Position numbers and translations under genes: made by a program | The notes under the pieces: model-generated | What the model was told of the DNA's origin: nothing | The model's input: only the letters and a program-made list of their open reading frames with translations | Databases searched by the model: none | In this document: positions 1-64,000 of the stretch, one piece after another | How positions within the stretch are numbered: the stretch's first letter is position 1 | Layout: each line of letters begins with the position of its first letter | Source of the DNA: the human T2T-CHM13v2.0 reference genome, Homo sapiens | Assembly: GCF_009914755.1 (NCBI RefSeq) | Contig: NC_060947.1 | Strand: one strand, 5' to 3' | Length of the DNA stretch: 64,000 bases

Positions 1-142
1 CAGTCCTTTATTTCTTATGCCCACTCTGTAGAAGCCACAGATGTGGTCTGGAGAGGCAAATATTGATGACCCTTCTTTTAATTAAGTCTCATTTCCCTTT
101 TTCCCTCTCTTGTAGTGAGTACATCGAAGAAGGGAATTTTGT

Positions 143-262
143 ATGTGTGTGAGTGTGTGTGTGTGTGAGAGAGAGAGAGAGGGAAAATGCTTATGTAAGA
201 GAGTGTAAGGGTGTGTGTGTACATGGATGTCTGTGAGTGGGAATATGTGTGTGTGTGTGTGT
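143..262. repeat. (TG)n/(GA)n microsatellite cluster
   Basis: Seen directly. Confidence 0.9.
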
Positions 263-1344
263 CTGAAAGGGAGCAGGTCTCAAAGAGGGAAGCTTTGAGA
301 GAGGCAAGGGAGATAAGAAGAATGAATCCGAATTTACAGAGTGCAAACTAAAAACTTATAGCTGACTAGGGATCTGTCCAGTGCTGGTGGGCCTGGGGAA
401 ATAGTCAATTCTTAATATTCCTTAAAAGAACAAAGGAAAGGAAACATATTTAAATTAGTGCAAGAAAGATGATGTTAAACCCATGGGCCTTTCTTGATAG
501 TCTTCAGACACTTGACATTTATGTGACCTTCGACTAGGCTGTGAGATCCCAGGGCAGGAACAAGGGCTTTCTACTCCAGGTAGCTCTCCCCTTCCCTCCA
601 CCATCTCTAGCATGGGTGGCTTCCATACTGTGCCAAGGAAGCCAAAGTTCAGGATTAAATCCATTTTGTAGGCCAGTTAGCTTTTATCTACATTTCATAG
701 ACTAGACTAATCCCCACATATCACACAGTTAGCTGCCTTGCATCTCTGATCATGAAAGACCCAGTGAAAATACAGTTCATCTTATCCCATCTAGAAGTGT
801 GCTTCCTGCTGACAGTGGGTGAGTACCCATTTTCATCTTCAAAGGATGATACAGAGGCATTCTTCAGCAGGGGACACTATCTGCCTCATTCCAGATAGTA
901 GCACTTCTGCTAAGTCTTCCTCTCAAGTTTGGCTCCCAGGTATTTTGGAGGGCAATTCCTCACCTTGCTTGTTTGCTTGCTTGGCATAGAAATGTACCCT
1001 TTGGAGAACACTTTCATTCTACCCTTTTATTTTATCTTCACAGCCACACTTAATAGGTACCATGATTCTTGTTTTGTAAGGTCATGGATCTGAGGCTCAG
1101 AAAAGCAAGATAATTTGCTCTCTGTCACATAGTTAGTGAGTGTGTAAACTTACATGGAGTGAAGCTGGGATTTGAAGCTAAGTTCCAGTCTATATCACAG
1201 GACCTTGCCAGGATACCATGCTGTCAGGTTGGGGGTGGGCTGGGGTAAGAAATATGGTGAGATGCCTACACAGGGCTTTTGGTGTCTTTCTCCTCTGTCA
1301 ACTCCTCTCCTCTACCTTTCATAATAGTCTTTTTTTTCCAAAAA

Positions 1345-1421
1345 TATATATATACTCTTCCTGTAAATATATATATACACACACACATATATAAACACAC
1401 ACACACGCATATATATGTGTG

Positions 1422-1464
<43 letters not shown>
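1345..1464. repeat. (TA)n/(CA)n/(TG)n compound microsatellite
   Basis: Seen directly. Confidence 0.92.
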
Positions 1465-1466
<2 letters not shown>

Positions 1467-1689
1467 ATGTATCTATCTTTCTTTCTATCTTCATTTCCCA
1501 CGGAATGGCACAGAGCAATGTATAAAAATAATACCTCAAAAATCCAACCACATCCTTAGGAAAGAAGGTAGTCTTGGTTTAGACTTTCCCAGTTCCAGGC
1601 AGCAGATGTTGGTGGTGAATACCAAGAACTGCTATGGTTTGGTGGAAAGGGCAAGGCTTGAGTTGGGGATAGGAAGGGAGAGCTGGTTC

Positions 1690-1870
1690 CCAGATCATAT
1701 TCCTCCATGGCATTTTTGTGCAACTTTAGATAAGTCACAGCCTCTCCAAAGTCTTAGTTTGTTGCTATTGTAAAATGGGGAGGAAATATCCAACCTACCT
1801 CTTTCCCAGGGGTTATTGTAAGAATAAAGTGGCATGATTCATTTATTCATGAATCACGAATAGCTGTTTT
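1690..1870 (+). mobile_element. MIR SINE remnant
   Basis: MIR core-like text: ataagtcac...tgtaaaatggggag...cctacctc...ggttattgtaagaataaa. Confidence 0.65.
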
Positions 1871-2499
1871 AATTACAAGACTCTCAAGAGCTTATAATCC
1901 TATGATTCACTCGACAAACACTTATTGAACATCTATTGTGTGCTAGGGTCTGGAGATAATGGGCATATGGAAAGCTTTTAAGAAAATGAAAAGCAGGAGA
2001 CAAATTAGGCATTAAAAACTTTTACCTCCTATTGATAGAACATTTTATTTTTAACTTCTTCCACCACAATTTAATAGAAGCAGCAACCAAAAGGGGAAAA
2101 AATGATATGCATGACACAGCTTGTGATGCCAACACTATTATGCACCCTGATACATATTGCAGATAATAGTGAGAATATCTGTATCTTCGTGTACTTGATG
2201 TCACATTGCCTTGTTTACACTATCCTTTGGGATGTTTATAGCATAAAAATTGCCTTTCACCATCCTGAGCCTGAGTTGTTTCTTTAGTCAATAAAATTTA
2301 AAAACAGGATTCCATGGAATGACGACTGTACTTATTTTACAAAGATGCTGTAATATGTGGTGGCTGCCTGCCGTCAGATATGACCTACCCTGGCTTATGG
2401 AATCAGGCTTTGATTATGTGTATTCTTTTGATTTCTTTATTTAGCAATGCAGAATCTTGCAGCTAGTGAAAGCAAGTATGGGTGCATCAATGGCAAGAG

Positions 2500-2660
2500 C
2501 CCTGAGACTGAAGAGAACTGGGTTCTTGTCCAAGCTCTGTTGTCAAATTGCTGTGTGGTCTTGGGAAAACCCCTGTCTCTCTGTGAGCCTCAGTTTTCTG
2601 ACCTGTATAATGGAGGTTTGGGACCAGGTGATGGCTAAGGTCCTATTTCTGAAACATTCT
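2500..2660 (+). mobile_element. MIR-family SINE remnant
   Basis: ctgtgtggtcttgggaaa...ctctgtgagcctcagttttctgacctgtataatgg. Confidence 0.65.
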
Positions 2661-3939
2661 AATATTATAATGTTTCTGAAACTTCCTTATTTTTTTGAAG
2701 CCAGGGCTTTTCTCCATATATTTTAACAGTAATATTACCTCTAGTTTATGACCTTCTGCTATAACATGATGGGCTGACTCAATGTATTGATGAACACTAT
2801 CCCCAGATTTAATTATCTTGGAGCGTCATCACCACATTGTATAAAATGAGCCATATTGTTCATTGCATCAGCAGCCTTTGCTGAAATGGAGGTTATGGGA
2901 TAACAACTTTAAGGCTAACTCATTAATGCTCTGGGATGAATAAGCTAATGTGTCAGCAGACCAAACTGGTGCCCAAATGTTTTCGTATAGAGACCCATAT
3001 CTCTTTCCCATGTTGTGATACATTAATGGGGATGTCTTTATCCATTGCCGCTGCCTGTAGTCATTTGAATAATGTAGATGCAGTACCTTCTGGGCACCCA
3101 GCCCCATTCACTATCAATTTCCTAAACTTTGAGGCACTCTCAGAGGCTTGGACCAAAATTCTAGTGATGCCATAGAGTACCTAATTTATAAGGATTTAAA
3201 CCATGGCATCAGTGCAGTCCCTGCTTTTTTTTTTCCATAGGTGTTTACTAGTAAGCACTGCACCATTCTTAACTATTTGATGGGGGTAATGGAGTAAATT
3301 AGTCCTCCAAATCATGAAGGCTGTAGATTTATGCCTAGTTGAAACCATTTCAGTCCTCACAATGTTGAAGTGGGTAACCTTTCTGACGTTAATTTGTTTC
3401 TCCATCTGTGTGCCATGCATTTTGGGAGGACGTGAGAAACAGGCTTGATGCCATTCAAGTGTGTTTCCCCTTTTTGTATTGATGGAAACTTGATTTGTGC
3501 CTGTCCGCTCTTTGTTCAAATTCTCTCTCTTGATATCTGCTCATATTCTAGCCCCTTTACTTATCCAAATAAAATCATATATATATATATATATTGCTAG
3601 TGACAATGTAGAATTGGATGGCTTGAAAGAGAAACAAATTTTGAGACATACAGGCACTTTATTAATCTGAATAATAACATTTGAAATATTAACCTATGCA
3701 GTTAGTTTTTCTAAATTTTATAAAATGTTTTTTTTAAATACTTGACTCTGCTGAAATTGGAGAATGAAGAAGAAAGATATATCCCTTAAAATCTCCTAAG
3801 ATCTCTTTACATAATTCAAATTTAGTGGAGAAGAGTAGATTGTTCAATGGATTGATACAAATTCTAATTTTATGTAATTACTTTTGAAACATGATTTTTT
3901 TTGTAAACTCCAGCCCTCTGCAAAGAACCTTCACTATTA

Positions 3940-4150
3940 ACATGTTTATTAAAAACCAATGCTAAATACCACACATAATATTATTCATTCAACTCTCAGA
4001 CAACCACTGAAATGGATACTGTGTCATTTCACCATTTTATAGAGAAGGCCACTGAGACTCAGAGAATTCAACTGACTTTCTTAAGATCACACAGCTAAGA
4101 AATCTAGAGGCTGGCTTTGAACTCAGTTATATTTGGCTCTAACACTAGTA
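3940..4150 (-). mobile_element. MIR SINE remnant
   Basis: ccattttatagagaaggccactgagactcagaga...aagatcacacagcta, the reverse complement of the MIR core. Confidence 0.65.
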
Positions 4151-5559
4151 AAAGTATTTGTCTAAAGATAGTGTTTCTGCAAATGTTTTGAATTCTAGAC
4201 TGAAACTGAGCTGGTTTGCTTTCATCTTGCTTTTGAATCTCATGGTCTCTTCAGGCTAGTGCCATGGTATACTGAAGGGGTAAGGGGAAAACACTTTGGA
4301 GCAAGAGAGGTCTCTTGGCACCTCTTTCCTGTAGGGAGCCTCCTTTTGTGTTCAGCTTGAAATGTCAGGCCTGAAGTATTCAAATCTCAAGATCCTGTTA
4401 TGTGCCTCTCTCATAGTGCGAAAGCCTGCCTACTCATTCCCCCTCCCCACCCCACCCATCTGCTTCTTGTCTGGGGACATTGGTCTTCCTAAATCTGCTT
4501 CTGTATTGTATGCTACTGGCACCTTGAGAAGGTTGAAAGCAAGTAAGGCAATGCCAATTTTTCTGTTAGAACTGCAGCATATAACTGCTCTTAAGTTTAG
4601 CCCTGTGTGCTGGAGCAGGGAGGCAATGACAAACGGTTTATTCTAAGGCCTTTGATTTCCTTCGGAATTGTAAGCATCTAGGCTGACTCATCTCTCAAAG
4701 GCTTTTCTCTCTCTCTCCTTTTGGGGCTGTTGTTGATTGGGGATTTTACTGTTTGTTCTTACCTTATATTTGGGGGAGAGAAGGGACTGATTTTCATCTT
4801 ATTTTTGGGTGAAAAAACCAGCTCTGCTCTTTGGATGATCAGATCTGGTAAGCTTCGATAAGAAGAAATAGCTGAAACTCCAAAACAGGTACAAAAGATA
4901 TCTGGATTGGGGAAAGGGGAGAGGGGAGTAATGTTAGAGAAATTAAGCCAGAGCTAGGCTGTGTGTCTCAGGATGAGACCCTAGACTAATAGGCTCTGGA
5001 CCTGCTATTTTGAATGGGGAATTGCTAGAGGCTTAGTCTGGAACTGTGGTTAAATGCATGTGCCTTTGGTTAAAATGGTCACTTTGCAAGTTGCAGTTTG
5101 GTGGTTGGGGTTAGGTGTTCACTTTGGGTCCAGGGGATGGAGCTTTGCAGTTGAAGGTTTAATATCTATGCTAGGTGTTTTCCTCTTGGTTTAGTTCAAA
5201 AGCCACAGGAAAACTCCTCATCTTTTCTCTTACTGCACCTATTTCTGACATCTGTGATCCTGGCTACTAAGGGAAGTAGGCAAAAGAGTTTTGGAGACAA
5301 AATTCAAGTATGGTTTATTTGTTTGTTTGTTTTTTGTTTTTTGTTTTTTGTTTTTTTTTTTTTTGGACAGAAGGTAGCTCATCTATTTAGATTATTGCAT
5401 GATAAACCGTTACTTAACTTTTCTCTGCCAAAGCTGCATTGCCTGATCTTTGAAATTTAAGCTCCCCACCCCCCAAATCATATATAGAATGTTATTGTAG
5501 ATTCCATGGGAAAGAGACATTCAGTAAAGTTGTATGTAACTACTTCCTTTCTTGGCAAA

Positions 5560-6310
5560 AGGTTTAGTTCCCCATCTCCTGAATTATCTTCTCTATCAGG
5601 AACCAGCCATATTTACCCAAACCATGAACTTGGGAGCTATCCTAAATTGTTTTCTTTCCATTGCAATTAAAGATGTTCCCTAAGCCCTGTCAGTTCCATC
5701 CATGAGATTCGTCCCCTACTCCAGCCCTAGTGACACTGACTTGTGTCAATATCCCTTGCCTCTTGGCTCATCTACCTACTTCCAGCTCTCTACCCAAAAC
5801 AGGCTTTTTCATGGCTTTCTGTGATTTTTCCAAGGTGCAACCCTGAATCTTTCACTCCCTGCCTAAAGCCCTATTGCCTTCAGGAAAAAGTCCGACTCTT
5901 TAAGCTGGCTTATAGGGCCATCCATGATCTCATCCCTGCCCATCCAGATTTATCTCCTTCCAATCCCTTTATACAGCTTCAAGAATATGACAACCTCTCT
6001 CCCATCTCTTTTCCTTTGCACAAGCTGTTCTCTCTGGATGCTCCCCTCCTCTGTCTCCAGGCAGATTTAGCTGTTTTCTCCTTTCTGCTCTCACAATACT
6101 TTGTTTATATCTTGGAGGTCTAACATCACAAGGTTTTGTAAATTGTTGCTAACTTGTGTATCTCCTTCACTGCACTGTTAAATCTTTAAAAAAAAAAAAA
6201 GAAATAGTATTACCTTGCTCATCCTTTCAATCTTTAGCGCCTGGCACAAAGTGGGCAATTAATACAGGTTTTTGTTTTAATGAATGAATGAATGAGTGAA
6301 CAAATGAGTA
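5560..6310 (+). mobile_element. L2 LINE 3' remnant
   Basis: cctggcacaaagtgggcaattaatac...(aatg)n tail typical of the L2 3' end; start approximate. Confidence 0.55.
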
Positions 6311-7452
6311 ATAGAGAATGTGCGGGAAAGGATGCTGTGTGAGGTGTAGGGGCATACCCCATTGGGGATGCTTTGTAGTCTGGAAGTAGTATAAGATAGT
6401 GGGCATCATGGAGAAGGCACATATAAAATAGGTTTTACCATTACACTAAGACAAACTCCACTTTGATACCAATTCTGTTTAAGGAGTCTCACTAGAAATG
6501 GTCTGGAAATGATGTTTGTTGGTTTTGGTACAAATGATTTTTTTATGAAAAAGTAATATAATGAAGTTGTACAATGTTTGGTAAATAGAGAAAAGCAACA
6601 GGCAAACAAAATCTCACCAGTTAATGCAAATGCTGTTAGCATTTGGGTGCATTTCCTTCAGTCTTTTATTTTTATGCATGTTTTTCTTCACATAGTTGCA
6701 ATCAAAATTAATACAATTCTGTGTTTTGTATTTGTTGTTAAAAAACTCTTTGTAAATATAACTTTAATGATTGCATAATTTTTCCATACTGTGGCCATTA
6801 CAAAATTTATATAACTAATATCATTGCTGGGCTAGCTTTTTTTCCCTTTTTTTGTTACTATTATGGTTTATGTGGATATGCTTTTCCCTGTCTGTAGGAA
6901 GATTTTATTAGGATAGATTCCTAGAAGGGGAGTTACTAGGTCAAAGGGCCTGGGGACGATTTTTGGCTCTAGACCCATGTGTCCATTTTGTTTTCTGGAC
7001 TTGTCTGAATTTGCAGCTCTCCTAACCTAGATGAAAGTCCCCTTTTTATCCAACCTGGACAGCATCGAGTATCGTCATGGAAAGAAAAAAAAAAACCTCT
7101 AAAAACGCTCTAATTAATTAACTAATTAATTAATGGAAAATACTATCTTATTTTTGTTTCAAAGTGCTTTTGTTAAAAAATGTTTTTCTCTTTTATTTTT
7201 TCTTCTTATTTTCTCTCTTTGTACTTTTTTTTTCTAATTAGGTTTTCTTTTTCCTGGACTATCTGTTAAGGGCTGAATTTTTGAAGTTGGATTTTTTTTT
7301 TCTTTTTTAGCAAAAACAACCAGAGGCTGCTCTGCTTGAGGGTGAAGCCGCCTCCCAGTTTTCCCTCCCCCTCTACCCCCACCCCCATAGTTCTCTCCAC
7401 CAGGTCCAGTGACAATTGGATGATGCAGCCTTGATAATCATCCGATTCCAGA

Positions 7453-7705
7453 ATGGGTGGCTGCATTCCTTTTCTGAAGGCAGCAAGGGCACTGTGCCCC
7501 AGAATCATGCCCCCTTTGCTGTTGTTGTCCGCCTTCATTTTTTTAGTGAGTGTCTTGGGAGGAGCCCCAGGACACAACCCCGACCGCAGGACGAAGATGG
7601 TATCGATACACAGCCTCTCTGAGCTGGAGCGTCTGAAGCTGCAAGAGACTGCTTACCACGAACTCGTGGCCAGACATTTCCTCTCCGAATTCAAACCTGA
7701 CAGAG
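7453..7705 (+). CDS. ARHGAP36: ARHGAP36 first coding exon (exon begins at 7311 after a polypyrimidine tract + AG)
   Basis: ATG at 7453; hydrophobic N-terminus; donor AG|GTAAGC at 7706 (phase 1). Confidence 0.93.
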
Positions 7706-10700
7706 GTAAGCTGTACCCCGGATTGTGGCATCCTCGCCTTCGGGAGAGTGGACCCTCCGGGCAGGACGGGGCGGATTAGGGGTCTGGCAGGGTGGGAGGG
7801 GCTCACGCCTGATCTCGGACTTGATCAGTTCTCCTGGCGTCTGGGGAACTGAAGAAGCCGGAGTTGAAGGCTGTTTGTTGAATTGCGGAAGAGGTAAAAA
7901 TTAGTTGAGTTTGGTCGAAGGCTGGGAGTTGAGGGGGCAGTAAGACAGACGGGCAGATGTCAGGGACAGACAAGTGGACAGAGGGCCGGTGAAGAGACAG
8001 CCGCAGCAGGTGCGGTGCGAGAATAGGGCAGAGCGAGACGGAAGCGCAGAGGGACACTCTGGAGAGAACTGGGAGAGATAGAGACAGCGCGGTCGAGAGA
8101 CAGAGAGTAGAGGGAGATAGCAAGACAGTGCGTGAGAGAGAGACGCTCCTAGCCGGGCGGTGAACGGGAGGGCGGTGCGGGCGCGGGGGCGGCGGCAGGA
8201 GGTGCGCCTCTAGCACTGCCCACCTCAGCTGGCTGCCGGGGAGCGAGCAGGACGCGGCGCAGGACGAGGTTCGAGTGCACCAGGGAATCTCAGGGGTAAG
8301 CGCGCGGATTTGGCAGCGGAGCCCAGGCGGTTAGCGCGGACCCAGGCGCGCCCCAGAGGTATTGGAAAGTGCTGGGGGTGGCAGCTTCGCTAGGCGCGCA
8401 CCGCGAACGCAGCTTGAATTGAGCGAAGCAAAGGGCGAGGAGCCCCCGCTGGCAGCCACTGATGCCAGATTCGGAGTGCGGGGACAGCCAGGTGTCGCCG
8501 CTTCTCCTACCGCAGCGCAGGGAGCCGACGGCAACCTGGTGCGAGCGCGCCCGCAGTAACTTGGCGACCCTCACCCGCGGTGGCGCTGCAGGAGAGCCCC
8601 TCCCTCCCCTCTCCTGTTGCGTGATCTGGGGGCTTCAGAGCCCCGGAATTTATGTTTTAAGTGTTGTATTGAGCGACTACGGGTGCGTAGCAAGATGCGC
8701 GGTGCGCACGCGGCGCATTAGATTGTCTGGTTTGGTTAAATTCTTGGAGTCTGATAAGAGTGAGATAGGCTTGTCCTTGTTGTTAGGTGGGGAAACTGAG
8801 GCTCATAGAAAGCAAATTACTTTTCGCCCGCTCGGCAGAGCTCGCCTCTCTGCCGCTCCCTCCCCCTGCTGCAGATCAGGGCATTGGGATGTTTTAGTCA
8901 CTTATTAAGTCCTATTTGTAAGTGTATCTTTTCTTTTTTCTCTTTCTGTAGCTCTGCCTATTGACCGTCCGAACACCTTGGATAAGTGGTTTCTGATTTT
9001 GAGAGGACAGCAGAGGGGTGAGGGGGCTCTTGTATTTTCTTTAGAAAAGAAATAGAATGCTAACCCCCTGTGTAGTGTGGCCCTGGCTATTGGAGACTGG
9101 GTGGCGTCCACTGTCCCAGGGGACACTCTCCTCAGCTCCCAAACCCCACAGTGGGTGATATCAGGAAATGGCGCAGTAGCTGTAGGTGCTTGGGGCGGTC
9201 CTCTCAGACCTTCCTGGTGGACTCACCCCACACAGATCAACCCGAAGAAATCGCCCTCTTTGTTTCAAGGTAGTCACCCCCAGGGAAAATTTAAGGCAGG
9301 GACCTCGAGCCTCGTCGGGGTGGTTGAGTGGAGCTGAGTCCTTTCGCCAAACCACTGCGGGGTCTTTTTGGCTAGCTCCCCAGGGAGGGGCGCTGCGGTT
9401 CTGGAGAGGTGGGGTTGGCTGCGGGTGGTTGCTGGGAGGAGTGCTACAGCCCCTGCTTCCTCCTGATTTAAGCGCTGCGAGGCTTTGACGTTTCTCATTC
9501 TTTCTCTCGTGGCTCCCCAGCTGTATCACACAAGACATTTGGCATTAGCCTGGAAGAGGTCCTGGTGAACGAGTTTACCCGCCGCAAGCATCTTGAACTG
9601 ACAGCCACGATGCAGGTTGAAGAAGCCACCGGTCAGGCTGCGGGCCGTCGTCGGGGAAACGTGGTGCGAAGGGTGTTTGGCCGCATCCGGCGCTTTTTCA
9701 GTCGCAGGCGGAATGAGCCCACCTTGCCCCGGGAGTTCACTCGCCGTGGGCGTCGAGTGAGTTAAACCCTCCAGGTTTCAGGCAGGGGCCTCTCCTGAGG
9801 TATGCAGGAATGTGAGGCCGGAGGATCAAGGCCTGTGCCCTCAGAGGCAGGGGGGAGCTGAACACAATATGTTGAAGTGGTGTCCTTGGCTTGCCACAAA
9901 GGGAATGTATCTTGTCCTGAATGTCATACATACAGTACTCAGGAAGGTCCTAATTGACTCTCTTTATTTCCCATTTTAAGATAATCTGGATTTCTCCACA
10001 GGGTGCAGTGTCTGTGGATAGTCTGGCTGAGCTGGAAGACGGAGCCCTGCTGCTGCAGACCCTGCAGCTTTCAAAAATTTCCTTTCCAATTGGCCAACGA
10101 CTTCTGGGATCCAAAAGGAAGATGAGTCTCAATCCGATTGCGAAACAAATCCCCCAGGTTGTTGAGGCTTGCTGCCAATTCATTGAAAAACATGGTAAGG
10201 GAGCTGCAAATGGGTAAATCAAGGAAGGAAGCAAAGGGAAAGGAGGGATGTTCTGGAAATGGGGGGAGAAAAGAGGCCGAGGATGAAGGGCTTGGATAAC
10301 ATTCCCCTGACACCCAGTGGAGGTCGCGATGCAGTAGGGGGTGAGGGGAGAAGAGAAATGCCATGGGAAAGGGATTCAGAGATGCTTAGCATCCCCTGGT
10401 CTTTTCTTTCAGGCTTAAGCGCAGTGGGGATTTTTACCCTTGAATACTCCGTGCAGCGAGTGCGTCAGGTAAATTGGCTATGTTTACATGTTTGTTCCTC
10501 CAATAAGAAAGAGCAGGAGGAGGTGGGGTTTCCCCATAGACCTGACTACCTGGTGGGGGGAGGAGCAGGGTCTTCTTTGTAGCCCCCAGGCCCACCATAT
10601 TGCCAGCTACCTCCACTGAATACTGGAACCTGTTGAAGGAATGACCAAGATGGAGCTGTGGTGGGCCAGGCAGACAGTCCCTGTCTTCTCCTTTTCCTAG

Positions 10701-13700
10701 CTCCGTGAAGAATTTGATCAAGGTCTGGATGTAGTGCTGGATGACAATCAGAATGTGCATGATGTGGCTGCACTCCTCAAGGAGTTTTTCCGTGACATGA
10801 AGGATTCTCTGCTGCCAGATGATCTGTACATGTCATTCCTCCTGACAGCAAGTGAGTCTTCTGACCTCCCTAGTAGGGCAAGGAAAGGAAATATTACTGG
10901 GGTCTAGGGGGTTCTAGGGACAGAGCTCAGGCTGGAGGACTTTGAAGAACTAAGGCAAAATGACCATAAGAAGATTTTAAAAACCTCTCCAGAATATATA
11001 CAATTATTATTTGTCAATTAAAAATAAAATTTTAATAAAAAACTTATTTGGGTTACTTTCTTTGTATTTCTAAATGTTCCATTATAAGTCTGTTGCTTGG
11101 AAATTTCTCTAGAGCTTCTTGAAGATGTGTGTGCCCTCTCAGGTCAAAAAAAAAAAAAACCACCCAGGTTCTGTAGAGGAGGTCTGGTTTTTATGGGGGC
11201 ACTTCTTGCTTTCAGAGTTCCTGAGCTCAAATGCTTTGGAAATGAGCAAAGGCAAGATGCCTGGGTACTTTCTCCATAACTGCCAGCAAGTTTCAAGCAG
11301 AATCTCACCTCCCTTGGTATCAGTCTGCAGCCAAGACTATCCCCCTGAGACAGCCCCTGTTTTCCTTCTTCTAGCTTTAAAGCCCCAGGATCAGCTTTCT
11401 GCCCTGCAGTTGCTGGTCTACCTGATGCCACCCTGCCACAGTGATACCCTGGAGCGTCTGCTGAAGGCCCTGCATAAAATCACTGAGAACTGCGAGGACT
11501 CAATTGGCATTGATGGACAGTTGGTAAAAAGATCTTGGAAAGAGTAGTGAAAACTGTAGTAGGGGACATATGTGGGAGTATATCAGCAAGAGGGTGGATG
11601 GAGAGGAGAGAGAGAAACAAGAATAAAAAGAGACATATTCATTTGTACAACTCCCAGTACTACCTCAGCGTCAATCACTTTCTGCTTTCCTTTGCCTAGG
11701 TCCCAGGCAACCGTATGACTTCCACTAACTTGGCCTTGGTGTTTGGATCTGCTCTCCTGAAAAAAGGAAAGTTTGGCAAGAGAGAGTCCAGGAAAACAAA
11801 GCTGGGGATTGATCACTATGTTGCTTCTGTCAATGTGGTCCGTGCCATGATTGATAACTGGGATGTCCTCTTCCAGGTAGGTGCAAGTTTTGGATGCACT
11901 TGTTTTACACATCCATCTCCTGTTCACAAGGCAAGGCACAGTTGTACCTGCATCTTTGAGGGTAGCCAAAACAGGCAGCCACAAGATCGTCCAGTCTAGA
12001 AATTCCTCCCACATTAGCTGGCCCTGGTACCTTTAGTCCTAGGTACCTGAAAGAGATGAGTATAAATGAAAAGGTGCTGTGTAATGATGGCTAATGTTGC
12101 TAATTCTACCCTCAGGTGCCTCCCCATATTCAGAGGCAGGTTGCTAAGCGCGTGTGGAAGTCCAGCCCGGAAGCACTTGATTTTATCAGACGCAGGAACT
12201 TGAGGAAGATCCAGTGAGTGTTTTTTGGGTTTGTTTATGCTTAGCCTGAAGTACCTCCTCCTATGGGGTTTTCCAACTCCAGACTATCTTTATATTAAGT
12301 AACGCAAGTACACAAACTGACTTTTTCAAAATCCTTCCCATTCAGGAGTGCACGCATAAAGATGGAAGAGGATGCACTACTTTCTGATCCAGTGGAAACC
12401 TCTGCTGAAGCCCGGGCTGCTGTCCTTGCTCAAAGCAAGCCTTCTGATGAAGGTCAGTTCCCTGCTGGAGGTCAGGCCCTTGCTGAAGGTCAGTCCCTTG
12501 TTGAAGGTCAGGCCCTTTTTGAAGGCCAGGTCGTTGCTGAAGATGAGCCCCTTGAGGAAGATGAGTCCTCTGAGGAAGATGAAGAGCTAGTATTTGAATA
12601 TCTTAATCAAGGAGTAGTCTTTGGGGAAGCTCAAGGTCTAGAAATCCCAAATAACTTTGAGATTCAGGGCCCACATCTTGAAGGAATACCAGAGCTTGAT
12701 GAGGAAGATGATGATGATGATAATGATACTTTAAATTTTGATGATCTTCCTCCCCTTGGAGATATTCTAGAACCAGATAATGAAATTCCAGAACTCATTG
12801 AGATCCCAGACTTTGAAGAAATTCCATATTTTGATATGGTCCCAGACCTTGAAGGAGCCCCAGATGTGCAAGAAATCCTGAACCCTGGAGAAAACTCAAA
12901 CCATGACCTAGAAGAAGGAGCAGATTTTGAAGACCACCAAAATCTTAACCTTGCAGAAGCTCCCTATCTTGATGTAATCCCAAACAATGAAATCCCAGAC
13001 CACGCAGATCCTTCAGATAATGATGAAATCCAAGATTCTGAAGAAGATCCCAGTCTTGAAGATGTCCCAGCTGTTGATGAAGTTCCAAATGATGAAGCCT
13101 CAAATACTGAAGAAATCCCAGACTATGAAGCCCCAGAGGTAAATGGGATTTCAGACTCTGAGGAAGACCTTGATTTTGAAGAAGTCTCAGCTCTTTATGT
13201 GGTTCCAAGCCCTGAAGAAGCCCCTGGTGGACATGAAATCCCAAATCATGAAGAATCTCCAGAGGTTAGTGGACTCTCAGACCCTGAAGAAGATCCCAGT
13301 CTTGAAGAGGTCTCAGATTTTGATGGAATCCCAAAATGATGAGGAAGCCTCAGACACTGAAGAAATTCCAGACCATGAAGAAGCTCCAGAGACCAATGGA
13401 ATTGCAGGCCCTGAAGAGGTCCCAGCTCTCCATGTAGTCACAGGCCCTGAAAATGTCTCTGATTTTGATGAAATGCAAGACCATGAAGAATCCTCAGATG
13501 TGAGTGGAGTCCCAAACACCGAAGAAGCCTCAGATATTGAAGAAATTCCGGGACGTGAAGAAGCCTCTGATGTTAGTGGAAACCAAGACTCTGAAGAAAG
13601 CCCTAGTCTTGAAGAAGATTCAGTTCTCTATGTGGCTCCAAAACCTAAGGATGCCCAGATTTACAACAAAGTTCAAGATTATCAGAAAGACCAAGCCAGT

Positions 13701-14572
13701 GCATTTGAAGAAGAAGAAGTTACCACTATGGCTCCAGAAACTGATGATGTCTCCATTCTCAATACAATTCCAGACCCTCCACAAGACCTGGCTGTCAATC
13801 TTGAAGAAGTCATGGATGTGGAAGAAGTCCCAATGCCTAAAGATTTAAACTCTAAAGAGGTTCAGAATCCAAAGGCAATTCAGTTTCATAAAGATGCAGA
13901 TGTTGCATTCCCTGTAGATACCACTCTCCTTAAAAACAAGTCTCAGCCTGGCCAAGTCATGGACTACAAGTCCTCACCAGAGGTGTTGAAGGGCAACACC
14001 TGCTTTCTGTCTTCCATGCAGTGCTGTAAGCTTTCAGCTCTAGCTTTGTTACTCATTTGCTTGGTAAAATTAGTCAGGTTACTTGTAGGGTGGTGGTGGT
14101 TATTAGGAGGTCGCCCTCTTACCTGTCTCCCTGGTGGTATTGTCCATTCCCTCTGAGCGCAGGGTATCTGTCTTACTCTTTCTCTTTCCTAACTCAGCTC
14201 TTTTCCCAGTTCCCACAGTGGTCCTAGATTCAGAGATCTGTGTTCTGCTGTCAGGCTGTAGTATTCTTATATGTCAAATGGGGATAATCATCCCTGTCCT
14301 ACCTTCTTGCCTCATACTGTATTTGAAACTCAAAATTAGGTCTTAGTGCCTTGGGTGCTGCGCAAAGTATAAAGTCTAGAAACATAAGGAGTTAACATTG
14401 TTACTATTTTTCAGGTTCCTCTGAGGAGCCAGCTGTGCCTTCCGGCACTGCCCGTTCCCATGACGATGAGGAAGGAGCGGGTAACCCTCCCATTCCGGAG
14501 CAAGACCGCCCATTGCTCCGTGTGCCCCGGGAGAAGGAGGCCAAAACTGGCGTCAGCTACTTCTTTCCTTAG
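7453..14572 (+). CDS. ARHGAP36: ARHGAP36 spliced CDS, 547 aa: join(7453..7705,8952..9017,9521..9756,10002..10194,10413..10468,10701..10851,11375..11523,11700..11876,12116..12213,12346..12452,14415..14572)
   Basis: All introns are GT-AG with compatible phases; exon lengths sum to 1644 nt. Translation [19 protein letters not shown]...RhoGAP-like domain...[10 protein letters not shown] is recognised as ARHGAP36. Confidence 0.97.
7570..8870. promoter_or_regulatory. CpG island / probable internal alternative promoter of ARHGAP36
   Basis: Dense CpG and high GC (e.g. gcggtgcgggcgcgggggcggcggc, GC boxes) against an AT-rich background; strong donor GGG|GTAAGC at 8296. Confidence 0.8.
8952..9017 (+). 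CDS. ARHGAP36: ARHGAP36 coding exon 2 ([22 protein letters not shown])
   Basis: Acceptor tctttctgtag; donor G|GTGAGG; phase 1-1. Confidence 0.93.
9521..9756 (+). CDS. ARHGAP36: ARHGAP36 coding exon 3, arginine-rich region
   Basis: Acceptor ctccccag; encodes AVSHKTFG...[15 protein letters not shown]...FTRRGRR; donor CGA|GTGAGT. Confidence 0.95.
10002..10194 (+). CDS. ARHGAP36: ARHGAP36 coding exon 4 (GAVSVDS...IEKH)
   Basis: Acceptor tttctccacag; start of RhoGAP fold [16 protein letters not shown]; donor G|GTAAGG. Confidence 0.95.
10413..10468 (+). CDS. ARHGAP36: ARHGAP36 coding exon 5 ([19 protein letters not shown])
   Basis: Acceptor ctttcag; donor CAG|GTAAAT; GIFT motif where RhoGAPs have GIFR. 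Confidence 0.95.
10701..10851 (+). CDS. ARHGAP36: ARHGAP36 coding exon 6 (LREEFD...[15 protein letters not shown]...)
   Basis: Typical RhoGAP [12 protein letters not shown] motif; AG/GT boundaries. Confidence 0.95.
11375..11523 (+). CDS. ARHGAP36: ARHGAP36 coding exon 7 ([20 protein letters not shown]...DGQL)
   Basis: Acceptor cttctag; donor TTG|GTAAAA; RhoGAP helices. Confidence 0.94.
11700..11876 (+). CDS. ARHGAP36: ARHGAP36 coding exon 8 ([16 protein letters not shown]...WDVLFQ)
   Basis: RhoGAP NxMxxxNLAxVFG motif; donor CAG|GTAGGT. Confidence 0.95.
12116..12213 (+). CDS. ARHGAP36: ARHGAP36 coding exon 9 (VPPHIQRQ...NLRKI)
   Basis: Acceptor ccctcag; donor CA|GTGAGT (phase 2). Confidence 0.93.
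12346..12452 (+). CDS. ARHGAP36: ARHGAP36 coding exon 10, penultimate ([13 protein letters not shown]...KPSDE)
   Basis: Acceptor ccattcag; donor AAG|GTCAGT at 12453 (phase 1). Confidence 0.93.
12453..13339 (+). CDS. ARHGAP36: Putative in-frame read-through or retained-intron extension of ARHGAP36 encoding an acidic repeat tail (790-aa isoform)
   Basis: No stop for 884 nt past the donor; D/E/P-rich protein-like repeats. Expression cannot be shown from sequence. Confidence 0.5.
13337..14156 (+). pseudogene. Frameshifted continuation of the acidic repeat ORF (+1 frame)
   Basis: Same repeat units ([14 protein letters not shown]) continue in the +1 frame right after CCAAAATGA. Confidence 0.6.
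14415..14572 (+). CDS. ARHGAP36: ARHGAP36 last coding exon (GSSEEPAVP...SYFFP*)
   Basis: Acceptor tttttcag; TAG at 14570-14572. Confidence 0.94.
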
Positions 14573-15670
14573 ATGTTTTTCCTTCTATAAGGTGCCAGAC
14601 AGGGGAAAAGGGTGGGGGTACATCTGGGATGTCACAGGAAACATTAAGGAGAGAGTTGAAGGTAAAGATCTGAAGGTAAGAAGGAGTTCCACCTGATGCT
14701 CGGGTCAGGATGAGAATTCCAAACACACTGCCAGCCCCTTCACTGGGGATGCTTGGTCTCTTCTGCTGGTAAAAGCAGAGATGTTTCTGTGTCATGCCCA
14801 AGCTCCCCGGTGCTACCTTGCCTTTCTCTTTTACCCCTGATCTTGGCTTTCTCTCTCTCTCTGCAGACTTTCCTTTAATTGATGTGACATTTGTGGTAAA
14901 CACCTTTCCCAGGGAACCTCACAAATCTTGAGATGCTTTCCCTTCCCCAAATGGGATTGCATGATTTCCCTGACTTTCCTACCCTCCTCCAGAGAGCTCA
15001 GTTGGAAAGGCCCTCAAGAGGCATGCTAGAACGTTAGGTCAGCCTACTGACAGCTGACAAACAATTAATGCGAAATCATGTCACACCAACCCATAGCCGT
15101 GTCCACGCAGCAACTCCACCACCTTAGGATTTCCCCCTCCAAATTATTCAGACCAATGGCTTGCCAAATGGCCTCTCCCAAAATTCTGTACAGTTTTGCT
15201 CAGGTCACGCCAACAGGGAAACCTCAAGTGTAGGTCTAATTAGTGTTTCTGGGATCCAAAGTTAGAGGAAAATTTAGATTTTATTGCCTGGATCTGCTTT
15301 AAAGACAATTGGTGTTTACACCCTCTTGTCAGCAAAACAGCTAGTTAGGTAAGGACATATAGTTCCAAGTAGGTAAAGTCACTTGATTACAAATGTTCTT
15401 AACTATCGTCTCTGTAATTCCTTTATACAGGACAGTACAAAATTGTGGGACATGCTCTGGTAACACACAGATATGGGTTGCATATGATCCAGAATTACAG
15501 CTGATATTATGGATGACAACTGCTAAGGTCCATAAAATGAAGACTGTATTGTATTGAGGGATAGAAATTGATCATTTAATGGGTAACAACTGCTGAGCTC
15601 AAAGATTTGTGATTGTTAAAACTTCTCTGGCATTTAATCATTAATAAACATCTGTATTGTGACAGCAGCA
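14573..15670 (+). other. ARHGAP36: ARHGAP36 3' UTR (end approximate)
   Basis: Unique sequence from the stop codon to just past AATAAA at 15643. Confidence 0.75.
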
Positions 15671-15702
15671 TATTCATGGCTTACTGTGTTTTTCTTCTTT
15701 TT
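15643..15702 (+). terminator. Polyadenylation signal AATAAA plus downstream GU/U-rich element
   Basis: AATAAA at 15643-15648 followed ~35 nt later by ttactgtgtttttcttcttttt. Confidence 0.8.
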
Positions 15703-15709
15703 AATTTGG

Positions 15710-16270
15710 GGGGTGAGTTGGGAAGCTCTGACTAGAGAGCTGAAGGGGTAAAGGAGAGGTGAATAGAAATAAACAGGACAGGGTGATGTAGAATAAAGAA
15801 GAAGATGACATGGGATAAAGGGAAGGGGGTGACAAGGAATGAGGGGGTGGAGTGATGTGGAATAAAGGGGAGGGAGTGAAGTGGGAAAAAGGGGATAGAG
15901 TGATGTGGGGTAAAGGGGAGGGAATAGAGTTGAATAAATGAGAGGGGGAGACATGGAATAGAGAGGGAATGACATGGGATAAAGGGAAGGGGGGTGACAT
16001 GAAATGAGGGGGTGGAGTGAGGTGGAATAAAGGGGAGGGGATGATATGGAATAAAGGGGAGGGGCTGATGTGGAATAAATGGGGGGTGAGGTGGAATAAA
16101 GGGAAGTAAAATAGAATAAAGGGGAAGGGCTATAATGGAATAAAGGGGGTGGAAGTATTACTATTAAAGTAGAAAAGGTTAAGGGGAGATGAAAGAGAAG
16201 TAGAGGAAGCAAAGGAAGCTTAAGAGGAGAGCCTATAAGGGGGAAGGGAGGGGAATAAATGAGGAGACCA
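15710..16270 (+). repeat. Purine-rich degenerate ~24-bp minisatellite (TGATGTGGAATAAAGGGGAGGGG-like)
   Basis: GGAATAAAGGGG recurs; exact 24-nt spacing of AATAAA at 16026/16050/16074. Confidence 0.8.
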
Positions 16271-16589
16271 CTAGGTATTTTCAACTGAGAAGTTCCCCCG
16301 AATCAGTGAAAAATAAAATCCTAAAAACATAGGCAGACATATGACTTCCAAGGGTCAGAGGAAGAACATACTGCTGTCTGACTGATAAAACTTCCAACCT
16401 TTCTTGAAAACTTATGGCTTCATGACATACTTGAAAATTTTCCATGTTAGATACAGGGCCTTAGAAAGTGGAATGGTTTGTGTTATTTATTTTTACACAC
16501 TTTGCTTTAGGGTATTTCCTTGCATAGAGCTTTACAGACTGCAGACTCGTAGCATTGTCCCCTCCTACACTAATAAATTTTGTAAATAA

Positions 16590-16830
16590 TAATAATCCTG
16601 ATAGTTAACACATATCAAGGTCTTCCAAAGTGTCTGACACTGTTAAAAACTTTACGTTCATCATTTAATTTAATATTCACAATAACACTTTGAGATATAT
16701 GCTACTGTCATCTTCAATTTACTCTTGAAGAAAATGAGGTACAGAGAGGTTAAATAACCTGCCCAAATTACACAGTTGGTTAGTGGAAAACCAGCCAGTC
16801 TCTAAAGCTGGCTTGTTTAAACACTAGATT
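16590..16830 (-). mobile_element. MIR SINE remnant
   Basis: gaagaaaatgaggtacagagaggttaaataacctgcccaaattacacag. Confidence 0.65.
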
Positions 16831-17399
16831 ATACTGGTCCATTCATCTTGGGATTTTGCCTCAGACACAAAGATGCACTGTGATGTCTGCAGCAATTTTT
16901 TTATATTGGGGTTTGGACTTTCAACAAGCAAGTTTCAGGTTTCTTCCTTATAGGTCCTTTCTCTCCAGAAAGGACAGGCTATTAGACAATAACTGATATT
17001 TCAGGCAGATTCTAGCAGTTATAGCTGGGGCTTACAGATATCAGAGGCAGAAGAAAATGTAGGAGCTCACCCATTCCAACCTTCTTGTTATGTGAATAGT
17101 CATACTAGGGCTCAGACTTGGGAAAGGTCAGAAATCCGGGAGTAAGATTCGGACAGACCTTCTGACTGCATTTCCAGGACTTTATGGGGTCAAAAAAGTA
17201 AAATATGTCCCGTGAAAAGTTTATGTGTGCTTTCACCATTCAGCTTCAAAACAAACCAGATAACAAAGAAGAAAGTAGATTTGAAAACATTGCCTTCACT
17301 CTCTGGCCTTCCCTGAAACCAGGTTTTCTCCTAATCTTACATTTCTTCCCAGTGCCAATTCCTAACCAGCCTCAGGGACTGGGCCTGAGAGTGTTTGTA

Positions 17400-18990
17400 G
17401 ATGTGGGCATTATCCTTGCTGTTCTCCACACTGTAAGGACCCAGCTCACAGGCTTCCTGACACTCCAAGTCCTGTCCTTATTCTGGGTGCCACCAACAAT
17501 GTACACATGGAAGTCTTACCCCATATACCCTGGCCTCACACCTCTCTGACCTTTAACTTCTTAGTACCTCAACCACTCCCAGTCACTTGGCATCACTGGG
17601 CGTGGCTTCAACTCCAATATCCCACTGAGGCCCAAATCTTCTAACGAAGGCTGGGTCCATGCCATTTGCTCTTTGGCTTCCCTGAGGGATCCAGTACCCA
17701 AGACCTTCCTTTTGTCTTCACTATTTTCCCTGTCCAGACAAAATTTGGGGCATATTGATTTAGTATTAACTGCCTTATCATCCCCTTGCCCTCCAAATAC
17801 CACATCTGCACTATTTATCTCCAATTTTCGGTCTTTCCAAACAAATGTTTTCTCTGATTCCATAATAACCACTGTGGGAGAAAGGAGCAGCACCCCAAGA
17901 ATTTCCAACCTCAGCTGGCCCTTCTGGCCACCTTGCAATCCTTTCACACACCCTAGGTCATCTCTTTCTCCAATTTTCATCCTATCTGTACTCCAAGATT
18001 TTCATCACTCCTCTCAAACAACAGCCCCTTTCACTCTACCCTCACCACACCCCATACAATGGCTCAGACTCCTACTTCATAAAGGAGATTGAGGTTAACT
18101 TCAGCTCCTTGACCCTACACCTACAATGGTCTTTTTGGCTTCACTAACTCTCACTTCATATTGCATAGCACTACTTCTTATTATATAGCACTCCTTCAGC
18201 TTAGAAGTTCCTATTCTAGTTTCTTTTCCCTTGCTCTGTCTCTCCTCTGCTTTCCTTCTCCATTACCCCCACCCCTAAAACCTTGCTTACACTATTATCT
18301 CAGTTCTCTTGCCTGATTTTTAAATCTCTCCTTGTCTACTAGTTCACTTACTTCAGGATATTCTCATGATCAAGTGTCTCTCATCCTTAGAAACAATTCC
18401 TTGATCCGTCATCACCCTGTAACAATTGCTATACTGCTCTTTTTGTCAAACTCATTGAAAGAAGAGTCTGTTCTATTCTGTATCTTCCTTCTTTTTTTTT
18501 TTTTTTTTTTGAGACAGAGTCTCATTTGTGTCACCCAGGCTGGAGTGCAGTGGCATGATTGTGACTCAATGCAACCCCTGTCTCCTGGGCTCATGCCATC
18601 CTCATGCCTCAACCTCCCAAGTAGCTTGGGCTACAGGCGCATGCTTCCACACCCTACTAATTTTTTTTTGTATTTTTTGTAGAGATGGGGTTTTGCCATG
18701 TTGACCAGGCTGGTCTTGAACTCCTGAGCTCAAGTGACTCACCTACCTCAGCCTCCCAAAGTGCTGGGATTACAGGCGTGAGCCACCACGCCTGGTCTCT
18801 ATCTTCCTTCTCACCTCCCATGTATTCTTCAGTCCATACCAATCAGGCTTCTATTCCCACTACTCTAATAAAATGGTGGCAAAAGTCACCACCAATAACC
18901 TATTATTACATTCAGTAAACATTGGTAATACACTTATTTTCCTCAGTCTCAGTGACACCACCACACCATCATCTCTTGATGTTTTACTCA
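17400..18990 (+). mobile_element. Degenerate L2 LINE internal fragment, interrupted by an Alu
   Basis: C/T-rich text resembling L2 ORF2; boundaries approximate. Confidence 0.45.
18491..18796 (-). mobile_element. AluJ-like SINE
   Basis: poly(T) followed by gagacagagtctc...cccaaagtgctgggattacaggcgtgagccacc. Confidence 0.92.
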
Positions 18991-21900
18991 TATTTTTTAA
19001 ATTAAACATTTTTATTTGAGATAATTGTAGGTTCACATGCAGTTTTAAGAAACAATACAGCAAGGTCCTGAATATCCTCTACCCAGTTTCTCCAGTTGTA
19101 CTATCTTGTAAATCTACAGTACAATATGACAACTAAGACACTGACATTGATACAGTCCAGATACAGCAATGTTCCATCACCATGAGAATTCCTCCTGTTG
19201 CTCTTTTATAGCAAAATAGACAAATCTACCTTTCATCCCCACCACCCCCTTTCCTAACCCTTGGTAACTAATCTGTTATCCATTTCTGTAATTTTGTCGT
19301 GTCAAGAATGTTATATAAATGGAATCATACATATGTGAGCTTTTGGGAGTGGCTTTTTTTTTTCACTCAACATGATTACTTTGAGATTCATCCAGGTTGT
19401 GTGTAGCAGTACTTCATCTCTTTTTATTGCTGAGTAGTATTTCATGGTATAGATGTACCATAGTTTGTTTAACCACTCACCTACTGAAGGACATTTTGGT
19501 TGTTTCTCCAGTTTGGGGCGATTATAAATAAGACTACCATGAACATTCGTGTACAGAATTTGAGTGGACATATGTTTTCAGTTTTCTGGATGAATGCCCA
19601 GCTGTGCAATTACTGGGTCGTACACAATTGCATGTTTAGTTTTATAAGAAACTTACAAACCACTTTCCAGAGTAGTTATACAACTTTATATTCACACCAG
19701 CAATGTATCTGCCTGCTTGCTAGCATTTGGTCTTGTCACTATTTCTTTTTATCTTGCCCATCATGATAGTTGTGTAGCGATATCTCATTGTGGTTTAAAT
19801 TTGTATTTCTCTGATGCTTAATGACATTGAACATCTTTTTATGTGTTTATTTGCCATCTGTATAGTCTTCAGTGAAATGTCTGTTCATGTGGATATCTAA
19901 TTGCTCTGGCACCAATTGTGGAAAAGACTATTTGTTCCCCATTGAATTGCTTTTGTGCCACTGCTTGCATGATTTCTGGTGATAAGTCCACTGTAATTCT
20001 TATCCTTCTTCCTTTATAGGCAAAGTATTTTCCCCTCTGACTTCTTTCGTGACTTTCTCATTACCTTTGGTTTTCTGCAGCTTGAATATGATATGCTTAA
20101 GTATGACTTTTGGCAATTTATATGGTGTCACCTGAACTTCCGGGATGTGTGGCTTGATGTCTATCGTCGATTTTAGAAATTGATGTACCGTTATTATTTC
20201 AAATCTTTCTTCTGTTTCTCTCTCCTCTTTCTGGTAATCTATTTACACATGTTACATCATGTGAAAATGTCTCATAGTTCTTGGATGCTCTTTTCTTTTT
20301 TCATTCTTTTTTTTCTTTTTATTTTAGTTAAGAAGTTTCTATTGACCTATCTTTAAGATTACTCATTCTTTCCCTGGCCGTGCCCAATGTACTGATGAGC
20401 CCATTAAAAGCAGCTTTCATTTCTGCTAGTGTTTTTTCATTTTTGGCATTTAAAAATTCTTACTTAGAATCCCCATCTCTCTCCTTACATGATTATTCTG
20501 TTCTTGCATGTTGTCTACTTTTTTTGATTAAAGCCCTTAACATATTAACCATAGTTATTTTAAATTCCTGTCTGATAATCCCAACATTTGTATCAGTCTT
20601 GTTCTAATGCTTGCATTGTGTATTCAGACTATGATTTTTCATGCCTTTTGGTGTGCCTTGTAATTTTTGTTGAAAGCTGAACATATTGTATCTGATGTCA
20701 GGAATTAAGGTAAGTAAACCTCTAGTCTGAGGATTCATGTTAATCTGGCAAGAATTGGGCTTTGTTTAATCTTTTCTGTAACTATTGGTGCCTCAGGCTT
20801 AAACTTTTCTATGTTCTTGTTTTTGTCTCCCCAATTAACATTGTGCTTTCCTAAGTACTCCTCTGAGAGAGAGTCTGTGTCTTGCAGCTCTTTCAATTGT
20901 AACTCACTATTATTATACTGGAGCCCTGTTGGTATGGTGTTAAGGTGTGGATCGGGGGATATTTTATAATCTTCTGATTACATCTCTCTTTTAATGGGTC
21001 TGTGTCTTTGGGATGTGACTTTTACAAGTGTTTCTTTAATGATAGAGCTTTTCCCCTCCTGCCTCCTGTTCCATTCTTTGCCTGCAGTGTTTCCAATCTA
21101 TTTCTTCAAAAGTCTGACCCTTGTTTACGATTTTTCCCTCAGGTGAGACAGGAAGGCTGGAAGATGCGGGAGGGCAGATGAATTCTCTTCTCTCAGCTAG
21201 GATAAAGTTTCAGAATTATGTTGGAGAGTTAGCATTTGTTATGGAGAGGGCTCTAGATGTATTTCAGAAAGGTTACTCTTCTATTATCTCACCAGTGCCA
21301 TAAGGAGACTTTTCTTGGATCCTGTATCCTCATTGTAAGAACCTGATGGGGTTCCTAGAAGGGAAAGTAGATTAAAAAATGTGAGGATCCTCCTAAGACT
21401 GTGGATCCTATGAGTTTCTGACTCTCATACTAGTCCACACTCAGCCTTTTAGCAATTTTTCAGAACTACCGTTTAAATGTTTTTACCATCTTATGGTTCC
21501 AGTAGCTTCTGCTTTAGTTAAGCAGATTTCAGTTGCTGTAGATTTTTGAACGTGCCTTTCTCTCCAGATTTAGGGATGATAATTTGCCCTGTGACCTCAG
21601 TTATCTGATGGGTCAAGAAAAGTTGTCGATTTTTAGTTTGTCCAGCTTTTTCTTGTTGTAGGACGGAAGTGACAACTTCCAACCTGTTTATACGTTGGAG
21701 CTGGAACCAGACATATCTAATATTGCATTTCTAATGTCAGTTTCTACATGTTCATTGTTAGTATATAGAAAAGAGATTGATTTTTGTGTGCTGATCTTGT
21801 CTTATGTGACCTTGATGAGCTTACTAGTTTTAAGAGAGTGTTTTTTAATAGGTTACCTGAAACTTTTCTATGCAGCTAATCATGTCAATTGAAAATAATG

Positions 21901-24324
21901 GCAGTTTTATATCTTTCTTTCTAATCTATATGCATTTTATTCCTTTTTCTTATCTAAATGCAATGACTAGACTTTCCAATATTATATTGAATAATAGTGG
22001 TGAGAGAGGACATCCTTGCATTTTTCTTCATCTTTGAGGAAAAAGCGTTCAATGTTTCACCATTAATTATGATGTTAGGTGTAGGTCTTTTGTATAATAG
22101 ATGCTTTTTATTAAGTTGAGATTGTGCGTCTCTATTCCTATCTTGCTAAGAGGTTTTTGCTTTTTATCATGAATTTTGGATTTTGTCAAATATTTTTTCT
22201 GTATCTGTTGATATGATCATATGATTTTTCATTTAGCCTGTAGATATTATGGATTACAATGGTTGATTTATGAATATAGAACCAGCTTACGTATCTGGAA
22301 TAAATTCTACTTGGTCATGGTATTTAAGTTGTTTATTTTTACATTAATGAGTTCACTATGCTATTTTTTTCTGAGAATTCTTATGCCTAGATTAATGATC
22401 CGTAATTGATCTGTAACTTTCTGTTTTTGTACTTTTTTATATAGTTTTGGTATCAAGATAATACTGGCCTCATAAAATGCATTGGAAATTGGTAATTCCT
22501 CCTCTGTTTTCTGGAAAAGATTGTATAGAGTTGGTGCTAGTCCTTCTTTAAACATTGGGTAGAATTCTCCAGTGAAACCAACTGGGACTAGAGATTTCTT
22601 TTTTGGGAACTTTAGAAATTATGAAAAATTATGAATTAAAGAATTTTATTTAATTATGATAAAACTATTCAGATTATTTTATTTTGGGTTTTCAAATATT
22701 AGGTACATGTCTTTTAGGTTGCAAAATCTATGAGATTAAATTTGTTCTTAGTATTATCTTAACATCCTTTGAATGTTTGCAGGGTCTATAGTGATAGTCT
22801 GTTTCATTCCTCATGTTAGTAATATGTGTCTTTTCTCTTTTTTTGGTTGTCAATCTTGTAGTAGATTTTTCAATTTTATTGCTCTTTTCAAAGAACCAGC
22901 TGTTTGTTTCATTAATTTTTTTCTATTATATTCCTGTTTTCAATTTTATTTATACTGATATCTTTATTATTTCCTCCTTTCTGCTTGCATCTGGTTTATT
23001 CTCCTCTCTACTTTCTTTAGGTAGGAACTTAGATTATTGATTTACTCTTTTCTAATGTAAGCATTTAATGCTATCTATTTTCATTTTAGCATTGCTTTAA
23101 CAGTATACCACTAGTGTTTATATGGCGAGTGTTTATTTTCATTCAGTTTGATACATTTTTAATTTCTTTTGAGACATTCTCATTGACCCAAGGTTGGTTT
23201 AGTTTGGTTTAGTTTCCAAGTGTTTTGACATTTTTCTCTTATTGATTTGCAGTGTTGTCTGGATCATCTGTTATAGATAGCACTTCTATTTGATCCTGAG
23301 GAAAAATGAGCTTATATGACCACCTTCCGTTGCCAAGCTGGTGGTGAGGAAATGGCAGGCCTGGGTCACCATTTTCTGTTGGATAAGAGGTCATAAGATG
23401 ACTGGCTACCATTTCGTTTTCCTAGTTCTGTGGTCCCAAACCAAGACACCTTCCTCTTCCACTTTTCAGAGTTTTTCTTTGGTTGTCTTTTGAGTTGCTT
23501 CCAGAGTTTATAGTTGTCCTTAGTGTGCAGGAGTTTGGAAAGAAAGATTTATGTGTTTTTCCTAAGCAGAAATCTCATGATTATTTGAAATAATTGTTTA
23601 GATATAATTTTCATATACATTTTACCATCTAGAGTGTACAATTTAATGCTTTTAGTATACTTTCAGAGGCATGCAACCATTGCCAGAATTTAAATAAAAA
23701 TATTTTCATCACCTTAAAAAGAAACCATGTAGCGGTTAGCAGTCACTCTCTATCCTCCCCATCACCCAAATCCTAGGCAACCAAAGTAGTTTCTATCTTA
23801 ATAGATTTGCCTCTTCTGGATATTTTTTGTAAGTGGAATTATGCAATATGTGATCTTTTGTGACCAGCTTCTTTCATGTAGCATAATGTTTTTAAGTTTC
23901 ATCTATGTTATATGTATTAATAATATGTATCAGAACTTTATTCCTTTTTAATGCTGAATAACAATTAATTGTATAGCTATACCATGTTTAATTTGCATTC
24001 ACCTAGTAAATAATGATGTAGAGCAATTTTTTGTATTTTTCCTCTTTCTTTCATCATGTATCTGTTCAAATCTTTTGCCCATTTTTAACTAAGATTTTGG
24101 ATTGGATGTTGACAGTTCTTTGTACAATCTGGATTTTTTTTTTATTTTTTAGTTTGTGACTTGACTTTCATTCTCTCAATTGTGCCCTTTAGAGAGCAGA
24201 ACTTCTAAAATTTTAATGAAGTCTAGTTTATCATTTTAAAAAATTTTATGAATCTTGCTTTTGGTGTCATTTCTAAAAAATCTTTGCCTAATCCAAGATC
24301 ACAAGATGTCTCTCTTAGGTCGAC

Positions 24325-24468
24325 ATTAGAGGAAGGAGATGAGGCGCCTAAGGCACAAAATTTAAGGAGGAACTCATGCTGAGGGTTGTGCAAGTCCCTG
24401 AGAATGAGGATGTCCTTATATTTTGCACCCTCAGTTCCTCACTTGTGTCACCCTATTCCTGGTCCTGT
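24325..24468. mobile_element. MER96-like hAT MITE remnant
   Basis: gaggcgcctaaggcacaaaatttaagg ... tattttgcaccctc...caccctattcctggtcctg; inverted-repeat structure. Confidence 0.5.
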
Positions 24469-24894
24469 ATTCTTGTTTTTTGTTTCCTAGAAATTTTTTA
24501 TCATTTAATTTATTCAGTCATTAGTTGAGGATCAATTAGGTTGTTTCCAGTTTTTCCTATTTTAAATATTGCTGTTATAAACATTCATATACAAGTTTTG
24601 GTGTGGAGGTATGTTTTCATTTCTCTTAAGTATGTATCTAGGAGTGGAATTGCTCGTCATATGGTAACCGTAAGTTTAAATATTAGAGAAACTGCCAAAC
24701 ACTTTGTAAAAAATGTGACTGCATCATTTTGCATTCCTACCAGAAATGTCTGATATTTCCAATTTCTTCATATCCTTGCCAATAATATTTGTTATCTGAC
24801 TTTTTTATTATAGCCCTCCCAGTGAGTCTGAATGGCATCTTCTTGTGGTTTTGGTTTGCATTTCCCTATTGACTAGTAATGCCAATCAATGTAA

Positions 24895-25285
<391 letters not shown>

Positions 25286-26094
25286 TTGAGTTGATTTTGT
25301 ATATAGTATAAGGTATGGATTGAAGTTTATCTTTTTCTTCCATACAGATAGTCACATTTTCTAGCACCATTTATTGAAAAGACTACCATTTCTTCACTGA
25401 ATTGCCTTTATAACTTTATCAAAAATCAGTTAATAATTCATTTTTTCTGTATTTCTACATTTTGTCTGTTTGAAGGATCTATTTGTCTATTTTTATGTCA
25501 GTATCATACTATCTTCATGACTATAAATAAACCTTTAAATTGAGTAGTCTTAGCCACCAAGTTTATTCTCCTTTATCCAAGTTGTTTAGAATATTCTTGG
25601 TCCTCTGCATTTAAATAGGAATTTTGGAGTCAGTTTATCAGCTTAATGAAAGCAGTCTCATAGGATTTTGATTGGTATTGCATTGAATCTGTAGATCAAT
25701 TCCGAGATTCTTTTGACCCACTAACAAGGTAAATCTCCACTTATTTATGTCTTTTTTATTATCTGTCAGCAACATATTATAGTTTTCAGTAATATTGCAG
25801 CTCTGCTGTCAGAATTATTTGTATTTCACATTTCTGATGCCTTTGTAAATGGTATTTTAAAAAATTTTAACTTATGATTACTCATTATTAGTATATAGAA
25901 ATAAAAGTAAATTTTGGAAGTTGAATTTGTATATTATCAGTCATAATAGTTTTGTTTTGTAAAATTGGTTGGCTTTTCTACATTGATGACTGTGGTATCT
26001 GTGAATAAAGTCTTCCTTATTCCTTTGGGGTCTGCAATAAAGACTCACCTCTTATTTTTCTTGTCTTGGGGCACTAGCTGCAACCTTTAGTGCA

Positions 26095-26682
26095 GCGACA
26101 CACAACAACACACATTTATTTTCTCACAGTTTCTGTGGGTAAGGAATCTAGGCATGGCTTAATGAGATATTCTGCTCTGGGTCTCAAAGGCTGCAATCAA
26201 GGTTTTGATTGATTATATTTTCATCTAGAGAATCAACTAGAAAAGAATCTGCTTCCAAAATCATTAAACTTGTTGGCCTAATTAATTTCCTTGCAACTGT
26301 ATGACTAAAGGCCTTTGTTTCTTACCTTAGCTGGAGGTGTCCCCAAGGTTCTAGAGGCCACCTTCAGTTTTTTTTTCCCATGTGACTATCTCTATAGGCA
26401 GTTCATAACATGTTCGTCTGCTTCTTTAAAGCTAGCAGAAAATCTCTCTTACCAGTCTGGTAAGACTTTTATAACGCAATATAATGATAGGAGAGGCAGC
26501 TTATCATCTTTGCCATATAACAGGACCTCACTAAAGGAGTAATATCCCATTACTCTTGTCGTATTCTACCAGTTAGAAGCAAATCACATGTGCCACCTAA
26601 ACTCAAGGTGAGTGGATTACACAGGACATAAAAACAGGAAGTAGAGATCCTGGGAACCATATTCATATTTTCTCTGCCACAT
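26095..26682 (-). mobile_element. MLT1-type MaLR solo LTR remnant
   Basis: acatttattttctcacagtttctgtgggtaaggaatctaggcatggctt...ctgccaca. Confidence 0.55.
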
Positions 26683-29600
26683 AAGAATCCTAAGATATGC
26701 CATTTCCTCCCTCCCAATTTTTTGAAAATGTCACGTCTTTTACTTTTAATATGCTAAAACCCCAGTGGTTTTCCTTCTTTTGTGCATATCCATATTTATA
26801 GATACACACCTGAAGGGCTTCCTGTACAATTTGCTTAATGCAAAATGTAATTAGTGATTAATTCTTTCAGCTTTTTTGTATCCTAAAATGTTATTTTATC
26901 CCTTTTAAAAAAACACATTTTGGCTGGGTATGGAATTGTGGATTTACTTTGTCCTTCTTACAGTACTTTAAACATATCGTTTTACTGTCTTATAGCTTTC
27001 ATGGTTTCTGAAAAGAAATTATCTATCATCCTTACCTGTCTTCCTCTACATGATGTGTCTTTTTTCTAGGCTCATTTTAAGAGTTTGTTTTCATGAATTA
27101 CTGTGGTTAATTTTATTATGATGTGCTTAATGTATTTTTTTTCATCTTTGTTGTGCTTGGACATGCTAAAGTTACTGGATCTGTGGTTTTGTAGTTTTCA
27201 CCAATTCTAGAAAGTTTTATACTATTATTTCTTCAAATATTTAGTTTTCTGTCTCTCTCTCCTCCTCTTCAGAGGCTCCAATCACATGTATATTAGGCTA
27301 CTTTAAATTATCCCACAACTTAATGATGTTCCTCATTTTACTTCCATCTCTTTTCTCCCTGTATTTCATTTTGGAGAGTTTTGATTTCTATATCTTTATC
27401 TTTGTTTATCTTTTACTTTGAATGTCTGATATATTGTTATTCCCATTGACTGTATTTTTCACCTCAGACAATGTGGTTTACATCTCTGCAAGTTAGACTT
27501 GGATCTTTTTTGTATCTTCCATTTCTCCAGCTAACAGGTTCATTCAGTATTTCCTCTATCTTCTTGAACATGAGATACAGGCAAATTAACTATTTTAATG
27601 TTCTTATGTACTAATTTTCTCATCTGTGCCAGTTTTGTGTCTGTTCTGATTAGCTGAGTTTTCTCCTTATTATGAGTAGTGTTTTCCTGATGCATTGTTC
27701 ATCTTGTAATTTTTTGGTTGGATGCCAGATGTGAATTTTGACTTGTAGGTGTTGTATATTTTGTATTCCTATAACTATTCGTGAGCTTTGCTCTAGGATG
27801 CAGCTAAATTACTTGAAAAAAGGCTGGTACTTAATGTCTTCCTTTTAAACTTCCAGGTAGACCAGAACAGCACTTAGTCTAGGGTTCATTTTCTTCACTA
27901 CTCAGACAAGACCCTTCTGAGTATTCCTCTCTATGTCCCATGAATTATGAGGTCTTTCACTCTGGTGGTAGGTACATAAATTATTTTCTGCCTTATGTGA
28001 ATATGAGGTACTATTTCTATAATCCCTTTGGGTTCTTACATGCACAAATCCATCAGCCCTGATCTAAGCAATGAATAAGGACACTCTGCAGATCTCCTCA
28101 TTTCTTTATCTGTTTGACTCTCTCCTCTCAATTACTCTGCCCTGTGAACTTTAGCTACCTGGGATTCCTAGGACTTCTAGGTCTAACTCCTCAACTCAGA
28201 GAGAATGCCTGGATTCTGGGCAACACCTGGGTTTCTATCCTCTGCACTGCACCTTGGTACATCTTTCAGGCAGCAAGCTGGAACAATTGTTGGCTCATCT
28301 CATTCATTTTCTGTCTTTCAGGGATCACTGTCCTTTGTTGTATGACATTCAATGTCTTGAGAACCATTATTTCATATACATTGATTGTTTTTAGTCATGT
28401 CAAGTGGGATGGTAAATTTGCTCCCTGTTACTCCTTCCTGTTCAAAAGGAAAATCAGAAATATTTATTAATTTTACACTGTTTAGAAGATTTCTGGATAT
28501 CTTTCTGTTGTTTATTTCTAATTTAATTCTGTGTGGTTATAGAACATACTTTGTCTGATTCAAATCCTTCAAATTAGTTGAAGTTTGTTTTACAAGTCAG
28601 AAATATGGTAGTATATCTTGGCAAGTGTTGCATGTGTACTTGAAACTGTTTTGCTGTTGTTGGGTGCTGTATTTTCTGTATATATTAAGACAAGTGGTTA
28701 ATAGTATAACTCAAGTAATCTGTATACTGCACATATTTATTTCTCTGTGCTTGTAGAAAGAGTACTGAAATCTCCAACTATAAATGTGAATTTGTTTATT
28801 TTGTTTTAAGATTTGTATTTGCTTCATCTATTTTTGAAGCTCTGATGTTAGGTACACACACATTTAGAATTGTTGTTTCGTTAGTGAATTGACCCCTTCG
28901 TAAGTATACAAAGGCCCTTTTATCCCTGGTAATATTGCTAGTCTTAACATTAACATTATCTGACATTAATGTAGCCATTTTGGCTTTCCTTTTTTCATTT
29001 TTAAAAACAGCTTTATTGAGATATGATTCATATACCACAAAATTTATCCATTTGAAGTACACAATCTAATGGTTTAGAAAATTGATAGAGTTGTATAACC
29101 ATCATCACTACCCAATTTTTAGAACATTTACCTCCCTTTTAAAAGAAAAGTCATACACCTTAGCAGTCATTCCCTATTCCTTCTTATCCTCAGCCCTAGG
29201 TAACACTAATCTAAGTTTTATCTCTATAAATTTGCCTATTGTGGACATTTCCTATAAAGGGAATCTTAAAATGTGTGACCTTTTGTGACTGGATTCTTTT
29301 ACTGAACATATTTTCAAGGTTCATCCATGTTATAGTATGTATAAGTACTACATTCATTGTTTATTGGCATTACATATTCTATTTTATGGATATATCACAT
29401 TTTACTAATCTCTTCATTAGCTGATTGGCATTTGGACTGTTTCCACTTTGGGCTGTTATGAGCAGTGCTACTATGAACATTTTTGTGCAGATATATGTTT
29501 GATTTCTCTTGAGTAAACACCTAGGAGAGGGATTTCTGGGTCAAACAGAAACTTCGTGATTAATATTTTGGAGAAATGTCACTCTGCTTTCCAAAGTAGC

Positions 29601-30499
29601 TGCACCATTTTCCCATCCCATCAACAATGTACGAGGAATTCAGCTTCTTCATGTTCTTGCCATTGTTCATTATTTTCTGTTTTCTTTTTACTATGGCCAT
29701 TCTGGTGAGTGTGAAGTGGTATCTTATTGTGCTTTTGACTTCTATTTCCTTAATGATTCATGATATTAAGTATCTTTTCATGTGTTTAATGGCCATGTGT
29801 GCATCTTCTTTAGAAGAATGTCAATTCAGAGCATTTGTTCATTTTCATATTATGTCTGTGTGTCTCTTTGTTATTAAGATATGTGTTCTTTATAAATATT
29901 GAATACAAGTCTTTTATCAAAGATATAATTTTCAAATATGTTCTCCCATTTTATGGGTTGTGTGTTTACTTCCTTGATTTACTTCCTTGATTATATCCTT
30001 CACAGAGATAAATCCCACTTGGTCATGATGAATGATTTTTCTAGTGTATTGTCAAACTCGGCTTGCTAGTATTTTGTTGAAGATTTTTGTGTCACTATCA
30101 ATCAGTGATATCGGCCTATAGTTTTCCTTTTTTGATGTGTCTTTATCTGGTTTTGGATCAAGGTAGTACTGGTCTAATGAAGTTCAATTTATGTTTTCTT
30201 TTGTCACTTGTACTGTGGTTTCATAGTCAAGGAACCACTGGTTAACACCAAACTCGTGAAAATTTACCTTTAAGTTTTCTTCTAATAATTTTATAGTCTC
30301 AAGTCTTATTATATTTACGTATATGATACATTTTGAGTTAATTTTTGTGTATGGTATGAGGCAGGGGTCAAATTTCACCATTTTCTTTGCCCATTGCCTT
30401 GTCTTGGCACTCTTGTTGAAATCAACTGACAATATGTGTAAGGTTTATTTCTGGATTCTCAATTCTATTTCATTTATTTATATGTATATCCCTACAAAA

Positions 30500-30870
30500 G
30501 AGCCAAACTCAAGGCCATAAACACATCAATCACCTCACAGTTTCCTCCTGCCATTGTTATTATTATTTTGTTGAGGGAGGTAAAAACACTTAACAAGCAG
30601 GGTATGGTGGCTCATGCCTGTAATCCCAGCACTTTCGGAGGCCAGAGGATTGCTTGAGCCCAGAAGTTTGAGATCACCCTAGGCAACATAGGGAGACCCC
30701 ATCTCTATTGAAAAAAAATACAAATTATCTAGGCATAGTGGCACGTGCCTGTGATCCCAGATATTTGGGAGGCTGAGGTTGGAGGATCACTTGAGCCCAG
30801 GAGATCAAGGCTGCAGTGAGTCAGGATGGCACCAATGCACTCTAGCCCGGGTGACAGAGTGAGACTCCAT

Positions 30871-30902
<32 letters not shown>

Positions 30903-30906
30903 GAAA

Positions 30907-30974
<68 letters not shown>

Positions 30975-33860
30975 GAGAAAGAAAGAAAGAAACACTACCT
31001 TCTTTGCAATATAGTGTGGTGAGCTATGGGCACTATGCTGTATGGTAGATCTCCAGAACTTTTTTTTATCTTGCATAACTAAACCTTTGTACACTTGACC
31101 AACATCTTTCCATCCTGCCCCCACCTCAGCCCTTGGCAACTACCATTCTACTCTGTGATTCTATGAGTTTGACTATTTTAGATCCCACATATAAGTGAGA
31201 TCATGTAGTATATGTTTTTCTGCGTTTGGGTTATTTCACTTAGCATAATGTTCTCCAAATCCATCCATGTTGTTACAAGTGGCAGGAATTCCTTAATTTT
31301 TAAGGCTGAATGGTATTTTTTTTGTGTTTATATACCACAATTTCTTTATTCATTCATTCATTGTTGGATAATTAGATTGGTTCCAAATCTTGGCTACTGT
31401 AAATAGTGCTACAATAAACATGGGAGTGCAAATATCTCTTCAAGATTCTGATTTCAATGCCTTTATATAACCAGACGTGGGATTACTGGATTCCATGGTG
31501 GTTCAATTTTCTATTTTTTGAGGAACCTCCATACTGCTGTCCATAATGGCTGCACCAATTTATGTACACAATTGTGTATACAATTTCACTTTTCTCCACA
31601 TCCTTGCCAACACTTGTTAACGTTTGTTTTTTAATTAATAGCCATTCTAACAAGTGTAAGGTGATTTCTCATTGTGGTTTTGGTTTGCATTTCTCTAATG
31701 ATTAGTGATGTTGAGCACTTTTTCATATGCCTGTAGGCCATTTGTATGTCTTCTTTTGAGATATATTGATTCAAGTTCTTTGTCCATTTTAAAATCAGGT
31801 TGTTATTATTTTTTGCCATTCAGTTGTATGAGTTCCTTGTATATATTTTTAAAATATTAACCCCTTAACAAATATACAGTTTGCAAATATTTTCTCCCAT
31901 TGTGCAGACTGCCTTTTCATTTTGTTGATTGTTTCCTTTACTGTGCAGAGATTTTTAGCTTGATATGATCCCATTTGTTTGTTTCTGCTTTTGTTGCCTG
32001 TGCTTTCAGTATCATATTTTAAAAATAATTGCCAAGACGAACATTAAGGAACTTTTTCCTTATGTTTTCTTTTTCCTGATAGTTGTTCATCTTATATTTA
32101 AGTCTTTAATCCATTTGAGTTGAATTTTGTGTATGATATAAAGGTCCAATTAATTATTTTGTATGTGGATATCCAGTTTTCCCAGCATCATTTATTAAAG
32201 AAGCTATCCTTTCCTCATTTTGTATTCTTGGCACCCTCGTGAAAAATTAGTTGACTGTATATGTGTGGGTTTATTTCTGGGCTCTCTATTCTATTCCACT
32301 GGTCTATATGGCTGTTTTTATGCCATACCACTCTGTTTTGATTACTATAGCTTTGTAATATAATTTACAATCTGGAAGTGTGATGCCTGTAGCTTTGTTA
32401 TTCTTGCTCAAGATTGCTTTGTCTATTTGGAGTCTTTTGCAGTTTCAAATGACTTATAGGGTTATTTCTTCTATGTTTTATTTTAAATGCTACTGGAGTT
32501 TTGGTAGGGATTACATTAAATCTGTGGATTTCTTTTCATAGCATGTACATTTTAACAATATTAACTCTTCCATGAACATGAGATATCTTTCCATTTACTT
32601 GTGTCTACTTCAATTTCTTTCATCAGTGTTTCATAGTTATCAGTGTACAGGTCTTTCACCTCCTTGCTTAAATTTATACCTAAGTATTTTATTATTTTTA
32701 ATGCTATTGTAAATGGATTTTTTTTCTTAAATTCTTATTTGGATAGTTCATTGTTACTGTGGAGAAACACAATTGACTTTTATATGTTGATTTTTACCTT
32801 GTAACTCTAGTAAGTTTGTTTACTAGTTCTAAGACTACTTTGGTGCAGTTTTTAGAGCCACATGCATGTGTGCATGCACACACACATATGGGATCATGTC
32901 ATCTGCAAACAGAGACAATTTTACTTCTTCCTTTCCAAGCTGAATATTTTTTATTTCTTTTTTCCTTGCCTAGTTACTTCAGCTGGAACATCCACTACTA
33001 TGTTACATAGAAGTGGTGAGACTGGGTATCCTTGTTTTGTTCTTGATCTTAGAGGAAAAGCTTTCACCTTTGCACTGTCATGTATGATGTTACCTGTGGG
33101 TATGTCATATATGGTTTTTATTATACTGAGTTACATTCTTTATATACTTGATTTGTTGAGAGTTTTTACCATTAAAAGATACTGAATTTTGTCAAATGCT
33201 TGTTTCTGCATCTGTTAAGATGATCATGTGATTTTTATCCTACATTTTCCTAATGTGGTGTATCATATTTATTGGTTTGTATATGTTGAAGCATCCTTGT
33301 ATCCCAGGTATAAATCTCACTTGATATGTTGTGTAATACTTTTAATGTGCTGTTGAATTTTGTTTACTGGTATTTTGTTGATGTTTGTATGTATGTTCAC
33401 CCGGGATATTGGCCTGTAATTTTCTTTTTTGTAGTGTCCTTGTCTACCATTGGTACTAGGGTAATGCTAGCCTCAGAATGAGTTTGGAAGTGTTCAACTT
33501 TCTTCCATTCTGGGGGAAAATTTGAGAAAGATTGGCATTAATTCTTCTATAAATGTTCGATAAAATTCACCATTGAAGCCATGCAGCCCTGAATTTTTTT
33601 TTTTGGAAGATTTTTTATTATTGATTCTACCCTCTTGTAAGTTTCTAGAAATTTATTCATTTCTTCTAGGCTATACAATTTATTGGTGTATAATTGTTCA
33701 GAGTAGTCTTTTATGATTCTTTGTATTTCTGTAGTATCAGTTGTAATGTCCCCTCCTTCATTTCAACTTTATTTATTTGAGATCTCACTGTCTTTTTCTT
33801 AGTTTAGCTAAAGATCTGTCAATTTCATTTATGTTTTCAAAAAGGTAGTTTTTGTTTTTT
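30500..33860 (-). mobile_element. Old L1MA-type element (3' UTR and ORF2 part), resuming at ~41590 after the nested L1
   Basis: ORF2 remnant [21 protein letters not shown] on the - strand. Confidence 0.75.
30598..30990 (+). mobile_element. AluJ-like SINE with tail expanded into a (GAAA)n microsatellite
   Basis: ggtggctcatgcctgtaatcccagcac...gagactcc followed by A-run and (AAAG)n at 30871-30990. Confidence 0.92.
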
Positions 33861-33869
33861 ATCTTTATT

Positions 33870-36800
33870 CTTATATTTATTTATTTAATTTTTAAAACAA
33901 TTTTGTTGGTGCATAGTAGGTATACATATTTATGGAGTACATGACATATTTTGAATAGGCATGCAATGCATATAGTAATCACATCATGGAAAATGGGGTA
34001 TCCAACCTTACAAACATTTATCTTTTGTGTTTCAAACAATCCAATTACACTCTTAGTTATTTTTAAAATGTACAATTAAATTATTGTTGACTATAGTCAC
34101 CCTGTTGTGCTAGCAAATACTAGGTCTTATTCATTTATGCTAGATAATTTTTGTACCCATAAACCATTCCTACCTCTCCCCCAACCCCCACTTCCCTTTA
34201 CAGCCTCTGGTAACCATTCTTCTACTCTCTATCTCCATGGGTAAAATTATTTTGATGTCTAGATTCCATAAATAAGTAAGAACATGTGATGTTTGTCTTT
34301 CGTGCCTGGCTTATTTCACTTAGAATAATAACCACTGGTTCCATCCATATCATTGGAAATGACTGAATACCATTATTTTTATGGCTGAGTGGTACTGCAT
34401 TGTTTACATGTACCACATTTTCTTTATCCATTCATCTGTTGATGGACACTTAACTTGCCTCCAAATCTTGGCTATTGGGAACAGAGCTGCAACAAACATG
34501 GAAGTGCAGATATCTCTTTGACATACTGATTTCCTTTCTTTTGGGTATATATCCAGCAGTGGAATTGTAGGATCATATGGCAGCTCTATATTGGTTTTTT
34601 TGAGGAACCTCCAAACTGTTCTCCATAATGGATGTGTTAATTTACATTCCCACCAACAGCGTATGAGGGTTCCCTTTTCTCCACATCCTCACCAGCATTT
34701 GTTGTTGCCTATCTTTTTGATATAATAGATTTTAACTGGGGTGAGATGATATCTCACTGTAGCTTTGGTTTGCATTTCCCTGATAATCAGTGAAGTTGAG
34801 CACCTTTTCATATGCTGTTTGCCACCTGTATGTCTTCAGAAATGTCTATTCAAATATTTTGCCCACTTTTTACTCAAATCATTAGTTTTTTTCCCCTACA
34901 GAGTTGTTCGAGCTCCTTATATATTCTGATAATTAATCCCTTGTCAGATGAGTAGTTTGCAAATATTTTCTCCCATTTTGTGGGTTGTCTCTTCACTTTG
35001 GTGACTGTTTCCTTTGCTGTGTAGAAGCTTTTTAACTTGATGTGATCCCATTTGTCCATTTTTGCTTTGGTATCCTATGGTTGTGAGGTATTACTCAAGA
35101 AATCTTTGCCTAGAATGATGTCCCAGAGAATTTCCAGTTTTCTTGTAGTAATTCTACAGTTTGAGGTCTTAGATTTAAGACTTTAATACATTTGTATTTG
35201 ATTTTTGTATATGGTGAGATATAGTGTGATACAGTCTGTCTAGTTTCATTCTTTTGCATATAGTTATGGATATCCAGTTTTTTCAACACCATTTATTTAA
35301 GAGACTATCCTTTCCCCAGTGTAGGTATGTGGATTTTTTTTCCGAGTTCTCTATTCTGTTCCATTGGTATATGTGCTTGTTTTTATCCCAGTACCATACT
35401 ATTTTGGTTATTATTGCTTTATTAGTATAATTTGAAGTCCGATAATATGATTTCTCCAGTTTGTTCTTTTTGCTTAGGATAGCTTTGGCTATACTGGGTC
35501 TTTTGTGGTTCCATATAAATTTTAGGACAGTTTTTTTCTATTTCTGTGAAGAATATCATTGGTATTTTAATGGAGATTGCATTGAATCTGTAGGTTGCTT
35601 TAGGTAGTCTTGATAGAAATTTTAACAATAAGGATTCTTCCATTCAATGAATATAGAATATCTTTCCATTTTTTTGGTGTCCTCTACAATTTTGTCCACT
35701 GATGTTTTATAGTTTTTATGATAGAGATCTTTCACTTCTTAAGTTAATTCCTAGGTATTTCATTTTGTTTGTGGCTATTGTAAATGTGATTACTTTTTTA
35801 TTTCTTTTTCAGATTGTTCACTGTTGGCCTATAGAAATACTACTGATATTTTGTTGCTGATTTTGTATCCTGCAACTTTACTGAAGTTGTTTATCTGTTC
35901 TAATAGTTTTTTGTGGAATCTTTAGGGTTTTTAAAAAATATAAGATTATTTCATCTGCAAACAGGGATAATTTGAGTTCTTGCATTCCAATTTAGATGTC
36001 CCTTAGTTCTTTTACTTGTCTGATTGCTCTAGCTATGATGCCCAGTAACAGTGAGTAACAGTGAGTAACAGTAACAGTGAGTAAAAGTGGGTATCTTTGT
36101 CGTGTTCCAGATCTTAGAGGAAAGGCTTTCAGTTTTCCCCATTCAGTATGATACTAGCTGTGGGTCTGTCATATATGGCTGTCATTATGTTGAGGTACGT
36201 TCCGCTATGCCCAGCTTATTGAAAGTTTTTATCATGAAGGGCTGTTGAATTTTATCAAATGCTTTTTCAGCATTTGAAATGATCATATGGTTTTTATCCT
36301 TTGTTCTGTTGATATCACATTAATTTATTTGCGTATGCTAAAACATCCTTGAATGCAAGGGATAAATCCCACTTGGTCATGATGAATGATCTTTCTAATG
36401 TATTGTCAAATTCAGCTTGCTAGTATTTTGTTGAGGATTTTTGTGTCACTATTCATCAGTGATATCGGCCTATAGTTTCCCTTTTTTGATGTGTCTTTAT
36501 CGGGTTTTGGATCAAGGTAGTACAGGTCTAATAGAATGAATTTGAAAGTATTCCCTCTTTTGCTATTTCTTGGAATAGCTTGAGTAGGACTGGTATTCAT
36601 TCTTCTTTAAATGTTTGGTAGAATTAAGCACTGAAGCCATTGAGTACCGGGCTTTTCTGTACTGGAAAACTTTTTCTTAGGGCTTTGATCTCATTACTTG
36701 TTATTAGTCTGCTCAGGTTTTAGATTTCTTCATGGTTCAATCTTGGTAGGTTGTATGTGCCTAGGAATTTGTCCATTTCTTCTAGATTTTCCAATTTATT

Positions 36801-39800
36801 GGCCTGTAGTTGCTCAAAGTAGCCACTAATGATCCTTTTAATTTCTGCTGTATCAGTTGTAATGTCTCCTTTTTCATCTCTGATTTTATTTATTTGGGTC
36901 TTCTCTCTTTTTCTCTTAGTCTAGCTAAAAGGTTTGTCAATTTTGTTTAACTTTTCAAAAAAACACAACTTTTTGTTTCATTGATCTTTTGTATTGTTTT
37001 CTTCACTTCAATTTCATTTATTTCCCCCTCTGATCTTTATTATTTCTTTTCTTCACCAGTTTTGGGTTTGATTTGCTATTGCTTTCCTAGTTCTTTAAGA
37101 AGCATCACTACGTTGTTTATTTGGCATTTTTCTTTTTTAATGTAGGCACTTACAGCTATAAACTATTAGTACTGCTTTTGTTGTATCCCATAGGTTTTGG
37201 TATGTTTCGGTCCCATTATCATTAGATTCAAGAAAATTTTCAATTTCCTTCATAATTTCTTCATTGACTCATTTGTCATCCAGGAGCATATTGTTTAATT
37301 TTTTTGTATTTGTATAGTTTCCAAAATTACTCTTGTTATTGATTTCTAGTTTTGTTCCATTGTGGTCAGAGAAGATGCTTGATATTATTTCAATTTTCTA
37401 AAAATGTTTTATGACTTGTTTTGTGACCTAACATATGGTCTATGCTTGAAAATAATCCATGTGCTGAGGGAAAAAATGTGTATTCTGCAGCTGTTGAATG
37501 AAATGTTCTGTAAATATCCATTAGGTCCATTTGGTCTATAGTGCAGATTAAGTTTGATGTTTCTTTGTCAATTTTCTGAGTGCAAGATCCATCCAATGTT
37601 GAAAGTAAGGTCTTGATGTCTCCAGTTCTCATTGTATTGGGGTCTGTTTGTCTCTTTAGCTCTAATAATATTGGCTTTATATATCTGAGTGCTCCAGTGT
37701 TGGGTGCATAAATATTTAAAATTGTCATATCCTCTTGCTGAATTGACCTGTTTCTCATTATATAGTGACTTTTTTGTCTCTTCTTACAGTTTCTGTGTTG
37801 AAATCTATTTTGTCTAATATAAATATAGCTACTCCTGCTATTTTTTGGTTTCCATTGGCATGTAATATCTTTTTCCATCCCTTTATTTTCAGTCTTTGTG
37901 TTTCTTTATAGGTGAAGTATGTTTCTTGTAGGCAACAGACCACTGAGTCTTGGTTTTTCATCCATTCAGCCACTTTGTCTTTTGGTTGGAGAGTTTAGTC
38001 CATTTACAGTCAATGTTATTTTGATAAGTAAGGACTTAATCCTGCCATTTTATTTGTTTTATGATTGTTTTGTGGTTTTCTCTTCCTTCTTTCCTTTCTG
38101 TTTTTCTTTTAGTGAAAGTGATTTTCTATTGGAATATGATTTAGTTTTTTGCTTTTAATTTTTTTATATCTGTTGTAGGTTTTTTGGTTTGACGTTACCA
38201 TGAGGCTTGCAAATACTATCTCATAACCCATTATTTTAAGGTGATAAAAACTCAACACTCATTGCATAAACAAACAAACAAGCAAAAAAAACCTGATAAA
38301 GACTCTATGCCTTAACTTAGCCCTCTGCTTTTTTAACTTTTTGTTGCTACTGTTTATCTCTTATTGTGCTATGTCTTGAAAACTTGTAGCTATTATTTTT
38401 TATTGGTTCATCTTTCAGTCTGTCTACTTAAAAGTAGTTTACACACCATAGTTGCTGTGTTATAATATTCTGTGTTTTTTGTGTACTTATCATTGCAAGT
38501 TAATTTTTATCTTCATATAATTTCTTACTGCTTATTAATTTCCTTTTCTTTCTGATCGAAGTACTATCTTTAGCATTGCCTATAGGACAGGTCTAGTGTT
38601 GATGAAATTCTTAGCTTTTCTTTGTCTGAGAAAGTCTTTATTTCTCCTTTATGTTTGAAGGATATTTTCACCAAATATGCTGTTCTAGGGTAAAAGATTT
38701 TTTTCCTTCATCTCTTTAAATATGTCATGCCACTCTCTCATGGCCTGTAAGATTTCCACTGAAAAGTTTGCTGTTAGACATACTTGAGCTCAATCATATG
38801 TTATTTGTTTCTTTTCTCTTGGTGCTTTTATTATTATATTATATATAATATATATTAATATATATATTAATATATATTATATTATTATTAAGAAAGAATC
38901 CTTTCTTTGTCCTTGTCATTTGGGAGTCTGATTATTAAATTCCTTGAAGTAGTCTTCTTTGGATTAAATGTGCTCGGTGTTCTATAACCTTCCTGTACTT
39001 GAGTGTTGTTATCTTTCTCTAGTTCTGGGGAGTTATGTGTTATTATCCTTTTGAATAATTTTCTAACCCTATCTCTTTCTCTACCTCCTCTTTAAGGCAA
39101 ATAACTCTTAGATTTGCCTTTTTGAGGCTATTATCTAGATCCTGTAGGCATGCTTCATTGTTTTTTATTCTTTTATCTTTTTTCTCTCCTCTGTGTATTT
39201 TCAAATAGCCTGTCTTCATGATCACTGGTTCTTTATTCTTCTTGATCAATTCTGTGATTAAAAGACTCTGATACATCCTCAGTATGCCAATTGCATTTTT
39301 CAGCTCCAGAGTTTCTGCTTGATTCTTTTTAATTATTTCAATCTCTTCATTAAATGTATTTGATAGAGTTCTGAATTTCTTCTCTGTGTTATCTTCAATT
39401 TCTTTGAGTTTCCTCAAAACAATTACTTTGAATTCTCTGCCCAAAAGGTCACATATCTCTGTTTCTCCAGGGTTGGTCCCTGGTGCCTCATTTAGTTCAT
39501 TTGGTGAGGTAATGTTTTCTTGTATCATCTTTATACTTGTAGATGTTCATCTGTGTTCGGTTACTGAAGAGTTAAGTATTTATTGTAGTTTTCACAGTCT
39601 CAGCTTGTTTGTACCCAACCTTATTGGGAAGGTTTTCCATATATTTGAAAGAATTTAGGAATTATGATCTAAGCTGTATCTGCTTTAGAGAATACCCCAA
39701 GCCCAGTAACACTGTGGTTCTTCTAGACTCATAGAGACACCACCTTGATGGTCTTGGACAAGATCCAGAATAATTCTCTGGATTACCAGAGATTCTTGTT

Positions 39801-41578
39801 CTCTTCCTTTACTTTCTCCCAAACAAACAGAATCTCTCTCTCTGTTCTGAGCCACCTGGAGCTGAGGGTAGTGTGACGCAAGCACTCCTGTGGTCACCAC
39901 CACTAGAACTGTACTGGGTCAGATCTGAAGCCAGCACAGCACTGAGTCTCACCCAAGTCCTGCTGTAACCACTCACTGGCTACTGCCTATGTTTGCTGAA
40001 GGCCCTAGGGCTCTACAATCAGCAGGCACCAAAGCTAGCCAAGCCTGTGTCCTTCCTTTCAGGGTAGTGAGTTTCCTCAGGTGGGCCTAGGGGTGCCATT
40101 CAGGAGCCAGGAACTAGAGTCAAAAACCCTTGAAGGCTACCTGGTGTTCTGTTGTACTGCAGCTGAGCTGGCACTCAAATCACAAGACGTAGTCCTTCCC
40201 ACTCTTCCCTCCCTTTACCAAAGGCAGAAGAAGCTTATTCCATGGCCACCCCCCATCTCAGGTCCATGAGGAGTACTGCCAAACTAATGCTGATATTCTC
40301 TTAAGGCCCAAGGCCTCTTCAGTCAGCTTGTGGTGAATGCTGCCTTGCCTGAGGCTCACCTTTCAGGACAGTGGACTTCCTTCTGGCCCAGGGCAGGTCC
40401 AAAAATGCCATTCAAGAGCCAAGTCCTGGAATCAGGGACCCAAAGAGCTTGCTTAGTGCTCTACCCTCTGTTTCCAAGCTGGTACCTAAGGTACAAGACA
40501 AAGTCTGCTTTACTTTTCCCTCTGCTTTTCTCAAGCAGAAGTAGTTTTGCCCCCATAGCCACCACAGATGGGAATGTGCTGAGTCTCACCTGAAGCCAGC
40601 ACATCTCACACCTGACTCAGCACACCTGAGTCACACCCATAGTCCTTGACATAGGACCTGGGTATTGCTGCTGGTTATTCAGTGCCCAAGGACTCTTCAG
40701 TTAGCAGATGATGAATCCTGTCAGGACTGGGTCATTCCCTTTAAGGCAGTGGGTTCCCTTCTGACCCAGGGTGTGTCTAGAAATGTCATCTGCAAGCTAG
40801 AGCCTGGAAAGGAGGCCTTACAACTCTGCTGTGGCTTAGCTGGTATTCAAGATGCAAGACAAAGTCCTCCCTGCTCTTCCCTTCCCTCTTCTCAAGTGGA
40901 AGGAAGAGGGGTCTCTTTTGGAGCTTTGAGCTGTGCAGCTTGGGGTTAGGAGAAGGGTGATGCCAGCACTTCCTTAGCCATCCTGGCTGGTGTCTTAGTA
41001 GGTTGTGTGCCTCCCCCCTGCCACCAAGTACACTGGCTTTGGGACCAGTTCAGCACTAGGACTGACTCAGGAGTTGTAGTCCTTGTGGCCTAGACTACCT
41101 TTCAACTTTATTTAGGGCCTCAGAGCACTTTAGCTTGAGATGGCAAGACATGCCAGAACTCAAGTTCTGATGCTGGCATCGACAATTCCCCTCTGCTATG
41201 GCTGGTTAAATTCTCCCTCTATGGGCAGGAGTTAGCTAAGTTTGGTCTAGTTTTGCTTTCTCCTATAACAAGGGCAGCATTGAGTTCAATGCTTCATATT
41301 TGCTGGCTCTCCCTCTCCCCAACCCACAGAAACACTCTCTGCACCACACCACAACTGTTGGGAGATAAGGGAGGGATGGCATCGACGATTCAAGACTGTT
41401 TTTCCTACCTCTTCAGTGCCTTTCAGGGATATGAAGTTAAAACCAGGTACTGTGGGTAATGACCTGATTTTTGGCTCTTATGAAAGTGTTTTCTTTTCCA
41501 TTTAGATAGTTGTTAAATTGGTGTCCTTGGTGGGGGAACAATCAGTGGAGTCTTCTATTTTGCCATCTTGCTCTGCCA
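33870..41578 (-). mobile_element. Near full-length (~7.7 kb) degenerate L1MA/L1PB-age LINE-1 with long 5' UTR
   Basis: 3' UTR at 33870; ORF2 EN remnants 37390-37973; ORF1 remnant 39043-39528; 5' end reads GGCAGAGCAAGATGGCAAAATAGAA on the - strand at ~41577. Confidence 0.85.
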
Positions 41579-41785
41579 GCAAAATCTTAACTTTTTTTCA
41601 ATCTTTTAGATTATTTTGCTGGTCTCTATTTCATTTATTCCTGCACCAATCTTCATTATTTCCCTCCTCTTGCTAACTTTGGGTAAGAATATTGAAATTA
41701 TATTATGTATCTTTTCTGACCACAATGTTATGTTTTTCCAAACCTCTTATGGACATCTCATTTCACAGCTTTTCCTTTGGAATTA

Positions 41786-42099
41786 CAGTCAGCCCTCTGT
41801 ATCCATGGGTCCAAATCCATGGATTCAACCAATCTGGATAAAAAATATTTAGAAAAAAATTCCACAAAGTTCCAAAAAGTAAAGCTTGACTTTACTGTGC
41901 ATCAAGTATTACATTGAATCCACATGAATTAAGAAATCTGTAGGTATTATATTAACTATTATAAGTAATCTAGTGGTGATATAAATTATAAAGTATATGC
42001 AAATACTCCACCATTTCACATAGGAGACTTGAGCATCTGCGGATTTTGGTATCCACGGGGGTTCTGATAACCAAACCCCCACGGATACCAAGGGATGAC
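41786..42099 (-). mobile_element. MER2 (Tigger-family) DNA transposon
   Basis: Terminal inverted repeats cagtcagccctctgtatcc ... ggataccaagggatgact. Confidence 0.8.
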
Positions 42100-43040
42100 T
42101 AAATTTGGTCTGCTTCTTGTTTTCGATTTCTATTATGGCTATCTCAGGCATCTGTTGTATTAAACAATTACCATTGATAGTTTTTGAGAAATGGCCCTAG
42201 ATGTAAACCTGTTTGCATTGAGTGAGCCCTGAGTTATGCAGGTCACATGAAAACAAGTGCTAGGAGTAAAGGTTCCAGGGAACTATCAGACTGGTCAAAT
42301 AATGACAATTCTCTGGGAATGGTGTTTTTAGGGTGGACTAAATCTGTTCTGCCACTTTCCAAGTGGTTGATAGCCTGCTAGTTTTCATCTTTTTTGCAGG
42401 GATGTTTGTTTCTAGAATTACTGCATAGCTGGGGCAGGGGGATGGGATTAGGTTAAGTTAAAACCCCACAAAACTTGCTGTGCTTAGTGAGTCATTCAGT
42501 TTTCTTAAATAAATGTTTTTTGAATTGTTGTAAGCCTTTGGATAATTTCCAAACTATAAATTCTGAATTCAATGTTGATTATAACTTCCATTATTGATTC
42601 TGAATTCAGAAAATTTTGACTCTGATTATTTTTGTCTAAGTTCTTGTTGCTTTTATGGAGGCTTGGATGTATGAAAGTCCTAGCTTCATCATTCTCTCTG
42701 ATCCATACTGTTAGCTTTTACATTTTGGGCTTTGCTCCATACTGAGTTAAGTTTTGTGTATGATATGAGGCAAGGATATTTTCTCATCCATATTATTATT
42801 CAGTTGACTTTGAATTTACATGTATATTTATATTATTTGAAATCAACTTTACTGACATTTGAGTTACATAGAATCAAATGAATCCACTTTACATGTTTAG
42901 TTTGATGACACAAATTAATCCATCCATTTAATCACTATTATACGGGAAGTTTCTATCACCCCAAAAAGAAAGTTTCCTTATGTTGCTTTGCAGTAAATCT
43001 TCTCCTACATCCAGTTATAAGCAGGCACTGTTCTGCTCTC

Positions 43041-43343
43041 TTTCTTTTTTTTTTTTTCTTTTTGAGACATAGTCTCACTCTGTAGGCCAGGCTGGAGTAC
43101 AATGGCATGATCTCGGCTCACTGCAACCTCCGCCTCCCGGGTTCAAGTGATTCTCCTGCCTCAGCCTCCTGAGTAGCTGGGATTACAAGGATGCACCACC
43201 ACACCCTGCTAATTTTTGTATTTTTAGTAGAGACAGGATTTCACCATATTGGTCAGGCTGGTCTCAAACTCCTGACTTTGTCATCTGCCCGCCTCAGCCT
43301 CCCAAAGTGCTGGGATTACAGGGATGAGCCACTGTGCCTGGCC
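43041..43343 (-). mobile_element. AluS-like SINE
   Basis: Full Alu text; flanking duplication actgttctgct on both sides. Confidence 0.92.
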
Positions 43344-43368
43344 ACTGTTCTGCTTTCTATCACTATAG

Positions 43369-43726
<358 letters not shown>

Positions 43727-44024
43727 ATATACATTTTTTTGTGTGAGCATGGTGAAAAGTTCAGCATACATTTTGAAATTTGTCCTTTTTTGTTAAGGTT
43801 ATCAGTAGTTTATTCCTCCTTATTGCTGAGTAATATTTTGTTATATAAAGATACCACAATTTGTGTACTAATTTACAAGTTGGTTAACTTCTGAGTTGCT
43901 TCCAGTTTTTGGCTATTATGAATAAAGCCATGCATATTCATGTACTGGTCTTTTTGTGGTCATCAGCTTTCATTTATTTAAGGAAAATACTTAGTGAAAG
44001 AATTACTGGCTCATATGATAAGTA

Positions 44025-44131
44025 ATGTGGCCCATCCCGGTTTGCCTGGGATAGTCTCAGATTTAGCCCTAAAAGTTTCATATCCCAGCAAAGCTTTCAG
44101 TCCTAAAAACCTGGGACAGTCGGTGACAGTA
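44025..44131. mobile_element. MER81-like hAT MITE
   Basis: catcccggtttgcctgggatag...cctgggacagtcggtgac. Confidence 0.5.
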
Positions 44132-44132
44132 A

Positions 44133-44489
<357 letters not shown>

Positions 44490-44889
44490 ATGCCCAGCTC
44501 TTTTCTAAAGCGTTGGCACCATTTTGCATTTTCATAAAGAATGTATAAGAGAGTTCCAGTTACTCTATATCCTGAAAAACACAAGGCATTGACAATTTTT
44601 GTTTGTTTTGTCTTGTTTTTAAATTAAAACCGTACTGGCAGGTCTGAAGTGTTATGTCATTACAGTTTTAACTTGCATTTCATTGAGGATTAATGATTTT
44701 GAGCATTTCTGCTTATGAGTCATTTACATATGTTTCTTTGTAGAGTGTTTTTATTCATCCCTAAGATTTTAAATGTATTATTAGTAAAAGTCTTTTGTCA
44801 GATATGTATATTGCAAACATTTCCTTCCTATTTCTTGTCTTTCATTTCATTAATGGTGTTTTTCAGAAAACAAAGTTTTCAATTTTTAA

Positions 44890-44998
44890 AAAAGTTTTAG
44901 TTTCAGGGGTACATATGCAGGTTTGTTACATGGGTATACTGTGTGATGCTGAGGTTTGGGCTTCTAATAGTCCTGTCTCCCAAGTAGCGAACATAGTA
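44890..44998 (-). mobile_element. Short 5'-truncated older L1PA 3' fragment
   Basis: ggggtacatatgcaggtttgttacatgggtatactgtgtgatgctgagg; flanking duplication aaagttttcaatttt. Confidence 0.7.
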
Positions 44999-47900
44999 AA
45001 AGTTTTCAATTTTAATAAACTACTAATGTATCATTTTTAAAATTTGTAGTGTTTCTTGTGTAAGAATGCTTTTCCTACCCTGAAATTGAATATATATGTT
45101 CCTATGTTTTATTCTACATGTTTCACAGTTTTAACATTCATCTTTAGGTCTATAATACATTTTGAATTAACTTAGTATATGGTGTTAGTTAAGACTTAAT
45201 GTTCATTGGTTTCTTAAGGATATGATGGTTCCATCACTATTTCATGAAAAGACTACTTTTCCTCCACTGAATTCCTTTGGTGACTTTGTCTAAAATCTGT
45301 TGATCATACATATGTGGGTCTATCTTTGTAATTTTCTTCTATTCATCTATGTCTCTTTCATCAAACCAATGTTGCAGTATTTTGCTGACCATAGCTTTGA
45401 AATTATGTTGTGTATATTCTCCAAACTTGTTCTCCTTTTAAAAGACTGTTTTGGCTATTCTAAATTCTTAGCTTTTCTACATAAATTTGGGAATAAAAGT
45501 GTCAACTGCTATATCAACTCTACTGGCATTTAGATTGGGGTTATATATATCTACACACACATATATATGTATAGCAAGAGAGAGAGAGATTAACTTGCTG
45601 ATGTAATTAAACTGACATCTTAATATTGAGTGACTCAGTTCATAAGCATGATCTATCTCTCCAATGATTTCAATATTCTTTATTTTCAGTCAGCAACATT
45701 TTATATTTTTCAGCATTTAGGATTTTTTATATATTTGGATAAATTTATCACTACATATTTCATGGTTTTTGATACTACTGGAAGTATTTTTAAAAATTTC
45801 AATTTCCAGTTGTATATTGTTCATGTATAGAAACTCACTTCCTCTTTGAATATTGACATTGTGACTGCATAGTATTGCATTAGGCGATATACCTAATGAA
45901 TATTGACATTGTGTCCTGTGACTTTTCTAAATTGTATTTATTGGTTCTTTTAATGCTTTGAAAAGATTTCATATGATTATCTGTAAACAAAAGCATGTCT
46001 TCTCTAAGGGAAGAGTGTTTTCTTTATTTACAATATATATGCCTTTTATGAAGTATATTTTATTTTCTTATTGCACTGGATAGAAACTCCAAGAAAATTA
46101 TGCACAGAAGTAGTGAAAGCAGACATCGTTGCCTTGGTCTCAATTTTAGAAAGATTTCAGCATTTTACCATTAAAATTATGTTAGCAATCAGTTTTTCTT
46201 AGATTCCCTTTATTAGGTTGATGAAAATCTCTTCTATTCCTAATTTACTGAAATTCTAAAAAATCACAAATATATATTTTTCACATGATATTTTCCTGTA
46301 GTTACTGAGATGACAACTTAGTTATTTCCTTTATTATGTAAATATGGTCAATTGCATTGATTGGTTTCCAAGTTTTAAACCATCTTTTTATACCCAGAGT
46401 AAACCCCACTTTTTCATGACATGTTATCTTTTTTACATATTTTTGAATTGAACTTGCTAATGTTGTTTAAAATTTCTTTTGAATATGTACTTGAGAAATA
46501 TTGGTGCATATTTTTCTTCTGTTTGTCTGGTATTTGTTTCAGGATAACTTGTCTTTCTAAGAGAATTGAGAAATGCTCCTCTCTTTCCTATTTCCTGAAG
46601 TAATTTGAATAAACTTGGTATTATTTCTCATTTTAGGTTTTGATAGAATAAAAAGTTAAAGATATGAGGGTCTGGAGTTTTCTTTGGGAAGGAATTTTAA
46701 TTTAAAATTCAATTTCTTAAACAGATATAGACCTATTGATATTTTTATTTTTTTATTAGTTTAAAAATTTTGTGTCTTTCAACAAATTTGTCCAATTCAT
46801 CTCAGTTTTTGAATTTGTTGAAATAGAATTAATATCTTGTTATCTTTTTAATATCTGCATTATCTGTAGTTACATTTCCTTTTTTAGTTCTGATACAATG
46901 TGTTTCTTTTTTCTTTATAATCAACTAGTCTTGTAAGGATTTTATTAGTTACATTAATATTTTCAAAGAAACACCTTTTGTAGTTCCTTTTTGATGTTGT
47001 TGATTTTTATTTGTTGTTCGTGTCCTCTTTCATTGATTTCCAGTCTTATTTTTATTGTTTACTTCTTTATACTCACTTTGGGCTTAAATTGCTCTTTTTT
47101 CTTTTAGCCTTTTAAGTTAGAAGCCAGAATAATCAATTCTAAACATTTATTTTCAATTTAATCATTTAAAGCAATACATTTCTTTCTAAGATCTGTTTAA
47201 GTTATAGCCCACAAATTTTGATATGTTGTCTTTTTATCATCATCCACTTCAAAACTTTTTCTAGTTTTCCTTGTGATTTCTTTTTTGACTTATGAAATAC
47301 TTAGTAGTGTGTTATTTTCCAAATATTCAGAAATTTTCTAGATACCGCTGTGTAATTGGTTTCCAATTTAATTCCATCATTAGATAACATACCGTGTATA
47401 ATTTTGGTACTTACAAATTTATTGAGGCCTTTTAAATATTGCTTAGCATATAGTCTATATTTGGAAATGTTTCATGTGCATTTGAAATATATATTTTACA
47501 GTTCTAGGGTATAGTATTCTCTGAATATCCATTACAATAAGCTGGCTGATAGTGTTTTTCAAATCTTCCACAACATTACTGATTTCTGTCTACTTGTTCT
47601 ATCAATTACTGAGAGTAATGTTGAAATCTCTGAATGTGCTTTGGATTTCTTCATTCTTCTCTTTAGTTCTTTAACTATTACTTCATGTATTTTGAAATTG
47701 TGCCACTAGGCACACACCATTTAACCACTCTTTATCCTTTGTTTTACTGTTTTAATCATGTCTACATTTTCTGACATTAATAGAGCCACTCCAGAGTTCT
47801 TATGCTTATTTGTGATGATGTTTTCTTTCATCTTTTTACTTTTAATTTATGTCTTCAAATTTGAAAGATAATTTTTGCTGACAGTATTATAATTGGGTTG

Positions 47901-48774
47901 TAATTTTTGCTAAACCTGATAATATCTGGCTTTTAATTTATGTGTTAGGTCTACTGTTATTGAATGTAATTATTAATATGGTTGACTTTAAGTATAGCCT
48001 CCCTCTCTTTGTTTTCTCTTTTCCCTTATTTTGTTTTCCTTTTTCTTGTTTTCAGCCTTCTTTTAGATGAATTGAATATCTCTTAGTATTGAAGTTGCAC
48101 CACTATTGACTTAATGGCTATAACTTTTAAAAATATTTTTATGTCGTGATCCATGATTTACAATATTCATCCTTAATTTATTACAGTCTACTTCAAATAA
48201 TTTTCTACCATTCTATATAAGATGTAAAGATCCTAGAACAATGTACAACCATTATCCACTCCATCCTTTGAATTACTGTCATATAATTTATTTCTACACA
48301 TGCAATAAACTTTACAAGATGGTATTATTAATTCTGAGTTAAACAGGCAATTATCTTTATAAAAAACAAACAGGAGAAAAGTTTTTTATGTATATCACAT
48401 ATCTACCATTTCCAGTGCCCTTCATTTCTTTATGTAGATTTTCATTTAACATTGGTTTTACTTTCTTTCAGTCTAAAAAACTTCATTTATTGTTTCCTGT
48501 AATACAGACATTTATTTTGTGTGAAAATTTTTATTTTGTCTTTATCGTTCAATTATATTTTAACTGGATAATGAATTCTGCTTTGAGAGTGTTATTTTCT
48601 TTCAGTACTTTCTTCCATTTCTGGCTTCCACAGTTTTTAATTATATTTTAAAAGCCATTTCTCTTTCTTTTCCGTCATGGATATATTATCTTTTTCTGTG
48701 GCTGAATTTAAAATTTTCTTTTTATCTTACTTATCGGTAATTTAATTATTATTTATTTTGATTTGGTTTTCTTT

Positions 48775-48850
48775 TTATTTATTTATTTTTAATTATTATT
48801 ATACTTTAAGTTTTAGGGTACATGTGCACAACATGCAGGTTTGTTACATA
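48775..48850 (-). mobile_element. Ultra-short L1PA 3' end insertion
   Basis: ttatactttaagttttagggtacatgtgcacaacatgcagg between 16-bp TSDs tgatttggttttcttt (48759, 48851). Confidence 0.85.
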
Positions 48851-49233
48851 TGATTTGGTTTTCTTTATTTTTTCCTCTTCCTTTCTTTGTGTTCATTGAG
48901 TTTTGATGAGTTTATATTTTGAACAGATTTGGAATACTTTGTGTAATTATTCATTCAAATATTTTCCTGCCCCACCCTCCCTTTTGGGGGCTCAAATTTC
49001 ACATAGGGTATTGCTTGATTTTTTTTTTATTATACTTTAAGTTTTAGGGTACATGTACACAATGTGCAGGTTAGATACATATGTATACATGTGCCATGCT
49101 GGTGCGCTGCACCCACTAACTCGTCATCTAGCATTAGGTATATCTCCCAATGCTATCCCTCCCCCCTCCCCCCACCCCACCACAGTCCCCAGAGTGTGAT
49201 GTTCCCCTTCCTGTGTCCATGTGTTCTCATTGT

Positions 49234-53056
<3,823 letters not shown>

Positions 53057-53119
53057 GATGATGTTAGTTGGTTATTTTGCTCGTTAGTTGATGCAGTTTC
53101 TTCCTAGTCTCGATGGTCT

Positions 53120-54140
53120 TTACATTTTGGCATGATTTTGCCGCAGCTGGTACCGGTTGTTCCTTTCCATGTTTAGTGCTTCCTTCAGGAGCTCTTTTAG
53201 GGCAGGCCTGGTGGTGACAAAATCTCTCAGCATTTGCTTGTCTGTAAAGTATTTTATTTCTCCTTCACTTATGAAGCTTAGTTTGGCTGGATATGAAATT
53301 CTGGGTTGAAAATTCTTTTCTTTAAGAATGTTGAATATTGGCCCCCACTCTCTTCTGGCTTGTAGAGTTTCTGCCGAGAGATCTGCTGTTAGTCTGATGG
53401 GCTTCCCTTTGAGGGTAACCCGACCTTTCCCTCCGGCTGCCCTTAACATTTTTTCCTTCATTTCAACTTTGGTGAATCTGACAATTATGTGTCTTGGAGT
53501 TGCTCTTCTCAAGGAGGATCTTTGTTGTGTTCTCTGTATTTCCTGAATCTGACCGTTGGCCTGCCTTGCTAGATTGGGGAAGTTCTCCTGGATAATATCC
53601 TGCAGAGTGTTTTCCAACTTGGTTCCATTCTCCCCGTCACTTTCAGGTACACCAATCAGACGTAGATTTGGTCTTTTCACATAGTCCCATATTTCTTGGA
53701 GGCTTCGCTCGTTTCTTTTTATTCTTTTTTCTCTAAACTTCCCTTCTCGCTTCATTTCATTCATTTCATCTTCCATCGCTGATACCCTTTCTTCCAGTTG
53801 ATCGCATCGGCTCCTGAGGCTTCTGCATTCTTCACGTAGTTCTTGAGCCTTGGTTTTCAGCTCCATCAGCTCCTTTAAGCACTTCTCTCTATTGGTTATT
53901 CTAGTTGTACATTCTTCTAAATTTTTTTCAAAGTTTTCAACTTCTTTGCCTTTGGTTTGAATGTCCTCCCGTAGCTCGGAGTAATTTGATCGTCTGAAGC
54001 CTTCTTCTCTCAGCTCGTCAAAGTCATTCTCCGTCCAGCTTTGTTCTGTTGCTGGTGAGGAACTGCGTTCCTTTGGAGGAGGAGAGGTGCTCTGCTTTTT
54101 AGAGTTTCCAGTTTTTCTAGAGTTTCTGTTTTTTCCCCAT
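53120..54140 (-). pseudogene. L1 ORF1p, frameshifted near its start
   Basis: ATG GGG AAA AAA CAG AAA CTC TAG; span is 1021 nt = 1017+4; C-terminal 248 aa still open. Confidence 0.9.
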
Positions 54141-56494
54141 CTTAGTGGTTTTATCTACTTTTGGTCTTTGATGATGGTGATGTACAGATGGGTTTTTGGT
54201 GTGGATGTCCTTTCCGTTTGTTAGTTTTCCTTCTAACAGACAGGACCCTCAGCTGCAGGTCTGTTGGAGTACCCGGCCTTGTGAGGTGTCAGTCTGCCGC
54301 TGCTGGGGGGTGCCTCCCAGTTAGGCTCCTCGGGGGTCAGGGGTCAGGGACCCACTTGAGGAGGCAGTCTGCCCGTTCTCAGATCTCCAGCTGCGTGCTG
54401 GGAGAACCACTGCTCTCTTCAAAGCTGTCAGACAGGGACATTTAAGTCTGCAGAGGTTACTGCTGTCTTTTTGTTTGTCTGTGCCCTGCCCCCAGAGGTG
54501 GAGCCTACAGAGGCAGGCAGGTCTCCTTGAGCTGTGGTGGGCCCCACCCAGTTCGAGCTTCCCAGCTGCTTTGTTTACCTAATCAAGCCTGGGCAATGTC
54601 GGGCGCCCCTCCCCCAGCCTCGCTGCCGCCTTGCAGTTTGATCTCAGACTGCTGTGCTAGCAATCAGTGAGACTCCGTGGGCGTAGGCCCCTCCGAGCCA
54701 GGTGTGGGATATAATCTCATGGTGCGCCGGTTTTTAAGCCCGTCGGAAAAGCGTATTCAGGTGGGAGTTACCCGATTTTCCAGGTGCCGTCTGTCACCTC
54801 TTTCTTTGACTAGGAAAGGGAACTCCCTGACCCCTTGCACTTCCCGAGTGAGGCAATGCCTCGCCCTGCTTCGGCTCGCACAGGGTGCACGCACCCACTG
54901 ACCTGCGCCCACTGTCTGGCACCCCCTATTGAGATGAACCCGGTACCTCAGATGGAAATGCAGAAATCACCCATCTTCTGCATGGCTCACGCTGGGAGCT
55001 GTAGACTGGAGCTCTTCCTATTCGGCCATCTGGGCTCCTCCCCCCTGCTTGATGTATTTTTACTAGTCTTTGGAGTCTTGCTTAACCCTTCTTTAAGAAT
55101 CATCTCACTAGATTCTTCCTGTGATATGACAGTTCATCACTGACTGTTGTCTTATATCTGAAAAGTTGCTTCATATGTTTCATCTAGTTTTCTAGTTTTT
55201 TATGGTGAGGGTACTAGACTTCTGCAGTTTACTCCTCACAGCTAGAATAGACATTACATTTTATTGTCTTTTTCCCATCTGTGTCTTTTAACAAGCAGAA
55301 ATATTTTTATTTTGATTAAGTCCAATGTGTCATTTTAGAAATGTTATTTTACTCTTTTTTTGTCTCTTCTCTGTATAATTTTTTCCTACTCAATGTTTAT
55401 GAAGTTCTTTTTCTGTGCTTTCTTCCATAAACTTTGTAGTCCTAGTTTTCCATATTTAGTTCTGTGCTCCATCTTGAATCAAGTTTTTTGGTGCGATATA
55501 GGGGTTATGGCTCATTTTTTTTCTATGTAGATTTCTGGCATCATTTGTTGAAATCTTTCTTTTCTGCATTGAGTTCCCTTTGTGCTATTTTGGAAAATGA
55601 GTTGCTTTTGTATATGCGGGTCTATTTATGTGCTTTCTATTCTGTTTTGTTAATACACTTGTTCATTCTTAGGCCTATACCATACTGTCTTATTTTCTGC
55701 AACTTTATGGTAAGACTTGAAATCTGGTAGGTTGAATCCTTCAACTTTGTTTCTTTATAAAAGTCTTTTTTGGCTATTTTAGTGTCTTTACTTTTCCATA
55801 TAAATTTTAAATCAGCTTATCACTCTCTTCAACAAAACCTGATGGGATTTTGATTGTAATTATATTATATCTTTAGATCAATTTGGAAAGAATTAAAATC
55901 TTAATATTGAGACATATAATCAATGGCAATTTTTTCCCATTTATTTTAATTGTCTTTAATTTCTTTCACCAATGTGTTGTAATTTTTAAGTGTAAAGATA
56001 TTGCATTTTTTAAATTAAACCTATTCCTAAGCATTTCATGATTTAAAAATCTCATTGTACATGGCATTTTTGATTCCCTTTTCTAATTTTTGGAAAAAAT
56101 TGTTTTATGGCCTATATATATAAATGTGATTAATTTTCATTTATTCATTTTATACCCTACTCCCTTATAAATTCAATTAGTAGTTCTAGGGTTTTTTGTT
56201 GTTTTTGTTGTTGTAGCTTTCTTTGTAGATTCCACAGGATTTTCTGTACATACAATTATCTCATCTATGAATAATGACAGTTTTACTATTTTTTCTCCAA
56301 TCTTTCAGATTTCTACTTTTTTTTGTGTTATTGAACCGGTTTGGACCTCCAGTACAATGTTGAATGTAAGTGATGAGAATTGATTTCATTGCTTTTCTCA
56401 CACTTAGTTAAGAAGGCAATGAAGATATCACCATTAACGTCATGTTAACTGTAGGTTTTTGGTAGACGCCCTTTATCACATTGAGTAAGTTCCT

Positions 56495-57668
56495 GCATAC
56501 ATTGTTTAATGACAGGGGTACATTCTTGACGGGGATACATTCTGAGAAATGTGTCGTTACGTGATTTTTGTCATTGTGTGAACATCATAGAGTGTACTTA
56601 CACAAACCTAAATGATATAGCCTACTATACACCTAAGCTCTACGGTGTTTTTCAGCTCCATTATCTACTGCTCTGAGGCTACAAAACTGTACATCATATT
56701 ACTGTACTGAATACTACAGGCAATTGTAACACAATGTAAGTACTTGTGTATCTAAACATATCTAAGCATAGAAAAGGTATAGTAAAAATACAGTATAAAA
56801 TATTTGAAAATAGTACTCACGTATAGGGCACTTGCCATGAATGGAGCTTGCAGGACTGGAAGTTGCTCTGAGTGAGTCAGTGAGTGGTGAATGTTAAAGC
56901 CTATGTCATTAATGTACACTACTGTAGACTTTATAAGCACTGTATACTTAGGCTGCAGCAACTTTATAAAAGAATATTTTCATTCAATAATAAATTAACC
57001 TTAGCTTACTGTCACATAATAATTTTTAACTTTTTGACTCTTTTGTAGTAACACAACTTAAAACACAAACACATGGTATAGCTGTACAAACATATTTTAT
57101 ATCCTTATTATATAATGTTCTTACTATTTTTATTTTTAAATATTTAAACATCTGTTAAAAATTAAGACACAAACACACACATAAGCCTAGGCTTACACAG
57201 GGTCAGGATCATCCATATTGCTGTCTTCCCCCTCCACATTTTGTCCCACTGGAAGGTCTTCAGGGACAATAACACATGGAGCTGTCATTTCCTATGATAA
57301 AAATGCCTTCTTCTGGAATACCTCCTGAAGGACCTGCCTGAGGATACTTTACAGTTAACTTTTTAAAAAAATATAAATAGAAGAAATACACTCTAAAATA
57401 GTGATAAAAATTATAGTAAATTCATAAGCCAGTAATATAGTCATTTATTATCATTATCAAATATTAGGTATTGTACATAATTGAATGTGCTAGACTTTTA
57501 TATGACCTGCAGTGCAGTGAGTTTAGTTACACCACCATCACCATGAACAAATGAGTAATGTATTGTGCTATAGAATTTTTCAGCTCCATTATTATCTTAT
57601 GGGGTCACTAGCATAGATATGTATGTGGCTTGTTGTTGACCAAAACATTGTTACAAGGCACATGACTA
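56495..57668. mobile_element. Tigger3/MER7-family DNA transposon (~1.2 kb)
   Basis: gacggggatacattctgagaaatgtgtcgtt...gaacatcatagagtgtacttacacaaacct and terminal gttgaccaaaacattgttacaaggcacatgact. Confidence 0.8.
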
Positions 57669-58051
57669 TACCTACTAGTTTTCTGAGAGCTTTTATAATG
57701 AATAGATTTTGAATTTTGTCGAATAGTTTTTCTCCACCTATTATGCATTCTTTTTCTCATTTTGTTCTGTTAATATGGCAAATTAAGACTGACATTGATA
57801 CAATTCACTTATCTTACTCAGGTTTCCCCAGTATTACTTGCACTCACTTGTGTATGTGTGTACTTAGTTCTATAAAATTTTATCATGCTTTTAGGTTTCT
57901 GTATCCACTACCAGTCAAGATAAATAACAATTTCATCACAAGGGTACCTTCTATTATAGCTACAGCTGCCTCCCTCCTGCTATTTCTCTCATCCCTAACC
58001 CTTAACAACCACTAGTCTGTTCTTCATTAAAAAATATTTTGTTATGTATGT

Positions 58052-58316
58052 ATTTATTTATTTATTTATTTTGAGACAGAGTCTCACTCTGTCGCCCAGG
58101 CTGGAGTAAAGTGGCTCAAGCAATCTTCCCACCTCAGCTCTCCTAGTAGCTGGGTCCACAGGCACACGCCACAATGTCTGGCATCTTAAATTTTTTTGTA
58201 GAGACAGGGTCTCCCTATTTTGCCCAGGGTGGTCTTGAACTCCTGACCTCAAGCCATCCCCCTGCCTTGACCTCCCAAAGAGCAGGGATTACACACATGA
58301 ACCACTGTACCTGGCC
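58052..58316 (-). mobile_element. AluJ-like SINE with internal deletion
   Basis: (ttta)n tail then gagacagagtctcactctgtcgcccaggctggag...cctggcc. Confidence 0.85.
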
Positions 58317-58625
58317 CCAAAATGTTTTATAAGTGGAATCATAGGTATGTAATCTTATGGGATTGACAAGTTGTATGTATCAATAGTCTGTGCCTTTTTA
58401 TTGCTGAGTATATTGTACCGCAGTTTTACTATTCACCTGTTGAAGAACACCTGGGTTGTTTCCGGTGTTTGACTATTATGAATAAAGCTGCTACGAATGT
58501 TATGTACTGGATTTGGGGTGAACATATGTTTTCATTTCTCTGAGTTAAATGCCAGGAAGTGCGATTGCTGGGTTGTATAGTTGCATGTTTAGTTTTATAA
58601 GCACCTGCCAAACTGTTTCCCAGAG

Positions 58626-59042
58626 TGACTGGGGTTGAACTGTGTTCTCCCAAAATTTATATGTTAAAGTCCTCACCCCTCATAACTCAGAATGTGACCT
58701 TACTTGGAGATAAGATCTTTACAGAGGAAATCAAGTTAAATAAGGTCATTAGGGTGAGCTCTAATCCAATATGACCAGTGTCCTTATCAAAAGGGGAAAT
58801 TTGGATACAGAGACATGCATTGAAGGAAGATGATGTAAAGAGACACAGTGAGAAGATGACCATCTACAAGCCAAGGAGAGGGGCATGGAACGGATTCTTC
58901 CCTCACAGACCTCAGAAGGGACTAATCCTACTGACATCTTGATTTTGGACTTCTAGCATACAGAACTGTGAGACAAAAATTTTCTTTTGTTTAAGCCACC
59001 CATTTTGTGGTACTTTATTACAGCAGCACTAGCAAACTTATA
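58626..59042 (+). mobile_element. MLT1(A/B-like) MaLR solo LTR
   Basis: gttgaactgtgttctcccaaaatttatatgtt...ttgtttaagccacccattttgtggtactttattacagcagc. Confidence 0.8.
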
Positions 59043-59126
59043 GAGGCTATACAATTTTACATTTTCACCAGCAGTGTATAAGTGATCCAATTAATTCACG
59101 TCCTCACTAGAATTTTATGTTGTCAC

Positions 59127-59490
59127 TGTATTAGTCTGTTCTCACACTGCTAATAAAGACATACAAGAGACTGGGTAATTTATAAAGAAAAAGAGGTTTA
59201 ATGGATTCACTGCTCCACGTGGCTGGAGAGGCCTCACAATCATGGCAGAAAGTGAGGAGGAGCAAAGTCACAACTTACATGGTGGCAGGCAAGAGGGCAT
59301 GTGCAGGGGAACTTCCCTTTTTAAAACCATCAGATCTCCTAAGACTTATCCACTATCACGAGAACAGCACAGGGAAAAACCCTCCCCCATGATTCAATTA
59401 CCTCCCACTGGGTCCTCACACAACACGTGGGAATTGTGGGAGCTACAACTCAAGATGAGATTTAGGTGGGAACACAGCCAAACCATATTC
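59127..59490 (-). mobile_element. THE1 (B/C-like) MaLR solo LTR
   Basis: tgtattagtctgttctcacactgctaataaagac...acacagccaaaccata; 5-bp TSD GTCAC at 59122 and 59491. Confidence 0.9.
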
Positions 59491-59629
59491 GTCACTATAT
59501 GTAATATTATACATAATTTAATATATAATTATATATGTATGTAACTTATGTATAATTATATATACATATAATCTTCTGTCTCTTAATATATATACATATA
59601 ATATTATGTATAATTATATATACATCTAA

Positions 59630-59861
59630 TTTTTTTCTTTTTAATATATATATTTTTATTATACTTTAAGTTCTAGGGTACATGTGCACAACATGCAGGT
59701 TTATTACATATATATACATGTGCCATGTTGGTGTGCTGCACCCATTAACTGGTCATTTACATTAGGTATATCTCCTAATGCTATCCCTTCCCCCTCCCCC
59801 CACCTCACAACAGGCCCTGGTGTGTGATGTTCCCCTTCCTGTGTCCAAGTGTTCTCATTGT
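59630..59861 (-). mobile_element. 5'-truncated L1PA 3' UTR fragment inside a TA-rich tract
   Basis: ttatactttaagttctagggtacatgtgcacaac...cctgtgtccaagtgttctcattgtt. Confidence 0.88.
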
Positions 59862-59887
59862 TATATACATATAATTTTATTTTTTTA

Positions 59888-60191
59888 GGGATGGAATCTC
59901 GCTATGTTGCCCAGGCTGGAGTGCAGTGGCTATTCACAAGTATGATCCCACTACTTATCAGCATGAGAGTTTTGATCTGCTGTTTCCAATCTGGGCAGGT
60001 TATTCCTCTCCTTAGGCAACCTGGTGGTTTCCTTCTCCTGGGAGGTCCCCATGTTGAAGCTGAATACTGAACTTAGTGCAGACAACCAATCAGCATAGGG
60101 CACCTCAGCCCAGAACTCCTGGGCTCAAGCAATCCTCCTGCCTCAGGCTCCTGAGTAGCTGGGTCTACAGGTGTGTGCCATCACGTCCAGT
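59888..60191 (-). pseudogene. Full-length 7SL (SRP RNA) retropseudogene
   Basis: Alu-like ends plus the 7SL-specific S domain on the - strand (CACTAAGTTCAG, CCACCAGGTTGCCTAAGGAG, GATCAAAACTC, GTAGTGGGATC, GTGAATAGCCACTGCAC). Confidence 0.9.
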
Positions 60192-61018
60192 TGTCACTAT
60201 ATTTTTATTTTTGCCATTCTGATAGATGTGCAGTGATATCTCACTGTAGTTTTAACTTACATTTCACCGATGGCTAATGATGTTGAATAGCTTTTAATGT
60301 GCTTATTTACCATCTGTATATTCTCCTCAGTGAAATGTCTGCTCATGTCCTCTGCTGGTTTTCTCATTGGATTTTTTAAATGTTGAGTTTTCAAAGTTTT
60401 TGTATGTTATAGATATTAGTTCTTTGTCAGATAGCTGGTTTGCAAATACTTCCTTCAAATCTATGCCTTATTTTCATGTTCTTCACCTGGGCTTTTGCAA
60501 AAGAGAATTTTTAATTTTGATGATGTCCAGTTTGTTAATTTATTATTTTATGCATTATGCTTTTGGTGTTAACTCTAAGAATTAATTCCCTAGCCCTAGA
60601 TCTTGCAGTTTTCTCCTATGATTTTTATAGACGTCTTATAGGTTTATGTTTTAAATTTAAGTTAATGTTTGATTTAAATTTTACATAAGGTGTGAGGTTT
60701 GAATTTTCAGTTGAAGTTGTCTCTGTGTGTGTGTGTGCATGCGTGCACACATGTTTGTAATTCCAATTGCTCCAACACTATTTGTTAGAAGGACTATACT
60801 TGCTTTATTGAATTGTCTTCACATCTTTGTCAAAAATCAGCTGAGCATATTTGTGTGGGTCCATTTCAGAGTTTTCTATTCTGTTCATTAACCTAGAAAA
60901 GAAAACACCAACAAATCCAACCATATCCTATCTATAAGAGATGTAATTTAGATTCAATGATACATATAGGTTGAAGTAAAAGGATAGAAAATAACATACT
61001 TACAAATATCAACCATAA

Positions 61019-61345
<327 letters not shown>

Positions 61346-61862
61346 ATTCTAATATCAGAATTTAAACAGAATTTAATACAAAAAAGTGTCACCAGAGATA
61401 AGGAGGAATATTATATAATAATAAAATGGTCAACTCCTCAGGAAGATATAACATTTTTATATATTTATAGATAATTATTTTATATATTTATTTTACATAT
61501 AATCTCTAGATATTATTTTATATGTTTATATATAATATATAGATAATATTTTATATATTTATTTTATATATAATATATAGATATTATTTTATATATTGAT
61601 TTTATATATAATATATACATATTTTATATATTTATAGAGACATGTTTTATAGGCTAGCAAGGCTAGCATATGGTCTATGCTGGAGAAAGTTTCATCTGCG
61701 CTAGAGAAAAATGGGCATTGGCTATTGCTGGGTAGAATGCTGCACAGATTTGTCTTAGGTCTAATTGGTCTGTCTGTTATTGAAAGTGAGATATTGAGGT
61801 CTCCCATGATTACTGGTGAATTTTCTGTTTGTCTCTTCATCTATTTTTGTTCCATTTATTTT

Positions 61863-64000
61863 TAGGAATATATATATATATATATTTTAGGAATATATTT
61901 AGGAATGTATTTAGGAAATATTTAGGATACATTTAGAATATATTTACGAATATATTTAGGAATATATATATGGAATATATATATGGAATATATATATGGA
62001 ATATATATATGGAATATATATATGGAATATATATATGGAATATATATATGGAATATATATATGGAATATATATATGGAATATATATATGGAATATATATA
62101 TGGAATATATATATGGAATATATATATGGAATATATATATGGAATATATATATGGAATATATATATGGAATGTATACGGAATATATATATGGAATGTATA
62201 CGGAATATATATATGGAATGTATACGGAATATATATATGGAATGTATACGGAATATATATATGGAATGTATACGGAATATATATATGGAATGTATACGGA
62301 ATATATATATGGAATGTATACGGAATATATATATGGAATGTATACGGAATATATATATGGAATGTATACGGAATATATATATGGAATGTATACGGAATAT
62401 ATATATGGAATGTATACGGAATATATATATGGAATGTATACGGAATATATATGGAATGTATACGGAATATATATGGAATGTATACGGAATATATATGGAA
62501 TATATATATACGGAATATATATACGGAATATATATATACGGAATATATATACGGAATATATATATACGGAATATATATATATACGGAATATATATATACG
62601 GAATATATATATATGGAATATATATAGGGAATATATATATACGGAATATATATACGGAATATATATATACGGAATATATATATACGGAATATATATATAT
62701 ACGGAATATATATATATATACGGAATATATATATATACGGAGTCTATATATACGGAATATATATATATACCGAATCTATATATACGGAATATATATATAT
62801 ATACGGAATCTATATATACGGAATATATATATATACGGAATCTATATATACGGAATCTACATATACGGAATATATATATCTACGGAATCTATATATACGG
62901 GATATATGTATCTACGGAATATATATATACGGGATATATGTATCTACGGAATATATATATACGGGATATATGTATCTACGGAATATATATATACGGGATA
63001 TATGTATCTACGGAATATATATATACGGGATATATGTATCTACGGAATATATATATACGGGATATATGTATCTACGGAATATATATATACGGGATATATG
63101 TATCTACGGAATATATATATACGGAATATATATATACGGAATATATATACGGAATATATATATACGGAATATATATATAAGGAATATATATATACGGAAT
63201 ATATATATACGGAATATATATACACGGAATATATATATACGGAATATATATATACGGAATACATATATACGGAATATATATGCGGAATATATATATACGG
63301 TACATATATATGGAATATATACATACGGAATATATATATGGAATATATACATACGGAATATATATATGAAATATATACATACGGTACATATATATGGAAT
63401 ATATACATACGGAATATATATATGGAATATATACATACGGAATATATATATGGAATATATATGATATACATGGAATATATATATGATATATATGGAACAT
63501 ATATGATATATATGGAATATATATGATATATGGAACATATATGATATATATGGAATATATATGATATATATGGAATATATATGATATCTATGGAATATAT
63601 ATGATATATATAGAATATATGTGGAATATATATGATATATATAGAATATATGTGGAATATATATGATATATATAGAATATATATGATATATATATGGAAT
63701 ATATATATGATATATACATGGAATATATATGATATACACATGGAATATATATATGATATATACATGGAATATATATGATATATATATGGAATATATATGA
63801 TATATATGGAATATATATCTGGAATATAAATGATATATATGGAATATATATGGAATATATATGGAATATATATCATATATATGGAATATATATGGAATAT
63901 ATATGGAATATATATCATATATATGGAATATATATGATATATATGGAATATATATGGAATATATATCATATATATGGAATATATATGATATATATGGAAT
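61863..64000. repeat. TA-rich minisatellite (GGAATATATATAT core, 13/24/32/~20-bp unit blocks), runs off the window end
   Basis: Tandem units seen directly. Confidence 0.97.

What the first reader, a model, noticed from the sequence alone, without database searches (positions are those of the whole stretch)
12453..14156. Hidden giant acidic exon (exitron-like) inside the last intron of ARHGAP36
Seen: the reading frame of the penultimate exon runs on without a stop for 884 nt into the 'intron'. It encodes a D/E/P-rich protein-like repeat ([31 protein letters not shown]), and the same style continues to ~13980 in the +1 frame. It does not resemble any SINE, LINE or LTR, and GAA/GAT codons are confined to one frame, as in coding DNA. 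Read-through gives a 790-aa protein that replaces the canonical 52-aa tail with a ~295-aa polyacidic disordered tail. Established: a stop codon in a retained last intron leaves no downstream exon junction, so EJC-dependent NMD is not expected. Inference: this is an alternative ARHGAP36 isoform whose polyanionic tail could bind the very basic N-terminal region ([15 protein letters not shown]...RRGRRGAV) and tune membrane targeting or PKA inhibition. I cannot tell whether predicted isoforms already include it.
Basis: partly seen in the sequence, partly recalled or inferred. Interest (0 to 1): 0.9.

Follow-up and report, generated by a model that had tools for sequence, protein, structure and literature searches.

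The report
Frameshifted ancestral acidic exon in ARHGAP36
The coding-looking stretch in the last intron of human ARHGAP36 is the remnant of a very long acidic exon that many other mammals are predicted to translate, but in this human sequence one extra base breaks its reading frame.

Summary
The exon-11 frame stays open for 884 nt past the splice donor, to a TGA at 13337-13339. A second frame is open from 13143 to 14156. None of 1000 dinucleotide shuffles gave an open frame this long.

The two frames are one ancestral reading frame, split by a single extra A in the run 13333-13336. With X at the break, the human translation aligns colinearly with predicted 888-1103-aa ARHGAP36 proteins of dog, fox, camel, whale, cattle, deer, oryx, sheep, bat and elephant.

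In those models exon 11 runs about 524 codons further. It then either splices at a GTAAG donor (human 14025|14026, same phase as the canonical donor) to the last exon, or reads on into a conserved hydrophobic 43-aa tail. Mouse, rat and other roughly 590-aa forms keep a ~57-aa cassette from the same stretch (human 12846-13033).

So this is real coding sequence by descent. It is already present in predicted proteins of other species, and I found no paper on it. The human full-length form is disabled. Two distal products that bypass the break remain possible in human. I could test neither expression nor how widespread the break is among humans and other primates.

The parts
12346..12452 (+). Annotated ARHGAP36 exon 11. 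It ends in phase 1 (last base G of a split codon) at donor A, AAG|GTCAGT.
   Evidence: Gene table given with the finding. Translation. Donor matches 8 of 9 positions of MAG|GTRAGT (consensus recalled). Mean pairwise identity across 13 mammals is 0.92.
12448..12554 (+). 18-nt tandem repeat (5.9 copies) encoding E-G-Q-x-L-x units. It carries in-phase copies of the donor at 12488|12489 (AAG|GTCAGT) and 12506|12507 (AAG|GTCAGG).
12453..13336 (+). Proximal part of the ancestral exon-11 extension, read in the exon-11 frame. 295 codons, D+E 33%, P 10.5%, net charge -96, including a poly-Asp run at 12697-12727.
   Evidence: Aligns colinearly with long ARHGAP36 models. Kogia protein residues 411-760 map here at 82% identity.
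12846..13033 (+). Ortholog of the ~57-aa cassette (DPEGAPDV...EIP|G) carried by the ~590-aa ARHGAP36 forms of mouse, rat, beaver, ground squirrel and elephant. The acceptor ...ggtcccAG|AC is at 12844-12845. No good in-phase donor exists in human.
   Evidence: tblastn of those proteins on the window and sequences. Acceptor context and phase-1 GT/GC list, best 5 of 9. Human lacks 7-21 residues where the cassette ends in other species.
13333..13339 (+). The break. The A-run 13333-13336 holds one base more than the ancestral frame allows, and is followed at once by TGA 13337-13339 (then TGA 13340-13342).
   Evidence: Orthologs read ..G(V/I)P(N/S)DEE.. through this point; human reads ..GIPK* and then, one base on, DEEASD... 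Repeat spacings crossing this point are all = 1 mod 3. Internal paralogous unit CCAAATGATGAAGCC at 13084.
13338..14025 (+). Distal part of the ancestral extension, read in the second frame. 229 codons, D+E 25%, net charge -45. The acidic repeats fade into non-repetitive sequence.
   Evidence: Kogia residues 747-997 map to 13296-14030 at 67%. Homologs at 59-71% identity.
13918..14025 (+). 108-nt block that forms a cassette exon in the grey seal 586-aa model ([12 protein letters not shown]...SMKCC|SSEEP). In human it is bounded by ...ccctgtAG| (13916-13917) and donor B, with phase 1 at both ends, and it lies downstream of the break.
   Evidence: Its use in human is a prediction and was not shown.
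14023..14031 (+). Donor B, GCT|GTAAGC (exon end 14025). Phase 1, the same phase as donor A, so it is compatible with the last exon.
   Evidence: 5 of 9 consensus positions. Joining base 14025 to the last exon gives [11 protein letters not shown]... Models ending ..SMK(C/F)[11 protein letters not shown]: Kogia, camel, Myotis, fox, oryx, argali.
14026..14156 (+). Read-through past donor B: a hydrophobic, slightly basic tail (43 aa counted from the codon at 14025, net +4, best Kyte-Doolittle 19-residue window 2.54), then stop 14154-14156.
   Evidence: The same tail and same stop position occur in the dog and cattle models and in two ORFs from unnamed contigs, P0005 and P0008. Identity 83-85% across the three pairs of human, dog and cattle.
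14415..14572 (+). Coding part of the annotated last exon (52 aa including the split codon).
   Evidence: Gene table.

Best explanation
Positions 12453-14025 are the human copy of an old alternative extension of ARHGAP36 exon 11. Positions 14026-14156 are its read-through tail.

In the placental ancestor, and still in many living mammals, the transcript has three choices:
(a) Splice at donor A (12452), giving the short protein.
(b) Run on for about 524 codons of acidic, proline-rich 6-aa and 12-aa repeats, then splice at donor B (14025) to the last exon. This gives a protein of about 1050 aa with a polyanionic disordered insert.
(c) Ignore donor B and end in a 43-aa hydrophobic tail.
Some lineages also use internal AG sites to cut short cassettes out of the same stretch. 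Rodents use one corresponding to human 12846-13033, and grey seal uses 13918-14025.

In this human assembly one extra A in the run 13333-13336 shifts the frame and gives TGA at 13337. The full long isoforms can therefore no longer be made.
- Use of donor B would leave the stop 689 nt upstream of a junction, so nonsense-mediated decay is expected (established >50-55 nt rule).

Shown here: the frames, the single break, the orthology, the compatible splice phases and the single-copy status.

Inferred: that the long form is really expressed in other mammals; that the break is fixed in humans; and that the acidic insert (net charge about -140) acts as a disordered electrostatic module in the C-terminal regulatory domain, with the tail acting as a membrane anchor.
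For: 1. One break only. Stop counts per frame switch at 13337. All repeat spacings that cross it are = 1 mod 3, and all other spacings shown are = 0.

2. Orthology.
- All 14 hits of the 'longer' search with the distal half carry a RhoGAP domain. Ten are named ARHGAP36 or Rho GTPase-activating protein 36; four are 'hypothetical' or 'Rho-GAP domain-containing' entries.
- They come from dog, fox, camel, Kogia, cattle (2), Myotis, elephant, sheep, deer, oryx, naked mole-rat, marmot and tamarin.
- The proximal half found the same set plus cat and Chinese hamster.
- The human translation with X at the break aligns colinearly. Orthologs read VPN-DEE where human reads IPK|DEE.

3. Independent raw ORFs. 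Two ORFs from unnamed contigs (P0006, 281 aa; P0007, 266 aa) read through the break point in one frame.

4. Splice logic. Donor B is in phase 1, like donor A. Joining it to the last exon gives [11 protein letters not shown], as in 6 aligned models.

5. Tail. It ends at the same stop position in human, dog, cattle, P0005 and P0008, with 83-85% identity, against 0.66-0.78 for the acidic segments.

6. Both forms in one taxon or in close relatives: elephant 902 and 590 aa, dog 1001 and dingo 602 aa, naked mole-rat 770 and 596 aa, Chinese hamster 996 and 585-600 aa.

7. The region is unique in the genome. The Kogia long protein maps exon by exon to this locus only, and the other hits match its GAP-domain region alone.

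8. No RefSeq transcript in the supplied table covers the region, and no human or ape protein containing it was returned.
Against: - All long forms are automated gene models or raw ORFs. I saw no transcript or peptide evidence for any species.
- Some models look patched (tamarin, naked mole-rat, dingo). Several lineages show their own truncations or shifts: cat stops at ..ALHML; elephant and tamarin end in another frame; P0006, P0009 and P0063 shift. Constraint is therefore uneven, and the distal part may be dispensable.
- Differences between internal repeat copies show only a weak codon-position signal: 95, 75 and 104 differences at positions 1, 2 and 3, out of 308, 308 and 306 sites.
- The human branch is not faster than others. 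Human-elephant identity is 75%, against 73% for Kogia-elephant and 76% for camel-elephant. Downstream of the break it is 69%, against 66-69%. There is no sign of long decay.
- One lesion fits anything from about 0.2 to 50-70 My of neutral drift under assumed rates. 'Disabled' therefore rests on a single base in a single haplotype.
- Two routes that bypass the break are intact in human (acceptor 13916-13917 to donor B, or to the tail). Part of the region may still be in use.
Confidence: 0.75

Rival explanations
1. Human cells retain the last intron in some tissue and make a working 790-aa ARHGAP36 with a 295-aa polyacidic tail.
For: - The frame is open for 295 codons.
- Full retention leaves no downstream junction, so nonsense-mediated decay is not expected (established rule).
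- The part upstream of the break is the better conserved: 78-81% against 69-72% to elephant, Kogia and camel.
- A cat model also ends early inside the acidic region, at 718 aa, so truncated acidic tails may be tolerated.
Against: - Donor A is strong (8 of 9 consensus positions).
- No transcript in the supplied RefSeq table covers the region.
- No human or ape protein containing it was returned.
- The stop is created by the frameshift itself, not by a conserved terminator.
- The product lacks both conserved C-termini.
- There is no AATAAA or ATTAAA in the intron.
Confidence: 0.12
2. Only the distal end is still used in human. Splicing from donor A to the AG at 13916-13917 would bypass the break. 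It would add an in-frame 36-aa cassette (13918-14025), giving 583 aa. If donor B is ignored, it would end in the hydrophobic tail, giving 574 aa. This reading is compatible with the best explanation.
For: - Both ends of the 108-nt block are in phase 1 and carry AG and GT.
- The grey seal isoform X1 (586 aa) has exactly this cassette, 75% identical to the human translation.
- The human tail is 83-85% identical to dog and cattle and ends at the same stop.
Against: - It is not in the supplied RefSeq table.
- Donor B matches only 5 of 9 consensus positions.
- The cassette is no better conserved than the rest, at 0.67.
- Tail conservation rests on 3 pairs, and could reflect intronic splicing elements such as the G-rich run GGTGGTGGTGG.
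- Only one model cluster with this cassette was seen.
Confidence: 0.2
3. The extra A is private to this haplotype, or an assembly error, and most humans encode an intact 1071-aa isoform.
For: - It is a single base in a 4-A run.
- The rest of the 524 codons carry no stop.
- The human branch shows no excess divergence.
Against: - No intact human long protein was returned by the searches.
- No such transcript is in the RefSeq table.
- The only primate model seen (tamarin, 660 aa) is fragmentary and ends out of frame.
- A short A-run is an unlikely error site in a finished assembly (my judgement).
Confidence: 0.04
4. A non-coding 18-nt minisatellite that happens to lack stops.
For: The unit length is a multiple of 3, so a stop-free unit propagates an open frame.
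Against: - None of 1000 shuffles reached the observed length.
- The open frame continues through about 300 nt of non-repetitive sequence to 14156.
- Spacings such as 33, 51, 87 and 105 are multiples of 3 but not of 18.
- The translation, not just the DNA, is kept in at least 15 mammalian protein models and in ORFs from unnamed contigs.
Confidence: 0.01

Closest known systems
Predicted long ARHGAP36 proteins of other mammals (for example Kogia breviceps isoform X1, 1047 aa; cattle UniRef entry, 1103 aa; dog, 1001 aa; Oryx dammah X2, 1098 aa)
   Same: Orthologous and colinear with human 12453-14025 or 14156. They share the junction with exon 11, the repeat architecture, donor B and the hydrophobic tail.
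   Different: Their frame is continuous, whereas human has one extra base and a stop. They are automated predictions, and I found no paper describing them.
Mouse Arhgap36 isoform 1 (590 aa) and other ~590-aa forms
   Same: They contain a ~57-aa acidic cassette between ..FDE and GSSEEP.. that maps to human 12846-13033 in the exon-11 frame.
   Different: Human canonical mRNA skips it. Human lacks residues where the cassette ends and has no good in-phase donor. That 'isoform 1' without an X marks a curated record is a naming convention I recall; I did not check it.
RPGR exon ORF15
   Same: It is an X-linked gene in which an alternative exon made of exon 15 plus part of intron 15 encodes a long, repetitive acidic (Glu-Gly) domain followed by a short basic C-terminal domain, and in which frameshifts are the usual lesion (passage of PMC4890669). 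It works like the ancestral ARHGAP36 extension: exon plus intron, an acidic low-complexity region, then a short basic tail.
   Different: There is no sequence relationship. The composition differs (D/E/P hexapeptides here, Glu-Gly there). ORF15 is expressed and essential in the human retina, whereas the ARHGAP36 extension is broken in this human sequence.
Exitrons (Marquez et al. 2015)
   Same: An intron with exon-like, protein-coding features whose removal or retention changes the protein. Some exitrons derive from ancestral coding exons (abstract of PMC4484396).
   Different: Exitrons lie inside an annotated coding exon. Here the segment lies between two annotated exons, retention meets a stop, and the ancestral event is a choice between two 5' splice sites 1573 nt apart.

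Membership tests
Ortholog of the long ARHGAP36 exon-11 extension | Colinear protein-level homology to the extension of other mammals, at the same gene position | tested here: met
   62-77% identity to the 7 models compared (elephant, Kogia, camel, cattle, dog, Myotis, marmot) over 388-519 aligned residues.
Ortholog of the long ARHGAP36 exon-11 extension | Uninterrupted reading frame from exon 11 to donor B or to the tail stop | tested here: not met
   One frameshift at 13333-13336 and TGA at 13337.
Ortholog of the long ARHGAP36 exon-11 extension | Second donor in the phase of the last exon | tested here: met
   GCT|GTAAGC at 14025|14026, phase 1. Joined translation gives [11 protein letters not shown].
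Ortholog of the long ARHGAP36 exon-11 extension | Transcription and translation of the extension | not testable with these tools
   No RNA or peptide data were available. The RefSeq table lists no such human transcript.
Exitron | Both splice sites lie inside an annotated protein-coding exon | tested here: not met
   The intron 12453-14414 lies between annotated exons 11 and 12 (gene table). In the ancestral tail form the acceptor would lie after the stop.
Exitron | Retention keeps the frame open (internal insertion, no premature stop) | tested here: not met
   Stop at 13337 in human and at 14154 in the ancestral frame. The length of 1962 nt is a multiple of 3, but that does not matter here.
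Dispersed repeat (SINE, LINE, LTR) | Multiple copies in the genome | tested here: not met
   Only the self-match was found in the 3.1-Gb assembly. The region is not in NCBI's list of masked stretches given with the finding.
Known protein domain or RNA family | Match to Pfam or Rfam | tested here: not met
   No Pfam family at E<=1 for either half. Only RhoGAP was found in the 3 long orthologs scanned, dog, Kogia and cattle. No Rfam match.
Disabled (pseudo-)exon fixed in the species | The lesion is shared by other humans or primates | not testable with these tools
   No other human or primate DNA was reachable. The tamarin model is fragmentary.

The most novel reading that the evidence does not exclude
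Most placental mammals make an unstudied ARHGAP36 isoform of about 1050 aa. Its C-terminal regulatory domain carries a ~520-aa polyanionic disordered insert (net charge about -140), ending either in the usual last exon or in a conserved hydrophobic membrane tail. The insert tunes the Arg-rich PKA-inhibiting and membrane-targeting N-terminus.

The human lineage has cut this module down. The rodent-type cassette is lost, the giant exon is frameshifted, and only a distal cassette or a tail-anchored form is possibly retained. If so, human ARHGAP36 would differ from that of the mouse, dog, cat and cattle used as models.
Probability: 0.2. Interest if true: 0.7.

Novelty: new member of a known kind. 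Interest (0 to 1): 0.45.

Why it matters
ARHGAP36 inhibits and depletes the catalytic subunit of PKA and activates Gli. Its C-terminal domain is described as regulatory and without homology to other proteins (passages of PMC8128262; PMC5059767). It is also the gene behind sex-linked orange coat colour in cats (10.1101/2024.11.21.624608).

The isoform descriptions I saw in those papers concern N-terminal variants only. If the predicted models are right, the C-terminal domain varies by more than 500 residues between and within species, and human, mouse and carnivore proteins are not equivalent there. That bears on cross-species experiments.

It also offers a clean case of a lineage-specific loss of an alternative exon. 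For human biology alone the finding is modest: the most likely state is a silent remnant.

Tried and rejected
- Pfam on both halves and on three long orthologs: nothing beyond RhoGAP.
- Rfam on 12000-14700: nothing.
- Profile search of 1.84 billion representative proteins with the distal-half alignment: 9 hits. Seven belong to this same mammalian stretch, and one of these, P0061, is identical to the human translation. Two are unrelated low-complexity matches, an Exo5 nuclease and a bacterial LRR protein. No older or wider family was found.
- Codon-position test on internal repeat copies: weak, so not used as evidence of constraint.
- Dating the break from the lesion count (substitution and indel rates assumed from memory): the interval of 0.2 to 50-70 My is too wide to be useful.
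- Ribosomal frameshifting at the break. The sequence C-CCA-AAA has the X-XXY-YYZ form (pattern recalled), but a -1 shift enters the frame with 66 stops. Rescue would need a +1 shift at AAA-UGA-U, for which I have no evidence. Rejected as unsupported.
- Cassette donor. I could not reconcile the ..EIP|G junction of the ~590-aa forms with the ..EIPD.. read-through of elephant and whale long models. Marmot and hamster read ..EIPGN.., which fits G|GTAAT. This needs their DNA.
- Literature. The searches were ARHGAP36+isoform (78 papers, top 20 seen as a listing), ARHGAP36+acidic (17), ARHGAP36+frameshift+primates (1, unrelated) and ARHGAP36+PhyloCSF (0). Two looser searches listed nothing containing ARHGAP36. 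None describes this exon. Supplements were not opened.
Disorder of the insert and the helical nature of the tail are therefore inferred from composition and hydropathy only.
- Complex prediction was not used. I make no binding claim.

Full report
**1. What is in the sequence**

The frame of annotated exon 11 (12346-12452) continues past the donor AAG|GTCAGT with no stop until TGA at 13337-13339. That is 884 nt, or 295 codons counted from the split Gly codon. A second frame, one base further on, is open from 13143 to 14156.

Per-frame stop counts switch cleanly:
- The exon frame has 0 stops before 13337 and 27 after it.
- The second frame has 9 stops up to 13140, then none until 14154.
- The third frame has 66 stops.

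In 1000 dinucleotide-preserving shuffles of 12453-14156 the longest open frame averaged 116 aa, with a maximum of 281. The observed values are 337 and 294 aa. The few longer open frames elsewhere in the 64-kb window lie inside blocks that NCBI masks as repeats (list given with the finding).

Codon-position composition is strongly periodic. The DNA is a degenerate 18/36-nt repeat and is single-copy in the 3.1-Gb assembly.

**2. The two frames are one frame with one extra base**

Every repeat-copy spacing shown is a multiple of 3. The exceptions are the spacings that cross about 13330 (19, 37, 91, 109, 235, 289, 307), and these are all = 1 mod 3.

The local sequence is ..ATC CCA AAA TGA TGA GGA... 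An internal paralogous unit at 13084 reads CCA AAT GAT GAA GCC. The run of four A at 13333-13336 therefore holds one base too many, and the two TGA triplets are the out-of-frame reading of ..GAT GAG..

**3. Orthologs**

- *Distal half, near-length search.* Translated 13338-14153 found 7 proteins of similar length at 59-69% identity. Six are ORFs from unnamed contigs, and one is a partial gray whale ARHGAP36.
- *Distal half, longer proteins.* This search found 14 proteins, all with a RhoGAP domain. Ten are named ARHGAP36 or Rho GTPase-activating protein 36, and four are 'hypothetical' or 'Rho-GAP domain-containing' entries. They are dog 1001 aa, camel 978, Kogia 1047, cattle 1103 and 972, Myotis brandtii 936, fox 888, elephant 902, sheep 1038, deer 1039, oryx 1098, naked mole-rat 770, marmot 932 and tamarin 660.
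- *Proximal half.* This found the same set plus cat (718 aa) and Chinese hamster (996 aa), and many forms of about 590 aa.
- *Alignment.* With X at the break, the human translation aligns colinearly with these models from exon 11 to the end. At the break orthologs read ..G(V/I)PN-DEE.. where human reads ..GIPK|DEE...
- *Raw ORFs.* P0006 and P0007 run through that point in a single frame.
- *Mapping back.* The Kogia protein maps to the human locus exon by exon. Residues 411-760 match 12341-13336 at 82%, residues 747-997 match 13296-14030 at 67%, and the end matches the last exon. Elsewhere in the genome only its GAP-domain region matches.

**4. How the extension ends**

The models end in one of two ways.
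- *Splicing to the last exon.* Six aligned models read ..SMK(C/F)[11 protein letters not shown].. (Kogia, camel, Myotis, fox, oryx, argali). In human the matching point is GCT|GTAAGC at 14025|14026, in phase 1 like the canonical donor. Joining it to the last exon gives [11 protein letters not shown]...
- *Reading on into a tail.* The dog and cattle models instead read on into ..[31 protein letters not shown]....PGG.... and stop. Human, P0005 and P0008 stop at the same position.

The 43-aa tail is hydrophobic (best 19-residue Kyte-Doolittle window 2.54) and slightly basic (net +4). It is 83-85% identical among human, dog and cattle. The acidic segments score 0.66-0.78 and exon 11 scores 0.92.

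Without the extra base the human lengths would be 1071 aa for the spliced form and 1062 aa for the tail form, within the range of the models. This is arithmetic.

**5. Shorter cassettes cut from the same stretch**

The ~590-aa proteins of mouse (named 'isoform 1'), rat, beaver, ground squirrel and elephant carry about 57 acidic residues between ..FDE and GSSEEP... These map to human 12846-13033 in the exon-11 frame, behind the acceptor ..ggtcccAG|. Much of the length difference between the human 547-aa protein and the mouse 590-aa protein lies here.

Human lacks 7-21 residues where that cassette ends, and has no in-phase donor better than 5 of 9 consensus positions. I could not settle the donor in other species without their DNA. 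Marmot and hamster read ..EIPGN.., which fits G|GTAAT, whereas elephant and whale long models read ..EIPD...

The grey seal isoform X1 (586 aa) carries a different cassette, DTTLLKNKS...SMKCC. In human this is 13918-14025: 108 nt, with AG before it and donor B after it, and phase 1 at both ends. This block and the tail lie downstream of the break, so they would still be readable in human if the AG at 13916-13917 were used. That is a prediction only.

**6. Nature of the encoded segment**

| Segment | Codons | D+E | K+R | Pro | Net charge |
|---|---|---|---|---|---|
| Proximal (12452-13336) | 295 | 33% | 0.3% | 10.5% | -96 |
| Distal (13338-14024) | 229 | 25% | 5.7% | 8.7% | -45 |

There are 22 [ST]xx[DE] sites in all. 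Neither half matches a Pfam family. A profile search of 1.84 billion representative proteins found nothing beyond this same mammalian stretch. The segment looks like a fast-evolving disordered polyanion. Lineage-specific repeat gain occurs in marmot (poly-Asp) and hamster (a tandem unit of about 17 aa), along with in-frame unit loss in other lineages.

Identity of 62-77% between human and the seven models compared is above what I would expect for unconstrained sequence at that distance. That expectation is recalled, not computed. The codon-position signal among internal repeat copies is weak.

**7. State in human**

The full long forms cannot be made from this sequence.
- Full retention would give the 790-aa truncation.
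- Use of donor B would put the stop 689 nt upstream of a junction.
- There is no AATAAA or ATTAAA in the intron.
- No transcript in the supplied RefSeq table covers the region, and no human or ape protein containing it was returned. Database make-up may contribute to that absence.

On the other hand the human branch shows no extra divergence, and one lesion is compatible with anything from well under 1 My to tens of My of drift (assumed rates). I cannot say whether the break is old, recent or even polymorphic. The only primate model seen (tamarin) is fragmentary and ends out of frame.

**8. Mechanism, with what is shown and what is inferred**

*Shown:* one ancestral frame; a single break; two donors in the same phase, 1573 nt apart; a conserved hydrophobic terminus; cassettes in other species.

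*Inferred:*
- In mammals with an intact frame, the choice among donor A, donor B, no splicing and internal acceptors sets the length of an acidic disordered insert in the C-terminal domain.
- That domain is reported to counteract an N-terminal autoinhibitory motif and to affect localisation (passages of PMC8128262).
- The Arg-rich N-terminal motif docks into the acidic cleft of the PKA catalytic subunit (passages of PMC5059767). A tethered polyanion could therefore compete with that contact or with membrane binding, and the tail could anchor the protein. None of this was tested.

**9. Comparison with known cases**

The nearest relatives by descent are the predicted long ARHGAP36 proteins themselves.

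The nearest analogue by mechanism is RPGR exon ORF15. It is made of exon 15 plus part of intron 15 and encodes a long acidic repetitive domain followed by a short basic domain (passage of PMC4890669).

The stretch does not meet the definition of an exitron (abstract of PMC4484396).

**10. Verdict**

This is a real and well-supported remnant of coding sequence. It is interesting mainly for what it says about ARHGAP36 in other mammals and about lineage-specific loss. For human it is most likely silent. The long form already exists in public protein predictions, and I found no paper on it.

Noticed in passing
window 12448-12560: The canonical donor AAG|GTCAGT recurs 36 and 54 nt downstream (12488|12489 and 12506|12507) inside an 18-nt repeat, always in phase 1. 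Use of either would add 12 or 18 residues in frame.
   Followed up: partly
window 13138, 13264, 13499 and the ..CCCAG|AC units: The repeat units themselves carry splice-like motifs. The E-V-x-G unit reads GAG|GTAAAT, GAG|GTTAGT or GAT|GTGAGT (7 of 9 consensus positions, phase 0), and I-P-D reads TCCCAG|AC. This may explain why gene models of different species cut different cassettes from the stretch.
   Followed up: partly
window 13330-13340: The break reads C-CCA-AAA-TGA-T. It has the form of a slippery heptamer followed by a stop (pattern recalled). A -1 shift would enter the frame with 66 stops, and only a +1 shift would rejoin the distal frame. There is no evidence for recoding.
   Followed up: partly
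P0026 (Chinese hamster, 996 aa), P0023 (marmot, 932 aa): The hamster model replaces most of the distal extension with many tandem copies of a unit of about 17 aa (..SNDEPQDSEKVFNLEKIPSGDEV..). Marmot has a greatly expanded Asp/Asn/Gly run. The stretch is prone to repeat expansion.
   Followed up: no
P0006, P0009, P0063, P0017, P0024, P0025: Other lineages show their own early ends or frame changes. Two related ORFs from unnamed contigs end ..HLLSS(C/H)HEVL at the TAA inside the donor-B motif. One bat-like ORF shifts after ..EENSIFEED. The elephant and tamarin models end in ..SPPQ(SH/RC), another frame of the human ..KSSPE.. codons. The cat model ends at ..ALHML.
   Followed up: partly
window 61865-64000: An AT-rich satellite with GGAAT-containing units of 11-32 nt and more than 130 copies produces stop-free frames of 280-529 aa on both strands. 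These are open frames with no coding meaning.
   Followed up: partly
window 49650-54154, minus strand: Open frames of 624, 379 and 344 aa lie inside the 5.4-kb block that NCBI masks as a repeat (49505-54924). They were not identified further.
   Followed up: no

What the first reader, a model, noticed from the sequence alone, without database searches (positions are those of the whole stretch)
12447..12585. Ladder of duplicated, in-phase 5' splice sites every 18 nt
Seen: an 18-bp tandem repeat (6-aa unit EGQxLx) copies the exon donor itself: AAG|GTCAGT (12453, canonical), GAG|GTCAGG (12471), AAG|GTCAGT (12489, identical 9-mer to the canonical site), AAG|GTCAGG (12507), AAG|GCCAGG (12525), decaying to AAG|ATGAG (12543). 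All are phase 1, so each could splice in frame to the last exon and add 6, 12 or 18 aa. Inference: competing donors could act as a length dial, or weaken splicing and promote retention. The repeat may be the seed from which the whole acidic tract expanded.
Basis: partly seen in the sequence, partly recalled or inferred. Interest (0 to 1): 0.7.

Follow-up and report, generated by a model that had tools for sequence, protein, structure and literature searches.

The report
Repeated splice donors in ARHGAP36
The splice donor at the end of ARHGAP36 exon 11 is copied every 18 bases because it lies inside an ancient protein-coding repeat that opens an optional acidic tail found in other mammals and disrupted by a frameshift in this human assembly; the extra copies are plausible but mostly unused splice sites.

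Summary
An 18-nt tandem repeat (about 12431-12592) repeats the annotated exon-11 donor. AAG|GTCAGT is at 12453 and, as the identical 9-mer, at 12489. GAG|GTCAGG is at 12471 and AAG|GTCAGG at 12507. A weak GC site follows at 12525. The site at 12543 is not a donor. All are in phase 1.

The repeat is not recent. It is the head of a coding minisatellite (E-G-Q-x-L-x) conserved unit by unit across placental mammals. It opens a 1.57-kb acidic tract, the human "intron 11", which many mammalian gene models include as coding sequence. The codons GAA-GGT-CAG spell the donor, so each unit carries a copy.

Of 132 orthologue protein clusters, 118 splice at the first rung and 12 read through. Only 2 use a later rung: +12 aa in a transcript-sized unnamed record, and +6 aa in a hare model.

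In this human assembly the tract has a single 1-nt frameshift near 13331-13334.

No human use of rungs 2-4 could be tested here. The "length dial" idea is only weakly supported. The feature is best read as a by-product of repeat-encoded protein, with latent in-frame donors.

The parts
12346..12452 (+). ARHGAP36 exon 11 (constitutive); its last 18 nt are already a decayed repeat unit
   Evidence: Hub annotation; unit table; sequence
12431..12592 (+). 18-nt (6-aa) tandem array of nine units: [54 protein letters not shown]
   Evidence: TRF; unit table; lag-18 self-match 0.71
12453..12461 (+). Rung 1: the annotated donor AAG|GTCAGT
   Evidence: rough PWM score 8.44 bits; junction at this place in 118 of 132 orthologue clusters
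12471..12479 (+). Rung 2: GAG|GTCAGG, in frame, +6 aa
   Evidence: 6.47 bits; the next rung after the first donor is used in hare model P0124
12489..12497 (+). Rung 3: AAG|GTCAGT, same 9-mer as rung 1, +12 aa
   Evidence: 8.44 bits; the equivalent rung is used in unnamed record P0053
12507..12515 (+). Rung 4: AAG|GTCAGG, +18 aa
   Evidence: 7.35 bits; no orthologue model uses it
12525..12533 (+). Rung 5: AAG|GCCAGG, a GC site of poor predicted strength
   Evidence: 0.72 bits
12453..14025 (+). Optional acidic tract. It is annotated as intron in human and is coding in long ARHGAP36 models of other mammals. It is 1573 nt (3n+1).
13331..13334 (+). A-run where the human frame shifts by one base relative to orthologues (..DGVPNDEE..)
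   Evidence: tblastn frame switch at 13333/13335; sequence and the two translations
13337..13339 (+). TGA that ends the human read-through frame, 295 codons after exon 11
12842..12990 (+). Homologue of the ~47-aa cassette exon used in mouse and many other mammals (DPEGAPDVQ...). The acceptor-like tcccag|AC is present. The part that carries the donor in other species is missing in human.
14026..14034 (+). Far donor GCT|GTAAGC. In other mammals it joins the tract to the last exon (...SMKFC|SSEEP).
14028..14156 (+). Read-through hydrophobic tail [28 protein letters not shown]..., with its stop at 14154-14156; conserved in cow and dog models
14415..14572 (+). Last coding exon and the shared acceptor (GSSEEPAVP...)
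   Evidence: Hub annotation

Best explanation
The ladder is the first part of an old protein-coding minisatellite, not a set of independently evolved splice sites. The unit is 18 nt (6 aa, Glu-Gly-Gln-x-Leu-x). It starts in the last 18 nt of constitutive exon 11 and runs into an optional 1.57-kb acidic tract. Placental mammals either include this tract in a long ARHGAP36 isoform or remove it.

The codons GAA-GGT-CAG spell AAG|GTCAG, so every unit carries a copy of the donor. The Gln codon forces C at +3, which keeps all copies only moderately strong.

The first copy is the working donor. It skips the tract by joining either to the last exon (the human form) or to internal cassette acceptors (the mouse form). 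Rungs 2-4 are latent in-frame donors of similar intrinsic strength, and they are used now and then in some mammals.

Why the first rung wins is inferred, not shown. The most likely reason is exon definition: across the 107-nt exon, the nearest adequate donor downstream of the acceptor is the one chosen.

In this human assembly the tract carries a 1-nt frameshift. The ladder therefore lies in an intron, and at most it contributes minor +6, +12 or +18 aa isoforms or modulates use of the first donor.
For: Shown:
- Sequence and repeat.
- Unit-by-unit orthology of the ladder peptide in 12 read-through orthologues, where every indel is a whole 6-aa unit (5, 6 or 7 units).
- Long ARHGAP36 models (888-1103 aa) from elephant, whale, ruminants, camel, dog, fox, bat and marmot cover 100% of the human read-through frame at 51-75% identity.
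- The human tract is colinear with them in one frame to 13333 and in the next frame to 14027 or 14153.
- There are 0 stops in 295 and 231 codons of the two open pieces, against 9 and 56, and 5 and 26, in the off frames.
- 118 of 132 orthologue clusters place a junction exactly at the first rung, 12 read through, and 2 use a later rung: with two regex errors corrected by eye.
- Rungs 1 to 4 score 8.44, 6.47, 8.44 and 7.35 bits. This is within the 3.56-10.07 range of the gene's 10 annotated donors in the window. Rungs 1 and 3 tie for the highest score and all four rank in the top seven GT sites between 12346 and 14414.
- Leporid models lack exactly one unit (SKPFDE), and the exon still ends at a rung.

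Inferred: exon definition as the reason for first-rung choice (established knowledge, recalled).
Against: - Rung 3 has the same 9-mer and almost the same context as rung 1, so nothing in the sequence explains exclusive use of rung 1. Predicted RNA accessibility does not favour rung 1.
- The orthologue evidence is protein models, many of them predictions. The database is clustered at 90% identity, so isoforms differing by 6-18 aa are mostly hidden. The 2 of 132 is a floor.
- The donor scores rest on a recalled, approximate weight matrix and a recalled U1 5' end.
- No RNA data for human and no orthologous DNA were available. I could test neither actual use nor synonymous constraint on the GGT codons.
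Confidence: 0.7

Rival explanations
1. Length dial. The rungs are functional alternative donors whose regulated use makes ARHGAP36 isoforms with 6, 12 or 18 extra residues between the exon-11 peptide and the C-terminal exon.
For: - All rungs are in frame and keep the Gly junction codon.
- Rung 3 equals rung 1 in score.
- A transcript-sized record (P0053: a 569-aa complete protein on a 2752-nt contig) has an exact 12-aa insertion, GQFPAGDQTLAE, at the junction relative to its closest named relative.
- Hare isoform X2 carries +6 aa (GQFPTG).
Against: - Only 2 of the 120 spliced orthologue clusters use a later rung.
- No human RefSeq transcript in the hub's table does.
- The papers read in passages describe only N-terminal isoforms.
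- There is no evidence of regulation or of a functional difference.
Confidence: 0.1
2. U1-binding cluster as a switch. Several weak U1 sites together set the balance between splicing at the near end of the tract (short form) and reading on to the far donor at 14026 (long form). Alternatively they act as decoys that damp the first donor.
For: - Four GT sites with partial U1 complementarity lie within 54 nt.
- The gene does have two donor regions 1.57 kb apart that give short and long forms in other mammals.
- The far donor is weak on its exon side (4.31 bits).
Against: - No binding or splicing data exist here.
- The sites are fully explained by the conserved peptide.
- The 18-nt spacing is probably too tight for neighbouring U1 particles to bind together (recalled).
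- In this human assembly the long form is frameshifted, so a switch would have nothing to switch.
Confidence: 0.15
3. Pure relic in human. After the tract lost its frame, the ladder has no function at all, and its resemblance to donors has no consequence.
For: A single frameshift and a stop at 13337. No catarrhine long model appeared in two 'longer' searches. The one primate long-range model, Saguinus P0015, skips the ladder and ends in another frame.
Against: This overlaps with the best explanation rather than excluding it. The human ladder peptide is still nearly identical to the cat's. Either the loss is recent or constraint persists. Latent donors of this strength are rarely completely silent (inference).
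Confidence: 0.05

Closest known systems
Tandem alternative splice sites (NAGNAG acceptors, GYNGYN donors); recalled from the literature, not read here
   Same: Closely spaced splice sites at one exon end that can give in-frame protein variants differing by a few residues.
   Different: The spacing is 18 nt, not 3-4 nt. There are four to five copies, made by a coding minisatellite. Use of the extra sites in human is unproven.
Alternative 5' splice site inside a long coding exon (optional coding segment; exitron-like)
   Same: A coding tract is kept or removed depending on whether an internal donor is used. Orthologue models show both outcomes.
   Different: The acceptor belongs to the next exon, so this is alternative donor choice (12453 against 14026) and not a true exitron. 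In this human assembly the tract is 3n+1 nt long and frameshifted.
Tandem repeats that influence splicing (spl-TRs; PMC10078293, passages read)
   Same: A tandem repeat lies directly at a splice site.
   Different: In that catalogue the repeats act through length or bound proteins. Here the repeat unit itself contains the donor. ARHGAP36 is not mentioned in that paper's main text (0 occurrences); its supplements were not opened.
Pseudo-5' splice sites or U1 decoys near real donors (recalled)
   Same: Donor-like sequences close to a used donor.
   Different: No evidence here that they bind U1 or change splicing. They are explained by conserved codons.

Membership tests
Coding minisatellite (in-frame tandem repeat) | Head-to-tail copies detected by a repeat finder, with a unit length that is a multiple of 3 | tested here: met
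   TRF gives period 18 with score 109-130; lag-18 self-match is 0.71
Coding minisatellite (in-frame tandem repeat) | The frame is open and the peptide is conserved in orthologues | tested here: met
   0 stops in 295 codons; 12 orthologue models read through the ladder with unit-by-unit conservation
Coding minisatellite (in-frame tandem repeat) | Copy number changes by whole units between species | tested here: met
   5, 6 or 7 units, and all indels are multiples of 6 aa; leporid models lack one unit
Tandem alternative 5' splice sites | Two or more GT donors at one exon end, in frame with each other | tested here: met
   GT at 12453, 12471, 12489 and 12507, in 18-nt steps
Tandem alternative 5' splice sites | More than one of the sites is used in transcripts of this organism | not testable with these tools
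   No human RNA data were available. The hub's table lists only 12452 as the exon-11 end. In other mammals 2 of 132 clusters use a later rung.
Exitron | Both splice sites lie inside one annotated coding exon and the length is a multiple of 3 | tested here: not met
   The acceptor at 14415 is that of the next exon. A separate donor at 14026 ends the long exon in other mammals. The human tract is 1573 nt = 3n+1.
U1 decoy / splicing-silencer cluster | Binding of U1 snRNP, and an effect on use of the real donor | not testable with these tools
   Only complementarity could be computed

The most novel reading that the evidence does not exclude
The exon-11 end of ARHGAP36 sits inside a minisatellite. 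As a result the exon boundary can move by whole 6-aa units, both in evolution (unit loss in leporids, 5-7 units among mammals) and in splicing (rung 2 in a hare model, rung 3 in a bat-like transcript record). Human cells would also make unannotated +6, +12 or +18 aa isoforms, and the ladder would be the switch point between a short form and an ancient long acidic form that is frameshifted in this human assembly.
Probability: 0.2. Interest if true: 0.55.

Novelty: new member of a known kind. Interest (0 to 1): 0.4.

Why it matters
[quoted passage not shown] It is studied in medulloblastoma, neuroblastoma, heterotopic ossification and the orange coat colour of cats. The papers I read in passages treat its C-terminal domain as fixed and discuss only N-terminal isoforms.

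This analysis shows that the C-terminal exon junction lies in a repeat that carries spare in-frame donors. It also shows that the human "intron 11" is, in many mammals' gene models, an optional acidic coding tract of more than 500 residues with two alternative ends. It carries one base-pair frameshift in this human assembly.

That has three consequences:
- Mouse, cat, dog or cattle experiments may involve isoforms that human lacks.
- Variants in this "intron" need to be interpreted with that history in mind.
- It gives a clean natural case for studying how the splicing machinery chooses among identical donors.

On its own the ladder is a modest curiosity.

Tried and rejected
- Pfam scan of both open pieces of the tract: 0 families.
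- RNA folding to see whether structure exposes rung 1 and hides the others. Mean unpaired probability was 0.11 for rung 1 against 0.03-0.44 for the others, and it changed with the context length. This gives no explanation.
- Own-genome searches for a second copy of the ladder or tract, or for a retrocopy that would record an old junction. Only the locus itself matched, plus GAP-domain exons of paralogues. One search ran with a stricter first look, so weak matches may be missing.
- Literature. 'ARHGAP36' + 'isoform' gave 78 papers, of which 25 were listed. I read passages of 5 of them. 'ARHGAP36' + 'intron retention' gave 0 papers. 'ARHGAP36' + 'alternative splicing' + 'C-terminal' gave 9 papers, seen as a listing only. 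A general search for repeats carrying splice donors gave no close precedent in the 15 listed.
- Nothing found describes the ladder, the long form or the frameshift. Supplements were not opened.
- Rejected idea: that the ladder is a recent duplication of the donor. Unit orthology across placental mammals contradicts it.

Full report
**1. The observation**

- AAG|GTCAGT with GT at 12453, the annotated end of exon 11.
- GAG|GTCAGG at 12471.
- AAG|GTCAGT at 12489, the same 9-mer as the annotated site.
- AAG|GTCAGG at 12507.
- AAG|GCCAGG at 12525.
- AAG|ATGAG at 12543.

Tandem Repeats Finder reports a period-18 array at 12448-12554 (5.9 copies, 77% matches, score 109). It also gives period-36 and period-54 readings of the same array, and a second period-18 array at 12539-12582.

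The motif RAGGTCAG occurs 9 times in the window on both strands, against 3.6 expected. Four of the nine are spaced exactly 18 nt apart at 12450-12511.

The coding parts in the hub's table add up to 1486 nt through 12452. Base 12452 is therefore the first base of a codon, and all rungs share phase 1. Every rung has G at -1, so the junction codon with the last exon (G|GT) stays Gly.

Cut in register, the array has nine units starting at 12431, inside the constitutive exon: [54 protein letters not shown]. Two qualifications apply: 12543 is not a donor, and 12525 is a poor GC site.

**2. What lies around it**

Reading through the annotated donor gives an open frame of 295 codons that ends at the TGA at 13337-13339. 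It is 33% Asp+Glu and has no Lys or Arg. A second frame, open from 13143 to 14156, continues the same kind of sequence and ends in a hydrophobic stretch. The annotated intron (12453-14414) is 1962 nt.

The two open pieces have 0 stops in 295 and 231 codons. The off frames of the same stretches have 9 and 56, and 5 and 26. Pfam finds no family in either piece.

**3. Relatives**

A protein search with the read-through frame, restricted to longer proteins, returned 49 ARHGAP36 clusters. Long models of 888-1103 aa come from elephant, pygmy sperm whale, oryx, deer, camel, cattle, dog, argali, a Myotis bat, marmot and fox. Most of them cover 100% of the human read-through frame at 51-75% identity.

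tblastn of four of them against the window shows the human tract colinear in one frame up to 13333. It then continues in the next frame:
- to 14027 for the whale model, which splices ...SMKFC|SSEEP into the last exon;
- to 14153 for cattle (14144 for dog), which read on into [26 protein letters not shown]... and stop where the human frame stops.

There is one frame switch. Orthologues read ..DGVPNDEE.. where human has CCAAAATGATGAGG, consistent with one extra base in the A-run at 13331-13334. This agrees with 12453-14025 being 1573 nt (3n+1).

The far donor is T|GTAAGC at 14026.

So the human "intron 11" is homologous to an optional coding tract with two alternative ends. In this assembly its frame is broken at a single point. 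Neither "longer" search returned a long model from a catarrhine primate. The only primate long-range model (Saguinus, P0015) skips the ladder and other parts and ends in another frame. That is weak evidence that the loss is older than human. Neither the ladder nor the tract has a second copy or retrocopy in the window's own genome.

**4. Which donor is used**

A second search, restricted to exon 11 plus the ladder and to proteins of similar length, added 83 clusters, making 132 in all. These are clusters, not species: several species contribute more than one isoform. None was dropped.

I classified them by what follows the exon-11 peptide. Two regex misassignments were corrected by eye (P0020 is a cassette form, P0111 a short form), which left the totals unchanged.

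| Class | Clusters |
|---|---|
| First rung joined to the last exon (the human form) | 71 |
| First rung joined to an acceptor inside the tract | 47 |
| Read through the ladder | 12 |
| A later rung used | 2 |

Most of the 47 internal-acceptor forms use a ~47-aa cassette, DPEGAPDVQ...DEIP. This is part of the mouse protein named isoform 1 by its source (P0039) and maps to human 12842-12990. In all 118 first-rung cases the residue after ...DE is D, G, E, A or V. All of these have codons starting with G, as expected from the split codon.

The two later-rung cases are these:
- P0053 is an unnamed record: a complete 569-aa protein on a 2752-nt contig, so it must derive from spliced RNA. It is 86% identical to the Pipistrellus kuhlii X2 model. 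At the junction it differs by one exact 12-aa insertion, GQFPAGDQTLAE, between ...PFDE and GSSEE. That is the equivalent of human rung 3.
- P0124 is hare isoform X2, which reads ...AAVLAQ|GQFPTG|GSSEEP. The rabbit model joins ...AAVLAQ directly to the cassette. Both leporid models lack the unit SKPFDE, so the hare model uses the rung after the first.

The protein database is clustered at 90% identity, so isoforms differing by 6-18 residues are mostly invisible. Two is a floor.

**5. Age of the ladder**

I aligned the ladder peptides of human and the 12 read-through models, plus the two later-rung proteins P0053 and P0124. The units are orthologous one to one. For example, human reads [42 protein letters not shown], and cat reads [42 protein letters not shown].

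Indels within the ladder are whole 6-aa units:
- 5 units in human, two whales, cat, dog and naked mole-rat;
- 6 units in elephant, ruminants and camel;
- 7 units in marmot.

The ladder, including its "decay" into EDEPLE and EDESSE, therefore predates the placental radiation.

The nucleotide self-match at lags 18 and 36 stays raised over the whole tract (0.43 and 0.44, against a mean of 0.258 with sd 0.05). In the non-coding rest of the intron it is 0.287 and 0.265.

**6. Strength of the rungs**

I used a rough weight matrix whose frequencies I recalled, so the absolute values are only indicative.

| Site | Score (bits) |
|---|---|
| Rung 1 (12453) | 8.44 |
| Rung 2 (12471) | 6.47 |
| Rung 3 (12489) | 8.44 |
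| Rung 4 (12507) | 7.35 |
| GC site (12525) | 0.72 |
| 12543 | 0.83 |
| Far donor (14026) | 4.31 |

The gene's ten annotated donors in the window range from 3.56 to 10.07 bits. Rungs 1 and 3 tie for the highest score and all four rank in the top seven GT sites between 12346 and 14414. All rungs have C at +3, which is forced by the Gln codon. Predicted RNA accessibility does not single out rung 1.

**7. Explanation**

The donor copies are a by-product of conserved Glu-Gly-Gln codons in a coding repeat that straddles the exon end. The first copy is the ancient working donor that removes the optional tract. The others are latent in-frame donors and are occasionally used.

Preference for the first rung is most simply explained by exon definition across the 107-nt exon. 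This is an inference from established knowledge and is not tested here.

Two rivals remain open at lower odds: a regulated length dial, and a U1-site cluster that balances the short and long forms. Deciding between them needs human junction counts and orthologous DNA, neither of which these tools offer.

**8. Novelty**

The papers I could read in passages (PMC8128262; the cat preprint 10.1101/2024.11.21.624608; PMC11223830) describe five N-terminal isoforms and a single C-terminal domain. Searches for ARHGAP36 with 'intron retention' gave 0 papers. ARHGAP36 with 'alternative splicing' and 'C-terminal' gave 9 papers, seen as a listing only. Neither surfaced the ladder, the long form or the frameshift.

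The long forms do exist as predicted entries in public protein databases. So the ladder is a new member of a known kind: alternative donors created by a coding repeat. It sits in a locus whose C-terminal isoform history did not turn up in print.

Noticed in passing
window 12453-14156: The annotated human intron 11 is homologous to an optional acidic coding tract of more than 500 residues that is present in long ARHGAP36 models of many mammals. In this assembly its frame is broken once, by what looks like one extra A at 13331-13334. Read-through from exon 11 would give a protein of about 790 aa ending at the TGA at 13337.
   Followed up: yes
window 14028-14156: Past the far donor, the frame continues into a hydrophobic tail ([19 protein letters not shown], mean Kyte-Doolittle 2.54). 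Its stop is at the same aligned position as in cattle and dog models. This may be an alternative, membrane-anchor-like C-terminus of the long form.
   Followed up: partly
window 12842-12990: This is the homologue of the ~47-aa cassette exon that is part of the mouse protein named isoform 1 by its source (P0039) and of many other mammals' models. The acceptor-like tcccag|AC is present in human. The segment that carries the donor in other species (..EASDTDEIP|G) is missing in human (..NNE-----IPDHAD).
   Followed up: partly
window 12443-12445: Human exon 11 encodes KPSDE. Nearly all of the 132 orthologue clusters, including gibbon, macaque and colobus, have F at that position (KPFDE). This looks like a substitution on the human lineage, 3 codons before the donor.
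   Followed up: no
P0124 and P0131 (leporid models), equivalent to window 12434-12451: Hare and rabbit models lack exactly one repeat unit (SKPFDE) at the end of exon 11, yet the exon still ends at a rung. Gain or loss of a unit therefore moves the exon boundary.
   Followed up: partly
P0050 (grey seal isoform X1), equivalent to window 13917-14025: This model joins the first rung to an acceptor just before DTTLLKNKS. It keeps only the last ~40 residues of the tract before the far donor, which is a third way of using the tract.
   Followed up: no
P0016 (Cricetulus griseus, 996 aa): This hamster model carries about 20 tandem copies of a 24-aa unit (NDEPQDSEKVFNLEKIPSGDEVS) in the tract. It is either a lineage-specific expansion of a higher-order repeat or an assembly or annotation artefact.
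   Followed up: no
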